This document shows positions 1 through 56,497 of a stretch of 56,497 nt of DNA, in pieces. The notes beneath the pieces were generated by a model, which was given only the letters and a program-made list of their open reading frames with translations, made no database searches and had not been told where the DNA came from. The position numbers were made by a program, and so were the translations under genes. How positions within the stretch are numbered: the stretch's first letter is position 1; each line of letters starts with the position of its first letter. This DNA is from Myxococcales bacterium (GTDB taxonomy: Bacteria; Myxococcota_A; UBA9042): positions 1-56,497 of the forward strand of contig CANMNA010000003.1 of assembly GCA_947499075.1 (NCBI GenBank), in the 5' to 3' direction.

Positions 1-374
1 CGTGCGTCATGCGGGCGCGGTTCCCAATCGGGGGTCGCTCGTTGTGGCATGGCTGAACGGATCGAGCTGGGTCTTGGGTGACCTCACCCGCTCGCGGCCG
101 CTGGCGCGGCTGGCTCGTTGCCCTCTCCCTTCAGGGAGAGTGCCGCAGCTTGGCCGCGCCCGCGCGGCCCGCTGCGGGGTGAGGTCTCAGTCAGGCACGC
201 GGCGATTGGAACGCGGAAACCAGAATCGCGCCCCCCTTTTCGGATCCTCGCCCGCATCACGCTACACACGTTGACCCGCCGCAACGGTACCCGCCACACT
301 GGCAACCGTGCCGGCCGGTACGGAGCCGCTGCACGCTGCCCGCGGCGCATCCCGACCGCAGGAGGAGTTCGGTC

Positions 375-2792
375 GTGCTTCGACCTGTTCAGCCGGCATT
401 GTCAACAACTTCGGCTGTCCTCGCTGGTCTGCTGGTTCTGCTCGGGCTAGCGTGCCGCCGCATACCGGTGCCGACTGCGACGCCGCCTGATGCGCCGCCA
501 CGGCATGCCATGGCGCCATTGCCCAAGGAAACCATGACCGCACAGCCCAACAACCATCCGGGTTCGCAGCCGTATTCAGCCGAAACCGCCGTGGCGATTG
601 CCCAGGCATTGGCCCAAGTGCCCGCATCCTTTCAGCCTCGCACCCGGCACTACGGCGGCCAGGCGCACCCACCGCAGGGCGAGCACACCGACCCGAATGC
701 ACCGGTTGGGGCCACGCCCAATTTCACCAATCGTCTGATTCTGGAGGCCAGCCCCTACTTGCGGCAACACGCCCACAATCCGGTCGACTGGCGGCCATGG
801 GGCAAGGCGGCGTTTGACGAAGCCCGCGCGCTGAACCGACCGATTTTCTTGTCGATTGGCTACGCGACTTGTCATTGGTGCCATGTGATGGAGCACGAGA
901 GTTTTGAGGACCTGGCGATCGCCCACCAGCTCAACAGCCAGTATGTGCCGGTCAAAGTGGACCGCGAGGTGCGCCCCGATGTCGACGCCGTGTACATGGC
1001 GGCCGTGCACGCTCTGGGCCGCGGCGGCGGTTGGCCGATGAGCGTATGGCTGATTCCCGACCCCAAGCAGCCACAAGGCGTGGTTGGTCTGCCCTTTTTT
1101 GCCGGCACTTACTATCCACCCAAGGACGGTGATCGTGGCCAGCGCATGGGCTTTGGCACGCTGCTGGCACAACTGGCGACCGCCGTGCGCGACCACCGCG
1201 GCGAGATCGAGGCGCATGGTCTAGAGCTGGCGGCTGCAGTCAAGACTAACCTGGAGAGCGCGGCGCCAGACGTCGAGATGCTGCCCCTGACGTTGGCGGA
1301 CAGTGCCGTCAACGAGTTTGCCCAGGGTTACGACCCGCGCGATGGCGGGCGTCGCGGCGCGCCCAAGTTTCCGTCGAACACGCCGTTTGGCCTGCTTTTG
1401 CGTCACCACTTGCGCACCGGCGATCGCCAAGCAAGCGACATGGTCGTGCATACCTTGCGCATGATGGTGCGCGGTGGCATCTGGGATCACGTCGGCGGCG
1501 GCATCGCGCGCTACAGCACCGACGCGCAGTGGTTTGCGCCGCACTTTGAGAAGATGCTGTATGACCAAGGCTTGGTCGGCATGGCGCTGGTCGAGACCGT
1601 TTCGCTTTGCGGCGATCCCGAGTTGGCCCAGGCTGCGCGCGACCTCTTCGATTTTGCCGTGCGCGAGTTTGCTCACCCAGACGGTGCGTTCTACTCCGCG
1701 TTCGATGCCGACAGCGAAGGGCGCGAAGGCCTGTACTACCTGTGGTCGGTGGCGGAACTCAAGGCAGTGCTGGGCGAGAGCGACGGCGCGCTTGTTGCCC
1801 AGTTGTACGGCGCGACGGTGCAGGGCAACTTTGAAGGCAGCAATATCTTGCACTTGGCGCGGGCCTTGACCCCAACAGAGCTGGCGCAGACCCGCCCAGC
1901 GCTGCACAAGCTGCGGATGGTGCGGGCCAAACGCGTCCCGCCGCTGCGCGACGACAAGATCTTGCCGGCTTGGAATGGCTTGCTGATCTCGGCCTTGGCC
2001 CGCGGTTCGCTGGTGCTGGGCGAGCCGAAGTATCTCGCTGCGGCCCAGCGCGCGCTGGAGTTTGTGCACGCGCAGCTGTGGCAAAACGGGCGGCTGCACC
2101 GCAGTTGGCTGCACGGTCGCCCGGGTGCCGATGGGCAATTGGACGACCATGCCAACGTGGTGCAGGCCGATCTGGACATCTTCGAGGCCAGCCACGACGC
2201 CGTATGGCTGCAGCGCGCGCTACAGGTTCAGTCGGCCCAAGACCAATGGTTCGCCGACAAGGAACATGGCGGCTACTTCGCGACGCCCAGTGATGGCGAG
2301 ACGCTTCTGGGGCGCCAAAAGCCGGACTACGACGGCGCTGAGCCGTGTGGCAACTCGGTGGCCGCACTCAACTTGCTGCGGCTGGCGGCCTTGACTGGCG
2401 ACGACCTATGGCGGGCCAAAGCCGACAGCCTGTTTCGCGCGCTGGGTGCGCGCGCCCGCCGGTCGCCGATGGCGGTGACTGACCTGTTGACGGCCCTTCA
2501 GGCCCGCAATGCACCGATCAAGGAAGTGGTCCTGGTCCGGCCAGCGGGCAGCGACCCGGCTGTTCTCAGGCCGCTGCTGCACGTCGTCAACGCCACGTTT
2601 ATGCCGCACCGCGTCGTAGTAGCGGTGGCGCAAGGGCAGGGCGGCGCGCTGTGGACACCGCTGGCTGGCCTGCTGGAGGGCAAAGTCGCGCAGGACGGAC
2701 AGCCGACCGCCTATGTGTGCCGATTGGGCGCTTGCAAGCGCCCGACGCGCGATCCCGAGGTGCTGCGCCAGCAGCTCTTGGACCGCGACTAA
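375..2792 (+). CDS. Thioredoxin-domain protein (DUF255 / YyaL-like), probable lipoprotein
   Basis: 805-aa ORF with a GTG start about 8 nt after AGGAGG. N-terminal LLVLLGLAC lipobox-like signal. '[22 protein letters not shown]' thioredoxin-like motif followed by a long helical region typical of this family. Strong GC3 bias. Confidence 0.85.
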
Positions 2793-2918
2793 GGAACGGT
2801 CAAGGAACAACTCGATCACTTTGGTGCTGCAAGGAGCGGCGAGTCGGCTGTCAAGTCGCGAGCGTGCGACCCACCTAGCAAGCACGAACGGTCCAAGCCA
2901 TACTTGGACAGTTCCTAA
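2790..2918 (+). mobile_element. 123-bp MITE, copy A (core 2793-2915, TAA/TAA flanks)
   Basis: Core is 116/123 identical by hand alignment to copy B. Inverted termini GGAACGGTCAAGG...CTTGGACAGTTCC. The left TAA is the stop codon of the upstream CDS. Confidence 0.85.
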
Positions 2919-3506
2919 GAGGGTGTATTCATAATGTCGCCGCCAGGCCAAGGCGCCGCACTAGCAGGCCGATCATCGCCAATTGAACCCATGCGTTGGA
3001 GCTCGCGACTGTCGCTTCGTAGTCTTTACTGAGGCGGCGGTTGCGGCCGAGCCAGCCAAAGGTGCGCTCGGTTTGCTGGGCGCTTTCTGCAGCTTGACCT
3101 TGCGGTAGCCAAGTTCCTTCATCGCCTTGGCGACCGTCCCGCTACCCAGCGATTGCTTGGTCTCTTCGGTGAACGCAGCAGCCAACTCTTCGAGCGTCAA
3201 CTTCCCGTTTGCCTCGATGAGCTTGCGCAGGACCAGCAGCCCGGCGGCGTCCAGAATCGGCTTTCGCCCACCGCCAGCCTTGCGAAGCTGTGGCAACAGG
3301 CCAGCCGCTCTCCCCCACTTCTTCAGCCTATCCAATGGGATCGCGGTCGTTCCCGCCAGTTGCTCGACTGTCTTGCCAGCCCGTAGCTCTGCAAGCACTT
3401 CGTTTTGTTGCTCTTCCGAATATGCTTCCGTCATGACCGCCTCCTTGTGGCAGGCGTCCTTGTCGCACGGCGCGATCGGCGGTCAAGTTTTTTGAATACA
3501 CCCTCT
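2918..3506 (-). mobile_element. IS630-family-like non-autonomous element (589 bp)
   Basis: Perfect 14-bp terminal inverted repeats AGAGGGTGTATTCA (2918-2931) / TGAATACACCCTCT (3493-3506), flanked by TA on both sides as in IS630/Tc1-mariner. The only ORF is HTH-only. The element is too short to encode a DDE transposase. Confidence 0.7.
2973..3434 (-). CDS. IS630-family transposase N-terminal HTH fragment (no catalytic domain)
   Basis: 153-aa ORF. 'GGRKPILDAAGLLVLRKLIEANGKLTLEELAAAF...GTVAKAMKELGYRKVK' matches the paired-HTH N-terminus of IS630-type transposases. The C-terminal approximately 30 aa look like out-of-frame junk after a deletion. Confidence 0.6.
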   Translation of the reverse strand: MTEAYSEEQQNEVLAELRAGKTVEQLAGTTAIPLDRLKKWGRAAGLLPQLRKAGGGRKPILDAAGLLVLRKLIEANGKLTLEELAAAFTEETKQSLGSGTVAKAMKELGYRKVKLQKAPSKPSAPLAGSAATAASVKTTKRQSRAPTHGFNWR

Positions 3507-3634
3507 TAGGAACGGTCAAGGAACAACTCGATCACTTTGGTGCTGCAAGGAGCGGCGAGTCGGCTGTCAAGCCGAGAGCTTGCGACCCACCAAGCAAGCA
3601 CGAACTGTCCAAGTTATACTTGGACAGTTCCTTA
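3506..3634 (+). mobile_element. 123-bp MITE, copy B (core 3509-3631, TTA/TTA flanks)
   Basis: Same 123-bp core. 12-bp right-end hairpin GAACTGTCCAAG-ttata-CTTGGACAGTTC. The right TTA is the complement of the HEPN gene stop codon. Confidence 0.9.
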
Positions 3635-4030
3635 ATGCGCAATGAGCAGGCCAGTCGCCCAGAACAGAACAGTCACGGCGGCGGCAACAGCGCGGTCACC
3701 TTCCGCCTCAGTCATTTCCGCTTCGCCATAGAACGCCGGTGCCCGCTTGCGCGCCAGATCGGAGGAGGTGGCCACCAGCCATTCGGCAAACTCGGCGTCC
3801 AGCGCAACGTTGCGGCTGCGCAAAGTTTCTGTGACGACCGCGCCCACATCGTGGACCTTGGGGTAGTCGCGGCCAGCCCACAATAGCACCGCCTTCTCGG
3901 CCAACTCGACAACCTCTTGGGCGCGCCGAACGGCCAGATTCCAATGCGCGGCGCCCAACGCCGCTTGCGCTTCGGCCAACACCAGCGTCGCTTCCGTCAA
4001 TAACCGCCGGCCTTGGCTTCCATTGGTCAC
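3632..4030 (-). CDS. HEPN domain protein (toxin partner of MNT)
   Basis: The ORF track gives 3632-4078. A GTG at 4030 overlaps the upstream TGA (GTGA), suggesting translational coupling. 'AVRRAQEVVELAEKAVLLWAGRDYPKVHDVG' fits the classical HEPN helix pattern. Confidence 0.75.
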   Translation of the reverse strand: MTNGSQGRRLLTEATLVLAEAQAALGAAHWNLAVRRAQEVVELAEKAVLLWAGRDYPKVHDVGAVVTETLRSRNVALDAEFAEWLVATSSDLARKRAPAFYGEAEMTEAEGDRAVAAAVTVLFWATGLLIAH

Positions 4031-4542
4031 CACGACAATTCCTCGCCAGGCCGCATCCCCGGCTTGAGCTCCCAGCACCAGCTCCCGTCCGGCAGCGCCA
4101 ACCGGTGGCTGCCATGCCGCGCCATGCTCTGCCGCACCCGTTCTAGGTGGTCAGCCACAACGCCATTTCGGTCAAACAGGATCTCGCCGTCAGTTGCCAC
4201 ATCCAGCAGCAACAGGGGGTGGTCGCTAAAGCGCGTCAGACTATGCACGACGATGGCCGGCGTGGGCTCTAGGCCGAGCCGCTCAATCACCTGCTGGGCA
4301 GTGCTGCGGCGCACCTCACCCAAGGCCGCCGACAGTGCGGCGTCGACGGCATCGTCGTTGCTGGGCACCACCAACAGCAAGTCTATGTCGCTGCCTGGGC
4401 GCTGCTGCCCGCGCGCGCACGACCCAAACAGGACCAGACCCAGTTCTCGCTCGCCGAGTGCCTGATGCAAACAGCGTTGCACGGTGGCGAGATAGCCTTT
4501 GAGCGCCGGAGCAATCATCGGTTGATGCGGCCGAGACACCAT
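4027..4542 (-). CDS. Minimal nucleotidyltransferase (MNT) domain protein, antitoxin partner of HEPN
   Basis: 'LVLFGSCARGQQRPGSDIDLLLVV' is the GS-x10-DxD nucleotidyltransferase motif. An alternative start lies at ATG 4518. Confidence 0.8.
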   Translation of the reverse strand: MVSRPHQPMIAPALKGYLATVQRCLHQALGERELGLVLFGSCARGQQRPGSDIDLLLVVPSNDDAVDAALSAALGEVRRSTAQQVIERLGLEPTPAIVVHSLTRFSDHPLLLLDVATDGEILFDRNGVVADHLERVRQSMARHGSHRLALPDGSWCWELKPGMRPGEELSW

Positions 4543-4672
4543 GGCCTGCTACCGAGATACACAAGTTTGCGCGTGGTCCTCAGCGGCTGAAGGCGTGGGC
4601 TGCGCTCGCCCAGCCCGGCCCGCGCTGGGCTCCAACACCGCTGTATTGTTGAGAATCGATCCATGCCGTCTC

Positions 4673-4722
4673 AGCCCCGCGCAGGCGGGGCTTTGTAGAT
4701 GTAGCCCGCGGCTTTCAGCCGC
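4673..4722. terminator. Two tandem GC-rich hairpins between co-directional genes
   Basis: AGCCCCGC-gcag-GCGGGGCT (4673-4692) and GCGGCT-ttc-AGCCGC (4708-4722). T residues follow only on the + strand, so function is uncertain. Confidence 0.3.
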
Positions 4723-4761
4723 AGGGAGAAAGGGCAGACTGCGGCACAATTGACTGGCCGT

Positions 4762-5250
4762 CTAGGTCCCCGCCGGCGTCTCTTTGAGCGCGGCTTTGCG
4801 CGTACCGTGCTGGTAATACAGCAGCACCTGCGCCGGCATGACCGTAAACACATTGCCCTTGGGGCTGCGCATCGCCATCGGCTTGCCGGGCTCGGCCTGA
4901 ATCAGGGTGCCGTGCAGCACTTTCTGATCGTCGCCTTTGACTAGGATTTGATCGAAGCCGTCCAAACCGCGCGGCTCAGCGCCACTTTGCCACTCGATCT
5001 TGGCGATCTCCTTGGTCTGCACAAACCGCACTTCACCAAATTTTTGCAGGATGTAGCCGTCCTGATTTTTGGCAACGACGTCGGCGACCAACATCTTGCC
5101 GTCTGGGAAAACCACCTTGTCGCCCTTTTCGGCACAGGCCGGGCACACCGACGGCATGGGCGTAAACGGCCGAAACGCCGCCAGCGCCAACCACAGGACA
5201 CCCAAGGCGACCACAACACCCAGCGATTTCAAAGCAGGCAACGCGCGCAT
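4762..5250 (-). CDS. Hypothetical membrane-anchored/secreted protein
   Basis: 162-aa ORF with N-terminal hydrophobic segment LGVVVALGVLWLALAAF and good GC3. No family recognised. Confidence 0.6.
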   Translation of the reverse strand: MRALPALKSLGVVVALGVLWLALAAFRPFTPMPSVCPACAEKGDKVVFPDGKMLVADVVAKNQDGYILQKFGEVRFVQTKEIAKIEWQSGAEPRGLDGFDQILVKGDDQKVLHGTLIQAEPGKPMAMRSPKGNVFTVMPAQVLLYYQHGTRKAALKETPAGT

Positions 5251-5316
5251 GGCAATTCACCGCGGGCCAATGGGCCCACCCGACCATCGTAGGCAATTGC
5301 CAAAAAACTGCAAGGC

Positions 5317-5985
5317 CTACATGATTTTGGTCAGGGTCTCTTTGGCCGCAAACACCGCGGCCACTTGTCTAGTCTTTTCGGCATGGGCCAGCGCGAGTTG
5401 CACCGCGTGGCGCGCTTCGTCGGTGTTGCCCAGCGCCCGCATCGCCAGCGCCTGCAGCCGCAGCGTCTCAGCCAACACTTCCAGCCGTCCGACCCGGCGC
5501 TGTGCCCGCCCCGACTGGCGCAGGACCTCGAGCGCCTCCTTGGGTCGCCCCGAGTCAAGCAGCACGTTGCCCAAGTTAGGAACTGTCCAAGTATAACTTG
5601 GACAGTTCGTGCTTGCTTGGTGGGTCGCAAGCTCGCGGCTTCACAGCCGACTCGCCGCTCCTTGCAGCACCAAAGTGATCGAGTTGTTCCTTGACCGTTC
5701 CTTAGAGAGCGAAGTCGCCAGCCCCAAGGTGTCGTCCAGCGACTCAAACCGCAGCCGGACTTTGCGGTAGGCCGCCTCGGCATCGCCCAGCTTGTTGGCG
5801 CGCCACGCCAGATTGCCCACCGACAGCTCGACGTTGGCCGCCGCCACCTCATCGCCGCCGCGCACAAACGCCGCCTGGCCTTTGGTGTAGTGCTCCTGCG
5901 CGGCCGCATGCTCGTCTTTGCGCGCGCAGGCATGGCCCAGCCAGGTGTGCAGGCGGCCGATGCCCAGGTTCAGGTCGGTGTCCAT
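5317..5985 (-). pseudogene. Small TPR-repeat protein gene interrupted by MITE copy C
   Basis: Two same-frame ORFs (5641-5997 and 5317-5574) are separated by the 126-bp insertion. Removing it joins ...LATSLS-N-LGNVLLDSG.... TPR-like A/L/G periodicity on both sides. Confidence 0.7.
5576..5704 (-). mobile_element. 123-bp MITE, copy C (core 5579-5701, TTA/TTA flanks)
   Basis: The reverse complement is 121/123 identical to copy B. Identical 3-nt direct repeats on both sides. Confidence 0.9.
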
Positions 5986-6226
5986 CTGCTCGGGCAAGTG
6001 GCTGCACTCGTCCAGGGCGTGGCGGGCGATCGTCTCGGCATCGGTCCTCGCCCGCTGGGGGGACGCGCCAGTCTAGGAGGCTGTCGGAGAACCTCCTTTT
6101 GAGCCATTTCTGCCGCGTAACTTATTGATAACATTGAATCAAAAAACCAGAAATTGGAGTATTCCGACACCCACCTAGCATGGCCGATGGTTTTGGCGAG
6201 ATGGGTGACGGCTGGCGTCGTCGCGC

Positions 6227-6613
6227 TCAAGTCCAAAGGATCGGCACACCATACGCACGGAGTGCTTCGTCATGCGTGACAAGCGTGAAACCAAGGCTCG
6301 CCTGAGCCACGAGCAGGCGGTCGAACGGATCGCGGTGGTGCCAGGGCAGCTTGCGCACAGCGAGCGCGGCTTCGGGTGAAATCGGCAGCATGCCGATACC
6401 CACTTGTCGGCACGCCATCGGCAGCCACAACTCTGCTTGGTCTGGCAACTCGAGCTTACCGACCGATTGTTTGATGGCAATCTCCCACAAACTTGCCGCA
6501 CTGACGCTGACCCGATTGTGGGGAGCCGCGATCTCCGCGGCAACTTCAGGTCGCAGCCGAGATGGCTCAAGCAGCGCCCACAGCAGCGCGTGTGTATCGA
6601 GCAGCAGGTCCAT
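6227..6613 (-). CDS. vapC: PIN-domain toxin (VapC-like)
   Basis: 'MDLLLDTHALLWAL...SLWEIAIK...HRDPFDRLLVAQA' carries the PIN acidic residues. The start is 1 nt after the antitoxin stop. The longer track ORF (to 6718) is read-through. Confidence 0.85.
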   Translation of the reverse strand: MDLLLDTHALLWALLEPSRLRPEVAAEIAAPHNRVSVSAASLWEIAIKQSVGKLELPDQAELWLPMACRQVGIGMLPISPEAALAVRKLPWHHRDPFDRLLVAQASLGFTLVTHDEALRAYGVPILWT

Positions 6614-6614
6614 G

Positions 6615-6848
6615 TCAGACCCCAAAAGCTTCGGCCATGTCCGGCGGCAACTGGTCAAAATCGTCTGCGATCCACAGTTTTTGCCCGGCAAAGAGGCCCA
6701 GTGGACGCGGCTCGCCAATGGCTGCCAGCGGCGTGAGCCGCGCGACCGGCGTACCAGCGCGCGCGATGATGATTTCCTCGCCTGCGGCGGCGGCGTCGAT
6801 CAGGCGCGAGAGGTGGGTTTTGGCTTCGTGGACGTTGACTTGGCGCAT
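6615..6848 (-). CDS. Phd/YefM-type antitoxin
   Basis: 'MRQVNVHEAKTHLSRLIDAAAAGEEIIIARAGTPVARLTP' is a typical Phd/YefM N-terminus. The track ORF (to 7088) is an upstream extension. Confidence 0.8.
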   Translation of the reverse strand: MRQVNVHEAKTHLSRLIDAAAAGEEIIIARAGTPVARLTPLAAIGEPRPLGLFAGQKLWIADDFDQLPPDMAEAFGV

Positions 6849-6875
6849 TTCAGGCCCCGCAATGCCCGGTGGACC

Positions 6876-6915
6876 GGACTTAGTCCAGTGTAGTTTGAGG
6901 GTCGCCGCGTTGCAA
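6876..6915 (-). promoter_or_regulatory. Putative sigma70-type promoter plus palindromic operator of the Phd-VapC operon
   Basis: On the minus strand: TTGCAA (6910-6915), 17 nt spacer, TACACT (6887-6892). This is followed by the palindrome GGACT-t-AGTCC (6876-6886), just upstream of ATG 6848. Confidence 0.4.
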
Positions 6916-6972
6916 GGACCGGCCGGCGCGGTGGGGCGGCAACTGGGGTCTTGGGTCCATCCGCACCGCCAT

Positions 6973-7001
6973 TTGACCCACCCCAGCCCCGGCACTACGC
7001 T
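6973..7001 (+). promoter_or_regulatory. Putative sigma70-type promoter of the kinase gene
   Basis: TTGACC (6973-6978), 17 nt spacer, TACGCT (6996-7001), about 60 nt upstream of ATG 7063. Confidence 0.35.
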
Positions 7002-7062
7002 AGTGCAGCCCACGGTCACGGGCGGCCCGCCGCCGCCACGCCGCCGGCCGGATCGCACCGCC

Positions 7063-8478
7063 ATGACGCTTGACGTCGGTTCCACCATTGAAGGCCGCTA
7101 CGAACTGACGGGGCTGCTCGGCAAGGGCGGCTACGGCTCGGTGTACCGTGCGCGGCAGCTCAACATGGACCGCGATGTGGCGATCAAGGTCATCTTGCCG
7201 CACCTGATCAGCGACGAGCGGATCGTCAAGCGCTTTTTGCGCGAAGCCCGGGCGGTGTCGCGGCTGAAAAATCCGCACATCGTCCAAGTCTACGACTCGG
7301 GCTGCACCGGTGACGGCACCTTGTACATCGTGATGGAATTGCTGCAAGGCCGCTCTCTCAAAGATATTTTTGCAGAGCAAGCACCGATGGAGCCCAGGCG
7401 GCTGGCCAAGCTTTTGGCGCAGGTCTGCGAAGCGCTGGCGGAAGCACACTCGTTTACGCCGCCTGGCACTACGGAACCGGCGCCGATTGTCCACCGCGAT
7501 CTCAAGCCCGAGAACGTGATGGTGGCGACCTCGCGCGCTGGCAGCGAGCACTGCTACCTGCTCGATTTTGGCATCGTGCGGATGGCCGACGAAGAGATCG
7601 ATCTGGACGCCTCGCTGACCGGCGGCATGGCCGTCGGCACGCCGTATTACATGTCGCCGGAGCAGGGCTATGGCGAGCGGGTTACGCCGGCCGCCGACCT
7701 GTGGGCGCTGGGCGTGATGCTGTACCAGGGGCTGTGCGGCAAGCGACCGTTTGGTGGCAAGTCGGTGCTGGCGATTGTCCAAGCCGTGACCCAAGATCCG
7801 ACGCCGCCGTTGCAGGTGCCCGATGGCCACCTCGAGCCGCCGTTGGCGCTGGTGCAGTTGGTCGAGCAGTTGCTGCAAAAAGACCCGGCGCAGCGCCCGC
7901 AGTCGGCGGCCGATGTCCAGCAGGTGCTGCTGATGGTGGCGGCGACCGGCACGCCGCACCCGCCGTTTCGGCCGATGCCGAAGTTGCATCCGCCGCCGCC
8001 CGCGGTGCCACCGCCGGTGTCGGAGTCTGCCCAATTGCCCGCATTGGCGGCGCAGCCTACGGCTGCTGCGTTGCCTGCCCCGATGGCCCACCCGTCGCGG
8101 GCGCTGCGCTGGATGGCCGTGGTCGCCGTCCTGGTGCTGACGGTGGCGGCCATTGGCTGGGTCGTGGTCGGGCAAGTGTCCCCGCCTGCCAAGGCGGCGG
8201 CCGTAGTGGTTGCACCGGCTGTCGCCGAACCACCGGTCGTCGTGGTACCGCCACCAGTCTTGCCCGCGGTGGCAGTGGCAGCGCCAGCAACTGTTACACC
8301 GGCAGCGCCAGCACCTGCCGACCCGGCAGCGGCAGCACCTGCCGACCCGGCAGCGGCAGCACCTGCCGACCCGGCAATTGCCGCTCCACCCAGCAAGCCA
8401 CGGCCGCGCGTGCGCGACGAAGCCAAGCCAGCGGTCAAACCAGCTGTCAAAGTGGGACCCAAGGTCAACCTTGATTAA
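7063..8478 (+). CDS. Ser/Thr protein kinase with TM segment and Pro/Ala-rich tail
   Basis: 'GKGGYGSVYRA...VAIKV', 'HRDLKPENV', 'DFG', 'YMSPE' Hanks motifs. TM 'WMAVVAVLVLTVAAIGWVVV'. The portion of the track ORF upstream of 7063 is non-coding read-through. Confidence 0.9.
   Translation: MTLDVGSTIEGRYELTGLLGKGGYGSVYRARQLNMDRDVAIKVILPHLISDERIVKRFLREARAVSRLKNPHIVQVYDSGCTGDGTLYIVMELLQGRSLKDIFAEQAPMEPRRLAKLLAQVCEALAEAHSFTPPGTTEPAPIVHRDLKPENVMVATSRAGSEHCYLLDFGIVRMADEEIDLDASLTGGMAVGTPYYMSPEQGYGERVTPAADLWALGVMLYQGLCGKRPFGGKSVLAIVQAVTQDPTPPLQVPDGHLEPPLALVQLVEQLLQKDPAQRPQSAADVQQVLLMVAATGTPHPPFRPMPKLHPPPPAVPPPVSESAQLPALAAQPTAAALPAPMAHPSRALRWMAVVAVLVLTVAAIGWVVVGQVSPPAKAAAVVVAPAVAEPPVVVVPPPVLPAVAVAAPATVTPAAPAPADPAAAAPADPAAAAPADPAIAAPPSKPRPRVRDEAKPAVKPAVKVGPKVNLD
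8311..8382. repeat. 24-bp in-frame tandem repeat x3 (PADPAAAA) inside the kinase tail
   Basis: GCACCTGCCGACCCGGCAGCGGCA repeated at 8311, 8335 and 8359. The third unit is diverged at its end. Confidence 0.85.
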
Positions 8479-9418
8479 GCTGGGCGGCACACTGTGCTGG
8501 ATGGTCGCGCTGGCGACGCTGGCGATGTCCGCACCGGCGTTCGCCGACACGGCTGCGGACGTCCAGTCGGCGTTGCAAGCGGGCGATTTGGACCGCGCCA
8601 TTGAGCTGGGCCAGCGCAGCCTGCAGCGCGATCCCGATCCAGTGGTGGCTGCGGCAGTCGCCGAAGCGTGGCTGCGCAAGGTCAAGGCGGCCAACGACAA
8701 AGGCGCTGACCTGCCCGAATTGCTGGTGATGGTCGACAAAGGCCTCGCGGTCTTGCGCACGCCCAAGCTGCTCAAGAGCCGCGGGCGCATCCTGTCGGCC
8801 TTGAACCGCGATGTCGAAGGCTACGAAGCGTATGAAGAGGCACTGGAGCGCGGTGCGACAGGCAAAGAAGCGGGCGACGTCGCGATCGGCATGGGCGAGC
8901 TACACGCCAAGATTGGGCTGCACCTGTGCCGGTTGGTGGTGACCTCGCTGCCGGTCGGCGCCAGTGTGCAAGTCGGTGCGAGTCCGACGAATGCGCCCAC
9001 GCCCGTCAAGCAGTGGGTACCGCGCGGTCCGATTGTGCTGCGGTTAGAAGGTGCGTCGCCGCCGCCGGTGACGGTGACCAAGCTGTGCGCGGGTGCGCCA
9101 GTGGTCGTACATGTCGATATTGCTGGTAAAAGCGTGATCAGCACACCGCCGCCGGGCAAGCCGCGTCGGCCGGGCATGGCCGAGTTGCTGCCGGGCGACG
9201 TGGACAAGACACCGCGCTGGCACCAGCCGGTGCAGCTGGGGTTGGCGGGTGTGGGCGTTGCGACGTTTGGGTTGGGCCTGTACTGGAATTACAATTATAA
9301 CCAACAGGCTCGGGCGCGAACTGCCGATCCAGATCAGCGCACAGCTGCGGTGTCGGCGTATGCGCTGGGCAGCACGCTGATTGTGGCTGGGATTGTGTGG
9401 TGGTGGATGGATCGGTGA
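8473..9418 (+). CDS. Secreted TPR-like / PEGA-like protein with C-terminal TM
   Basis: TTG 8473 (overlapping the kinase stop) or ATG 8501 is followed by signal 'ALATLAMSAPAFA'. 'LVVTSLPVGASVQV...' is a PEGA-like beta module. C-terminal TM 'GSTLIVAGIVWWW'. The track ORF start at 8210 is unlikely. Confidence 0.6.
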
Positions 9419-9430
9419 CCGCAGCGCCGG

Positions 9431-10594
9431 TCAGTTGACGTCCGCCCGCTCGCCCCGCCACGCCAGCAACGCCAGCGCCACCAGCTTGGCCCTCTCGACC
9501 ACGCTGTGCTTGTCGATGCGCTCGTCGTGCGTATGCGGGTGCTCGCCCACTGGGCCCAGCCCGTCGATGGTCGGGATCCCCAAAGCGGCCGTGAAGTTGG
9601 CATCCGATCCGCCACCGGTATCTTCAGCGCCCAGCTTGATGCCGTGCTCGTCGGCGACGGCTTGGAAGTGCGCGATCAGCTTGTCGCACGCCGCATTGCG
9701 CTGCCACGGCGGCCGGCCGACGCCGCCGATGACTTCGACCCGCGCGCCGGGTACCGGCGCCGTGCTACACAGCTCGCGCACCGCGGCCTCGACGCGTTCA
9801 CCTTCCGCAGCAGTCAGCACGCGCACGTCGATCTCGGCTTTGGCTTCGTCGGGCACCACGTTGCGCTTGGTGCCGCCCTTGACCACGCCGACATTGACGG
9901 TGGTGCCCTTGCCGCTATCGGTCAACGCCGAGATGACGGTGATCAAGTGGGCCAGGCCGACAATGGCGTTGACACCGGAAGCGTGATCCATGCCGGCGTG
10001 GGCACTCTTGCCGTGCACAGTCACGAAAAAGCGGCCGACGCCGGCCCGCGAGCGGACAACGGCGCCGGTCTTGCGGCCGATCTCAAAGTCGAGGCAAAAG
10101 TCGCGGCCGGCGGCGGACTGCTCGATGAGCGCGCGCGAGGTCGGCGACTGAATCTCTTCGTCGGCGTTGTGCACGCAGACCCAGTCGAAGTCGCCCAGCT
10201 TGCCGACGTGGTGCAGCGCATCGAGCGCCGCTTGGGCGACCACTAGCCCGCCCTTCATGTCGCCCACGCCAGGGCCGCACAAGAACGGCCCCTGCTCGGT
10301 GAACGACTGAAACGAGCTGGTCGAGTCGTACACCGTGTCAAAGTGCCCCAGCAGCAAAACCTTGGGCGCGGTCGCCAGCTTGCTCGGTCGCCGCGCCACC
10401 AAGTGGACCATCTCGCCGGCACAGGCCACGCGCTCGCAGGCAAAGCCCAGAGACTTGTAGATGATCTCGAGATGTTCCAGCACGCGGTTGCGGCCCGCCG
10501 GGTTGTCCAAGCCGCTGTTGATATCGACCAGCGCCCGCAGCCGCGACAAGTAGGTCGCCTCGCGGCGCTCGAGGAAGAATACGATTTCGTTCAT
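9431..10594 (-). CDS. M20 family metallopeptidase (carboxypeptidase G2-like)
   Basis: 'LLLGHFDTVY', 'GPGVGDMKGG', 'NADEEIQS', 'HGKSAHAG' metal-ligand motifs. Confidence 0.85.
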   Translation of the reverse strand: MNEIVFFLERREATYLSRLRALVDINSGLDNPAGRNRVLEHLEIIYKSLGFACERVACAGEMVHLVARRPSKLATAPKVLLLGHFDTVYDSTSSFQSFTEQGPFLCGPGVGDMKGGLVVAQAALDALHHVGKLGDFDWVCVHNADEEIQSPTSRALIEQSAAGRDFCLDFEIGRKTGAVVRSRAGVGRFFVTVHGKSAHAGMDHASGVNAIVGLAHLITVISALTDSGKGTTVNVGVVKGGTKRNVVPDEAKAEIDVRVLTAAEGERVEAAVRELCSTAPVPGARVEVIGGVGRPPWQRNAACDKLIAHFQAVADEHGIKLGAEDTGGGSDANFTAALGIPTIDGLGPVGEHPHTHDERIDKHSVVERAKLVALALLAWRGERADVN

Positions 10595-10607
10595 CTTGAG
10601 AAGTTCC

Positions 10608-10843
10608 TAAGAGGGTGTAGCCAAAAAAAGCGGTGCTGGGCGAGGACCTACGAGGACCACAACCCGCGCATTTTCGCCGTCAGAATGAATTCTGCGGCTA
10701 CAGGTAACGGTGTCGGCCTGGGCCGACACCCGGCCAGACAATTGCGCAGGTGGGACTGTAGCCGCGCACTTCACTGCGACGGCGTCCCCGACAATGGTCA
10801 CCGCTGCGGTTTTCCAGTTGACTCCATTGGCTACACCCTCTAA
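10608..10843. mobile_element. 230-bp ORF-less TIR element related to the IS630-like element at 2918-3506
   Basis: Perfect 12-bp inverted repeats GAGGGTGTAGCC (10611-10622) / GGCTACACCCTC (10829-10840), flanked by TAA/TAA. Shares the GAGGGTGTA...AAAAAA ends with the 589-bp element. Contains an internal 10-nt inverted repeat at 10709-10730. Confidence 0.7.
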
Positions 10844-11018
10844 GAGGTTGTTTATCTTCAAACTCCTGCTGCGCGTAACCACGCATCCTGCCATGCTTCG
10901 TTGTCAACCGCCCTCCTCCCTGCGGCGCACTGCGAGTGCGCCTCACTCGTCGGTCGGTCTCCGCCTTGCCTGACGGGCGCCTGGCTCCGCTCGCGACGGA
11001 AATGAATGTAAACACCCT

Positions 11019-11570
11019 TTAAGCCAGCGCGACTTCGGCGACATTGCACTGCCCGCTGTGGCCATTGCAGTCCAAGTACAAAGTGCCGTCGCTGATGGTG
11101 GCTGTCCAGTCCATGCTGCGGCCAGCGTGCGGCTCGAGCCAGGCCACAAAGTCCTGCGGCACAGTGTAGAGGTGCACCAGCTCCAGGTGCCGCGGTCGCT
11201 CGGACAAGAGCTCTTTCTTGAAGCGCAGGGTGTCGTCGTCGCCGGCACATAAGCCAATGAACTTGCCATTCTTGCTGCGGCCCAGTGCCTTGCACAGCCG
11301 CTTCATCGGTGGCACCCCGCACTCGAGCCACATGGTCTGCTGCTCGGTCAGGTCAAACGCCCACAGGTCGGGCTGGGTCTGATCGAGCCAACCTTGGCCA
11401 TCGCGCATGCCTTCGTCATAAAACAGCACCCACGCCAAAAAGCGCAGCAGCACGTGCTCGTCGGGCTCGTCGGGAAACTGCGCGGTGGCAATCGTGCGCT
11501 GGGCGTAGACCTGCCGGTCCAGGTCGGACAGCACCAGGCGCACTTGGCAGCGAAACGAGCCGGATGGCAT
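11019..11570 (-). CDS. yaeQ: YaeQ family protein
   Basis: 183 aa from ATG 11570. 'FRCQVRLVLSDLDRQVY...EHVLLRFLAWVLFYDEGM...DLWAFD...WLECGVPPMKRLCKA' parallels E. coli YaeQ. The remainder of the 401-aa track ORF is an extension. Confidence 0.8.
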   Translation of the reverse strand: MPSGSFRCQVRLVLSDLDRQVYAQRTIATAQFPDEPDEHVLLRFLAWVLFYDEGMRDGQGWLDQTQPDLWAFDLTEQQTMWLECGVPPMKRLCKALGRSKNGKFIGLCAGDDDTLRFKKELLSERPRHLELVHLYTVPQDFVAWLEPHAGRSMDWTATISDGTLYLDCNGHSGQCNVAEVALA

Positions 11571-11729
11571 CTGGGCAGGCACAGCGCGGACATCCGCGCG
11601 CCGGCAGTGTAGCCCAGCGCGCCGCGGTTGACCAACCTGTGAGCAAAGATGAAGCCGCAAACCGGTCGCTCGGGTTCGCCGTCCCAGAGACATCGGCCGC
11701 CTGATTGTAACCGGCCGCAAGGGAGCCAG

Positions 11730-12458
11730 ATGAAAAACGTGCACGGTCAAAAATCGCTGCGCGCGGGCGTGGTGGTCCAAGGCAGAGTGGTCGCCGAGCA
11801 AGTGTTCGACCGACCGCGCGACGTCAGTGTAGGTAGCGCGACCGCCGCGGCGATGTGGATCGATCCGCAGCGCACGCCGGGCCTGCCTGCGCTGGTCTGC
11901 GTGCTGTGTTTTCGCCAGGGCCGGTGGCTGGCGGTGCCGCCCGCCACAGACCACGAACTCAAGCTGCGCGGTCCGGCCGGACAAGTGACCGCGGCACCCC
12001 CGGCCGAGATTGTGGCCGGCCTGGCGGCGGTGCCGCTGGACAATTGTGCCGGTGGCTCGCTCACAGTTGGCCAGCTCGTCGTGATGTTTCAGTGGGTGCG
12101 GCCCGACGCGGTGCCGGTGGTGACCGTGCGCAAGCCGATGCTGCGGATGGGTCTGGTCTGCGACGACCGCTTGCTGGCTGAGCAAGTCCATCAAACGGGT
12201 ACGACACTGTCCGTTGGCGGCCAACGCAGTGACACGCTGGTCTTGCCTGATGTGGACTATTGCGGCGCGCCGGTGCGGTTCAGCAAGGGCAAGAGCAGCG
12301 ACAGAGTCCGGGTCAGCGTGCCCATCGGATGCGGGCTGCGGCTGGCTAAGGAACTGTCAAGAAACTACCCGATCAATTTTGGCTCATCAGGAGCGGCGAG
12401 TCGGCTGTCAGGCCGGGAGCTTGCGACCCACCCAGCCAGCGCAAACTGTCCAACTTGA
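11730..12458 (+). CDS. Hypothetical two-module (FHA-like) protein, C-terminus replaced by MITE copy D
   Basis: ATG 11730 lies 5 nt after GGGAG. There are two similar modules (..GVVVQGRVVAEQVF..VSVGS.. and ..GLVCDDRLLAEQVH..LSVGG..). The last 36 codons are read from the MITE. Confidence 0.55.
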   Translation: MKNVHGQKSLRAGVVVQGRVVAEQVFDRPRDVSVGSATAAAMWIDPQRTPGLPALVCVLCFRQGRWLAVPPATDHELKLRGPAGQVTAAPPAEIVAGLAAVPLDNCAGGSLTVGQLVVMFQWVRPDAVPVVTVRKPMLRMGLVCDDRLLAEQVHQTGTTLSVGGQRSDTLVLPDVDYCGAPVRFSKGKSSDRVRVSVPIGCGLRLAKELSRNYPINFGSSGAASRLSGRELATHPASANCPT

Positions 12459-12475
12459 TGTTGGACAGTTCCTAA
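12347..12475 (+). mobile_element. 123-bp MITE, copy D (core 12350-12472, TAA/TAA flanks), most diverged
   Basis: About 99/123 identical to copy B by hand alignment. Same length, same termini and a compensated right-end hairpin (CCAAC...GTTGG). Confidence 0.85.
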
Positions 12476-12575
12476 CGATGGCGTGGCACTGGACGAGGCG
12501 ACCGCCGTGCGGCAAGGCCAAGCCACCAGCTGCGGCGGAGGTGATGGCCCAGAACAGTCATGGCCGCAGCCTAAC

Positions 12576-12690
12576 GGCGAACGGACCCGGTGTAAAGCGG
12601 GCAAAACCAAGCATTTTCAGTCGATTACATCGACAGGCACAGGTCGCTACACTGCCGCCAAGGCAAGAGCGACGGTGGCAAGACCGGCAC
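12576..12690 (+). promoter_or_regulatory. Possible cobalamin-riboswitch-like leader (weak call)
   Basis: Motifs occur in the canonical order: GGCGAA..CCCGGTGTAAAGCGGG (12576-12601); stem GTCGCT/AGCGAC enclosing CACTGCC-gccaa-GGCAAG (12643-12673); and a B12-box-like GGCAAGACCGGCA (12677-12689). The second ACUG element of the consensus was not found. Confidence 0.25.
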
Positions 12691-12794
12691 AGCAGGGGTC
12701 TGGAAGCAACCACGCCCGCGCAAACGAGTGGTGTTCGTCGCCAGCAAATGATGCGAGTATCTAGCTGCGGCACTGGGCCGACTTTCAGGGGCGG

Positions 12795-13523
12795 ATGAAG
12801 TACTTTCGTTGGGTAGCCATGGCCTTGTTGGTGTGGGTGGCGCCGCGGCCAGCTTGGGCTTGAGGATGCAGCCTGCCCACGGGTCCCGTGGTCAATGCAT
12901 CCCGCGCCGATACCGTTGACACCCGCCCCACCTACACCACCGGCGCCGCATGGGGGTGGATGAGTGCCAGCTTGGGCATGGCCCAAAGCGGCAACGCCAC
13001 GCTGGAGCGCAGCCAAGTCGCGGCGTGGTTCGGCCGCAGCCTGGGCCAGTGGACAGTGCGCGCCGTCGGCGGCGGTGTCTTTGGCGGCCAGTGGCGGGCG
13101 GACAACGTCTTGGTCGCCGTCACGCCCGGATGGATCGCCGGTGTCAGCGCGTCTCGCATGTGGAGCGACGGTGACAGCGTTCGTCCCTACCTGCGCTCGA
13201 CTTTTGCGCTCGCGGCCGCACGCCACGGTTTGGCCGACGGCGGCACCATCACCGCGGCCGACTTGCGCATCAGCGGCGAGGCCGGATGGCGCTTGGGTGC
13301 GGGCGTGCAAGTCTACGCGGCGGCAGCGGCTTTTGGCGGTCCGGTGGTCTGGTCGCGGCCCGGTCATGCGACCGATTGGGGCGGTGACCGCTGGCACGTG
13401 CAGGCGGGCGGCGGCGCGGCGTGGTCGCCGCAGGTGCAGTGGGCGGCGCGACCCAGTGTGTTTGTCCAGGCGATGGTGGTGGGTGAACTCGGCGTGTCGG
13501 CGGGGTTGGGGCTCAGTCTGTAG
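12795..13523 (+). CDS. Exported beta-barrel-like protein with an in-frame TGA (12861-12863) after the signal peptide: pseudogene, read-through or selenoprotein candidate
   Basis: ATG 12795 encodes MKYFRWVAMALLVWVAPRPAWA, then TGA. The same frame stays open to 13523 (the track ORF starts at GTG 12888). The body is W/G/A-rich with alternating strand-like segments. Confidence 0.55.
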
Positions 13524-13532
13524 CAGCGCGAC

Positions 13533-13871
13533 TCACCGCACCACCTCTTGGGGCGCCAACAGCAAATACGCCTCGCGCGCCTGCACCTGAGGATCCGCCT
13601 CCAAGCGCAGCAGCAGCCCATGGCTGCCGCCCCAAATCAGCGTCGAAGTCCCCGCACTGGAGTCGTTGACCGTGATGGCTTGCGCCACCGTCTCGCCTTC
13701 AGGCCCGCATCCGCTGACCAACCACTGCCCGTCGGGGCCATCATCGGGTTCAAACAGCACCACCGTCACCGGGCTTGGCGGCCCTTCGGCCTTCCAGCGC
13801 ATGCACAGGCCGCTGGGCAATTCGGGGTGTGCGTCGACCAAAACATCGACAAAATGACCGGTAGTGGACAT
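13533..13871 (-). CDS. Hypothetical protein
   Basis: 112 aa from ATG 13871 (MSTTGHFVDVLVD...). GC3-rich. No family recognised. Confidence 0.5.
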   Translation of the reverse strand: MSTTGHFVDVLVDAHPELPSGLCMRWKAEGPPSPVTVVLFEPDDGPDGQWLVSGCGPEGETVAQAITVNDSSAGTSTLIWGGSHGLLLRLEADPQVQAREAYLLLAPQEVVR

Positions 13872-14006
13872 CGCGACCCCAAAGGCGATACGCCGCCTCG
13901 CCCGATAGCGTAGCACTGTCTGCTCCTTGACGGTGCACGGCAGCCAGCCCTACGCTTGCCTGCGCCTGATGCAGCTTTGGCGTACCGCGATTGGAGTACC
14001 AACCCC

Positions 14007-14429
14007 ATGTACCGCATCAAGATCTGGCTGGGATGGACCATCGCCGTCTTCGGCGGGATCATGACCGCCATCTGGCTGGAGAGGCTGGCCCAAGGCCAAC
14101 GCAAAGACGTTGTGATGATGGGATTTGTCGTCCTTGGCTTCTGCGCCGCCGGCATTGCGCTGATTCGCGTTGGCCGCCGCGAGGCCAAAGCTGCAGCGCT
14201 GCACGATGAGCGCGGCGTGCCCCAGACGGCGGAGCGCGTGGTCCTGCACTTGGCGACGCAGCACAAGGGCACGGTGACGGCGGCGCTGGTGGCGGCGCAC
14301 TCCGCGCTGTCGTTCGACGAAGCCCAAGCCGAACTCGACAAGCTGGCGCCCAAGGGCGCGTGCGACGTCGACACCACCGATTCGGGCGCGGTCATCTACC
14401 GGTTCGCGGGCTTGCTGCCCGAAGAATAG
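14007..14429 (+). CDS. Hypothetical membrane protein (2 TM) with soluble C-terminal domain
   Basis: 'MYRIKIWLGWTIAVFGGIMTAIWL' and 'VVMMGFVVLGFCAAGIALI' are predicted TM segments. The track ORF starts at 13956 (TTG). Confidence 0.55.
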   Translation: MYRIKIWLGWTIAVFGGIMTAIWLERLAQGQRKDVVMMGFVVLGFCAAGIALIRVGRREAKAAALHDERGVPQTAERVVLHLATQHKGTVTAALVAAHSALSFDEAQAELDKLAPKGACDVDTTDSGAVIYRFAGLLPEE

Positions 14430-14478
14430 CCCTATCTACCGGACGATCGCCACGGTGGCGGAGATCTTCATCCTTGGG

Positions 14479-14507
14479 TTGCGTTGTCCGGCAATTTGCC
14501 GTACGTT
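14479..14507 (+). promoter_or_regulatory. Putative promoter with operator palindrome of the DUF1778-GNAT TA operon
   Basis: TTGCGT (14479-14484), 17 nt spacer, TACGTT (14502-14507). The spacer contains the perfect palindrome CGGCAA-t-TTGCCG (14489-14501). Confidence 0.45.
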
Positions 14508-14528
14508 TGCGTCATGCAGACCTCACCC

Positions 14529-14801
14529 ATGGCCACCAAGTCTGAACGTCTCGAAGCCCGTGTTCCTCGGCATATCAAGGATGTGTTGCAGCGCGCCGCC
14601 TACGCCCGTGGTCAGACGTTGACCGATTTCGTCGTGGCTGCCGCCACCGCCGCCGCGCGGCAGGTTATCGCTGAGGAGCAGGTTTTGCGCCTGACCGACC
14701 GTGACCATCGGGCGCTGATGGCGGCGCTTGAGCAACCGCCCTTGCCTGGGCCAGAATTGATCAAAGCCGCCGCCGCACGCGCCAAGCTGCTGTCGCCGTG
14801 A
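14529..14801 (+). CDS. tacA: DUF1778 (TacA-like, RHH) antitoxin
   Basis: 'MATKSERLEARVPRHIKDVLQRAAYARGQTLTDFVV' is a typical DUF1778 N-terminus. The stop overlaps the toxin GTG. Confidence 0.8.
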   Translation: MATKSERLEARVPRHIKDVLQRAAYARGQTLTDFVVAAATAAARQVIAEEQVLRLTDRDHRALMAALEQPPLPGPELIKAAAARAKLLSP

Positions 14802-15298
14802 CGGCGATGTGGACGGTTGCACGGCTCGCCGCCCACCATGACCGGAGCAACTTCGCTTGCGGCACACCGGCACTGGACAACTATTTCGCGACCTTGGCCG
14901 AACAGGACCAGCGACGGCAAGTTGCGAGCGTATTCGTCGCAGCGCAAGGTTCGGCTGTCTCCGGTTTCTACACGCTGGCGATGGCTGGCATCGACCGCAC
15001 CGGTCTACCCCTCGCCGCTCAGGACGGGTTGCCCAAGTATCAGACAACCCCGGCGATTCGCCTGGGTCGGCTTGCCGTTGCGACATCCGCGCAGGGACAA
15101 GGGCTGGGGCGTGCGCTGCTCGCCGACGCGATCCACCGTGCGCTCCTGCAGGAAATCGCGTGGGCGGTGTTTCTGGTGGACGCGAAAGATGACGGAGCGC
15201 GGACGTTCAACCTCAAGCACCACTTTTTGCCTTTGGCGGACGACTCGCTGCATTTGTATTTGCCGCGGGCGACGGCAGCGGCGGTGTTTGGGGTGTAG
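14798..15298 (+). CDS. tacT: GNAT-family acetyltransferase toxin (TacT-like)
   Basis: 'F.CG.PALDNYF' N-terminal motif and the acetyl-CoA loop 'RLAVATSAQGQGLGRALL'. Overlaps the antitoxin by 4 nt (GTGA). Confidence 0.8.
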   Translation: MTAMWTVARLAAHHDRSNFACGTPALDNYFATLAEQDQRRQVASVFVAAQGSAVSGFYTLAMAGIDRTGLPLAAQDGLPKYQTTPAIRLGRLAVATSAQGQGLGRALLADAIHRALLQEIAWAVFLVDAKDDGARTFNLKHHFLPLADDSLHLYLPRATAAAVFGV

Positions 15299-15467
15299 CG
15301 GCCGGTGCGATCTTGACTCGCCGCTCCGGTCGAATTTGCAGTCGATCGGCTTGAATTGTCACAGTTCCTCGCGCAACGCCCGCACCGACCACCGCATCAA
15401 CCACCCGAACAGGGTCGCCGGCCACATTGGCATTGCGCGCGGCGCACAACGGCACGCCCAATTCAGC

Positions 15468-18400
15468 CTACCGCCCGATCGCCTTCCAGTACCCATCGAG
15501 CCGCTCTTTCCACGCCTGCGGCGCCCGCTGCTGCATCGCTCGCAACAGCTCCTGGCGGTACCGCTCGCTATCCGCCCCCGCACCGTTGCTGCGCAGCTCG
15601 ACCGGCGCATCGCCCGCATCCATGCCGACATCGTCGCTTTGCTGCTGGCTGCCCGGCTGACCCTGACCGTCTTGACGCAGCAGTTCATTGGCCCGATCCA
15701 GCGCGTCCAGCGCTTCCGCCGTCTGGTTGAGCGCGCGGCGGGCATCGCTGCGGCGCATGCTGTCCTCGGCCTCGCGCATCGTCTGCAGCGCGTGGTCCAA
15801 GCGCTCTCCGACTTGGCGCTGCAGCGCCGGATGTGCGTCGCCCGCTTCGGCGAGCCGACGGCGCATGCGCTCCATGGCCAGCCGCACCCGGCCTTGGCCG
15901 TCGGCCAGCGCGTCCATCCGGCTTTGCGTCGTCGGCCGCAGCAGCTCTTGCGGCTCCGGCAGGGCTTCGCGCAGCTTCTGGGCCGCCCGCGAAAGCCGAT
16001 CGTCGGCAGCCTGCAGGCGGCGGCCATCGGCAGCGGCCTTGGCCATCTCGGCGAGGTCGTCTTCCTGGGTCAGCGCCCGGCGCATCGCGCCCACGCCGTC
16101 CTGCGCTTCCTGAATCCGCTGCAGCACGCTGTCCAGCCGACCGTGCTCCAGGGCGTCGTCGGCAGCGTCCAGCGCCTGCCGGGCCTCGCCCAGCCCCGAC
16201 TTTTTGCGCGCCGCCGACGAGCCCAGCCGGGCCGGCCGCAGCAGCTCGCGGGCCTCACGCAGCAGGTCGGCCACTTGCGGCAGCGCGGTGTCGCGCATCT
16301 TGCGCACATGCTCTTCCCCGGCGTGGGCCTGCTCTTCGGCGGGCGCCCGCACGTCGTCGCGCAGCCGACCTTGGGCGTCCTGGGCCCGGCCGATGCCGCG
16401 CCGCAGGTCTTGCACCAGCGCGTCGAGCGCCTCGTCCTCACTGGTCCGCGCCGCCTTGCCGCGCTGGCCGACGCTGGCCGCCAGCTGATCGGTCAACTGG
16501 CGCAGCCGCTGCATCGCTTCGCGGGCCTTGCCATCCTTGAGCAACCGCCGAATCTCGCCCAGTGCCGCGCGCTGATCACCCAGATCGCGTTGCAGACCAA
16601 TGGCTTGTAACGCCCGGGCGTTGAGATGCTCAAACGGCACCAGCCGCGCTTGGTCCTGGGCTGTGGCCGCCAGCCGCTCCAGTTGTTGCTCAACGACGTC
16701 GAGCAGGCGCTCGGCCTCGGCTTGCAGCGGCTTGGCATCCTTGTCAGCCAGCTTTTCGAGCGCCGCCATCAGCTGCTGGCTGGATTGCACGAGCGCCTTG
16801 GCGTCTTTGGCCAGCATCGCGTCGAGCTCGTCGCCCGCCAGGTCGGCCAACGCTGCCACGGCTTGTTCCTGGGCGGCAACGACCAGTGCGTGATGGCGTT
16901 GCACGGCATACAGCTCGCGCGAAGCGCCCAGCTCGTCACCGTCTTGTGCCACCGGCGTGGGCGAAGTGCGCTGCAGCGCGCGCTGCTCGTCGCCCAGCGC
17001 CTCGGCCAATTGGCGCTCGATGGCATCCAAGTCTGCCAGCGACCGGGCTTTGGCTTGGGCATCGTCGCCCAGCGACCGCCGCAGCCCGCGCAGCGCTGCC
17101 ATCGCCTTCTCCTCGCCTTCGACCATCTCCATCCGGGCCTTGAGCGCCGCCGCCAGCTCAATCCGCTGCACCGCTGGGTCGCGCTCCAGCCGGTCGGCCA
17201 GCCGCAGCGCCCACTGATCAGCGAGCTGACGCAGCAACTCGAGCACCTTGCCGTGGTGGCGATCGGCCGAGAACATCCGCACCCGCAGCTTGTCTGACAT
17301 GCCCTTGCGTGCGCCGTCAAACGGGTTGGCATCGGCCGCCTCCAGCTGCAGCTGGGCCACTTCACCCGGACGCAGCTGCAAGGAATCGACCGCCAGCGAC
17401 TCGCGCACATCTTTGTGCAGCTCGCCCACCACCAGCGCCACCGGTCGCCGCTCCAGACCGCCCGTTGGCCGCGCAACCGCCAGCTCAATCTGGCTTAACC
17501 CAATGTCGTCATCGACTTGACCCAGCAGGACCAACGTCTGACCAGCCCGCACCTCAACCTCGCCGCTTGGCTGACTCAGCACCACCTTGGGCGGCTGGTC
17601 GGCCGTGGGCTTGAGCTCGCGAAAAGTGGCCTCGCGCAGCGGGTTACCCAGCTTGTCGCGGCCGATAAAGCGGTAGCGCAAGCCCTGCAGCAGCGTGGCC
17701 TGCCACACCCACCCACGGTCATCGAGGCTGGCCACCGGTTGGCGCTCGCTGCGCGACCGGCCCTGCACCACTTGCTGGATCTCGACGGCATCGACCTGCA
17801 CGTCCGGCAGCGGCGCGGCTTGGACGGTCACTTTGCTGCCGCGCAGCGCCTGCGTCTCAGCCCCCTCCTCTTCGCGCAGCGGCACGGCAGTCGCCGCATA
17901 GTCGGGCGGCTGGATGCGCAGGTGCACGTCGCCGACCAGTGTGCCGACATCGCGCGGCTGCACCGCCTCTGGCTGATTGCTGCTGAACCACGCTTGCCAC
18001 GTCGGCTCCGCGTGCGCCCGGACCAGCAGCGCCGCGCAGGCCACCGCCAGCAGCCAAGCCAGGTAGCGCTTGCAGCGCCGCTGCAGCGCCACGATGTCGG
18101 CATCTAGCCCACTGACCTGCTGATCGGCCTGGGCCAGCGTCGCCGCGACCATCCACGCCGAACCGACGCTGCCGGTGCCGTGGCTGCGCACTTGGGCGGC
18201 CAGCTCGACACCCGATCGCAGCAGCTCGCCATCGACTGTGGCATGGCGCATCGCCCGCACCGCCGCCCAACGCGCCAAGCGTCGCTGCAGCAGGTGGCGG
18301 TGCAGCAGCATCGCGGTCGTCGTCGCGACCGCCGGCATCGCCGCCACCCACAGCACCAGCGCCAGCGCGCCGCGGGCTTGGCCCACCAGCGTCGCCAGCG

Positions 18401-18581
18401 CCAGACCACATCCGAGCACCGCGCTGCCCGCCACTAGCCCCAGCAGCACAGCTTCGAGCGCCGTAATGCCGCGCCAGCGCGACCGCACCAGCTGCAGCCG
18501 TGCCCACAACGCCGCAGCGGTGCGCTCGGCCAAGCTGTCAGCCGGTGAACTCAGCGGTTGCGAAGGGATGCTCGCTGACAT
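15468..18581 (-). CDS. Large membrane-anchored coiled-coil protein (DUF4175-like, uncertain)
   Basis: 1037 aa. N-terminal TM hairpins (ITALEAVLLGLVAGSAVLGCGLALA, LALVLWVAAMPAV), followed by more than 600 aa of A/L/R/E/Q-rich helical sequence. Ends '...YRQELLRAMQQRAPQAWKERLDGYWKAIGR'. Confidence 0.6.
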   Translation of the reverse strand: MSASIPSQPLSSPADSLAERTAAALWARLQLVRSRWRGITALEAVLLGLVAGSAVLGCGLALATLVGQARGALALVLWVAAMPAVATTTAMLLHRHLLQRRLARWAAVRAMRHATVDGELLRSGVELAAQVRSHGTGSVGSAWMVAATLAQADQQVSGLDADIVALQRRCKRYLAWLLAVACAALLVRAHAEPTWQAWFSSNQPEAVQPRDVGTLVGDVHLRIQPPDYAATAVPLREEEGAETQALRGSKVTVQAAPLPDVQVDAVEIQQVVQGRSRSERQPVASLDDRGWVWQATLLQGLRYRFIGRDKLGNPLREATFRELKPTADQPPKVVLSQPSGEVEVRAGQTLVLLGQVDDDIGLSQIELAVARPTGGLERRPVALVVGELHKDVRESLAVDSLQLRPGEVAQLQLEAADANPFDGARKGMSDKLRVRMFSADRHHGKVLELLRQLADQWALRLADRLERDPAVQRIELAAALKARMEMVEGEEKAMAALRGLRRSLGDDAQAKARSLADLDAIERQLAEALGDEQRALQRTSPTPVAQDGDELGASRELYAVQRHHALVVAAQEQAVAALADLAGDELDAMLAKDAKALVQSSQQLMAALEKLADKDAKPLQAEAERLLDVVEQQLERLAATAQDQARLVPFEHLNARALQAIGLQRDLGDQRAALGEIRRLLKDGKAREAMQRLRQLTDQLAASVGQRGKAARTSEDEALDALVQDLRRGIGRAQDAQGRLRDDVRAPAEEQAHAGEEHVRKMRDTALPQVADLLREARELLRPARLGSSAARKKSGLGEARQALDAADDALEHGRLDSVLQRIQEAQDGVGAMRRALTQEDDLAEMAKAAADGRRLQAADDRLSRAAQKLREALPEPQELLRPTTQSRMDALADGQGRVRLAMERMRRRLAEAGDAHPALQRQVGERLDHALQTMREAEDSMRRSDARRALNQTAEALDALDRANELLRQDGQGQPGSQQQSDDVGMDAGDAPVELRSNGAGADSERYRQELLRAMQQRAPQAWKERLDGYWKAIGR

Positions 18582-18593
18582 GCGCGATCGAGC

Positions 18594-20868
18594 CTACTTG
18601 AGCGAAACGCCGCGCAACAGGGTTATCATTTTCTCTTTGAGCGCCGCCAGTTTGACTTCGCCTTCCACCAGCTTCTTGGCGACCAACGCCGCCTTGGTCG
18701 AAGCGGCTTCGAGCTGCCCCACCAGTTGCCGCCGCAGGTCAGCTGCGACCGCCGAGGCCGGCAGCGCGTCGAGGTTACCCTGAATGCGCCGCTGCTCGTC
18801 GTCCAGCACCTCGCGCTGCTTGCGCAGCCCATCTATCTCGCGGTCAATCGTCGCCATCTCTTGGTGCACCGCCAGCAGTTGGGTGATCGGGCCCTTGATC
18901 GCCTCTTCGGCCGTGACGTTCTTGAGGTACAGCTGCATGACGGCCACCGCGCGGTCGGTCAGCGTCATGTCTTCGAACCACACCGGCGACTCTTCGACCA
19001 GCACGGTCTCGGCCTTGCCCTTGGCCGGCGCGGCAACGGGCACATACAGGTCCGCACCGGCTTTGACCAGGTCCTTGGGCGGCTCGCGCAGCGTCATGCC
19101 GCTGGTGGCCGAGATCTTGATGTAGCACAGCATCGGCTTGTCGCGGGTGTTGTCGACGCTAAAGGTGCGCTTGATCAGGCGCTTGCCTTCGATACGGATG
19201 CGGCCGTCGACGATTTTGGCCAGATGCAGCTCGGCCTCCTCATCCTTGGTGGTCAGCGAAGTCGACACGCCTGACTCGCGGGCGTAGGGCACAAACGCAG
19301 TCTCGGACTTGCCGACCCGGCCGATAAACCCTTCGCCGGCGAACGTGCCGTCGATGTACAGCGTAATCGGGCCGCCTTCGACACTGGCGGCGTTGTCGTT
19401 TTTTAACAAAATCGCCCGGTAAGGTAGCTGGCCACTGTCGCGAAACAAGATGATGTCGCGACCGTCGAGCTTCTTGTTGAGCAAGTTGATGAGCGCCGCC
19501 GAGCGATCGGGCACGGTGACCGGGTGCTGGGCTTCGTAGGCGAACAGTGCGCCGACTTCGCGACCAGAAACCAAGGCTTGCGCTGACCGCATCGCGGCAT
19601 CGCGGCGCTTCTGGTCATCGCCCGGCGCATCCGCCGGCTTGGGCGGTGCGGGCGGCGGGCGCCATCCACCACCGCCGCCCCCTTTGGCCGCACTGCGGGA
19701 GCGCATCGGCGCCGCCGCTGCCGCAGGTGCGCTGTCTGCCCCACCAAACGACTTGGCGACGACGTCGCCGCCTTCCTCGTCCGCCGCGCCAAAAAATTTG
19801 GATCCCGTCGCATCTTTGAACGCGCCGGCCAGCGCCTTCTTGTTGACCTGTTCACGCGCTTCCTCCTTCTTGTCTTCCGGTGCCGCGGATTCCGCAGGTG
19901 CCGCTGCCGACGCCACCTCGCTGCCGACGTCCGCTTCGGGAGGTGCATCGGCCGTTGCTGCCAGCCGCGGCGACAAATCCGGCCGATCGACCATGTGCGG
20001 CGTGTGCAGGTTGTAGCGAAAACTGAGCGGCGAGCCGACCACCAGCGTCAGCTTGACCTCATTCCAGTCCTCGCCGCTGGTATTGTCGACGATGGCCCAT
20101 CCTTGCAACTGCACGCCTTTGTCTTTTTCGACCCACGCCCGATACGCCGGTCGCCACACCGGCACTTCGTGGATATAGCTCACGATCAGATCGTGGGTCT
20201 TGTCGCCCGCCAAGCGAATCTGCAGCGACACCGGCTTCCAGGCGCCATCGGCCTTGCTGATGTCGAGCGACTGCTTCAGCCCCACCGACAGCGTGCGGTC
20301 GCCGATGGTCAGCTTGGTGATGCTCTCCACGGGCATGGTCGAGAGCTGATCGTCGCCGACCATCAGCGTCAAGATCGCCACCTTGCTCGGCTTGCCGTCG
20401 CCTTCCCGGCCGGCTCCCGGCGGCATCTCGACGCCCACCACCCGCCCTTGCAATGTGCCGCTGCGGCCCTCCACCGTCACGTCTGCACCGCGCAGCACCG
20501 CCAACAGGCCAACCATGCCCGTGGCATTGCGCACTTGCGCCGGCAGCTCGGCAGCCAACCGGTCGCCCGACTTGTCGACCGGCAGCGACACTGCTGAAGC
20601 CGCGCCGCCCGACAAGTCAAGCACGGCCAGCGACTTGAGCACGTCGTTGATTTGATCGGGGCGCACCCGCAGCTCGACCACCTGCTTGTCGACCATGCCG
20701 CGCTTCTCGAAGTAGCCCACGCCATTTTGGTACAGCACCACTTTGGCGATCGGCAGCTCGGCGGCTGCAGGCACAGTGGACTTGGGCCCGTGACACGCGG
20801 TAGCCAGCAGCCCCACGACCAGCAACACGGACAGCCAACCGGACAGCAACAGTGGTAGCGTTTTCATC
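18594..20868 (-). CDS. Secreted DUF4139/DUF4140-like protein with C-terminal coiled coil
   Basis: ATG 20868 lies 6 nt after AGGAG. Signal 'MKTLPLLLSGWLSVLLVVGLLATAC'. N-terminal motif 'KVVLYQNGVGYFEKRG'. 12 nt upstream of the next gene. Confidence 0.6.
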
Positions 20869-20961
20869 GACATCTCCTGCGTGTGGCGCATGCTAGCACA
20901 CCACAGCGAACGGCCCGGTGCAAGCACGTGAGCCTAGACGCGCCGCAGTCACAGCAGGTCT

Positions 20962-21876
20962 TCAACTGACCTGCAGCCGCCACGATCGGTGCACTTGGCG
21001 GTTGCGGTAGTCGACCGGCACCGATTGAGCGGTCGTCTCGGTGCATTGTGCCGGCAGGCTCAGCAGGTCGGGCTCAAACCGCTGGTGATTGGTCGAAAAC
21101 AGCACCATGCCGCCCGGCCGCAGCACCTGCAGGCACTGCACGAGCAGCGCCCGATGGTCGCGCTGCACCGCGAAGTCGCCTTCGGGCCGGTCCGAAAACG
21201 ACGGCGGATCGCACAGCACCAGATCAAAGCGCTTGTCGTGGCGTAGCGCCCAATCGAGGTAGGTCCGCGCATCGACTTCGGCCGTAGCATGTTCGGCAGC
21301 AGTCAAGCCATTGAGCACCAGATTGTCGGCATACCACGCCAGATAGGTCGCCGAAGTATCCACGGTCAGCGTCGACTTGGCTTTGCCAGCCGCAGCAGCC
21401 ACTGAAAATCCGCCGGTATAGGCAAACAGATTGCAGACATCGCGCCCAGCACTGTGGTGGCGCAGCCACGACCGCGTCGGCCGGTGGTCGCCAAACAGCC
21501 CGGTGTCGAGATAATCGGTCAGGTTGACCCAAAACTGCAGCGGGCCCTCGCACACTTGCAGGCGCTCGCCAAAATTGTTGTGCTTGCGGTACCGCTCGCC
21601 CACCTCTGGCCGGGTATGGCGGTGGCGGGTGTGAATCCATTGGGCGCTGATGCCCAGCGCCCGCGCCGCGGCGTGGCCCAACTGCTCCGCGTACCCATCC
21701 AGAGCGTCGGTCTGGTCGCGGTCGTAGATGCCCACCACCAAGTGCCCGGCGTAAAAATCGGCGACGGCGCGCACTTCGGGAATGTCGCGATCGTAGACCC
21801 GAAACACGTCGATGCGCTGATTGGCAAACGCTTTGGCCAGGCGGTCAAAGTTCTTGCGCACACGGTTGCCGAACAT
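20962..21876 (-). CDS. Class I SAM-dependent RNA methyltransferase (RlmK/RlmL C-terminal-domain-like)
   Basis: 'MFGNRVRKNFDRLAKAF...VFRVYDRDIPE', 'NLFAYTGGFSVAAA', 'DLVLCDPPSFS' SAM-MTase motifs. The N-terminal portion of the track ORF is read-through. Confidence 0.75.
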   Translation of the reverse strand: MFGNRVRKNFDRLAKAFANQRIDVFRVYDRDIPEVRAVADFYAGHLVVGIYDRDQTDALDGYAEQLGHAAARALGISAQWIHTRHRHTRPEVGERYRKHNNFGERLQVCEGPLQFWVNLTDYLDTGLFGDHRPTRSWLRHHSAGRDVCNLFAYTGGFSVAAAAGKAKSTLTVDTSATYLAWYADNLVLNGLTAAEHATAEVDARTYLDWALRHDKRFDLVLCDPPSFSDRPEGDFAVQRDHRALLVQCLQVLRPGGMVLFSTNHQRFEPDLLSLPAQCTETTAQSVPVDYRNRQVHRSWRLQVS

Positions 21877-21974
21877 GTCGGCGTGCTGGGTTGTGCTCAG
21901 AAATGGCGACGTAGCGGACGACCTGCGACAAGAAGCGTCGGCCGCCAGCAGGATCGGGCAACGGCCCGCGAACC

Positions 21975-24107
21975 CTACAGCGTTTTGAGGTATTCGATCA
22001 AGTCGGCTTTTTCGACACTGGACAGCTTGGCGGCGTGGCCCATGCTGTTGCCGAGCCGGTCGAGCAGCGTGGTCAGCGTCGCAGCGCTGCCGTCGTGCAG
22101 GTACGGCGCGGTGTTCCACAACCCGCGCAGCGTCGGCGTATCAAACTTGCTGGCGGCGCCCGGCTTGAAGTCGCCGTTCATCATCGCCGCTTGTTGGTCG
22201 ATCGGGGTGCCTGTGCCGACATCGTGGCTGACGCCGTCGACGCCCGTGCCACCCAAGTGGCAAGCCGCGCAGCCCGCTACGCCTTCAAAGAGCTCTTTGC
22301 CGTGCGCCTGCTTGGCAGTGAGTGCGCCGTTGGCAGCCACATACGGATTGGGCGCGGCCGGAGCCAAGCCCACCAGCAAGAACTGCTCCAGCGATGCCAG
22401 CTCAGCCACGGTCAGACCTTGGCCGTGCATGCGCTCGACGGTCTTGACCATGTTGTTTTTCAGGTCATCTTCGGTGCCCTTCCAGTTAAACGGCGCGGTG
22501 CCATCCAGCCGGCCGGCCAGCTGCGGGGTCTGGCGCACGCCTTCGGGGGTCACCCACGCCAGCTTGTCTTCGCCGCCGTCAAAGTGGCAGGTCGCGCACG
22601 CAAAGGTACCGCCCTTGGACAAGCGGGCGTTGCCAGCAAAAGTGAAAGTCCGCCGGCCCAGCCGCGCCGCTTCTGGCAAGGTATCGATACCAAACGCCAC
22701 CCGCACAACGGGTTGAAAAGTCGGCAAGCTGGCAATCGCCGCGTCGCTGTTGAGCCATGGCCCCAGATCAAACGCGCTGACTTTGACTTCGTGGCTGTCC
22801 AACACAAACGCAAACCGACCATCGTCGCTGAACGCCACTGCGGTTGGCGCTTGCCCCGAGACCAGTTCGCCCGCTTCGACGGCCTGATCGGCCGCCAGCT
22901 TGCCGCCGCTGTGCAAAAGCAACACGTTGTCGGTGCCAGTGGCTGGCACGGCCACCAATCGCCGCGACGGGTGCGCGACGACATCAGCCGGTTGGTCAAA
23001 CCTGGTCGCAAAGGCTTGCGGGCCAACTGGCGGCTCTTGGCTGTTGGCCGCACTGTCACCACTGGCGGCGAGCCGCAGCGGCTTGCCGGTCAGCTCGCGC
23101 GACACTTTGGCGGTGTTCGAGGTCGCCAGGACCGAGGCTTCGATCGGCCGTCGCGGCTCGACACAGTCGGTGTTGCCGCCGCTGCTGCCGTAGCCGTCAC
23201 CGCCGCCACCCTTGCCACCCTTGTTCGGCGTCATCAGGTCCTTGGGCGAACCGGGCGCTGCCACTACGCGCGCCACCAGCACTTCGTCGGTCGCAGGCTC
23301 GTAAGCCGCGCCCAAGATCCGTCGCGACTTGCGCAGCGGGTCCTTGCAGGTCGAGACCAGAGACGCCCCGGTCGCCGCCGGGCTGCTGCCCATAGTCGCT
23401 GGCGCCTTGTTGTCGCTGAGCAAGAACCGCTCGATGTTGCCGTCGTCGTAGGTGACGGCGAGGTAGCTCGGTGCCACCGCCAGCGCGGTCGGCGAAGCGG
23501 CCAGAGTCTGGCGATAGAGCTCTTTACGGGTCACTGCGTCGAAGGTGACCAACTGCCGCAGGCCGCCCAGCGCCACGTACAGGTGATGGCCCTTGGTCGA
23601 CAGCGCCAACGCCCGCGGCTCTAGGCCCACTTCCAGCGTGTCGGACTGAACCGACAGCGGCTGTTCAGGATTGCCCGTCGCGGCAAACCGCAGCACCGTC
23701 GTGCCCATCCGAGGGACAACCCACACGGCACCATCAGGGCCGACCACCAGTTTTTCAGGGCGGTTGGCAACCGACAGCGTCTGCACAACCTCGAGCGGCT
23801 GCTGGCGCATGACCACCACGGCATCGCGCTCGCGATCGGCGATGAACAGCTTGCCACCGCTGCCGACCATGGCATGGCCGGCGGTCCAGCTGCGCGCGGT
23901 CTCGCCTGCAGGTCGCGCGTCTGGGGCCTTGAGGTTGCCCGAACTGGCCGAAGGCAGGGTCGAGACGTCAATGCCATCAGGCACTCCGCCAACCTGCGCA
24001 ACTTGAAGGACGTCGTCAAATCGTGTCACACATCCGGTGGCCGCCACCGCAAGCACCATCGACGCGGCGATCTGACCAATGGCGACTTTGCCCACACAAC
24101 GATGCAT
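21975..24107 (-). CDS. Beta-propeller + di-haem cytochrome c peroxidase/MauG-family lipoprotein
   Basis: Two CxxCH sites ('CATCHFDGG', 'CAACHLGG'), 'TPTLRGLWNTAPYLHDGS', and an N-terminal lipobox 'LAVAATGC'. Confidence 0.8.
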   Translation of the reverse strand: MHRCVGKVAIGQIAASMVLAVAATGCVTRFDDVLQVAQVGGVPDGIDVSTLPSASSGNLKAPDARPAGETARSWTAGHAMVGSGGKLFIADRERDAVVVMRQQPLEVVQTLSVANRPEKLVVGPDGAVWVVPRMGTTVLRFAATGNPEQPLSVQSDTLEVGLEPRALALSTKGHHLYVALGGLRQLVTFDAVTRKELYRQTLAASPTALAVAPSYLAVTYDDGNIERFLLSDNKAPATMGSSPAATGASLVSTCKDPLRKSRRILGAAYEPATDEVLVARVVAAPGSPKDLMTPNKGGKGGGGDGYGSSGGNTDCVEPRRPIEASVLATSNTAKVSRELTGKPLRLAASGDSAANSQEPPVGPQAFATRFDQPADVVAHPSRRLVAVPATGTDNVLLLHSGGKLAADQAVEAGELVSGQAPTAVAFSDDGRFAFVLDSHEVKVSAFDLGPWLNSDAAIASLPTFQPVVRVAFGIDTLPEAARLGRRTFTFAGNARLSKGGTFACATCHFDGGEDKLAWVTPEGVRQTPQLAGRLDGTAPFNWKGTEDDLKNNMVKTVERMHGQGLTVAELASLEQFLLVGLAPAAPNPYVAANGALTAKQAHGKELFEGVAGCAACHLGGTGVDGVSHDVGTGTPIDQQAAMMNGDFKPGAASKFDTPTLRGLWNTAPYLHDGSAATLTTLLDRLGNSMGHAAKLSSVEKADLIEYLKTL

Positions 24108-24207
24108 TGGAACCCCCTGCTTGCCCAGCCTAAGCTTACGCATGGCGCTGCCCGCGCGCAAGGGACAACGCGGCGGTGGGCCAAAGATTCACGGGTGGTC
24201 GCAGCGG

Positions 24208-25497
24208 CTACGGGCCGCCCACCGGCACCGTCGGCATGATGAAAATCGCCTGACGTGTCTGCGGTTTGGACTGACTGTCGGTGACTTCAGCGGCAAAAAA
24301 GAAGCCCTTGAGCACGATCTGCGACAGCGGCACTTTGAGTTCAAGCACCAGCGAGGCGTCGGTCACCGCGCCGCTCAGGCTGCCATCGGCGGCCAGCGTC
24401 AGGCCCTTGGGGATACCGGCATTGGGCAAAAAGCCCTTGACCATGCCGGGCAGCGGCGTCTCGGCCCACTTGTAGGGCTTCTTGCCGCCCTTGGCTTGCA
24501 GCTTGGAGTTGTAGGGCACCGGCACTTGATCGACCACGATAATTAGCGGCAATACGATGACTTTGGTGATAAACAGGTTGATTTCTTGGGTGCCAACGAT
24601 CTCCAGCGGTGCCAACTTGACTGGCAGCACCAGCGACTTGGTCGCGACCAGTGGCGCGTCCGCGTTGTCGAATACTTTGACATCGAAGGTGTACTCGCCA
24701 TCGCCTTGTGGCGTGCCGGTGAGCACGCCGTCGCTGCCCAGCGCGATGCCAGTCGGCAGCTTGCCGGCCGTGATGCCCCAGAAGTAAGGCGCCGTGCCGC
24801 CCTGCGCCGTCAGCGGCAAGCTGTAGGCCACGCCATCGGTGGCCGCCTTGAGCGGTGAGGTCGAGGTCACCACCAGACCGCCGTCCTTGATCTCCAACGC
24901 CAGCACTTGATTGGCCTTGTTGGCGCTTTTGTCCTGCACTTGCACCTGCAGCGAGTAGCTGCCCGCCGCCTTGGCCGCGCCGTCGATGGCCCCATCGGGC
25001 AGCAGCGTCAGCCCCGCCGGCAGCGCGCCCTGGCTCAGCGACCACGCGTACGGTTGCTCGCCGCCTTTGGCTTCCAGTTGGGCCTTGTACGGCTTGTTGG
25101 CCAAGCCGGTCGGCAAGGCGGTGGTGACAACGCTGAGCGGCGCGATCTGGCAGGTGCCGGCGACGCAGGCCACGCCGGCCTGACACTGGCTGTCGCCGGA
25201 GCACTGCACGCACTGGCCTTCGCTGCACTGGAGCTTGTCCGGGCACGGCGACTGCACAAAGCCGGAGCCCTGATCGTTGCACACCCAGCGCACGCCGCTC
25301 TTGCAGCCGGCAAAGCCTTTGGGACAACCGGTGGTGACAGCGGCATCGACGGCCAGGCCATCAAAGCTGGAGGCATCGGCCGCGGCCTTGGCCGCCTTGT
25401 CGCCCGACACTGCTTCGTCACTGCAACTGACACACAGCCATGCCGCGAGCCAGCAGCAGGCGAATGTCGCCCCAAGACGCTGAGGGGACATGGCCAT
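24208..25497 (-). CDS. Lipoprotein with Cys-rich module and repeated putative Ig (He_PIG-like) domains
   Basis: Signal 'CCWLAAWLCVSC'. Repeated '..LP.G..(PY)...L.A.GG..PY.W......LP.GL.L..DG.L.G' units. Confidence 0.65.
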   Translation of the reverse strand: MAMSPQRLGATFACCWLAAWLCVSCSDEAVSGDKAAKAAADASSFDGLAVDAAVTTGCPKGFAGCKSGVRWVCNDQGSGFVQSPCPDKLQCSEGQCVQCSGDSQCQAGVACVAGTCQIAPLSVVTTALPTGLANKPYKAQLEAKGGEQPYAWSLSQGALPAGLTLLPDGAIDGAAKAAGSYSLQVQVQDKSANKANQVLALEIKDGGLVVTSTSPLKAATDGVAYSLPLTAQGGTAPYFWGITAGKLPTGIALGSDGVLTGTPQGDGEYTFDVKVFDNADAPLVATKSLVLPVKLAPLEIVGTQEINLFITKVIVLPLIIVVDQVPVPYNSKLQAKGGKKPYKWAETPLPGMVKGFLPNAGIPKGLTLAADGSLSGAVTDASLVLELKVPLSQIVLKGFFFAAEVTDSQSKPQTRQAIFIMPTVPVGGP

Positions 25498-25518
25498 GAT
25501 CCTGCCTTATCCTTTAGA

Positions 25519-26043
25519 TTATGGGCACTTGGCGCCAGCGTCGACCCAATCGACGATCTTCTTGATCTCATCGGCCGACAGCGACCCGGACTTGGGCATT
25601 TTCTTGCTGGTGATCTCGCCCTTGATCGACGCCGCCATGCTGGCCGACGCTTTGCAGTCGGTTGAGTCAAAGATCAGCTTGGAGGTCGCACCGTGGCAGA
25701 ACGCGCACTTGGTTTGCATCACGGCTGCGGCTGTGGTCCAAGTTCCGCCAGCAGCTGCGGTGTCGGCCGCAGGTGGTGTGTCGGCGGTTGCGGTGTCGAC
25801 AGTCGCTGCCGTGTCAGCGCCTGCGGCCGTGTCGGCACCAGCCGTTGTGTCGGTGGTCGTCGCGGCGTCGTTGCCGCCTGCGGTATCGGTGGCGGCGGCA
25901 GTCTCAGCGCCGGTCGCGGCATCGGCACCCGCTGCAGTGTCGGCAGTTGTTCCGGTGCCACCGCCGCCGCTTGACGACGCGCAGCCGCTGGCCGCAAGGA
26001 CGGTGACGATCAGTGATGTTCCAAACAATTTCGAAACTAGCAT
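25519..26043 (-). CDS. Lipoprotein with low-complexity D/T/A linker and C-terminal c-type haem-binding-like domain
   Basis: ATG 26043. Lipobox 'VLAASGC'. 'CAFCHG' CxxCH motif. The linker is (DTAAGA)-like. Confidence 0.6.
   Translation of the reverse strand: MLVSKLFGTSLIVTVLAASGCASSSGGGGTGTTADTAAGADAATGAETAAATDTAGGNDAATTTDTTAGADTAAGADTAATVDTATADTPPAADTAAAGGTWTTAAAVMQTKCAFCHGATSKLIFDSTDCKASASMAASIKGEITSKKMPKSGSLSADEIKKIVDWVDAGAKCP
25750..25975. repeat. Degenerate in-frame repeats (GTGTCGG-containing units) encoding the D/T/A-rich linker
   Basis: The ...gcggtgtcgg... motif recurs at least 8 times on the + strand, and the protein is low-complexity here. Confidence 0.6.
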
Positions 26044-26149
26044 AACGTTTTCCCCCGAATTTGTCCACCCCAGCGTGGTCCGTTGTGGCGCGCATGGTAG
26101 CGATTCTGGCGCAATTGCCAAGCGTGCCATGCGATCCGGTCAAAAAAAA

Positions 26150-26997
26150 CTACAAGCCCTGCTTTTCGGCCCACGGACCTATTTCATTGGGCGAAAGGTC
26201 GACGCGCAGGCGCAGCCGCGGACCAGATCGCCACGGAGACCAGTCTTTCTCGGGCGGACCCGCGCGGGTCATGGTGCAGATCGAGCCCATGCGAAATGTC
26301 CCGCCAGTGAGCATGTTGCGGGTGCCGTCGACGGCACAGCCAAGCTTGCCATCGGGCACCAACGCGCCGGGTGGCAGGGCGCCGGGCAGCACCTCCAGCC
26401 GTGTCTCGCAAGCGCGCATGTCGGCGTCGCTGACGTTCCAGTACATGCCCACCACCGACAACCGGCCGTTGGGTCGCTGGGTCAACAGCGGCAACTGCAG
26501 CAGCCGGCACAACTCGCGCACCCGCGGCCACTCTGGAATCTCGCCGTGATCGCGGGTCGCCATCGAGACTTGGCCGGGCACTTCGACCAAACCCTCGATC
26601 TTGCCGACCGATGGCCTGACCCGCTCGGGAGCTGGCGGCAGGCCCCACAGGTGTCCGCCCAGATCGATGAAGCGCTCGCCGGCCGACCACCACCGCAGCA
26701 CATAGCCGTACGGCCCCAGATAGCCGCGCTTGAGCGTGATGATCCGGACATTGGGGACCACCAGCGCCATCGCGCGCACTTTCATGGCCATCAGCGGCAA
26801 GATTGACCAGTGGCACGGGCTTGCGACGATGTACCCCAAATAATAGGGATGTTGGCCCTCAGGCGCGGTCGGCGCCGGGTCCAGCGTCAGGCCGGGCGGC
26901 AACCACGACTGCACCACCGCTGTGTCGACGTTGTGAAACGCGAGCGTGGCATCGAAGGCGCCGATCAAGTGAGCAAAACCGGGGTCGCGCCGAGCCA
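26150..26997 (-). CDS. Hypothetical protein, possibly acetoacetate-decarboxylase-like fold
   Basis: ATG 26997. 'VVQSWLPPGLTL' and 'DLGGHLWGLPP' resemble ADC-family motifs. This is a weak call. Confidence 0.45.
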
Positions 26998-27155
26998 TGT
27001 TCGCCAAGTTCCGAGCTGGGCTCGCCGTTGCGCTGCACTTGGTCCTGATTCGGCTATTCGCCAAACAATTCAGGCAGTTGCAGTGTTATACTGCTGAGGC
27101 ACGCGCCTCTTGTTGTCCAAGCGGCAAGGCCCTGCGGGGCCTGGATTTTGCGCGG

Positions 27156-28397
27156 TCAAGGCGGATACAGCAAGTGGCGCTGGCGAATCGCTGCAAAAGC
27201 AACAAGTTCTGCTTGCCAGCTGGCCTCGATCTGCAGCCACGGCGTGTGGGCCCGCAACATCTTGAGCACCCGGCTGTTGCCCCAGATCATCGCAAACCGG
27301 TTGTCGCTGGAGACTTTGAGCTGGCTGCCAAACTCGTTGTGCAGCACCGCCAACAGCGCCAGCGCCAGCCGCAGCGGCCGAAACCCGTGGGTCTGCAACA
27401 AGTGAATCTGGATACCGTGGGTAATCTTGCCCTTGTACTGCCCGTGCCACGGCAGCCACGAACTCGCGCGGATGCGTACATGCTCCAGACCCTGGACGCC
27501 AGAGATGGCAGTGGTGACCGCGGTCGCGAGTTTTTCGCCGTCCATCCATGGTGCGCCAATCAACTCAAACGGCATGGCGTTGCCACCGCCTTCGTTGCAG
27601 TTTGGCCCCGAGCCACACACCATGCCAGTCGCAACATACATATACGCATTCAGAGGTTTGGGGATACCGGGAGAAGTCGGCACCCACACCAGCCCGGTGT
27701 CGTCCCAAATCATCGCCCGGCGCCACCCTTGCATCTGCACCACTTCGAGATCGCAACCAATCTTGAGCTCGGCGTTGTAAAACCGGGCCACTTCGCCAAA
27801 AGTCATGCCGTGCGTGACGGGAAAGGGGCCCCAACCCAGCAAGCTCTTGTGGGCAGGCTCGCGCACCGGGCCTTCAAACAGCAGACCACCCAGCGGGTTG
27901 GGCCGGTCGAGCACCAGCAGCTTGACCTTGTTGGCAGCGCAAGCCTGCATGACCTTGCCCAGTGTCGACACGTAGGTGTAGGTCCGCGAGCCGATGTCTT
28001 GCAGATCAAACAGCACGACGTCGACCCGCTGCAGCGTCTCGTCGCTCGGCGCCGTGCGCTCGCCAAACAGCCCCTCGATCGGCAGCCCGGTGTGCGGCTC
28101 GATGCCCGGTGCGTTGCTCGTGCCATTGAGCGTGGCGGCCGCCAGCCCGTGCTCAGGCGCCCACAACTGCGTAAGCTTGATGCGCTTGTCGGCGCGCAGG
28201 CGATCGAGCGTACTGACCAACTGGCGATCGACTGCCGCCGGATTGGTCAACAAGCCCAAGCGCTTGCCTGCAACGAGGGCAATCTTGTCGGTGAGCAGGA
28301 CTTCGATGCCGGGCACCACCGTCTCGGCACTCCACGCCACACTGCTCGCAGCAAACAGGGCCAGGGCAACGACGATTGGGGCAAAAAAGCGGGTCAT
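27156..28397 (-). CDS. DUF1343 family protein (exo-beta-N-acetylmuramidase NamZ-like)
   Basis: Signal 'MTRFFAPIVVALALFAASSVAWS'. 'GKRLGLLTNPAAVD', 'VVLFDLQDIGSRTYTY', 'LVLDRPNPLGG' DUF1343 motifs. ATG overlaps the greB stop (ATGA). Confidence 0.85.
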   Translation of the reverse strand: MTRFFAPIVVALALFAASSVAWSAETVVPGIEVLLTDKIALVAGKRLGLLTNPAAVDRQLVSTLDRLRADKRIKLTQLWAPEHGLAAATLNGTSNAPGIEPHTGLPIEGLFGERTAPSDETLQRVDVVLFDLQDIGSRTYTYVSTLGKVMQACAANKVKLLVLDRPNPLGGLLFEGPVREPAHKSLLGWGPFPVTHGMTFGEVARFYNAELKIGCDLEVVQMQGWRRAMIWDDTGLVWVPTSPGIPKPLNAYMYVATGMVCGSGPNCNEGGGNAMPFELIGAPWMDGEKLATAVTTAISGVQGLEHVRIRASSWLPWHGQYKGKITHGIQIHLLQTHGFRPLRLALALLAVLHNEFGSQLKVSSDNRFAMIWGNSRVLKMLRAHTPWLQIEASWQAELVAFAAIRQRHLLYPP

Positions 28398-28918
28398 GGG
28401 TAGGCAATCTCCACGATGCAATAGGTCCGGACGCCGCCCGGGGTCACGATGCGCGCCTCGTCGTCGATTTGCTTGCCGATGAGTGCACTGCCCACCGGCG
28501 AACGGATGCTGATGTGACCGCTGGCGAGGTCAATTTCGTCCTGACCGACGATGGTCCAGCGCTTGGTCGCGCCCGCGTGATCTTGGACCGTTACGGTTGC
28601 GCCAAAGTAGACGGTGTCGCGGCGGCGCTGGACAGCAGGATCGACGACCACCATCGACTGCAGGCGCTTTTCGAGAAAATGCAGGCGGCGATCGATCTCG
28701 CGCAGCCTGCGCTTGCCGTAAATGTACTCGGCGTTTTCACTGCGATCGCCCTGAGCTGCGGCATCCGCAACTTCGCGCGTGACCCGTGGTCGCTCGCCGC
28801 GCAGCAACGCCGTGTGCTCGGCTTCAAATCGCGCCTTGCCCGCAGGCGTGACGTAGTTGGGACCGGCAGCGCGGTCGGGCGGGTCGTCGTCGACATCATC
28901 AGGCTCAAGCTCAGTCAT
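28394..28918 (-). CDS. greB: Transcription elongation factor GreB
   Basis: '[30 protein letters not shown]' closely parallels E. coli GreB '[26 protein letters not shown]'. The C-terminal '[14 protein letters not shown]' motif is also present. Confidence 0.9.
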   Translation of the reverse strand: [174 protein letters not shown]

Positions 28919-29064
28919 CGCCAGTCGCTGCGCCCGCTGCGGGACCCGGTGATTGTGCCCGATCAGCGCGGCGTGTCGAGTTTGCCCGCGGCGATCGCTC
29001 GGTCGCGCGATCCAGTGGCACGCGCTTGCGATGCAGCGCTTTCGGCCTTACCCTTGCCGACGCG

Positions 29065-30264
29065 ATGGCCAATCTGAACGAACCGCGACTGTCCTTTGAA
29101 AACCCCGAGGAGGTTGTCAGCAAGAGCGTGTCGGCCACGCCCGCCGAGGGCGCTGCGTCGGCAGCGGCGCCGCGGCGATGGGTCGCACCGTCGCTGGCGT
29201 CGCCGGATCTGGACCCGGAGCCTGCGCCCGGCTCGGCGGCCAAGGCGACGATGACAACGCAGGCCGTCGTCGAAGCCGCGTGGGTCGCCGACGTGACCAG
29301 TCGGGCGCCTGTCCCGGCGCGCACTTGGGCGCTGGTTGGCCTGATTGCGCTATTGACGGCCGTGGCCGTGCCTGTGGCATCCCAGTGGCGTCACCAACGG
29401 GTAGCGCCCGACACCGAGAGCCTGCAGGCCGCCGCAGCGGCGATTGGCCGCGACTTGCGGGCGCAGGACGCGGTGGCGTTCTGGCCAGCGTGGTCGGCCC
29501 ACCAGCCCGCGGTCTTTGCAGCGCAATGGCAGCGGCACAAACTGGATTTCTCGGCGGCGTTGGTGCTCGGCGAGCCCCTGCAACAGTGGGACTGCGATGG
29601 CAAGGAGCGGCTGTGGGTGGTGTCTACCCACGACAAGCTTGGGCATGTCCAGCTACCAGGAGCCCGCGAGCTAAGCCGAGCAGCGCTCGGTCACGGCACC
29701 GGTCTGGTGCTGTTCGAACTACCTAAAACGCGGACTGTTTTCGATTTTCGCAAGAACCTGCGGATGGCCGATCACGCGATTTTTCGAGCCGGAGCACCGC
29801 CGGATACATGGCAGCATTGCCCATGGAAGGACGATCCCAGCCCCAACTACGAGGGAGGCCTGCACGACTGCGCCAGTCAGGACTGGAAGAGCAGCTGGGC
29901 CACGCTGCACGAGGTCGGCAACACGCGCCGCGAGGGCATTTTCGTGCACCCGCCGTTTGAGGACGGCGTGCTGCGCCTGACCTACGACAATTTGCCGCCC
30001 GGCGCGGTGGTGGCCGGCCGATTTGGCAACCGGCTGTGGGCGGTGCGGCACGGCAACGAAGGCGGGCCGGTCCACCTCAAGGTGCTGGCGCGCGAGCGGG
30101 TCATCTACGAAAAGACCATCGCTCCTGACGACTTCGGTTGGCATGCCTTTGAAGCACGCCTGACCAGCCCCGATGTGGGTGGCCCGATCAGCTTTGAGAT
30201 CTCGGGCGCCAAAGACGCGTGGCGCGAAGCCGTGCTCGACGCCCGCCTGCTCTCGGTGCCGTAG
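29065..30264 (+). CDS. Hypothetical membrane-anchored protein
   Basis: ATG 29065. TM 'WALVGLIALLTAVAVPVA'. GC3-rich. No family recognised. Confidence 0.55.
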   Translation: MANLNEPRLSFENPEEVVSKSVSATPAEGAASAAAPRRWVAPSLASPDLDPEPAPGSAAKATMTTQAVVEAAWVADVTSRAPVPARTWALVGLIALLTAVAVPVASQWRHQRVAPDTESLQAAAAAIGRDLRAQDAVAFWPAWSAHQPAVFAAQWQRHKLDFSAALVLGEPLQQWDCDGKERLWVVSTHDKLGHVQLPGARELSRAALGHGTGLVLFELPKTRTVFDFRKNLRMADHAIFRAGAPPDTWQHCPWKDDPSPNYEGGLHDCASQDWKSSWATLHEVGNTRREGIFVHPPFEDGVLRLTYDNLPPGAVVAGRFGNRLWAVRHGNEGGPVHLKVLARERVIYEKTIAPDDFGWHAFEARLTSPDVGGPISFEISGAKDAWREAVLDARLLSVP

Positions 30265-31392
30265 GTGACCGTCGATCTGCAGCGCCAGACCGCGTTGCTT
30301 GGCTGGTATGCGCGCCACGCGCGGCGGCTGCCGTGGCGGGCACCGACTGGACAACTCGCTGATCCGTATGGCGTCGTCGTGTCTGAGCTCATGCTACAGC
30401 AGACCCGCGTCGACACGGTCATCGACTACTTTGCGCGGTGGGTGCAGCGTTGGCCGCACTGGCAAGCGCTTGCGGCAGCGCCGCTGGACGACGTGCTGGC
30501 CCAGTGGACCGGGCTGGGCTACTACAACCGTGCCCGCAACCTGCACCGCACGGCGCAAACGGTGGTGGCCGAGTACGGCGGGGTGCTGCCCCGCGACGTG
30601 GCGGCACTCGCCGCGCTGCCCGGCTTGGGACCGTACACCGTGGGGGCAGTGCGCTCGATCGCGTTTGGCCAGCCGGCGGCGCTGGTCGATGGCAACGTCG
30701 CACGGGTGCTGGCGCGCTGGTATGGCCTGCGCCACGACCCGATGGCTGGGACCGGTAAGGCCCAAGTATGGCAGTGGGCCGCCGATCACCTGCAACCCGC
30801 TACCGCAGCGTGCCAGCATCCGCAGGACTGGAATCAGGCTCTGATGGAGCTGGGCGCCACCGTTTGCACACCCAAGCAGCCGCAGTGCCAGCAGTGTCCG
30901 GTGGCGACCGGTTGCGTGGCGCACGCCCTGGACTTGACGTTGGCGATCCCGCCGCCCCGCCAGCGCACCACAGTCGTGCCGATCGCGGCGTGCTATTACG
31001 CCGTGCAACGGCTGCCGCAACCGCAGGATAGGGATGGCATCTTGGTGCTGCTCGGCAAGCGCGGTGAGCACGGGCGCTGGGCCGGGCTGTGGGAGCCGCC
31101 GGGCGCCGAAGGGCCAGATGCCGCCGCGCAGATGCTCACGTTTGCCGAGCAGTGCGGCCTGCAGGCGCAGCGGCCGTTGCCGACGCTGGTGCATGTGCTG
31201 ACCCACCGCCGCTATGCGGTGCAGGCGACTGCCGGGACCCTGGGCGATCGGCCGTTGCCTGACCCGGCGCATTGGGGCTACACCGCCTGGCGGTGGACGA
31301 CCGTGGCCGAGGCGCTAGCCAACACCAGCGGTCTGTCGCGCCTAGGCCAGAAAATTGTTGGTCTTCTGGCCGCACCGCCGCCGTTGTTGTAG
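30265..31392 (+). CDS. mutY: A/G-specific adenine DNA glycosylase MutY
   Basis: 'LLGWYARHARRLPWR', HhH 'LPGLGPYTVGAV', Fe-S cluster 'CTPKQPQCQQCPVATGC', and a C-terminal NUDIX-like domain. Confidence 0.9.
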   Translation: MTVDLQRQTALLGWYARHARRLPWRAPTGQLADPYGVVVSELMLQQTRVDTVIDYFARWVQRWPHWQALAAAPLDDVLAQWTGLGYYNRARNLHRTAQTVVAEYGGVLPRDVAALAALPGLGPYTVGAVRSIAFGQPAALVDGNVARVLARWYGLRHDPMAGTGKAQVWQWAADHLQPATAACQHPQDWNQALMELGATVCTPKQPQCQQCPVATGCVAHALDLTLAIPPPRQRTTVVPIAACYYAVQRLPQPQDRDGILVLLGKRGEHGRWAGLWEPPGAEGPDAAAQMLTFAEQCGLQAQRPLPTLVHVLTHRRYAVQATAGTLGDRPLPDPAHWGYTAWRWTTVAEALANTSGLSRLGQKIVGLLAAPPPLL

Positions 31393-31506
31393 CCGCCTGA
31401 CCCCGACCTTACACACCTTCGCATTGCGCCCAGTCGGCTGGGCTTGCCAGTGGCCAAAATGCTGGCATTGTGTGACCCCCGGCCGGCGCGCCGGCATGAG
31501 ACGGCC

Positions 31507-32874
31507 ATGGGCATCACGTTCGTCGAAAAAGGGGACCGCAGCCGTGTGCGTGCCCACGCCAAGTCCGGGCTGGTGCTGGCGGGCGGGGCGATTTCGGGCG
31601 GGGCGTTCAAGATCGGTGGCCTGATAGCCCTGAACACCTACCTCGGCAACCGCAGTGTGCTGGATTTCGACATCTACGTTGGGATCTCGGCCGGCGCGTT
31701 TCTGGCCGCACCGCTGGCGTCGGGCATCGGCCCAGAAGAGTTGCTCAAGTCGCTCGAAGGGGCATCCAAGAAAATCGGCCAGTTTTCGCCGCTGGACTTT
31801 TACCGACCCAATTGGCGCGAGTACCTGACGCGACCGGCGCGGATCGGGCTGGACGCCGCACTGTTGTCGCCGGCGGTCTTGCAGACGATCTGGCACGAAC
31901 TGCGCCACAACCGGCCCGAGCTCATCGACCGCTGTCGCGCGTTTGCCCGCGATCCTGGGCTGCGCACGGCCGAGAACTTGGTGGCGCCGCTGGTCGAAGA
32001 CGCCGCGCTGCGCACCGGTTTTGGCAGCGGCCGCAGCTACTTGCCGTCGGGCTTGTTCGACAATTCGGGCATTGAGCGCTTTACCCGCGACGCGCTGCAC
32101 AAGAACCACATTCCCAACGACTTTCGACTCTTGCACTTGGAGCGCGGCAATTCGCTGTACATCGGCGCCACCAATCTGAACACCGGCGAGGGCGTCACGT
32201 TTGGCCACGACGACGACACTTCGGTCACCATCAGCGAAGCGGTGCAGGCCTCCACTGCGATTCCTGGCTTTTACAAGCCGGCCAAGATCCGCGGTCAGGA
32301 GTACCTCGACGGCGGCGTCCGGCGCACCGCCAACATCAGCCAAGCGACCGATCGCGGCGCGCAATTGGTGTTTGTGTACAATCCGTTTCGTCCGTTTGTC
32401 AACTACCACGCCGACCAACTGCTCAACAACAAGGCGTCGCTGTCTGACATGGGCATCGGCACCGTGATCAACCAGGCGTTTCGAACCATGTTGCACACGC
32501 GGCTGATGCTTGGCATTGAAAAGCTCAATCTTGACAAAGATTTTAGCGGCGACGTCATTCTGCTTGAGCCCAGCGAGACCGACATCAAGTTCTTCAACAC
32601 CAACCCGCTCAATTTCTGGCAGCGCGCAGAGAGTGCGCTGCACGGCTACGTGTCGGCGACCGAAGCCATTGTGCGCCACCATGACCGGCTCAAGTCGATT
32701 CTGGAAAGCTATGGGGTGCGCACCGATCTGGCGCGCCTGCAGCAGCGTATCGAAGACATCCGCCGCCACAATTACGACAGCCGGTCGATCATGAAAGAGC
32801 TGCAGCGCGAAGTGCATCCCAGCGTGAGCGACAAGCAGATCACACCGCCCAGCCTCAAAGTCGTGCGCGCCTAA
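31507..32874 (+). CDS. Patatin-like phospholipase
   Basis: 'GLVLAGGAISGGAFKIGG', GxSxG 'GISAGA', 'YLDGGV' catalytic Asp motif. The track ORF start (31444) is also possible. Confidence 0.8.
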   Translation: MGITFVEKGDRSRVRAHAKSGLVLAGGAISGGAFKIGGLIALNTYLGNRSVLDFDIYVGISAGAFLAAPLASGIGPEELLKSLEGASKKIGQFSPLDFYRPNWREYLTRPARIGLDAALLSPAVLQTIWHELRHNRPELIDRCRAFARDPGLRTAENLVAPLVEDAALRTGFGSGRSYLPSGLFDNSGIERFTRDALHKNHIPNDFRLLHLERGNSLYIGATNLNTGEGVTFGHDDDTSVTISEAVQASTAIPGFYKPAKIRGQEYLDGGVRRTANISQATDRGAQLVFVYNPFRPFVNYHADQLLNNKASLSDMGIGTVINQAFRTMLHTRLMLGIEKLNLDKDFSGDVILLEPSETDIKFFNTNPLNFWQRAESALHGYVSATEAIVRHHDRLKSILESYGVRTDLARLQQRIEDIRRHNYDSRSIMKELQREVHPSVSDKQITPPSLKVVRA

Positions 32875-32939
32875 AATCTGCGCGCGCACCTGTGGCAACA
32901 CATCGGTCTGGGTCACCCGACCTGAGCCAGGAGGCAATC

Positions 32940-34304
32940 ATGGTCAAGAAACTGTTTGGGACCGATGGCGTGCGCGGCGAGGCCAACTCGGGCGTGATGA
33001 CTGTCGAAAACGCCGTGCAAATTGGCCGTGCCATTGGCCTGCTGTGCCGCAACCGTGCCACGCATGCCCGTGTGCGGGTGCTGATTGGCAAGGACACGCG
33101 CCGCTCGGGCTACCTGTTTGAGAACGCCATGGTGGCCGGGCTGTGCTCGGTGGGCGCCGACCCGTACTTGGTGGGCCCGCTGCCGACGCCGGGCATCGCG
33201 TTTATGACCGTGGGCATGCGTGCCGATGCCGGCGTGGTGATCTCGGCCTCGCACAACCCGTACCAGGACAACGGCATCAAGGTCTTTGGCGCCGATGGCT
33301 TTAAACTCGCCGACGAAGACGAGGCCCAGATCGAGGCTTGGGTGGCAGATCCGGCGCCGCTGTATGCCGCATTGGCCAGCGGAGGTGGCATCGGCCGCGC
33401 CTACCGTGTCGACGATGCCTGGGGGCGCTACACCGTCAAGCTCAAGACGACATTTCCCAATGATTTAACGCTAGACGGCATCAAGATTGGCGTCGATCCG
33501 GCCAACGGTGCCGCCTACAAAGTGGCGCCGATGGTCTTGGAAGAATTGGGCGCGCAGGTCGTGCTGCTCAACGCAAGGCCGGACGGCACCAACATCAACG
33601 ACAACGCAGGGGCCTTGCATCCCGAGGCGTTGGCCAAAGCGGTCGTCGCCAACGGATGCCACATCGGCTTGGCTCTCGACGGCGACGCCGATCGGCTGGT
33701 GCTGTGCGACGAAACGGGCCGCATTGTCGACGGCGACCACATCATGGCGATGTGCGCGCCGCGCATGAAGATTCGCGGCGATCTGCGCGGGCACACCGTG
33801 GTCGCGACGGTCATGAGCAATTTTGGCTTGGAGCTGGCGCTGCGCGAGCACGGCATTGCGCTGCTGCGTACCGATGTGGGCGATCGCCAAGTAGTGGAAG
33901 CGATGCGCAAGGGCGGTTTTGCGCTGGGCGGCGAGCAGTCTGGGCACTTGGTGTTTCTCGACCACGCGACCACCGGCGACGGGGTGCTGGCGGCGCTGCA
34001 GGTGCTGGCGATCGCCGTGCGCGAGCAGCGACCGGTGTCCGAACTGGCCCGCGCGATGACCACCGTGCCGCAAGTGCTCATCAATTTGGCGGTGCGCGAC
34101 AAGCCGCCGATTGCGAGTATGCCGGCGGTGTCGGGCGCGATTGGTGATGTCGAGCGGGCGCTGCAGGGGTTTGGCCGGGTGCTGGTGCGCTACAGCGGCA
34201 CCGAGCGCAAGTGCCGGGTGATGGTCGAGGGCCCAAACGAGGCCGATGTGCAGCGCCACGCCCGGCACATCGCCGATCAGGTGGTCAGCGCGATCGGGGC
34301 TTGA
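32940..34304 (+). CDS. glmM: Phosphoglucosamine mutase GlmM
   Basis: 'KKLFGTDGVRGEAN', phosphoserine loop 'SASHNPYQDNGIKVF', 'LALDGDADRL', 'GGEQSGH'. Confidence 0.92.
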   Translation: MVKKLFGTDGVRGEANSGVMTVENAVQIGRAIGLLCRNRATHARVRVLIGKDTRRSGYLFENAMVAGLCSVGADPYLVGPLPTPGIAFMTVGMRADAGVVISASHNPYQDNGIKVFGADGFKLADEDEAQIEAWVADPAPLYAALASGGGIGRAYRVDDAWGRYTVKLKTTFPNDLTLDGIKIGVDPANGAAYKVAPMVLEELGAQVVLLNARPDGTNINDNAGALHPEALAKAVVANGCHIGLALDGDADRLVLCDETGRIVDGDHIMAMCAPRMKIRGDLRGHTVVATVMSNFGLELALREHGIALLRTDVGDRQVVEAMRKGGFALGGEQSGHLVFLDHATTGDGVLAALQVLAIAVREQRPVSELARAMTTVPQVLINLAVRDKPPIASMPAVSGAIGDVERALQGFGRVLVRYSGTERKCRVMVEGPNEADVQRHARHIADQVVSAIGA

Positions 34305-34436
34305 GCTACATGGGGTGTCTAGACCCCGGCTGTGTCGCGCAATTTGACCGAGCCGCAGGGCATGGGTAGCGTGGACCCCAGCCCTTTCCCCAGTGTCCTA
34401 GGCAGCACCCGATGGACGGCTCTTACCCCACCGCTT

Positions 34437-34470
34437 GCGCTCCCAGCGCTGCGTTTTCATTTGTTTCTCT
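34437..34470 (+). terminator. Terminator-like hairpin plus T-rich tract about 130 nt after glmM
   Basis: GCGCT-ccc-AGCGC (34437-34449) followed by tgcgTTTTCATTTGTTTCTCTC. Confidence 0.35.
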
Positions 34471-34682
34471 CAGTGGTCGGACCAGTGCCGCGCCCCTGCG
34501 CTTGCCGCTGACCGGTCGCGCGGTGGCGTTGACCGATTGGTTGGACACGCAGTCCAGTGCACTACAGGTGCACCAGTATGAGGGGCTGCGCGACGATCCG
34601 ACGCGCGACCCGCCGGCGCCGCTGCTGTTTGGCAAGCGACGGCGGTGGGGCGATACCGGAATCTGGCGGGTGAGCTTTGTGC

Positions 34683-35423
34683 CTACTTGCCCGACTTGCC
34701 CTCTTTGATCCGCAAGTCCGGGTTCTCCTGCTGCATAAACCGCCAAAACGTCATGATAAACCGGCGCTCCAGCTTGCCGCGCCGCGTCTGTGGCTCGTGC
34801 CCCGGCGCCAGCAGCTTGTCGAGCCGGTCGTTCAGGCTCGCCAGCGCTTTTTGCGACTTGTGCAGCTTCTCGAGCACGCTCTCGTCAAACGGGTTCTTGG
34901 ACTCCTCGGCCGCGGCGCGCTGCAGTTGCCGGTCCAGCGCTTTGGCCATCAGCGCTGCCTGATCCTGATCCAGCCCCGTCTCGGCCGCTTGCTTGAGCTC
35001 CTCGCGGGCGCCCGACACCAAGTCGGCAAACGCCGCGTCGAGGTGCTTGACCGCCGTCTCGGCAATGTCCTGTGTATACTGCACAACCATCGTTTCAATG
35101 GCCGTACGCAGCACCGGCGGCAGCTCGCGCACCACGGTATCGCCAACGTAGCGCGCCACCCGCGGCGCCTCAGTTTGGATCACGTTCTTGGCCGAGCGCT
35201 TCCAGTCGGGCAAGCTGACTTCGACAAAACCTGCCATCGCATCTGCTAAGTTGTCGGGTTGGGTCATGTGGCGCACGGCTGAGTACAGCCACGTCATGTA
35301 GCAAAACACCAGCAAGACCAAGACGATGCTCAAAATCGCGGTCCGCTTGCGCTGGCGGTGCAGGGTCAGGAAATCGGTTTGCAGGTAGTCACGCGCAGTT
35401 TGCGCGGCGGCAGGCGTGTTCAT
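34683..35423 (-). CDS. Hypothetical membrane protein
   Basis: 246 aa. TM 'AILSIVLVLLVFCYMTWLY'. Start overlaps the upstream gene stop by 4 nt. Confidence 0.6.
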   Translation of the reverse strand: MNTPAAAQTARDYLQTDFLTLHRQRKRTAILSIVLVLLVFCYMTWLYSAVRHMTQPDNLADAMAGFVEVSLPDWKRSAKNVIQTEAPRVARYVGDTVVRELPPVLRTAIETMVVQYTQDIAETAVKHLDAAFADLVSGAREELKQAAETGLDQDQAALMAKALDRQLQRAAAEESKNPFDESVLEKLHKSQKALASLNDRLDKLLAPGHEPQTRRGKLERRFIMTFWRFMQQENPDLRIKEGKSGK

Positions 35424-36343
35424 GGCTGCACCTCCTTGGCCGGCTTGGCTTGCTTGTCCGCTGGTGGTTGCTTGTCCGCTGGTGGTTGCTTGTCCGCTGG
35501 TGATTGCTTGTCGGGCTGGGCCTTCTTGGCGTCACCGCCATCGTCCAGCACGGTTTCTCCTTCGGGGCCATTGATGGCTTCTTCAAAAATTTCAAGCCAC
35601 ATCGACAGCATTTGCTCGGGCGAGATGCGCATGTGTTTCTCGGCCTGCACGCCGACCACGTCGCCGGGGGTCGCACCGGCGGGCAGCGCCTTGCCGTCGC
35701 CATCGGCCTTGGCAATCGCGGCCACATCGACCGCCGCCAGCTTCTGCAGCGTGGTCTTGAGGCGGTCGAGCTCGACCAGGTGCTTCTGAAAAGTCGTGGT
35801 CAGCTGTTTGCGCGCCCACTCGTGGGTGCCGGCGGCCAAGGCATCAAGCAACGCTTCGGTTTTCTTGGGATCCTTGACAAGCTCGGGCAGCTCTTGCTGC
35901 AGCCGGGCAACCTGGGCCCGCTTGAGGTCACGCATGCGTACGTCCAGGACCCCCTGCATCTTATTGGGCAGCTCGTCGCGCAAGCGCTGGACTTCCTTGT
36001 CGACCTTGTGGCCAAACTGGTCCAGGACCTTGCTGGCTTCGGTCTCCAGAGCCTTGCTCACCACCGGTCCCGCTTCCTGACCGACCTCCTGCACCGCTTT
36101 TTGGACCTTGGGCGTCAGCCCAGAGACCCGCTTCTCGATGGCATTGCCGAGCTTGTCGCCGTCAATCGCCTTGATGGTAGCGCGGATCCCCAAGACGTAG
36201 CAGCCAATGATCAGCAGCACGCCCAGCGGCATCCAGGTCCGCAAGCGCCGCACGTGGACTTGGGCCGCAGCATGGGCGGCATTGAGCTCGGCGTCGCTCC
36301 AGTCAGCGGCATTGGGTGGTCGGGAAAACCAGGACATGGGCAC
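35420..36343 (-). CDS. Hypothetical membrane protein with helical domain and (KQPPAD)n tail
   Basis: 307 aa. TM 'MPLGVLLIIGCYVLGI'. C-terminal 'DKQSPADKQPPADKQPPADKQ'. Confidence 0.6.
   Translation of the reverse strand: MPMSWFSRPPNAADWSDAELNAAHAAAQVHVRRLRTWMPLGVLLIIGCYVLGIRATIKAIDGDKLGNAIEKRVSGLTPKVQKAVQEVGQEAGPVVSKALETEASKVLDQFGHKVDKEVQRLRDELPNKMQGVLDVRMRDLKRAQVARLQQELPELVKDPKKTEALLDALAAGTHEWARKQLTTTFQKHLVELDRLKTTLQKLAAVDVAAIAKADGDGKALPAGATPGDVVGVQAEKHMRISPEQMLSMWLEIFEEAINGPEGETVLDDGGDAKKAQPDKQSPADKQPPADKQPPADKQAKPAKEVQP
35452..35519. repeat. 18-bp in-frame tandem repeat x3.8
   Basis: GCTTGTCCGCTGGTGGTT at 35452 and 35470, a variant (GATT) at 35488, and a partial fourth unit. Confidence 0.85.
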
Positions 36344-36586
36344 CTCCAGGGGGCCGCGTCAAGGGACGCGACCGCATTGGCCCGTGCTGCACAGCTGCGA
36401 TGACGGCGAGGGCACCACGGGTGGAGCAAGGGCTGATTTACCGGCGCGATCGGGGGCGAGCGTCAGTGATGCGGGCGAGTATAGCGTAGCCATCGGGGAG
36501 CACAAGCTTTGGCGCCACAAAGGTCAATGTCGGTACAGTAGTTCGGTATGCGGGACCAAGCACGATTGTTGGGAACTGTGAAGCCG

Positions 36587-38647
36587 CTACTTCAGCCAGC
36601 CCTGCACCTCTGCGGCCACCAGCAGCGCGTTGTGACCAGCGTGAACGAGCGCGGCCGGCCACACCGAGCGGCTGCGCAGCGTGAGCCACCCCAGCAGCAC
36701 GCCGAGCGCCGCCTGAGGCAGCAACCGCAGCGGCGACTGGTGCAGCAGTGCAAACAGCAGCGCGGACAGGGCGATCGCCCACTTGGGCCCCAAGCTCTTG
36801 TGCAGGCCAGAAAGCAAGGTGCCCCGGCAAAGGGTCTCTTCGCAGATCGCCGGCACGACCGCCAGACACAGCAACTGCAACGGCAAGCCACCGGCGCTCG
36901 CAAGCTGGGCGACCAAGCGCGCAACCGGCTCGCCGGCGGCCTGCAGCGCCCCGACATCGACCCAGCCCTCCTGCAGCGTACCCAGCCCAAACGACAGGCC
37001 CAACGCCACCGGCAACAGCGCCAGCGCCACCAACAGGTCGCGGCCAGACGGTGCACGCCACCCCAACACCACCGCCTGCGGATACGCGCCCAGCCAGCTG
37101 TGCAACCACGCAGGCAGCAGCACAAACAGCAGCAAGGGCGCCATCGTCAGCACCACCGCCGGGGCATCGGCCAACCATCCGCCGCCCAGCACCATGCCCG
37201 CCACCGCCAGCGCGTACACGCCCAGCACTTCGGGCCCGCCAGGCAGGCTCTGGCCGCGGCGAAACCGCGCAAAGCGACCCCATCCGGCGCGCACCAGCCC
37301 GGGATAGCGGCCGCGCTCGGTGTCGAACAGCTGCGCAGTCCATCCGACAAGCACCGCCGCCACCGCCAGGTTGACCACAGTCGTAATCGCGATGTGCATC
37401 CACGGCATCTCCGGGGTCTGCAAGGCCTGGCGCAGCGCCAGCAACGTGCCACCGATCGGCAAGAGATCGAGCGCCAAGCTGGGTTGCAGGCCCGGCACCA
37501 CCGCGACCATGGCCACAAACACCACCACCAGAATCAACGGCGTCAGGTACGTCTGCGCTTCTTTGGTCGACTGCGCAAAGCCAGACAGCGCCAGCGCCGC
37601 GGCCGAGATCGCGACGACCACCGGCAACAGCAAAACCAGGCACAGCAGCAGCGCGGGCGCACCGACCGACACCAGGCCCGCCAGCGGCGAGTCAGTGCCG
37701 ACCGCGGCCAATTGCCCCGCCAACAGCCCCAGTGTGCCGCTCAGCGACAACAGATTGGCGATGACGGCCACCAAAGCCGCGCACAGCACCACCAGCAGCT
37801 TGCCCAGCACCAGGTCGCGGCGCCGGATCGGCAGCGACAGCAGCGTCTCCAGCGTGCCTGCCTCGCGCTCGCCGGCCAACAGGCCAATCGCCGGATACAT
37901 CGCGGCCGTCACCGCCAGCACCAGCACCAAAAACGGGATCATCGGCGCAGCTTGGGTGCGCACCGCTTCGGCCGCCGTCGCCAGGCTGTGGTGGCGCACC
38001 ACCACCGGCTCGGGCAGCCGCGGGTCGAGGTGGCTGGCGCTGAGCCAATGGGCCAGCGTGGTCTGGCGCAGCCCGATCAACACGGCGTCGACCTGCGGTG
38101 CAATCTCGGGCGCGCGTGCGTTGCCGTCATCTTGCAGCACCACCAGCGTGGTTTGGGGCGGCAGCGGATGCAGCGGCAGCGGCGCAGGTTGCAGCGCGAC
38201 TGGATCGAGCGCCACCACCGCCAAAGCCAGATCGTGACTGCGCAGGAATTCGCTCAGATTGTGCCGAGTCGGCGCGGTCAACGGGCCATCGACTGACGCG
38301 AGCACCGCCTGCGGGTGCCAACTGCTGCCGGTCAAGTCGACGACCTGATACTGGGCCACGGGCGTCGGGTCGGTCGGCAAAGCGGCGGCCTGTTTGCGCG
38401 CAGACCGCTTCGGCTTGGGCAGGGTCGCGCCCGCCTGCAAGGCCGTCAGCACCTGCGGCGTGGCCAGCACGCCGATCTTGGGCGGCGGCCGCGGCTGGGC
38501 CAGGCTCAGCTGGGCGACTTGAACAGAAAACAGGATCAGCAGCGGGTACAGCAACACCGGCAGCACCAAGTTGACGAAAAGCGCCCGGCGGTCGCGCAGG
38601 AGCTCGCGCATGTCCTTGGCAAAAATGGCGCGTACCGCGGGATTCAT
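36587..38647 (-). CDS. ABC-2 type permease fused to a CPBP (CAAX) intramembrane protease domain
   Basis: N-terminal multi-TM ABC-2-like region. C-terminal 'ICEETLCRG', 'FALLHQ', 'HAGHNAL' CPBP motifs. 4-nt overlap with the ATPase gene. Confidence 0.75.
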   Translation of the reverse strand: MNPAVRAIFAKDMRELLRDRRALFVNLVLPVLLYPLLILFSVQVAQLSLAQPRPPPKIGVLATPQVLTALQAGATLPKPKRSARKQAAALPTDPTPVAQYQVVDLTGSSWHPQAVLASVDGPLTAPTRHNLSEFLRSHDLALAVVALDPVALQPAPLPLHPLPPQTTLVVLQDDGNARAPEIAPQVDAVLIGLRQTTLAHWLSASHLDPRLPEPVVVRHHSLATAAEAVRTQAAPMIPFLVLVLAVTAAMYPAIGLLAGEREAGTLETLLSLPIRRRDLVLGKLLVVLCAALVAVIANLLSLSGTLGLLAGQLAAVGTDSPLAGLVSVGAPALLLCLVLLLPVVVAISAAALALSGFAQSTKEAQTYLTPLILVVVFVAMVAVVPGLQPSLALDLLPIGGTLLALRQALQTPEMPWMHIAITTVVNLAVAAVLVGWTAQLFDTERGRYPGLVRAGWGRFARFRRGQSLPGGPEVLGVYALAVAGMVLGGGWLADAPAVVLTMAPLLLFVLLPAWLHSWLGAYPQAVVLGWRAPSGRDLLVALALLPVALGLSFGLGTLQEGWVDVGALQAAGEPVARLVAQLASAGGLPLQLLCLAVVPAICEETLCRGTLLSGLHKSLGPKWAIALSALLFALLHQSPLRLLPQAALGVLLGWLTLRSRSVWPAALVHAGHNALLVAAEVQGWLK

Positions 38648-39375
38648 GACGCCACCGCGGGTCGCAGGATCGCGTGGACAGCTGGGGCAAAATCGCCGCC
38701 ATCGGCCAGATCGGCGATGGTGCCGGCGTAGGCCACCTGGCCGCGGCCGATCAGCAGCAACTGATCCGCCACCGCCTGCGCCTCAGCCGGCACGTGGGTG
38801 CAGTACAGGATCAGCCGACCCTGATCGCGGCAGCGCTGGACGGCCGTGACCACTTCGGCAGCGGCCAGCACGTCCAGCCCCGTGGTCGGTTCGTCCAAGA
38901 TCAGCAGCGGCGGGTCAGCCAGCAGCGTCCGCGCCAAATTGACGCGCTGGGCCTGACCGGTCGACAGCGTGGCAATACGCTGGTCCAAGATGTCGGCCAG
39001 ACCAAACTGAGGCACCAGCGCTTCGAGGCGCTGCGCGACTGCGGCCGGATGCAAGCCGTGCAGTTGGCCGATCAGCGCCAGAAACTCGCGCGGCGTCGCC
39101 AGCGCGGGCAGCTTGGTGCTGGTCGACAGGTAGCCCAGTTGCGCGCGAAAGCGATCGCCGTCGCGCACGGAGTCCAGACCGGCGACCGCGATGGTCCCGC
39201 TGTCGGGCTCGAGCAGGCCCGCAATCAGCCGCAACAGCGTGGTCTTGCCGGCGCCGTTGGCACCCATGACCGCCACGACCCCCGGTGGCACCTGCAATTC
39301 GATGCCGTCGACCGCTTTGACTTCGCCGCGACCCGGGTCAAAAAACGACTTGTGCAGGCCGGCGATGTGCAGCAC
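38644..39375 (-). CDS. ABC transporter ATP-binding protein
   Basis: Walker A 'GANGAGKTT', signature 'LSTGQAQR', Walker B 'LILDEPTTGLD'. The GTG 39375 start lies 2 nt after the upstream stop. The track start (39447) overlaps the upstream gene. Confidence 0.85.
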   Translation of the reverse strand: MLHIAGLHKSFFDPGRGEVKAVDGIELQVPPGVVAVMGANGAGKTTLLRLIAGLLEPDSGTIAVAGLDSVRDGDRFRAQLGYLSTSTKLPALATPREFLALIGQLHGLHPAAVAQRLEALVPQFGLADILDQRIATLSTGQAQRVNLARTLLADPPLLILDEPTTGLDVLAAAEVVTAVQRCRDQGRLILYCTHVPAEAQAVADQLLLIGRGQVAYAGTIADLADGGDFAPAVHAILRPAVAS

Positions 39376-39377
39376 GG

Positions 39378-39944
39378 TCAGCGAATCAGCCGGGAGATGA
39401 GCTTGAATGCGTCGCCGTGGGCCTGGCCGAGCAGGTCGAACAGGCACGCTTCAGTCGAGGTCACGACTGCGCCACAGCGCCGCCACAGGCCCTGGGCGAT
39501 GCGGTGGTTGTCAGCAGTGCGGCTGGCGCAGGCGTCGCTGACGACGTGCACGACAAACCCCATCTCGGCCAGCCCGCGCACGGACTGGTAGACACAGATG
39601 TGCGCTTCGATGCCACACACCAGCACCGAGCGGACGCCTTGGCTTTGCCAGAGGGCCAACAAGCCACGCGTGGGGCCATTGCCGGTGGCCGCAAACGCGA
39701 TTTTGTCGTGAACAGTCGCCTGGCCAAAGTGCGCGGCAAGCTCGGGCACGGTCGGCCCCAAGCCCTTGGGATACTGCTCGGTCACCAGCGTGCGCAGCCC
39801 CAGGGCGTGGCCGCCCTGCAGCAACCTCGCCGCGTTGGCCACGCACGGTGCGCCGCCGTCTTGCATGGCCGGCACCAGCTTTTGTTGCATGTCGACCACC
39901 AGCAGGGCAGTTGACGCAGGACTCAGGCTCAAATCGGTGGGCAT
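39378..39944 (-). CDS. Isochorismatase-family hydrolase
   Basis: ATG 39944. 'TALLVVDMQ', 'LVCGIEAHICVYQS' (catalytic Cys). Confidence 0.8.
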   Translation of the reverse strand: MPTDLSLSPASTALLVVDMQQKLVPAMQDGGAPCVANAARLLQGGHALGLRTLVTEQYPKGLGPTVPELAAHFGQATVHDKIAFAATGNGPTRGLLALWQSQGVRSVLVCGIEAHICVYQSVRGLAEMGFVVHVVSDACASRTADNHRIAQGLWRRCGAVVTSTEACLFDLLGQAHGDAFKLISRLIR

Positions 39945-40057
39945 AACGGTTCGCGGCCGACGCAAGCGGCCACGCGACGGTAACGCCCTTGCGTCGCGGT
40001 CGCAAGGCCTTGCGCCCCGCCAGCATCCGCGCCACGATCGGGCACCAGAGGTTGCCG

Positions 40058-42937
40058 ATGCCCGAGCTCGCGCCAGTTTCACCGTCCGACCCGCAGCCGG
40101 TGGTGCCGCCTGTGCCGCCTCAGTCGGGGGCCCGCGGCTCAGTGATGACACCGATGGGCCTGCGGGCGGTCTCGCTGTCGCCCGATGACGGCTTGTTCGA
40201 CCGCGATCTGCAGCACCCGTCGGCGATGGTGCCGCGGCTGGGTTGGGTGGCGCGCTGGTTTGCCTGGCTGTTCTTCAAGCCGGTGCAATTTTCGCCGCGA
40301 TTGGCCAATGACATCAATGGGCTCGCCAAAGACGGCGGCGGGCTGGTGTTTGTCCACAGCACCATCAGCCTGCTGGACTACTTCTACTTCAACTGGGTCA
40401 ACTTGCAGCACGGTCTGCCGCTGGCCAAGTTCGCCAACGGCGTGTCGATGCGCTGGCTGCAGCCGGTGCGCTGGGTGTTCGCGGCGTGGCTGCGCCGGCT
40501 ATTCGGCAAGCGATCGGTGCGGTCGGAGAACGAGGTGCTGCACGGCCTGCTGCGGCGGCGCCAGCCGGTGGTGCTGTTCTTGCGCCGGGCGTTTTCGCTG
40601 CTCGACATCATCAACCCGCGGCCGCAGATGGCCTACTTGCGCGAGCTGCTGCAGGTGCAGCGCCAGGTGCAGTTTCCAGTGCTGATCGTGCCGCAGGTGC
40701 TGATCTGGCAGCGCGATCCCGACCGCGATCGCCACTCGATCATCAGCGAGTTCTTTGGCGACCCCGGGGCGCCGGGTCGGCTGCGCAAGCTGCTGTCGTT
40801 TGTACTCAACCACCGGCGGGCCCATGTGCGCATGGCCGAGCCCATCGACCTGTTCGAGTTTTTGGAGCGCAACAGCGACGTCGGCCACGACGACAGCGTG
40901 TTGGCCGAGCGGCTGCGGGCCGAAGTGGTGCGCGCGCTGCAGCAAGAGGACCGGATTATCCGTGGGGCTCCGGTCAAGTCGGCTGAGCAGCTGCGCCGCG
41001 AGATTTTGGCCGACCCCGAAGTGACCGCGGACCTGCGCCGGATTGCCAGCGAGACCCACCGCGATCTCAAGCAGGTCAAGACGGAGGCCGACCTGAACTT
41101 GGCCGAGATTGCCGCCAAGTACTCCATGAAGATGCTGGCGTTCATCTCGTTTGGCCTGACGCTGCTGTGGGCCAAGATCTACGACGGCATCGAGGTCGAC
41201 GAAGAGGGGCTAGAGCGCCTGCGCCTCACCGGTCGCAAGGCGCCGCTGGTGCTGGTGCCCAGCCACAAGTCGCACATCGATTACTTGATCGTGAGCTACC
41301 TGTTTTACCGCAACGGCCTGATTCCCCCTCACATTGCCGCCGGTGCCAACCTGAGCTTCTTTCCGCTGGGCAGCATTTTTCGGCGCGCGGGCGCCTTTTT
41401 CCTGCGCCGCACGTTTTCGGGTCAGCCGATCTACGCCGCGGCTTTTCGCCACTATGTCCGAAAGTTGCTCAGCGATGGCCATTGGCTGGAGTTTTTTCCC
41501 GAAGGCACGCGGTCGCGCACCGGCAAGCTGTTGCCACCCAAGTTTGGCCTGATCAAGCTGGTGCTCGAGGTGGTGGCGGACGGCAAGCGCGACGACGTCT
41601 GGTTCGCGCCCACCAACTTTGGCTACGAGCGCCTGATCGAAGAGAAGGCCTACCGAAAAGAGCTCGAAGGCGGCGAAAAAGTGGCAGAATCTCCGGTTGA
41701 AGTCCTCAAGGCTACCGAAGTGCTGATCCACAAGTATGGCCGTATTCGCATCCAGTTCGGCGAGCCGATGTCGGTGCGCAAGCTGCTCGAAGAATTTGGC
41801 GCGATGGGCCCGCCCGGTCAGCGCGATGCCAAGGCCTTTGACCGGGCGCTAAAAGTCTGTGGCTGGCGCATCTTGGGTGGCATCAACCAGGCCGCGGTGC
41901 TCACGCCGACGGCGCTGGTCGCGGCCGTGCTGCTGACCAAGACCCACAAGGGCATAGCCCTGCAAGACTTGCGGCTGCGGGTGGGCTACCTGCTCGACCT
42001 CGCCGACCAGCGCGGCGCGGTGCTGTCGATGCCGTTGAGCGCGGCGCTGCAGGCCAACCGCCAAAAGCTGCTGCTGGCCAAGCAGCGCGATCAGACCCAG
42101 CACGACGAACAGGGCGGTCAGCCAGACCCGTTTGGTGGCCAGAGCGAGCGGGCGCGCGCGATGGGCGAAGCGGTCAGCGAAGTCGCCGATCAGGCGCTGA
42201 CGCTGTTTGCCGCCTCCAAGTGGATCCTGCACCGCAAGTTTGACAGCGAAGACATCTTGATTGTCCGGGCCGAGGGCCGGATGCACCTAGATTACTACAA
42301 GAATAACATGTTACACCTGTTTGTGCCCGAAGCGCTGCTGGCGGCGGCGATTTTGGCCATGCTCGAGCGCGGGCCGCTGATGGGCCAGCAGGCGCTGTTT
42401 GCCCAGACCAAATTCTTGTCGCGCTTGCTCAAGTTCGAGTTCGTGTACGAGCCCGGCATCACATTTGAGCAAAAGTACCAGCAGACCCTGCAAGATTTCG
42501 TCAACGCCGGCTGGCTTGAGCGCAGAGGCCAAGACGATCTGGCGGTCGCGACCACGGTGCGCGGTCCGCTGCGGCTGTATGCCAAGCTGTTGCAAAGTTT
42601 TGTCGAGTCCTATGCGCTGGTTGCTCGCAGTATCAAGCACTTGCGTCATGGGGCGCTCAGCGAGGCGGCATTCTTGGACCATGTCCAAGGCCAAGCGCAA
42701 ATGGCCTTCGATCTGGGCACGGTCGAGTGCTATGAGGCGATCAGCAAGGTCAATCTCGGCAACGCGCTGCGGATTTTCATTGAAGCAGGTTTCGTCATCG
42801 AAAAAGCTGAGCTGGTCGGCAAAAAGAAGGTCAAGACCCTGTCCGCACGCAGTGACGCCGAGGGCGACGCGCAGTTCGCGGTATTTTTTGGGCAATTGCA
42901 TGAACTGCAGTCGCCGTGGACGCTGGAGCGCTTGTAG
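40058..42937 (+). CDS. plsB: Glycerol-3-phosphate 1-O-acyltransferase PlsB
   Basis: HX4D 'VPSHKSHIDYL', 'FFPEGTRSRTGKLLPPKFG', and a size typical of PlsB. The start is uncertain (39989 / 40058 / 40144). Confidence 0.85.
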   Translation: MPELAPVSPSDPQPVVPPVPPQSGARGSVMTPMGLRAVSLSPDDGLFDRDLQHPSAMVPRLGWVARWFAWLFFKPVQFSPRLANDINGLAKDGGGLVFVHSTISLLDYFYFNWVNLQHGLPLAKFANGVSMRWLQPVRWVFAAWLRRLFGKRSVRSENEVLHGLLRRRQPVVLFLRRAFSLLDIINPRPQMAYLRELLQVQRQVQFPVLIVPQVLIWQRDPDRDRHSIISEFFGDPGAPGRLRKLLSFVLNHRRAHVRMAEPIDLFEFLERNSDVGHDDSVLAERLRAEVVRALQQEDRIIRGAPVKSAEQLRREILADPEVTADLRRIASETHRDLKQVKTEADLNLAEIAAKYSMKMLAFISFGLTLLWAKIYDGIEVDEEGLERLRLTGRKAPLVLVPSHKSHIDYLIVSYLFYRNGLIPPHIAAGANLSFFPLGSIFRRAGAFFLRRTFSGQPIYAAAFRHYVRKLLSDGHWLEFFPEGTRSRTGKLLPPKFGLIKLVLEVVADGKRDDVWFAPTNFGYERLIEEKAYRKELEGGEKVAESPVEVLKATEVLIHKYGRIRIQFGEPMSVRKLLEEFGAMGPPGQRDAKAFDRALKVCGWRILGGINQAAVLTPTALVAAVLLTKTHKGIALQDLRLRVGYLLDLADQRGAVLSMPLSAALQANRQKLLLAKQRDQTQHDEQGGQPDPFGGQSERARAMGEAVSEVADQALTLFAASKWILHRKFDSEDILIVRAEGRMHLDYYKNNMLHLFVPEALLAAAILAMLERGPLMGQQALFAQTKFLSRLLKFEFVYEPGITFEQKYQQTLQDFVNAGWLERRGQDDLAVATTVRGPLRLYAKLLQSFVESYALVARSIKHLRHGALSEAAFLDHVQGQAQMAFDLGTVECYEAISKVNLGNALRIFIEAGFVIEKAELVGKKKVKTLSARSDAEGDAQFAVFFGQLHELQSPWTLERL

Positions 42938-43342
42938 ACCCAAATTCCCCACAGAAATCTCCCGCGGCCCCCGATTTGAGATGTAGATCAAAGAACAAGG
43001 AGCTGAAAGAGCGAGGCGTACTCAGGTACGCCGCAGCGAGAGAAGCGACGCAGTGACGCAGAGATGCGCTCAAAGCGAGGGATCGCGGTAGACGTTGTTG
43101 ACCCCAATCGGTAGCGCGTGTTACGAAGCGCCGCGCCTGCGGTCGAAGAGACTCGCCGCTGGCTGCGGCAGTCTCAAGAAGTCTTTGTGATTTCATGGTT
43201 CCGCCGGCAGATTTCCCGACTCTGGCTCGCCAGAGCGGGCGACTCCGCCAGCCGATTGGCTGCGGGTTCGACTGCACAGACTCAGCACAACCACTTGGAA
43301 TTTGGGCTGTTTGCCGCCTCCTGCCGCTTCGCCCGCCCTGCC

Positions 43343-43759
43343 ATGACCGACACCCCGACGATCAGCGACAACGCCGGCGCGACCTTGACCAAGGCCCTGC
43401 GCGCCCACTTGGTAGTGACCGTGCTGTTGCTGGTCGGCGCGCTGGCGTTTGGTGACCGACCCATGTGGGTGGGCGTGCTGGCCGGCTGCGCGATCGGCGC
43501 GGCCAACTTGCGCGGTCTGGTGTGGATCACCCAGCGCCTGACCAGCGACCACGGGCCCAGCCGGATGGCGGCCCACGCCTTGCTGCTGACCAAAATGATG
43601 CTGACGTGCGGCGCGATCGGCTTGACGCTGTTTGTGTTGCGGCCATCGGCGCTGGCGCTAACTTTGGGGTGGACGTCCTCGCTGGTGTGCCTAGTGGTGG
43701 CCAGCCAAATCCGGCGTCCGGCCCCGCCCGCATCGATTGGGGGTGTCCATGTTCTGTAG
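43343..43759 (+). CDS. atpI: ATP synthase protein I-like small membrane protein
   Basis: 138 aa with 4 hydrophobic segments, immediately upstream of and overlapping atpB. Confidence 0.55.
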   Translation: MTDTPTISDNAGATLTKALRAHLVVTVLLLVGALAFGDRPMWVGVLAGCAIGAANLRGLVWITQRLTSDHGPSRMAAHALLLTKMMLTCGAIGLTLFVLRPSALALTLGWTSSLVCLVVASQIRRPAPPASIGGVHVL

Positions 43760-44759
43760 CGCAAAGCGGTGGTGGATTTTGCCGTCGGTCCTGACTGTGC
43801 TTATCCTTGCATCGCTGGGGATGGGCAACCGTGCAGTGGCAAGCGAGGAGCACGTTGCGGCGCCTGCGGCCAGCGACAGCGACCACGCTGGCGGTGTGGC
43901 AGGCCACGCGGGGCACGCCGAGCCGTTTACGTGGCTGTCGGTTCTTATCGGCAAGTCGGCCGACCACGATGCCCATGCTGAGATCCGCGGCAAGATCGAG
44001 AAGATGGCCGAAGGCACGCCGCTGGCCAAGACTTTTGTCGAAAAGAAGTCGTTTGCCACCGACGGCCACATCACCCACGTGTTCTTTGCGCTCATCGCGG
44101 TACTGATCCTGCTGGGTAGCGCAGTGGCGGTGCGGCGCAAGCTCAACGCCGAACCCGATGCTGGTGTGCTGCCCGAGCGCAAGATCTCGCCGCTGCTGTT
44201 CTTCGAAGTGGTGGTCGGCGCGGTGTGGAACCTGATGAAAGGCATGATGGGCGACGCCGAAGCCCGCCGCCATTTTCCGCTGATTTGCACGCTGGCGCTG
44301 TATATTTTCACCATGAACGCGATGGCGCTGTTGCCGCTGGGCGATCCGGCCACCGACAACCTGAACACCAACATCGTGATGGGCCTGACCGTGTTCGTGG
44401 TGACCCACGCTTCGGGGATTCGCACCCAGGGCGTGGTCAATTACCTCAAGCACTTCGCGGGTCCGGTGCTGGGCTTGGCGCCGCTGATGATCGTGCTCGA
44501 AGTGGTGGCGCACTGTGTGCGGCCGTTCTCGTTGTCGCTGCGTCTGCTCGGCAACATGTACGGCGACCATCAGGTCATGGAAAACTTTTTGAACTTTCAC
44601 TTGCCGTTGGTGCCCCTGCCGGTCATGGCCCTGGGCCTGATCGTGGTGATAGTTCAAACCGTTGTGTTTACTTTGCTTTCTACGGTGTTCATCGCATTGG
44701 CGGTGGCGCACCACGAGGACCATGGCGCGGGCCACAAAGAGCACGCGCCCGCCCATTAG
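43749..44759 (+). CDS. atpB: F0F1 ATP synthase subunit a
   Basis: 'FSLSLRLLGNMYGDH' (essential Arg helix) and multi-TM topology. Has an approximately 60-aa N-terminal extension with a His-rich stretch 'DHAGGVAGHAGHAEP'. Confidence 0.85.
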   Translation: MFCSAKRWWILPSVLTVLILASLGMGNRAVASEEHVAAPAASDSDHAGGVAGHAGHAEPFTWLSVLIGKSADHDAHAEIRGKIEKMAEGTPLAKTFVEKKSFATDGHITHVFFALIAVLILLGSAVAVRRKLNAEPDAGVLPERKISPLLFFEVVVGAVWNLMKGMMGDAEARRHFPLICTLALYIFTMNAMALLPLGDPATDNLNTNIVMGLTVFVVTHASGIRTQGVVNYLKHFAGPVLGLAPLMIVLEVVAHCVRPFSLSLRLLGNMYGDHQVMENFLNFHLPLVPLPVMALGLIVVIVQTVVFTLLSTVFIALAVAHHEDHGAGHKEHAPAH

Positions 44760-44856
44760 CCGTAACCCAGCCCGCGGGCAGCGGGTACTCAGCGCGACGG
44801 GCAACGCCGTCGGTGCACAGGCGGAGCACCCGCCTCTTTGATCAGGAGATGACATC

Positions 44857-45198
44857 ATGAAGCGCAATTTGACTGTGGCAGCCCTTTTCGCGGTCTCGAT
44901 GCTGGTCTTTGCCAGCACAGCCTTTGCCGGCGACGGCGCGGCAGACAACACCAACACCGTCGCCGGTTACTTGGCCATGGCCGCAGGCTTGGGCCTGGGC
45001 TTGGCTGCCGCTGGTGGTGCCATCGGACAGGGCCGGGCAGCGGCCGCCGCTCTGGAAGGCATTGGCCGCAACCCGGCAGCATCCAAAGAATTGTTTACCC
45101 CGATGCTGCTGTCGCTTGCGCTCATCGAGTCGCTGGTCATCTACTCGCTGGTGATCGCGTTTATCCTGTCAGGCAAGATCGACGCACTGGCCAAGTGA
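44857..45198 (+). CDS. atpE: F0F1 ATP synthase subunit c (with signal-like N-terminal extension)
   Basis: 'GIGRNPAA' loop and 'LALIESLVIYSLVIAF' (carboxylate Glu). RBS AGGAG upstream. Confidence 0.88.
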   Translation: MKRNLTVAALFAVSMLVFASTAFAGDGAADNTNTVAGYLAMAAGLGLGLAAAGGAIGQGRAAAAALEGIGRNPAASKELFTPMLLSLALIESLVIYSLVIAFILSGKIDALAK

Positions 45199-45204
45199 GC
45201 CGGT

Positions 45205-45223
45205 AGCCCCGTCGGTCGGGGCT
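45205..45223 (+). terminator. Hairpin after atpE
   Basis: AGCCCCG-tcggt-CGGGGCT begins 7 nt after the stop. There is no clear U-tract. Confidence 0.4.
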
Positions 45224-45301
45224 TGACGGATAGCCCAGATTTTGGGTTTCTTGCAAGCTAGAGCGGCGTCGCAGTCGCTGCGGGCCGGTTGACGGACAGC
45301 G

Positions 45302-47353
45302 ATGACCATCTCGCCAAGTAGCGCACAAGTTGTTGTTGTCGCGGACGATCCGATCGAAGCGGGCATGCTCTCGCTCGACTTGGTTCAGGCTGGCGTGGCC
45401 GCTCAAGCGGTGCGCGATCCGGACTCAGCGGTCGCCCAATTGGTCGAAATCCGGTCGCAACGATCAGGCAGCTTGGTCGTGGTCGCAGCTTTTCGCGAGC
45501 TGAGCCAGTCGATTCAATTGTGGCAAGCCTTATCCGGGTTGCAGCCGCCTGCCGCTTTTGTGGCGGTGGTGCTGCGCGGCCAGCGCGACGAAGCCAGCCA
45601 ACGCATGGCCGAGCTGGGCTGGTCGGGCGTCGCCGTTCGTCCGGTCAACGCCAATGAATTGGTCGGCGTCGTCACGGCAGCCGCTGCGCCGACAGCGGGT
45701 GATTTGTCCGGCCACGAGACCCGGACCGGCTCGCTGGAAGACGAAACGCTGGTCGATCTGCTCGGCAGCCTGATCGATCGGATTCCGCGACCGGGATCGG
45801 GCAAGACCGCGATCGTGACCATGAGCTCGGGCGGTCGCAATGGCGTAGTCGCGCTGGTGCACGGCGATCTGGTGCACGCAGACATCGACGGCGAGACCGG
45901 AAGACGTGCTCTGGAGCGCATGGCAGCATGGCGGCGCGGCAGCTTCCGCCTTGATGCTGTGCCGTGGCAGGGCGTGCACACCCTGCAGGGCTCGACGCTG
46001 GCGATGCTGGCGGTCGCGCAAGAATACGCGCGGCGCATCGAAGAGGCGCGCCAAAGCCTGCCGTACATCGATTGCGTGTGTACGGTGCGCTGGGAGCGGG
46101 TCCGACCGTTGCCGGTGGTCGCCGAAGCGATGTTTCGGCGCATTGCGTCGGGTCAGGTGCTGGCTGAAGCCATCCGCGGCGACGGCGACGACGAACTGGA
46201 GGCCTTTGCAGCGCTGGAGATGCGGATTCGCCGCGGCGCCGTGGTTCCTCAAGTCGAGACTTCGCCACAGCCCGCCGGACAAAGTGGCGGCGGACTGTCG
46301 GACCGGCGGGCGTCGGGCAGCCAGATCCCTTCGATGAACACAATTGGTCCGGCGCGCACGGCTTCTGCCTCTTCGGGGTGGTCGGCGGTGCCGATGACGC
46401 TGGTCGATGCGCCACAACCGCCGGAGCGCAAGCGCAGTCACCCAATCACGCACTTGTACCGGGTCGGTGCTGACGGCAAAGCGGTTGCCTCGATGGATCC
46501 GCGCGAGCTGGCGCAGGCCCTGGCCGGCACGCCGCCGGCCGAGATCTCGGTCAATGCCCCGACCGCTGCTGTGGCTGCAGTCAGCCCTGGCCCGGCGCGT
46601 CGCGCGCCGTCGTCGTTGCTGTCGGCGGGCAAGGTCGATGGCCGGCGCATCACCGATCTGGGGGCAGGCGGCGCAGGCGGGGCGCGGCGACCTTTTGGCA
46701 ACACAGGCTGGTTCGGATTGGGCGGCGGCGATGGCCCGGCTGCAGACAGCGATGCCCAACCCGGTCTGCGGCCCTCCAGCAGCATCCGGCTGGGCGAAGC
46801 CAACCCGGCCCGACTGGTGTCAGGCGCCTCGGCGCGGATCAACAACGTGATCGGTCGGCCGCCGACCCCGGTCGACCGGGTTGCGGCCCGGCCCTACGCC
46901 TGGATTCCCGCAGCGCCCATGCAGGAGGAAGAGGAGCCAGAGCCCCCGGCCAAGCCGCTGGCACTGCTCAAACCCCGCAATTGGCCTTGGATTTTCGCGG
47001 CATTGGGCTTGGTCGCGGTGGTGGTGTGGCTGGTGGTACCGCGGGCGCCGGCCAGCGGCTACGCCGATGGCGCGACCAAGCAGTACCTGCAAGCAGTTGC
47101 GCTGCTCGACAACGGTCACAACGACTTGGCCCGCGCCGAATTGGTCAAGCTCGCCAAGCTGCCAGAGCCGCGGGCCGAGATTTTCCTGCACTTGGCTGTC
47201 ATCGACATCGAAGCGCACCGGTTCGATACGGCCCGCAAGGCGCTCAACGCCTACCTGGCCCATCCCAAGGCACTGCATGTGGACCGCGCCAAGAAGCTGG
47301 TCACCCACGTCTTTGGACCGGGCGATCGCCAAGCTCTGCTCGGCAAGCCCTAG
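45302..47353 (+). CDS. DUF4388-domain protein with receiver-like N-terminus and C-terminal TM + TPR
   Basis: 'LVDLLGSLIDRI...AIVTMSSGGRNGVVALVHGDLVHADIDGETGRRALERMAAW' matches DUF4388. TM 'WPWIFAALGLVAVVVWLVV'. Confidence 0.7.
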   Translation: MTISPSSAQVVVVADDPIEAGMLSLDLVQAGVAAQAVRDPDSAVAQLVEIRSQRSGSLVVVAAFRELSQSIQLWQALSGLQPPAAFVAVVLRGQRDEASQRMAELGWSGVAVRPVNANELVGVVTAAAAPTAGDLSGHETRTGSLEDETLVDLLGSLIDRIPRPGSGKTAIVTMSSGGRNGVVALVHGDLVHADIDGETGRRALERMAAWRRGSFRLDAVPWQGVHTLQGSTLAMLAVAQEYARRIEEARQSLPYIDCVCTVRWERVRPLPVVAEAMFRRIASGQVLAEAIRGDGDDELEAFAALEMRIRRGAVVPQVETSPQPAGQSGGGLSDRRASGSQIPSMNTIGPARTASASSGWSAVPMTLVDAPQPPERKRSHPITHLYRVGADGKAVASMDPRELAQALAGTPPAEISVNAPTAAVAAVSPGPARRAPSSLLSAGKVDGRRITDLGAGGAGGARRPFGNTGWFGLGGGDGPAADSDAQPGLRPSSSIRLGEANPARLVSGASARINNVIGRPPTPVDRVAARPYAWIPAAPMQEEEEPEPPAKPLALLKPRNWPWIFAALGLVAVVVWLVVPRAPASGYADGATKQYLQAVALLDNGHNDLARAELVKLAKLPEPRAEIFLHLAVIDIEAHRFDTARKALNAYLAHPKALHVDRAKKLVTHVFGPGDRQALLGKP

Positions 47354-47377
47354 CCATTGGATGCCCGACACCCGGCT

Positions 47378-48463
47378 GTGAGCACGTCGTTCGGTCCGGT
47401 TTTGGGGATCGAGACATCCTGCGACGACACTGCGGCCGCAGTTGTCTGTGACGGAGTGGTGCTGGGCGCAGCGATCGCCAGCCAAATTCCGATTCACCGC
47501 CGCTTCGGCGGCGTCGTGCCCGAAGTCGCTGCACGAAATCATCTCCTGACCGTGCTGCCGACAATTGAAGACGCCCTGCAGCAAGCCGACATCGGACCTG
47601 ATCAGCTGGCGGGCCTGGCCGTGACCAACCGCCCGGGCCTGATCGGCGCCCTGCTGGTCGGCGTACAGACCGCCAAAGCACTGGCGTACACTTGGCGCAA
47701 GCCCATCGTGGGCGTCGATCACATCGCGGCCCACCTGTGGGCCGGCCAGCTGCGGCCAACCGATCAGGCTGGCCCTGATTGGCCCAAGCCCAAGCTGCCT
47801 TTCGCTGCACTGGCAGTGTCGGGCGGCCACACCAGCCTGTACGTGGTGCGCGGGCCGGACGATCTCGTGTTGCTGGGCCGCACGCTGGACGACGCCGCCG
47901 GCGAGGCGTTCGACAAATTCGGCAAGCAGCTGGGTCTGCCCTACCCAGCCGGGCCAGAAGTCGATCAGTTGGCCGTGCTGGGTGATCCGACGCGCTTCAA
48001 GCTACCGCGCGGCATGCTGGGCCGCGCCGATGGCGCCTATTCGTTTTCGGGCCTGAAGACGGCGATCCGGCTGCAGATCGAAGCCCTTGGCCAAACGGGC
48101 CCGACTGCGGTCAGCGATGCGTTGCCCGACTTGTGTGCGTCCTTTCAGGCGGCGGTGGTCGAGCAGTTGGTGCGGGTGACGCTGGACAGCCTGCGCCGCC
48201 ACAAGCAGCGGCAATTGGTGCTCGCCGGTGGCGTCGCTGCCAACCTGGGCCTGCGGACAGCGCTGGCCATCCACTGCGCCAAGCACCGCGTGCAGTTTTG
48301 GCCGGTGCCGCTGGCCTACTGCGGCGACAATGCTGCGATGGTCGCGGGTTTGGGCGCCGCGCTGCTGGCGCAAGGTCAGCGCGACGACCTGTTTACGTTG
48401 GACGCCATCGCCACCGGCGCCGTGCGCCGTGCCGCACTGCTGCCGGCCCCAGGATCGCCATGA
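47378..48463 (+). CDS. tsaD: tRNA N6-adenosine threonylcarbamoyltransferase TsaD
   Basis: 'LGIETSCDDTAAAV', 'AVSGGHTSLY', 'GEAFDKFGKQLGLPYPAGP'. The start is GTG 47378 or TTG 47357. Confidence 0.9.
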   Translation: MSTSFGPVLGIETSCDDTAAAVVCDGVVLGAAIASQIPIHRRFGGVVPEVAARNHLLTVLPTIEDALQQADIGPDQLAGLAVTNRPGLIGALLVGVQTAKALAYTWRKPIVGVDHIAAHLWAGQLRPTDQAGPDWPKPKLPFAALAVSGGHTSLYVVRGPDDLVLLGRTLDDAAGEAFDKFGKQLGLPYPAGPEVDQLAVLGDPTRFKLPRGMLGRADGAYSFSGLKTAIRLQIEALGQTGPTAVSDALPDLCASFQAAVVEQLVRVTLDSLRRHKQRQLVLAGGVAANLGLRTALAIHCAKHRVQFWPVPLAYCGDNAAMVAGLGAALLAQGQRDDLFTLDAIATGAVRRAALLPAPGSP

Positions 48464-49287
48464 GCAAGCCCGCAGTTGCGCCCAACAAGGCGCTTGGCCA
48501 GCACTTCTTGCACGACCAGCGGGTGCTCGCGGCGATTGCGCTGGCGGCGGCGCCAGAGCCCGGCTCAGGTGCTATCGAAATTGGGCCGGGTACCGGCAAC
48601 TTGACGGAGCACTTGCTGCAGCACCTGCCCGATCGGGCAGCGGGCAAGGCGGCGCTGGTGCTCATCGAGCTCGACCGTCGCACACCTGCGGTGCTGCACG
48701 AGCGGTTTGGCCCGGTGTTTGACTTGGTGATGGCCGATGCCGCGCACGTCGACTGGCCGACCCTGCTGTGGTCCGGCCGGCTGGGCCCAGCGCCAGTGGT
48801 GGTCGGCAACCTGCCGTATTACGCCGCACTGCCTATTTTGTTTGCGCTTTTGGACTTGGAGCGGCCGCCACCGCGGATCGTGATCATGGTCCAAAAAGAA
48901 GTCGCCGACCGGCTGATTGCGCCGCCCAGCCATCCCAGCCGCGGCCAGATCTCGCCCAAGGTCCAACTGCGGGCCGAGGTCAAGGTGGCGATGCAAGTCG
49001 GCCGCGGGGCGTTTCAGCCGCCGCCCAATGTGCAGTCCAGTGTGGTGGTGCTGCGACCATACGCGACACCGCAGTTCGATCTGCCGGCGTGGCCGCAGGT
49101 GTCGACCTTGATTACCCAGGGCTTTGCGGTGCGCCGCAAGACCCTGCACAACGCGCTGGTGCTGGCCGGTCGGCCGTCGGCACTGATCAAGCAGGCGCTG
49201 GACAGCGTCGGCTTGGCACCGATGATCCGGGCCGAGGCACTCAACAATGGGCAATGGGCGGCGCTGGCGCGGGCGCTGGCCACGTAG
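48460..49287 (+). CDS. rsmA: 16S rRNA (adenine1518/1519-N6)-dimethyltransferase RsmA
   Basis: ATG overlaps the tsaD TGA (ATGA). 'LGQHFLHDQRV', 'EIGPGTGNLTEHL', 'VGNLPYY'. Confidence 0.9.
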   Translation: MSKPAVAPNKALGQHFLHDQRVLAAIALAAAPEPGSGAIEIGPGTGNLTEHLLQHLPDRAAGKAALVLIELDRRTPAVLHERFGPVFDLVMADAAHVDWPTLLWSGRLGPAPVVVGNLPYYAALPILFALLDLERPPPRIVIMVQKEVADRLIAPPSHPSRGQISPKVQLRAEVKVAMQVGRGAFQPPPNVQSSVVVLRPYATPQFDLPAWPQVSTLITQGFAVRRKTLHNALVLAGRPSALIKQALDSVGLAPMIRAEALNNGQWAALARALAT

Positions 49288-49290
49288 GCT

Positions 49291-49848
49291 TTACTCGGCA
49301 GCGACCGCCGCGCCGTCGCGCCACATCCGGGCGATGTCTTCGTGCGAGGCATTGTCGGCAGGCGCGTTGGTGCACACGTACTTGGCGCACTCCAACGGCC
49401 GGGCAGCGTAGATGCTGCATCCCTCGTTCTTGAAAAACACGCAGACGCCGCGCAGCACGCGGTACAGCGCATCGACCGGCCGACCGGTCGGCAGCGCCGG
49501 CTTACCGAAACGGTCGAGCTTGACCGGGGCAAACACGTGCACCGGTGCGCCGTCGACCGCGATGGCATCGACGACCAGGAACTTTTTGACGAAGGCGTCG
49601 GGTGGCATCTGGAGCAGTTCCGCAGCTTTTTCGACTTCGCCAGGTGCAAACCAGCCTGGGCTGGAGCGGCAACAGATGCCACGGCGGATGCATCCGAGCT
49701 CAGGGTTGGGGTGCGGCGGATCTTCTTCGGCAGCCCAGTACGGGTTGTCGCCGACATCGGCGGCTGGCGCGTCGTCGTCGGCGATGCGGCGGGTCGCTGG
49801 CGCTTCGTGGCCGAAAATGCGCAACTTCTCAATGGGAGGCTGGGACAC
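49291..49848 (-). CDS. YkgJ-family cysteine-cluster protein
   Basis: 'CIRRGICCRSSPGWF' and 'CVFFKNEGCSIYAARPLECAKYVC' motifs. Confidence 0.65.
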   Translation of the reverse strand: MSQPPIEKLRIFGHEAPATRRIADDDAPAADVGDNPYWAAEEDPPHPNPELGCIRRGICCRSSPGWFAPGEVEKAAELLQMPPDAFVKKFLVVDAIAVDGAPVHVFAPVKLDRFGKPALPTGRPVDALYRVLRGVCVFFKNEGCSIYAARPLECAKYVCTNAPADNASHEDIARMWRDGAAVAAE

Positions 49849-49923
49849 GGTAGGCTCCTGCGCATCGCTTGCGGGCGCCCAACGGGGCCAGACACAGTCT
49901 GGATGGCTAAGGAGGCGGCGTCA

Positions 49924-50142
49924 ATGCTGTGGGCGAGAGGGCGTCGGTCCGCCCTGGAGCAGCGAGCGGCAAGCAGCGAAGCCGCAGACGCGGCAGGTGA
50001 TCATCGCGAATTTGGCAGAGAAGATGCGTCCCCGGACCGGCAGCAATGGGGCGGGCAGGGGGGCCACCGGCCCGGGGATCGCATGGAACTGAACCGACAT
50101 ACACGCAGCGAAACGAAGCTGACCATCGGTCCAGGGTTCTAG
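49924..50142 (+). CDS. Candidate small charged protein (72 aa), low confidence
   Basis: ATG lies 8 nt after a strong AAGGAGG. Followed by the hairpins GGGCTGC...GCAGCCC and GCCCG-ttgtg-CGGGC. GC3 bias is weaker than in neighbouring genes. Confidence 0.3.
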   Translation: MLWARGRRSALEQRAASSEAADAAGDHREFGREDASPDRQQWGGQGGHRPGDRMELNRHTRSETKLTIGPGF

Positions 50143-50324
50143 CGGGCTGCTTTTCGGCGGGAGCGGCAGCCCGTTGTGCGGGCTCTAGGCCCCGCCGGGC
50201 GGTCTGTCCAGCGGTCAAACAACTTATTTATCGTATGATAAGTCGACCTGCATCGACCGCCGTCCATTGAGTTATCAAGTGATATAGTTTAAGTACATAG
50301 TGACCCTTCTTACCGCTGCTTCCT

Positions 50325-50339
50325 TGGCACAAAATTCGC
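50325..50339 (+). promoter_or_regulatory. Sigma54-type -24/-12 element with no downstream + strand gene
   Basis: TGGCAC-aaaat-TCGC (consensus TGGCAC-N5-TTGC), with correct GG/GC spacing. Lies in an AT-rich island. Confidence 0.35.
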
Positions 50340-50416
50340 GTGACACAGCGCTGACAAACGACTTCGTTATCTCGTGAGACATGGCGTAACGGATAGGCTG
50401 TCGCCCCGGACACGGG

Positions 50417-51745
50417 CTAGAAGAACTGAAACACGCCCAGACTCAAGCCTGGACAAAACCTGTTGTTCTGATTGCCACTACACGCCACGCCGGCCATAGG
50501 TACGGCCATGTCGATGCGCAGTCCGGTGCGGACAAACCGCGGCACCAGCAGGCGCACGCCGCCGCCTGCCGAGGCGACAAGCGCCGGGCCCTGCAGCCGA
50601 TCGCGGGCTACCGCCACGTCGGCAAATACCGCGGGAACTATCGCTAACCACATGGCATCAAAGGCGATCATCCTCGCCTCCAAGTTGACTAGGGCAAACC
50701 GATCGGCGCGCAAGAAGCTATCGCGCACCCCGCGCACTTCGTACAGGCCACCCAGAAAGAACTGCAACGCCGGGACAACCTCAGTTTGCCAGCCGAATTG
50801 CGCCCGCGCGGCCACATTGAGGTGCTCGCCCACCGCTTGAAACCACAGGGCCTGACCCCAGATCTGCACGTGCGTCTGCGGGCCACCGTTGACCCACGTC
50901 ACGCCGATCGCCGGGCGCAGCTCGACCGAAGCGCCGACTTGGCGAACCCGCTGCACATCGACCCGGCCAAACCGGACGCCCAGATCGAGGACAAGCGAGC
51001 GACTGCTCGGCGGCAAGGGCTGGTGGAGACCTTCGGCGTCGAACATGTCGTCCCACTGCCAGTCCAGCCGACCGCCGACCCGCAAGCGATCGCTGGTGAG
51101 CAAGCGGTTGTACTCGCTGCGCAGGCGCATCCGCCGATCGGCAAACCCGACCCGGGTGCGGACCAAACGCTCCCACAGCAGCATGGCATCGGCGCGGTCA
51201 CCCAGGAAGCGATGGGCGCGCAGAAAGGCCAACCCGCCTGAAAATGCGTCGAATTGCTCAAACGCTGCCGCAGCTTCGACAAATTGGCCGGCGACGTTGA
51301 GATCAGAGCCGCCCACGCTCCAAAACGACGAACTCTGGCCGACACTGCCACGCTTGGCCTGCACAGCGAACGAGAAAAGTGGATTGATCGTCCAGCGTTC
51401 TTCCAAATTGAGCAGGGCGCACACCTGACCATCCTGGAGCTGCAGGTGGGCCTGGACCCGCGAAAACAGGCCCATGTTCCACAGCCGGGCCAGGCCCAGC
51501 GCCCACTGGTCGGCCGACACCACTTGGCCGGGCTGCCACGGCAGCTCGCGCCGCACAATCGCCGGATCGGTGCGCCATAGCCCCGTGATCTCCAGCTGGT
51601 CAATCTGGCACGGCGGATGTGGCGCAGTGGTGGGCGACTCGGCGACGGGCAGCGACAGGGCAACGTCAGGGGGCGGCGTGGCCCACGCCAGCGCGGGTAG
51701 CCCCAAGGCGACAATCACCAGCGCACACCACGCGCAACGGACCAT
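50417..51745 (-). CDS. Omp85-family outer membrane protein with one POTRA domain
   Basis: ATG 51745. Signal 'ALVIVALGLPALAWA'. POTRA-like 'IDQLEITGLWRTDPAIVRRELPW..GQVVSADQWALGLARLWNMGLFSRV'. 'FFLGGLYEVRG' barrel motif. C-terminal '...GVFQFF'. The remainder of the 720-aa track ORF is read-through. Confidence 0.75.
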   Translation of the reverse strand: MVRCAWCALVIVALGLPALAWATPPPDVALSLPVAESPTTAPHPPCQIDQLEITGLWRTDPAIVRRELPWQPGQVVSADQWALGLARLWNMGLFSRVQAHLQLQDGQVCALLNLEERWTINPLFSFAVQAKRGSVGQSSSFWSVGGSDLNVAGQFVEAAAAFEQFDAFSGGLAFLRAHRFLGDRADAMLLWERLVRTRVGFADRRMRLRSEYNRLLTSDRLRVGGRLDWQWDDMFDAEGLHQPLPPSSRSLVLDLGVRFGRVDVQRVRQVGASVELRPAIGVTWVNGGPQTHVQIWGQALWFQAVGEHLNVAARAQFGWQTEVVPALQFFLGGLYEVRGVRDSFLRADRFALVNLEARMIAFDAMWLAIVPAVFADVAVARDRLQGPALVASAGGGVRLLVPRFVRTGLRIDMAVPMAGVACSGNQNNRFCPGLSLGVFQFF

Positions 51746-53190
51746 CACGGTGCCTGCGCGGCGACATCGACAATTGCGCGCCACAGCACCGCAAACCCAC
51801 GCTGCAGGCTCGCCACCGGCACGCGCTCGTGGGCGCCGTGGAATGTCTCGGCCACTTCGCGCGGCACTTCGATCGGCAGCAGGCCATAGGCGTGCACGCC
51901 TTTTTCGCGGGCCCACAGCGAGTCGGTAAAGCCCGCCGACAGCAAGGGACCGGCAACCGCATCGCTGCGACCGGCCACGGCATGGCGACCCAAGGCCCGA
52001 AACAGCGAGTCGTCGACAGGGCTCTGAGATGCGGGCGCCGCGTGCAGCACCGTCCAGGTGATCGAGAGATCGCCCACAATCTTTTGCAAGTGCTGCAAAA
52101 AGGCCTCGGGCGTGACACCGGGCAGCAGGCGACAGTCCAGCTGAGCAGCGACTTCGCTCGGCACGACATTGGGCTGTTCTGCGCCAAAAAATCCTGTAAT
52201 TTCGATGGTGTTGGTGATCATCGCCCGCGAACCGGGCTCGGCCAGCAGCTTGCCCATCGCCAGCATGTCGACCAGCGCCGGCCGGCGCATCACATAGCCC
52301 GAGACACCGCCGGATTGCGCCCCGACTTCGGCCAGCGTGGCATACAGCGCCGGGTGCACTGTGGGATCGGCGGCGGCCGTGCGCAGCTTTTGCAGCGCGT
52401 TGAGCAGCTTCTCCGGCGCCCGCCCCGCAAAAGGCGTTGAGCCATGACCCGACTTGCCGTGCGCCGTCAGCTTGACCCACAGCAGGCCTTTTTCGGCGAT
52501 CGAGATCGCAAACACCGTTTGCTCGGGCGCCAGCGCGCCCCGTACGCCCATGCCACCTTCGTTGACCAGCTGCGAACACCCCAGCTTGTCCCAGTGGTGC
52601 TGGACCAGGTGGCGCATGCCGCGGTTGTCGACCTCTTCATCGGCCACCGCCACCAGCACCACGTCGCGGCGCAGCGGCACCTTGGTGCGCTTGAGGTGGA
52701 CCAGCGTCGCCAGCTCCAGGATGCCCATACTCTTCATGTCCAGCGCGCCGCGGCCCCAGATCATGCCCTCGTGGATCACGCCGCCCAGCGGCGGCCGATC
52801 GGGCGGCCAATCCTTGGCTTCGGCGGTCACGACATCGATATGCGACAGCAGGCACAGCGGCGGCTCGCGGCCACTGCCCGGCAGCCGCGCCACCAGCGAG
52901 CCGCGGCCGGGTGCGAACTCCAAGATTTCGCTGGCGATCCCTTCTTTAGTCAGGATCTGAGCCAAATACTGGGCCCCCGCCGTCTCATTGCCCGGCGGAT
53001 TGGTGGTGTCCGTCCGCAGGTAGCCCTGCAGCCAGGTGACCAGCTCGGCCCCCGCTGCGGCAAAATCAGGGGCGTCGCGGTAGGGCTGCAACGCGGGTGG
53101 CGAAACGCCCCAGTCTTGGCGCGGCAGTGCGGCGCAGCCACAAGCCAGCGCACCCAAGGCGAGTAGTTTTAGAATTTGCCAGACTTGCAC
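51745..53190 (-). CDS. Secreted M20/M28-type metallopeptidase (lipoprotein)
   Basis: GTG 53190. 'LLALGALACGC' lipobox. 'LLSHIDVV', 'WGRGALDMKS', 'AVADEEVD'. Its stop shares one nt with the Omp85 ATG. Confidence 0.8.
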   Translation of the reverse strand: MQVWQILKLLALGALACGCAALPRQDWGVSPPALQPYRDAPDFAAAGAELVTWLQGYLRTDTTNPPGNETAGAQYLAQILTKEGIASEILEFAPGRGSLVARLPGSGREPPLCLLSHIDVVTAEAKDWPPDRPPLGGVIHEGMIWGRGALDMKSMGILELATLVHLKRTKVPLRRDVVLVAVADEEVDNRGMRHLVQHHWDKLGCSQLVNEGGMGVRGALAPEQTVFAISIAEKGLLWVKLTAHGKSGHGSTPFAGRAPEKLLNALQKLRTAAADPTVHPALYATLAEVGAQSGGVSGYVMRRPALVDMLAMGKLLAEPGSRAMITNTIEITGFFGAEQPNVVPSEVAAQLDCRLLPGVTPEAFLQHLQKIVGDLSITWTVLHAAPASQSPVDDSLFRALGRHAVAGRSDAVAGPLLSAGFTDSLWAREKGVHAYGLLPIEVPREVAETFHGAHERVPVASLQRGFAVLWRAIVDVAAQAP

Positions 53191-53963
53191 GCTTTTTCCA
53201 TCTCTTTGTCCCAGTCGACGAAGCCGCCCATCTGGATGTTTTGCAAGAAGCTGGACTCGGTGGACAGCCCGGAGAAGTCGGCTTGTCGCCACACCGCGAA
53301 CAAGTGCACGACTTTGCCTGGCGAGCGCTCGTAATACGCCTCGATTTGGTAGTCCTGTGGCCAAGTGGTGCTGCTGTCGCTGCCGACCGCAGGCTCTTTG
53401 AGGAAGGTCCGCGACACCAAGGCGGCACCGAACGGGCTCTTGACCTTGCCTGCGTCGGCGACAAACCGCACGCCGCCCTTGAGTTTTTCGGTGGCGTAGT
53501 TGCTGGTCAGCTCGGTATCCCAGTCCAGACGTACCAGCTTGTGGGCCAAGTAGTCGTCGCGGCTTTGGACAAAGGTTCGCTTGTAAGCCTTGTAAGCGTC
53601 TGGATGGACCGCGCCCGGATCGCCCGAGGTGTGGATTTTTTCGACCTGCGCCAGCGTGCACGCCGACTCGGTGACCGCGAGCAGGCCGACCGCGAGCTTG
53701 GCCTCGCCTTTGAGCCCAACCAACGTCACGTCGCTCTGGTCTAGGCGTGTAATCAGCGCCTTGAGCGGCTTGTCGGCCGTGACCTCGGTGACAGTGCCAT
53801 TGAGTTGCACGATCGCGTTGGCCAACGCGTCGTTGTCGGCCGACTCGTAGTTGCGCCACAGCCACTTGGAGAAGTCGGTGATCTTCTCCGGTGCTGGAGC
53901 TTCGGCACACCCGGCGGCAGCAAGCAGCAACCAGCAAACAGCAAACAGCAGCAGCCGACGCAT
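53169..53963 (-). CDS. Hypothetical lipoprotein
   Basis: ATG 53963. 'MRRLLLFAVCWLLLAAAGC' lipobox. GC3-rich. No family recognised. Confidence 0.6.
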   Translation of the reverse strand: MRRLLLFAVCWLLLAAAGCAEAPAPEKITDFSKWLWRNYESADNDALANAIVQLNGTVTEVTADKPLKALITRLDQSDVTLVGLKGEAKLAVGLLAVTESACTLAQVEKIHTSGDPGAVHPDAYKAYKRTFVQSRDDYLAHKLVRLDWDTELTSNYATEKLKGGVRFVADAGKVKSPFGAALVSRTFLKEPAVGSDSSTTWPQDYQIEAYYERSPGKVVHLFAVWRQADFSGLSTESSFLQNIQMGGFVDWDKEMEKACKSGKF

Positions 53964-54844
53964 CAGAAACCTCGCCGCGACTGGTGACCCTGCTGGGCCC
54001 GCGCCATCTTCTTGACATCGGGATGGGCCTGCAGCACCTCGGTGGCGAGCTTGCGCAGCTCCAAGTGGATGCCAGGACCCGGTGCGACGAAGCGTCCCAG
54101 CAGGTTCATGTCCTGGGCCATCAGTGCCTTGAGATCCTTGACACAGCGCTCTTTCTTGCCTGAAGCAAAGTTGGCGAAAATGCGGGCAAACAACAGCATT
54201 GGCTTGACCTGCTCCAGCTCCGGATGCGCCGGATCCAGCCCTTCGAGCACAATCAGCGCCTGCTCGGCCTTGCCCGTGCGCGCCCACGCTTCGCCGACCA
54301 CCGCCGCCATCATGGCGCGGGCCGGCAGCGGCCCCGAAGTGGGCACGTTCATCTGGTCGGCGATGTCGCGGGCGTCCTTGGTCCGGTTCTTGACGAGCAA
54401 GAGTTGGCAGCGAAACGAGCGCACCTGATCGGCGGCGTCCTGCGGCACCTTGCTGAGGTCGATGCCCTGCAGGGTCTCCAGCGCCAGATCGGGGTTGTCC
54501 TGGGCTTGCAGTTGCGCGGTGGCGATGCGGCCCAGCACATCTTTGCTCTGCGGGTCGTTGGCCAGCAGCTGGGCAAGGGCCGCCTTGCGCGCCTCAGGCG
54601 ACGCTTGGCCGTCTTGCAGCAAGCCCAGCACTTTCTTCTGCTTTTGGACCTGGCGAAACGCGTACAGCAGTAGCCCAATCAGCGCGGCCGTCAGGATCGC
54701 CACCGCGATGATCACGATTTTGCTGCCAGTCATGGCGGCGCTGACCCAGACTGCGGCGGTGATGCCCAGAATTGTCAGCAGCGTCTTGCGGTTGAACAGC
54801 GGCAGCTGGGTGTCGATCGGGTTGGGCGCGGCGGAATCGGGCAT
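53963..54844 (-). CDS. Hypothetical membrane protein (2 TM) with TPR-like cytoplasmic/periplasmic domain
   Basis: TM 'LLTILGITAAVWVSAAM' and 'IVIIAVAILTAALIGLLLY', then a helical repeat region. TGATG junction with the next gene. Confidence 0.6.
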   Translation of the reverse strand: MPDSAAPNPIDTQLPLFNRKTLLTILGITAAVWVSAAMTGSKIVIIAVAILTAALIGLLLYAFRQVQKQKKVLGLLQDGQASPEARKAALAQLLANDPQSKDVLGRIATAQLQAQDNPDLALETLQGIDLSKVPQDAADQVRSFRCQLLLVKNRTKDARDIADQMNVPTSGPLPARAMMAAVVGEAWARTGKAEQALIVLEGLDPAHPELEQVKPMLLFARIFANFASGKKERCVKDLKALMAQDMNLLGRFVAPGPGIHLELRKLATEVLQAHPDVKKMARAQQGHQSRRGF

Positions 54845-54936
54845 GGGCGACCTGGGGCGGCGCAGTGGCCGCGGCCGACAAGGATCGCTCAGGGGCGGGA
54901 CGGGTGCAAGGGTGGTGGGCGCTGTGGCGGGCGCGC

Positions 54937-54983
54937 TTGACAGTTGGGCACAGAATCGGCATCGTCAAATCAGATTCTCTGAT
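54937..54983 (+). promoter_or_regulatory. Putative promoter plus operator of the second antitoxin-PIN operon
   Basis: TTGACA (54937-54942), 17 nt spacer, CATCGT. The inverted repeat ATCAGA-ttc-TCTGAT (54969-54983) lies 12 nt before ATG 54996. Confidence 0.4.
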
Positions 54984-54995
54984 AGGTAAAAAACC

Positions 54996-55262
54996 ATGCG
55001 CACTGTCACCGCCACCGACCTCTCGCGCAACTTCAGCGCAATGCTGGACGCCGTGCAGTTTCGCGGCGAGCAGTTGCAGGTCGTCCGCAACAACCATGTC
55101 GTAGCGCATATCGTGCCCGGCCCCGCGTCGATGACTGCCGAACAGGCATTTGGCGACCTGTACGGTGCTCTGCCGCAGGATGCCGCTGCCGACTGGCTCA
55201 CTGACAGCCGCAGTGGCGAGATGGAACTGATCAACGAACTGCGCGACCCATGGGCTACTTAG
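54996..55262 (+). CDS. Type II antitoxin (Phd/YefM-like N-terminus)
   Basis: 'MRTVTATDLSRNFSAMLDAVQFRGEQLQVVRNNHVVAHIVP'. Overlaps the PIN gene by 13 nt. Confidence 0.7.
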   Translation: MRTVTATDLSRNFSAMLDAVQFRGEQLQVVRNNHVVAHIVPGPASMTAEQAFGDLYGALPQDAAADWLTDSRSGEMELINELRDPWAT

Positions 55263-55678
55263 TCGATACTTGCATCTGGATCGACGTCGAACGCGGGACG
55301 CTGCTGCCCCACGCCGTCGCGGCTGTGCTCGGCAATGAGACGGTTTTCCTGTCGCCGGTCACCCTGGCCGAGCTCAAGTTTGGTGCCGAACGGGCCAAGA
55401 ATTCGGCGATGCGCCAGCAGCGACTCGCGGCGCTTGCCCGCCTGCAGGCCAAGCCGGTCTTGCACATCGACGCGATAACCGGCCAGATTTTTGGCGAAAT
55501 CGCCGCCCAACTGGTCGGCACTGGGCATCACCACAACCACAGGGTGCAGGACCTGTGGCTGGCGAGTCAGGCTGTACAGCACAAGTTGACGCTGGTGACG
55601 CACAATCGCAAGGACTTCGCGGACATTGTTGCGCTGTCGCTGCTGATTTGGCCGGATGCAGGTCGCTTAGCGGGTTGA
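55250..55678 (+). CDS. vapC: PIN-domain toxin (VapC-like)
   Basis: 'MGYLVDTCIWIDVERG...LAELKFGAE...DLWLASQAVQHKLTLVTHNRKDF' carries the PIN acidic residues. Confidence 0.85.
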   Translation: MGYLVDTCIWIDVERGTLLPHAVAAVLGNETVFLSPVTLAELKFGAERAKNSAMRQQRLAALARLQAKPVLHIDAITGQIFGEIAAQLVGTGHHHNHRVQDLWLASQAVQHKLTLVTHNRKDFADIVALSLLIWPDAGRLAG

Positions 55679-55713
55679 GTAGCTTTGTCCCGCTTGGGCA
55701 AAATTGCCAACCG

Positions 55714-55728
55714 TGGCACACTTGTCGC
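55714..55728 (+). promoter_or_regulatory. Sigma54-type -24/-12 element upstream of the last gene
   Basis: TGGCAC-acttg-TCGC lies 24 nt before ATG 55752, with GGAG in between. Confidence 0.35.
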
Positions 55729-55751
55729 TCAGTTTGTGGAGCAACCGGGTC

Positions 55752-56497
55752 ATGCCACTGGACCCCAACTTCTTCAACATGGCGTATTCCAAGGGCGACT
55801 GGCAGCGCATGGTCGGCAATGCTGCGCAGCGGTTGCAAGGGACGATGCCGGGTGATTTGTCGGATACCGCCGCCGCAGTGTTCATGTCGGGGCAGCAGGG
55901 TGCTCAAGCGAGCCGGGACGGCGCCGCGTCGATGGTGCGGGCGCAGAATTCCGCGGCGGATCGGATGGTCGCGGCTGAGCGCGGTGGCGCGGACGAGATT
56001 TCTGACGAGGTCGCGGATCTGCGTGGCGTCGAGATGGCCAATCTGGGCGTCAACATCGTGCAAACGGCGACGCTGGCCTACGGCATGTACAAGATCCACG
56101 CCAAGATGGGCGAGATGCACAGCGACGTGGTCGGGCACCTGACGCGGCTGGAGCAACTGGCAATCGACACGCGGTTGCAAGCCGAACAGCAGACTGCGGC
56201 GACCCAGGCGATACTCAAGGTCTTGACAGAGAGCCGGCGCAACGAGGCGAATCAGCTCGTCAGCCAAGGCGAGCGCAATGAACGCGCCGGGTTTATCGAC
56301 GAAGCGCTGGATCGCTTTAGCAAGGCGCTGGAGTTTGACAACACCGATCCGGTGGCGTGGCACCACATCGCGCTGTTGCAGGTCCGCAAGGGCGATGAGG
56401 CCAAGGCGGAGGACGCTTTTCAGCGCGCGGTCACGTTTGCGCAGAGCTATGCGAGTGAAATCAAGGATAGCGCGGTGCGGTCCCATGCGCCGTTTAT
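55752..56497 (+). CDS. Hypothetical protein with C-terminal TPR-like repeat (3' partial, runs off window)
   Basis: Not in the ORF track because no stop is reached. ATG CCA CTG GAC CCC AAC TTC TTC... shows strong GC3 bias. '...FSKALEFDNTDPVAWHHIALLQVRKGDEAKAEDAFQRAV' is TPR-like. The listed 370-aa minus ORF is its antisense shadow. Confidence 0.65.
   Translation, partial: MPLDPNFFNMAYSKGDWQRMVGNAAQRLQGTMPGDLSDTAAAVFMSGQQGAQASRDGAASMVRAQNSAADRMVAAERGGADEISDEVADLRGVEMANLGVNIVQTATLAYGMYKIHAKMGEMHSDVVGHLTRLEQLAIDTRLQAEQQTAATQAILKVLTESRRNEANQLVSQGERNERAGFIDEALDRFSKALEFDNTDPVAWHHIALLQVRKGDEAKAEDAFQRAVTFAQSYASEIKDSAVRSHAPF

Follow-up and report, generated by a model that had tools for sequence, protein, structure and literature searches.

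Mobile miniature elements of freshwater Myxococcales, probably moved by IS5-family transposases, carry a conserved core with a putative single-strand fold

Our results support a model in which a family of 123-bp miniature inverted-repeat transposable elements (MITEs), present in four copies in the 56,497-nucleotide stretch of DNA analysed here (the window), is moved in trans by an IS5-family transposase and carries a selected core of its own that acts as a single strand, putatively as RNA. We consider this joint reading probable. There is nothing out of the ordinary about the element as an IS5/Harbinger-type MITE. What is unusual is that interchangeable ends surround a fixed, folded interior, that this interior is common to families with different target duplications, and that the copies show a bias in orientation relative to genes. 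A MITE is usually defined by its ends, whereas the sequence between them drifts. An interior that is kept while the ends swap points to a module selected for something besides recognition by a transposase.

The four window copies are A (2793-2915, + strand), B (3509-3631, +), C (5579-5701, −) and D (12350-12472, +); with their flanking triplets they span 2790-2918, 3506-3634, 5576-5704 and 12347-12475. They align without gaps over 123 nt, and pairwise identities of 121/123 (B and C), 116/123 (A and B) and 99/123 (B and D, the latter the oldest copy) reproduce the coordinates and values of the earlier note, together with its view that old and recent copies stand side by side. The invariant 19-mer GGAGCGGCGAGTCGGCTGT occurs four times in the window against an expectation of 0.10, a count reached in none of 100 shuffles, and a covariance model of the core finds exactly these four copies and no further match in the 56 kb. 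The termini, GGAACKGTCAAGG and CTTGGACAGTTCC, are imperfect inverted repeats, the right end forms a foldback (GAACTGTCCAAG-ttata-CTTGGACAGTTC), and in copy D one G:C pair of this foldback has switched to C:G (CCAAC...GTTGG), all as first described. In copy B, the left inverted terminus occupies 3509-3534 (outer part GGAACGGTCAAGG, inner part AACTCGATC, the inner motif being common to the subfamilies with 3-bp duplications). It is followed on the + strand by a conserved 52-nt core at 3549-3600 and by the right-end foldback at 3602-3630, in which an inverted copy of the terminus lying inside the element is separated from the terminal repeat by a 5-nt loop. The core lies at 2833-2884 in A, 5610-5661 (− strand) in C and 12390-12441 in D. 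The element has no conserved open reading frame, and the lengths of its hairpin loops differ across subfamilies by non-multiples of three. A small ORF of 31 codons on the − strand of copy B was considered and rejected, since it needs the flanking triplet and indels break its frame in other subfamilies.

These elements are MITEs with a 3-bp TWA duplication, and they prefer stop codons and sites beside the ends of other elements. Direct reading of the sequence confirmed the matched triplets reported for all four window copies: TAA/TAA at A (2790-2792 and 2916-2918), TTA/TTA at B, TTA/TTA at C (as read on the + strand) and TAA/TAA at D. Among 50 relatives whose ends could be delimited automatically, 34 have identical flanking triplets, compared with 16.9 after shuffling of left and right flanks (maximum 28 in 2000 shuffles); most of the non-matching flanks are boundary miscalls. 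The duplicated triplets are TAA, TTA and, rarely, TGA. Copy C lies within a TPR gene (5317-5985, − strand) and splits it, so that publicly available gene calling on the source contig (ENA ERZ27280213, k141_640418) lists two ORFs, of 114 and 82 aa. With the copy in place, the TPR frame hits a stop within the element; removal in silico of 5579-5701 and one TTA rejoins the frame, which then reads ...LGLATSLSNLGNVLLDSG... across the junction. When the reconstructed TPR protein was used to look for a natural empty site, the sole match was the fragment that is already split. The restored frame and the 34 matching triplets bear out the proposal that the elements are IS5/Harbinger-type MITEs and genuinely duplicate 3 bp at TWA. 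A TA-only duplication, which would mark an IS630/Tc1-mariner-derived MITE, was rejected, as in all four window copies, and in all four of the small GAGGGTGT-ended elements described below, the triplets on the two sides agree in their third base as well; the model would need variable ends. The family has been active recently, given that B and C are 98% identical and that C disrupts a gene.

Of the 50 copies, 21 are inserted at the stop codon that ends a long flanking ORF, and the duplication regenerates the stop. Within the window, the observation that copies A and B abut stop codons holds: the left TAA of A is the stop codon of a DUF255/thioredoxin-like gene (534-2792), and the right TTA of B (3632-3634) is the stop codon (TAA) of a − strand HEPN gene. 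TAA and TTA together occur 167 times in the window, whose DNA is 65% G+C, compared with ~1766 expected from uniform trinucleotide use, so that TWA is under-represented there by roughly 10-fold. Insertion into a stop codon that is regenerated illustrates how such elements can spread cheaply in G+C-rich genomes. In addition, 10 of the 50 copies abut an IS5-type GAGGGTGT end and share their triplet with it, and tandem MITEs with a common triplet occur in relatives (L011 and L022). Thus, a TWA next to a resident element end seems to be a favoured target.

The family is not restricted to this locus. A scan with the 19-mer over one genome per species found true relatives only in freshwater Myxococcales metagenome-assembled genomes (MAGs), namely Baikal-deep-G136, Ki3-D4_bin-362 and ErkenSummer_bin-0937. 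A metagenome scan with a gapped pattern of the core yielded 113 loci with 170 cores, including 143 distinct copies with flanks on related contigs in unrelated contexts, a collection that comes mostly from a few lake metagenomes and contains many near-identical copies. No match to the element was obtained in viral contigs or plasmids. The proximity of A, B and C, which lie within 3 kb, could be taken to mean that the repeats are immobile, local segmental duplications, but we give this explanation almost no weight. Every copy is bracketed by a matched triplet of its own in otherwise unrelated flanking sequence, copy C splits the TPR gene cleanly, and more than 140 copies occur elsewhere in unrelated contexts; these observations rule out the confinement to a single locus that the earlier note had named as a possible objection to its own reading.

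Sequence comparisons argue strongly that IS5-family enzymes of the adjoining type mobilise the MITEs in trans, with the cognate transposase inferred from resemblance and co-occurrence. Between copies A and B lies an internally deleted IS5-family element of 587 bp (2919-3505, − strand; ends GAGGGTGTATTCA...TGAATACACCCTC), which has its TAA and TTA triplets in common with them. Two of the MITEs thus enclose a defective element of the family that probably mobilises them. This element keeps only an N-terminal helix-turn-helix (HTH) ORF (2973-3434, − strand) and a C-terminal DDE fragment detected by tblastn. The sole family matches of the HTH ORF are weak HTH and IS630 N-terminal ones, and a protein search with it found no homologue, whereas tblastn connects the 587-bp element to the full-length transposases of two lake loci, L090 and L145. 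Full-length relatives of the element occupy L090:1-1963 and L145:~1624-3586, and the latter is bracketed by TTA/TTA. In L090, a 297-aa ORF comprises an HTH followed by DUF4096, and an ORF in the −1 frame matches DDE_Tnp_1 (Pfam); NCBIfam assigns both ORFs to the IS5 family (transpos_IS5_3). The L090 and L145 transposases have an extra IS630/Tc3-like N-terminal HTH. The adjacent element had previously been described as IS630-like with a TA duplication. This was mistaken, as its full-length relatives are IS5-family elements with DUF4096 and DDE_Tnp_1 and with 3-bp duplications. The accompanying claim that the window holds no cognate transposase was correct: no intact transposase was found in the window, which has the deleted derivative at 2919-3505 only, whereas intact DUF4096 and DDE_Tnp_1 transposases are encoded on related lake contigs.

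The ends of the insertion sequences (GAGGG-TGT-ATGCAAAA-ACTTGAC) and those of the MITEs (GGAAC-TGT-CCAAGTAT-AACTTGGAC) share an architecture of 5 nt, TGT, an A/T-rich stretch and ACTYG. IS5-family elements with this architecture and a 3-bp duplication are present in the relatives, alongside the MITEs, at L090, L145 and L140. Because the full-length relatives combine DUF4096 and DDE_Tnp_1, 3-bp duplications and similarly built ends, an IS5-type enzyme acting in trans is the likely mobiliser. Such a DDE transposase of the 3-bp TWA type would bind the termini of ~26 nt and move the MITE by cutting and pasting. The left end of one MITE that contains the core (L077) is itself of the GAGGGTGT type. 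Four small GAGGGTGT-ended elements are flanked by TTA/TTA, TTA/TTA, CTA/CTA and TAA/TAA, and one of them is found in the window at 10611-10840. It forms a tandem pair (10608-11022) with a second non-autonomous element at 10844-11019, both having IS5-type GAGGGTGT ends and being bracketed by TAA, with the middle TAA in common. This pair belongs to the same transposition system as the MITEs and lacks the core. The element at 10844-11019 abuts the stop codon of YaeQ.

Elements of full length with GGAACKGTC termini, the anticipated source of the MITEs, were not recovered among the related loci. Searches of all loci for terminal inverted repeat pairs 0.3-4 kb apart, tblastn with the IS5 transposase and examination of homologues yielded only GAGGGTGT-ended insertion sequences. 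The covariance model found no core inside an IS5 element. The possibility that the core is antisense to the IS5 element was discarded, its complementarity being no better than that of shuffled cores.

These features place the system close to known groups. The IS427, IS1031 and ISL2 groups of the IS5 family and their MITE derivatives (ISfinder classes) make duplications of 2-4 bp centred on TA/TNA. IS5-family ends begin with GG..TGT, as in IS903 and IS5, and the transposase combines DUF4096 with DDE_Tnp_1 through a −1 frame change. The elements described here resemble these groups in their duplication, their ends and the joining of DUF4096 to DDE_Tnp_1 by a −1 frame, all of which are found in L090 and L145, but they differ in the added IS630/Tc3-like HTH and in the internal module of the MITEs, which is absent from the IS. 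PIF/Harbinger elements and Tourist MITEs of eukaryotes are also similar, with a 3-bp TWA duplication and an IS5-related DDE transposase, although the element described here is much smaller, occurs in a bacterium and lacks a second, Myb-like protein. The IS5 groups have been placed with Harbinger/ISL2EU, and duplications of 0, 2 or 3 bp occur within the group (PMC12730594). Literature searches on IS5-family bacterial MITEs and on MITEs in Myxococcus-type organisms found no description of the element.

The relatives differ greatly in their arms. These form subfamilies (for example, GGAACTGTGACA.., GGGCGTGTAAAAG.., GGGCATGTCAAAG.., GGAGCCTGTCC.., GGGCCCGAGCAAG.. and GGGACTGGAAAAC..), all of which have the same 52-nt core. 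The left end and the right-end foldback covary within each subfamily. Left and right ends are ~63% identical over 16 nt, the foldback being retained more strictly (0.80 vs 0.63), and a wobble asymmetry in the foldback (G.T 21 vs A.C 11) is not decisive. A large sister family, T, has ends unrelated to these, and in 31 of its 38 copies an element reading TACAG...CTGTA is preceded by C-TA and followed by TA-G. Family T therefore has CTAG as its target with a TA duplication, hence a different insertion chemistry, and yet has the core in the same position and orientation. A CTAG target with a TA duplication is classic IS630 behaviour; family T is similar in both respects to IS630/Tc1-mariner MITEs such as RUP and Stowaway, whereas the window family differs from them in its 3-bp duplication. 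Some elements are chimeric, their left and right arms coming from two different subfamilies. In another case, a T-family element is nested in the CTAG of a different element's foldback loop, and the composite has itself multiplied.

Against this variety of ends, the core is highly uniform. Copies D and B are 90% identical in the core, compared with 68% in the left arm and 81% in the right; for 138 foreign copies compared with copy B, the mean is 82% in the core, with 54% for the left arm and 48% for the right, the arm values being close to alignment noise. Overall, the core is ~82–90% identical across more than 140 copies. The 52-nt core thus appears to be under selection of its own, since it is kept across unrelated or mixed arms, including those of the family with a TA duplication at CTAG. 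The earlier description of a conserved fold stands as regards the foldback and its one compensatory pair, but it was incomplete, because the main feature is a core conserved across subfamilies with unrelated ends.

What fold the core adopts was examined with 92 distinct cores. The best-supported structure is one irregular hairpin on the + strand, which in copy B spans 3549-3587 and is followed by an A-rich tail, CACCAAGCAAGCA. From the base upward it has two outer G-C pairs, a lower helix of 5 bp (GCGGC/GCU(U)GC) with a conserved G.U and a bulged U, a CGAG/CGAG box that would form tandem G.A pairs, and an apical stem that varies by lineage (CGGCT/AGCCG, CGACTT/AAGTCG, CGTTTC/GAAACG, CGGCC/GGCCG or CGGCCTC/GAGGCCG). 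Standard pairs account for 91.7% of cells in this fold, and two-sided changes are seen in 7 of its 14 pairs (47 cells), which is covariation beyond the single pair noticed at first. These values were reached in 0 of 500 shuffles, a comparison that is not phylogeny-aware, and registers slid by 1-3 columns pair at only 31-45%. Paired positions change together (U-A to C-G, G-C to A-U, G.U to C-G) while the unpaired conserved bases stay fixed, although the compensatory states come from a handful of lineages and therefore represent few independent events. An unbiased mutual-information scan recovers the same covarying columns. RNAalifold by itself gives only a weak consensus, and one core lineage (GGAGCGTGCAG...) misfits the lower helix. 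The fold belongs to the + strand, on which left end, core and foldback follow in that order, because the other strand gives A.C and pyrimidine mismatches.

Several other structures were rejected. Both a second hairpin (GCUUGC/GCAAGC) and the single-sequence minimum free energy register of the core have weaker pair statistics than the tandem-G.A model. A closing helix in which the core tail pairs with the left arm has a duplex energy of -7.6 for an element's own pair and -7.9 for cross pairs, and pairing of the left arm with the core strands has a z of ~0 relative to shuffles. The tandem G.A is not a kink-turn, since it has Watson-Crick pairs on both sides and the single bulge, a U, lies at a distance of two pairs. 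Rfam 15 gave no match at gathering score in the window, and hits with E<=10 over 2700-3700 were noise only.

A structured single-strand module, which the earlier note had offered as its structured-RNA option, is the best remaining reading. The core is accordingly best described as a selected, strand-specific module that putatively acts as a single-stranded nucleic acid, most likely RNA: on the + strand it would fold into the hairpin with its conserved G.U and tandem G.A and act in that form. It could instead be functionless, its uniformity reflecting recent common ancestry together with recombination or gene conversion, while the arms evolve faster or are swapped. The chimeric arms make this conceivable, as recombination through the core could add to its uniformity, and the data include many near-identical copies and come mostly from a few lake metagenomes. 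We nevertheless find it improbable, given that the paired positions change together while the unpaired conserved bases do not, that the core retains 82% identity in comparisons in which the arms show no more than alignment noise, and that it is present in several lakes and MAG lineages.

Selection on the core might also be exerted at the level of DNA. The core could be a cis-acting site at which a host architectural protein or an accessory transposase domain aids synapsis of the ends, with no role for RNA. Its position and orientation between the arms are fixed in all families, an element of this kind does not reach the persistence length of DNA, an additional HTH is present at the N terminus of the IS5 transposase in this system, and the core contains two CGAG...CTTGC direct half-repeats, all of which would suit such a site. 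However, compensatory changes and a variable apical stem indicate base pairing rather than the reading of a sequence, and the IS itself lacks the core. In addition, the core is found in a family with a different target and duplication, as well as in tandem arrays without recognisable inverted ends, and a purely DNA-level role predicts no bias in gene orientation. We therefore think it unlikely that the core is a DNA site of this kind.

Such a bias is in fact observed. The gene beyond the foldback end is convergent, with its 3′ end towards the element, in 57 cases vs 11, whereas the left end shows no preference (30 vs 29). Between co-directional genes the element is antisense in 17 cases vs 2, and overall it is antisense to its neighbours in 86 cases vs 41 (p ~1e-4), a trend seen alike in the 3-bp and T families; all of these counts use crude gene calls based on ORFs and GC3 rather than annotation. 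In stop-codon insertions, the foldback end is the one next to the gene in 14 cases vs 7. In our judgement the bias exceeds ordinary gene-strand bias, and it is for this reason that we take it as a pointer to an interaction with transcription rather than replication. The effect of the core would then probably depend on the direction of host transcription.

One way to account for this bias is that the − strand serves as a portable, non-canonical terminator or 3′-end stabiliser, with the foldback followed by a conserved U-rich GUUUGCUKGCU, and that copies are kept where this strand is co-directional with host genes, often right after the stop. The roughly 2:1 excess of antisense copies and the 17:2 ratio between tandem genes are in line with this proposal, as are the 14 vs 7 placement at stop codons and the stricter maintenance of the foldback (80%) than of left/right end similarity (63%). 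The 10 nt past the foldback contain on average 3.5 U on the − strand, compared with 1.7 expected from background and 2.1 on the + strand. Nevertheless, 3-5 U in 10 nt is weak, and canonical scans over the copies found no intrinsic terminator on either strand and no T-run on the + strand, so that of the earlier terminator idea only this slight U-enrichment on the − strand is left. Furthermore, the best-conserved part of the element, the core, lies downstream of the foldback on the − strand, where the proposal leaves it unexplained, and its G.U and G.A pairs favour the + strand. On balance we regard a terminator or stabiliser as a rather doubtful explanation, and the + strand core as the preferred one. 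A consensus scan found no sigma-70-like promoter over the copies.

Other abundant bacterial repeats resemble these elements in part. Correia elements of Neisseria and ERIC/REP-type repeats are abundant, intergenic, ~100-150 bp long and bounded by inverted ends, and they are co-transcribed with adjacent genes and affect transcript ends or stability. Correia elements make a TA duplication and carry an IHF site, whereas REP elements, on which RAYT proteins act, show no duplication; none of these repeats has the 52-nt core. A REP or REPIN identity for the window elements was rejected in view of their 3-bp duplication and the lack of a GTAG-type tetranucleotide beside the palindrome. The bcr1-type repeats of the Bacillus cereus group are MITE-like, with a reported conserved RNA secondary structure that shows compensatory changes, and have TTTAT as their target. 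They differ from the window MITEs in sequence, target and host, and they are not known to be common to families with different ends.

If the core does act at the RNA level, the MITEs would deliver a ready-made regulatory or structural motif genome-wide to sites near stop codons in an uncultured lineage. A more specific version, in which the core represents a previously undescribed class of structured module, made of RNA or single-stranded DNA and with its own function, such as a protein-binding tandem-G.A hairpin, is a tentative suggestion that we think less likely than not; the core would have been spread by at least two transposition systems (the IS5 type with 3-bp TWA duplication and the type with a TA duplication at CTAG) and would occur in tandem arrays as well. 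In that case, MITEs would be vehicles that seed the motif beside hundreds of genes of freshwater Myxococcota. The subfamilies, chimeras and tandem arrays together form a natural data set on what the interior of a MITE can do. The arrays are core repeats with periods of 87 and 118 nt, without recognisable inverted ends, and one core lies 44 nt downstream of a tmRNA gene.

Lying between MITE copies A (2793-2915, + strand) and B (3509-3631, + strand) of the window is an internally deleted IS5-family element (2919-3505) with an intact 153-aa ORF on the minus strand (2973-3434). Of the transposase, this ORF covers just the N-terminal HTH, and its DNA-binding-only product is a candidate that could regulate transposition. 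The element is flanked by TAA on one side and TTA on the other, and these flanks are non-identical because MITE copies A and B fill both junctions.

Full-length relatives of this element were found on related contigs. At L145 (~1615-3595), the element is flanked by TTA on both sides and sits exactly between the apparent tips, right (..GGGCCC) and left (GGGAC..), of different MITEs carrying the conserved 52-nt core. Many contigs terminate within this IS, which indicates that its copy number is high. In the IS5-family element of L090, the transposase is followed on its 3' side by a non-coding, G+C-rich region of ~650 nt (1306-1963), which folds more stably than its shuffles (z = -3.6) and from which the core is absent.

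The core-carrying MITEs are themselves found in nested and chimeric forms. At four loci (L041:10263-10443, L055, L122 and L094), a member of the sister T family, which has the same core but unrelated ends, a CTAG target and a TA duplication, lies inside another MITE, at the CTAG of the host's foldback loop. This composite recurs at several unrelated sites, and the nested pair therefore seems to be mobile as one unit. Other MITEs join the left arm of one subfamily to the right arm of another (L022:3810-3876, L059:5892-5959 and L029/L090), which suggests either that recombination takes place across the common core or that the transposase has relaxed specificity for the ends.

The core also occurs outside these arrangements. 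In a different metagenome (Ga0194120), contig L061 carries, at 53-120 and 142-504, a core with a further arm type and a tmRNA gene; the core lies 44 nt downstream of this gene (tag ANDNVELALAA) and antisense to it. Tandem arrays in which the core recurs every 87 nt or 118 nt (L109:11476-11731, L044, L025 and L115) have no recognisable inverted ends, and they reach contig ends, so that the lengths seen are partial.

Elsewhere in the window, two tandem non-autonomous elements of 230 bp and 176 bp (10608-11022), with GAGGGTGT-type ends and one TAA in common, are located between the M20 peptidase gene start and the YaeQ stop codon. Their left flank finishes in ...GAGAAGTTCC-TAA, like the right tip of a MITE. 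Interspersed among the mobile elements, in less than 12 kb, are three toxin-antitoxin-like pairs: HEPN/nucleotidyltransferase (3632-4518), PIN/Phd-YefM (6227-6848) and TacA-like/GNAT acetyltransferase (14529-15298). A single 24-nt indel, placed somewhere in 6407-13594, distinguishes the window from the public contig; it is probably one unit of the 24-nt tandem repeat (GGCAGCGCCAGCACCTGCCGACCC) at 8277-8372.

Follow-up and report, generated by a model that had tools for sequence, protein, structure and literature searches.

The SECIS element of E. coli fdhF, which is bound by SelB, carries a GGUC loop at positions +22 to +25, counted from the U of the UGA, and a bulged U at +17/18. A general model of such elements in bacteria (bSECIS), as quoted in PMC13188914, allows a loop of 3-9 nt, an upper stem of 4-16 bp and a spacing of 16-37 nt from the UGA, and includes a G within the first two loop positions and a minimum free energy (MFE) of -7.5 kcal/mol or lower. 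Table 1 of the same paper (2026) covers 119 prokaryotic selenoprotein families, among which are predicted outer-membrane proteins, namely the GSU2204-family MtrB/PioB-type barrel (NF041027) and the FCYXU-type TonB-dependent receptor (NF049945), as well as DUF1573 (PF07610), the UGC-containing TlpA family and the UGSC-containing protein NF041046.

Here we compare with these systems a gene from a Myxococcales bacterium, found on a stretch of 56,497 nucleotides that was analysed over its whole length and is referred to below as the window. An in-frame TGA in this gene lies directly behind a predicted signal peptide and ahead of a hairpin. Comparison with relatives indicates that this UGA is probably read as selenocysteine (Sec), with a probability that we place at roughly 0.85, and that it is read through at all appears more probable still.

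The reading frame and the hairpin behind the UGA

The proposed selenoprotein coding sequence occupies positions 12795 to 13523 of the forward strand and comprises 242 codons and a stop. Its frame opens at ATG 12795, passes the TGA at 12861-12863, which is the proposed Sec codon and would specify residue 1 of the mature protein, and stays open as far as the TAG at 13521-13523; every coordinate that a first-pass annotation of this DNA had given for the signal-peptide ATG, the TGA and the frame to 13523 proved correct. The codon is conserved, and Cys aligns with it in homologues. Third-position GC in the gene frame is 0.73 upstream of the TGA and 0.82 downstream, compared to 0.60 in an overlapping upstream open reading frame (12214-12798) in another frame of the forward strand. 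Since the value is high upstream and downstream alike, the long open frame and the codons for the signal peptide belong to one coding unit. The remark, made at first pass, that a gene called from GTG 12888 would lack its export signal was sound, and public gene calls start even later, at ATG 12960.

The TGA of the window recurs unchanged in four other assemblies, which stem from different runs, and TGA is also the stop codon of 5 of the 18 well-supported genes within the window (Pfam-supported genes for an M20 peptidase, PGM, TsaD, NamZ and a methyltransferase). A global reassignment of UGA was rejected because TGA terminates these ordinary genes. Taken together, a TGA that is the same in four assemblies, that is kept across lineages and that ends ordinary genes rules out a reassigned code, a nonsense mutation confined to this one sequence and an error in sequencing. 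We found no conserved gene neighbourhood, the flanking genes differing from locus to locus. The neighbours include YaeQ in the window, a rhodanese and an aldehyde dehydrogenase at a second locus (L003), TerC at a third (L011) and an alpha-amylase at a fourth (L012).

The hairpin as a whole spans 12864-12902 on the forward strand, and its upper part is a SECIS-like minihelix at 12877-12891 (same strand) with a 6-bp stem, CCACGG/CCGUGG, and a loop made up of G(+23), U(+24) and C(+25) that is separated from the UGA by 19 nt. Complementarity of 12866-12870 with 12896-12900 and of 12877-12882 with 12886-12891, as proposed at first pass, was verified, and so was the apical GGUC at +22 to +25, which places G at +23 and U at +24. 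RNAfold closed the G22-C26 pair, leaving a 3-nt GUC loop, and lengthened the lower stem to GGAUGCA/UGCAUCC (12864-12870/12896-12902), a feature that is specific to the window and is not kept by its relatives. The predicted MFE was -28.4 kcal/mol for 12855-12910 (z = -3.0 against dinucleotide shuffles), -21.0 kcal/mol for +4 to +45 and -10.0 kcal/mol for +12 to +36. The hairpin satisfies every bSECIS rule quoted in PMC13188914, with a stem of 6 bp, a spacing of 19 nt and a loop of 3 nt, which is the minimum size allowed by the model as quoted there. An Rfam scan of the window returned no RNA family.

Among the 1193 TGA trinucleotides on both strands of the window, a 6-bp stem (+17 to +22 paired with +26 to +31) combined with G23/U24 occurs behind one, the TGA of this gene, and shuffled windows give a chance expectation of 0.24 such sites per window. 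Taken singly, the hairpin of the window sequence is only modestly beyond chance. The weight of the case for a putative SECIS element comes from conservation among relatives. All 11 Sec-type loci checked by hand have a helix of 6-7 bp and GGU[C/U] at +22 to +25, and in an alignment of the window with 10 other loci the six core stem pairs are intact in every one of the 11. Double compensatory changes were found at three stem pairs (GC/AU, CG/UA/UG and CG/GC), and pairing fell to 30-56% in a control in which the 3' partner was slid by 1-3 columns. The minihelix translates to P-x-G-P-x, where the two x residues co-vary (A..A, T..V, V..T and V..A) so as to preserve the pairing, indicating that the RNA constrains the peptide and not the reverse.

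Relatives in genomes and metagenomes

A word-indexed search of 5.8 billion proteins yielded three homologues (P0002-P0004) at 55-59% identity, which are called as proteins of 181-187 residues starting from internal Met codons; the DNA upstream of two of these calls encodes a signal peptide, A-x-A, the TGA and GCS, all in frame. The DNA of locus L001 reads ALVVAPRPAHA, TGA and GCSIPAGS in frame, that of L002 reads MRKIAAVVVSLGLFAVPVPGWA, TGA and GCSIATGP in frame, and that of a more distant member, P0008, reads MNRWWLLLSALVLLIPRPAHA, TGA and GCSVPTGP. When 185,579 species genomes were scanned with a DNA pattern, four MAG loci matched (CAITYF01, CAIMLR01, SHZD01 and JAUIAC01), three of them titled Myxococcales, and each has a signal peptide, A-R-A, TGA, GCS[IV]PAGPA and a homologous barrel through to the stop. 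Three more distant members, with identities of about 30%, have calls that start "VPxGPxG", and their DNA shows a signal peptide, A-x-A, the TGA and G. In all, ten distinct loci besides the window, whose proteins share about 30-60% identity, carry the TGA and the hairpin at the same distance, in a common layout that runs from the signal peptide through A-x-A, the TGA and Gly to a hairpin with G-U-C/U at +23 to +25 and then the barrel. The initial reading of this TGA as a Sec codon followed by a SECIS-like hairpin is supported by this conservation in 10 loci, by the compensatory changes in the stem and by the Cys homologues described next.

A profile search of 1.84 billion representatives produced 340 hits at E < 1e-3, and the best 150 of these, together with P0001, P0003 and P0004, made up a family set of 153 proteins. 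Full-length members account for 27 of the 153 representatives and have a signal peptide, A-x-A and C-G, with the Cys aligned at the TGA position. These Cys-type homologues are uninterrupted open reading frames with the same architecture as the proposed selenoprotein; position -1 is Ala in all 27, and a second Cys follows 11-15 residues on in 24 and 2-4 residues on in three. An alignment of orthologues had been suggested at first pass as a check on the residue at the UGA codon, and it places Cys there in these 27 full-length representatives. One of the Cys-type proteins, P0093, reads ARPAAA-C-GCSIPAGSEG and is the counterpart of L001, where the corresponding segment is APRPAHA-TGA-GCSIPAGSAG. 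The P0093 DNA has TGC at the TGA site, GGC for GGU in the loop and a C.A mismatch in the stem, suggesting a decayed copy of the hairpin.

Most of the roughly 124 other representatives in this set (the best 150 of the 340 hits plus P0001, P0003 and P0004) have no signal peptide as called, and across the set it is absent as called in about four fifths. All seven such signal-less representatives for which DNA was examined are cut by the TGA, and at L008 and L009 the TGA truncation was likewise found in close relatives of P0006 and P0007. An outer-membrane barrel needs export, so calls without a signal peptide make no sense. The result is a systematic annotation error, in which the public calls examined all begin past the TGA and strip the barrel of its export signal.

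It might be argued that the locus consists of two cistrons, a 22-codon hydrophobic leader that ends at the TGA and a barrel gene that starts from GTG 12888 or ATG 12960, with the hairpin serving in regulation or coupling. Gene callers do choose internal starts, and a hairpin that contains GTG 12888 could in principle control initiation. Such an arrangement would, however, leave an outer-membrane barrel without an export signal, and it does not fit the coding conservation that runs from the TGA up to the called start (TTGAAWGW being one example), nor the codons after the TGA, which in most members are Leu or Ile codons and offer no consistent start. The Cys-type homologues, moreover, join both parts in one frame with Cys at that very codon, and we consider two cistrons very unlikely.

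To gauge how common the arrangement with the TGA is, JGI metagenomes were surveyed with a pattern consisting of A/G-x-A, TGA, GG, 11 free bases and a helix with two pairs left free, and family membership was scored with an HMM of the barrel. The survey gave at least 120 matches. Among the matches listed, 96 of 120, representing 89 distinct loci, continue in frame from the TGA into the barrel; of the 88 family loci that could be judged, 84 have an in-frame signal peptide ahead of the TGA, compared to 1 of 22 random matches, and the stem positions that the pattern left free are paired in 94-100% of family loci versus 43-61% of random matches. A partner Cys is present in all 89 loci listed, at +2 (7 loci), +11/12 (22) or +14/15 (60) from the Sec. 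Cys at +2 is found in only 7 of the 89 listed, in addition to the UGC-type loci found earlier, and most members have G-L/I/V there. Of these 89 loci, 82 have Ala at position -3 and the other 7 have Gly, and position -2, again among the matches listed, is mostly R, E, H or F; the Ala at position -1 in the 89 loci was imposed by the search pattern. Both collection scans required a TGA by construction, and they measure how common the arrangement is, not how invariant the TGA is. The DNA of the family was recovered from many different metagenome projects.

Export signal, tail and barrel

The predicted signal peptide, MKYFRWVAMALLVWVAPRPAWA, is encoded at 12795-12860 on the forward strand and has 22 residues, with a basic n-region, a hydrophobic core and an A-W-A (A-x-A) site for signal peptidase I. 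The first-pass annotation had raised, as part of an alternative reading, a lipobox-like A-x-G-C around the TGA, which did not hold up, as the conserved residue is the Sec or Cys right after A-x-A and not the Cys at +2. Ala at -3 and a mostly charged or aromatic residue at -2 agree with the A-x-A rule of signal peptidase I and violate the lipobox. A lipoprotein processed by signal peptidase II (L-[ASTVI]-[GAS]-C) was rejected, position -2 being mostly R, E, H, F or W.

These residues also bear on the explanation that the gene is a pseudogene, with a nonsense mutation in a Cys, Ser or Leu codon of the lipobox-like sequence, or that the TGA is a sequencing or assembly error, the hairpin being coincidental in GC-rich DNA. 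The chance expectation of 0.24 such hairpins per window is a point in its favour, but it has to be set against the TGA that is identical in four other assemblies, the TGA and hairpin with compensatory changes in 10 further loci, the 89 additional metagenome loci among the matches listed that have barrels and, in 84 of 88, a signal peptide, and the R, E, H, F or W at -2 that departs from the lipobox rule. The chance that this explanation is right seems negligible, and the nonsense mutation with a coincidental hairpin, which had been raised at first pass, is refuted by the four assemblies, the TGA shared across lineages, the unconserved Cys at +2 and the A-x-A site.

If UGA 12861 is read as Sec, the Sec residue would be followed by a flexible N-terminal tail of the mature protein, GCSLPTGPVVNASRADTVDTRP, encoded at 12864-12929 (forward strand) and modelled with a pLDDT of 56-58 over model residues 1-20. 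The tail gives a U-G-C motif, and its residues P-T-G-P-V are the translated SECIS helix. The remainder, 12930-13520 on the forward strand, is predicted by AlphaFold2, Foldseek and the family alignments to be a 10-stranded outer-membrane beta-barrel. AlphaFold2, run with a 150-sequence alignment, returned 10 long strands that close into a barrel and are joined by very short loops (pLDDT 93.2, pTM 0.85), so that the early guess of a beta-barrel-like protein was borne out by the model. Modelling of a Cys-type member, P0037, reproduced the barrel and placed a short helix ahead of strand 1; the tail, which here carries the Cys, is again flexible, and both models assign it low confidence.

In a Foldseek comparison with the PDB, every one of the top matches was an outer-membrane barrel (EspP, EstA, Pla/OmpT, OpcA and OmpX), with TM-scores of only about 0.4-0.55 and about 10% identity, and a sequence profile searched against the PDB found no sequence-level relative of the barrel. 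No Pfam family scored above its cut-off for the window protein or 12 of its relatives; OMP_b-brl gave a below-threshold match to P0093 only (25 bits versus a cut-off of 28.7 bits). For 13 members, searched with U written as C in the Sec forms, NCBIfam release 20 had no model that matched at E <= 0.1. Outer-membrane proteins commonly end in an aromatic C-terminal residue; F or W is the last residue of P0002-P0004, the three closest homologues, and Leu is that of the window protein. Conserved motifs of the barrel include D-L-R-x-G, A-R-x-F-G-G-P-V-x-W, G-x-D-x-x-H-x-Q-x-G and P-L-G-E, and the polar ones suggest a functional site that may lie in the barrel or at its rim.

Proposed decoding of the UGA and comparison with described selenoproteins

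With UGA 12861 decoded as Sec, translation from ATG 12795 would begin with the 22-residue Sec-pathway signal peptide, and at the UGA the ribosome would meet a hairpin that starts 13 nt downstream and presents an apical G23-U24 of the SelB-binding type. A SelB-GTP-Sec-tRNA(Sec) complex would then insert Sec at codon 23 instead of termination. The A-x-A rule predicts that the exported protein would be cut by signal peptidase I after A-W-A, giving a mature protein that starts Sec-Gly-Cys, and the C-terminal 200 or so residues would fold into the 10-stranded outer-membrane barrel, which is predicted with high confidence and would presumably be inserted by the BAM machinery. The 22-residue Sec/Cys tail would be flexible and most likely on the periplasmic side, where the Sec/Cys pair, probably a selenylsulfide, could act as a redox or a metal- or metalloid-binding centre. 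Function is the weakest step of this mechanism. It has also been considered that the first-residue Sec might act through its free alpha-amino/selenol pair, as an N-terminal nucleophile together with Asp, His, Arg or Glu of the barrel, as a modified or cross-linked (for example lipidated) anchor, or in surface display in the style of a mini-autotransporter, which we think unlikely; to our knowledge, such chemistry or topology is not known for selenoproteins.

Genes for selA, selB, selD and tRNA-Sec were sought with Pfam on 40 open reading frames of the window, with ARAGORN on the window and all loci, and with tblastn of E. coli SelA, SelB and SelD (as approximate sequences) against 712 kb, which gave no match. 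None of the four turned up in the 56 kb of the window or the approximately 712 kb of related loci, which is too little DNA to expect them; on the window, ARAGORN reported no tRNA-Sec and only a doubtful permuted tmRNA. The DNA of the window and related loci likewise held no convincing second, known selenoprotein gene.

It is conceivable that the hairpin aids translation of the UGA with a residue other than Sec, either Cys delivered by a SelB-dependent tRNA with a UCA anticodon, or Trp, Cys or Gly through near-cognate readthrough. Mukai and colleagues reportedly described in 2016 the insertion of Cys by a SelB-dependent UCA-anticodon tRNA in a small number of bacteria whose Sec synthesis had been lost. 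That 27 representatives carry Cys indicates that this residue can function at the UGA site, and the DNA searched above gave no match to the Sec machinery. Yet the hairpin has the geometry and the G-U loop of SelB-binding SECIS elements, and a costly UGA plus hairpin in most members would be hard to explain when TGC is one base away, the more so as the Cys members use TGC and their hairpin decays. The Sec trait, moreover, occurs in Myxococcota, with 11 selenoproteins in Anaeromyxobacter dehalogenans (PMC1794560) and a tRNA-Sec in Archangium gephyra (PMC5441343). On balance a residue other than Sec seems quite unlikely.

As far as can be judged from sequence, the family is large, belongs to Myxococcota-type bacteria and has as its predicted first mature residue Cys or, more often, Sec. 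If confirmed, it would be a new and apparently abundant selenoprotein family with at least 100 distinct Sec-type loci, in which the Sec forms appear to outnumber the Cys forms, and an unusual one in its combination of outer membrane, Myxococcota-type hosts and Sec at the mature N-terminus. It would also offer a compact natural SECIS, 15 nt long and placed immediately after a signal-peptidase site, and a clean pair of Sec and Cys homologues with which to study the preference for Sec in the cell envelope.

In its predicted decoding the locus resembles E. coli fdhF, with an in-frame UGA and a hairpin in the coding region, GGUC at +22 to +25, and a minihelix centred at the same distance; it differs in that the stem of the window is fully paired, the bulged U at +17/18 is absent and the predicted loop has 3 nt. 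Among barrels, the best structural matches are the omptins (Pla/OmpT), OpcA, OmpX and autotransporter beta-domains, of which the omptins and OpcA share the 10 strands. None of these has an N-terminal tail with Cys or Sec, and the loops of the window protein are very short.

The protein would share with NF041027 and NF049945 a Sec in an outer-membrane beta-barrel that is exported by means of a signal peptide, but those proteins are barrels of 22 to 26 strands with an internal Sec, whereas the window protein is predicted to have 10 strands and Sec as the first mature residue. With DUF1573, the UGC-containing TlpA family and NF041046 it would have in common a Sec and a Cys placed as U-G-C (U-x-C), an arrangement thought to be redox-active. 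The folds of those families (thioredoxin-like or DUF1573) are unrelated to the barrel of the window, which has no Pfam or NCBIfam match, and in most members of the new family the partner Cys lies 11-15 residues off and not at +2 as in the UGC motif. Since the table in PMC13188914 includes both outer-membrane and U-G-C selenoproteins, location and motif each have a precedent. None of the 119 families in that table is described as a small barrel with an N-terminal Sec, and a small barrel with Sec as its first mature residue is without precedent there. The proposed recoding mechanism is the known bacterial one, and it is the protein family that is undescribed.

Variants at the proposed Sec/Cys site of the barrel family

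The gene of P0093, a homologue with Cys at the site where the window gene carries its in-frame TGA, retains a decayed copy of the hairpin (473-520 of its DNA locus, L014), with the codons TGC GGC TGC AGC ATC CCC GCC GGC TCG GAG GGC, which could be a fossil SECIS left behind by a Sec-to-Cys conversion, or else a SECIS precursor. In the family representative P0015 the signal peptide is followed by ALAFGGGLPAGPAVPP, and this protein keeps PAGPA, a peptide normally encoded by the hairpin, but the site itself holds no Cys and no Sec, so P0015 may be a variant that has lost the Sec/Cys-site residue.

Genomic context of the proposed Sec-barrel genes

A gene for a rhodanese of 109 residues was found on the same strand as the Sec-barrel gene at L003 (2587-2916), and also at the related loci L004 and L005. 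Gene order in the lineage of the family protein P0008 runs from an aldehyde dehydrogenase to a rhodanese and then directly to the Sec-barrel gene; this rhodanese linkage is not kept at other loci. Rhodaneses have a capacity for sulfur or selenium handling. L012 is a relative's locus within the 5.04-Mb contig JGI 3300001596. Here the portion encoding the signal peptide is annotated as a separate "gene" of 29 residues (9902-9991), with two genes directly 5' of it (8187-9905) and an alpha-amylase gene overlapping on the downstream side, an arrangement that may be an operon. In the window itself, the selenoprotein gene is preceded by 570 nt (12225-12794), long for an intergenic region, in which neither coding signal nor an Rfam match was found, and which may contain the promoter or a regulatory element.

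Other features of the window

A TacA-like antitoxin gene (14484-14801, +) lies roughly 1 kb beyond the 3' end of the selenoprotein gene and is overlapped by a GNAT (TacT-like) toxin gene (14798-15298, +). Together with a PIN-domain gene (6227-6718, -) and a nucleotidyltransferase gene (4027-4542, -) elsewhere, these indicate that the contig carries several toxin-antitoxin-like modules. ARAGORN called a permuted tmRNA of 564 nt with the tag ANKIGSAA (48728-49291, -). Rfam found no tmRNA family at gathering score in the window, so in DNA this GC-rich the call is probably spurious. Stop codons in 18 well-supported window genes were TAG (10), TGA (5) and TAA (3), a usage unusually rich in TAG for a bacterium of 65% GC, as TGA is normally the dominant stop in bacteria of such GC content.
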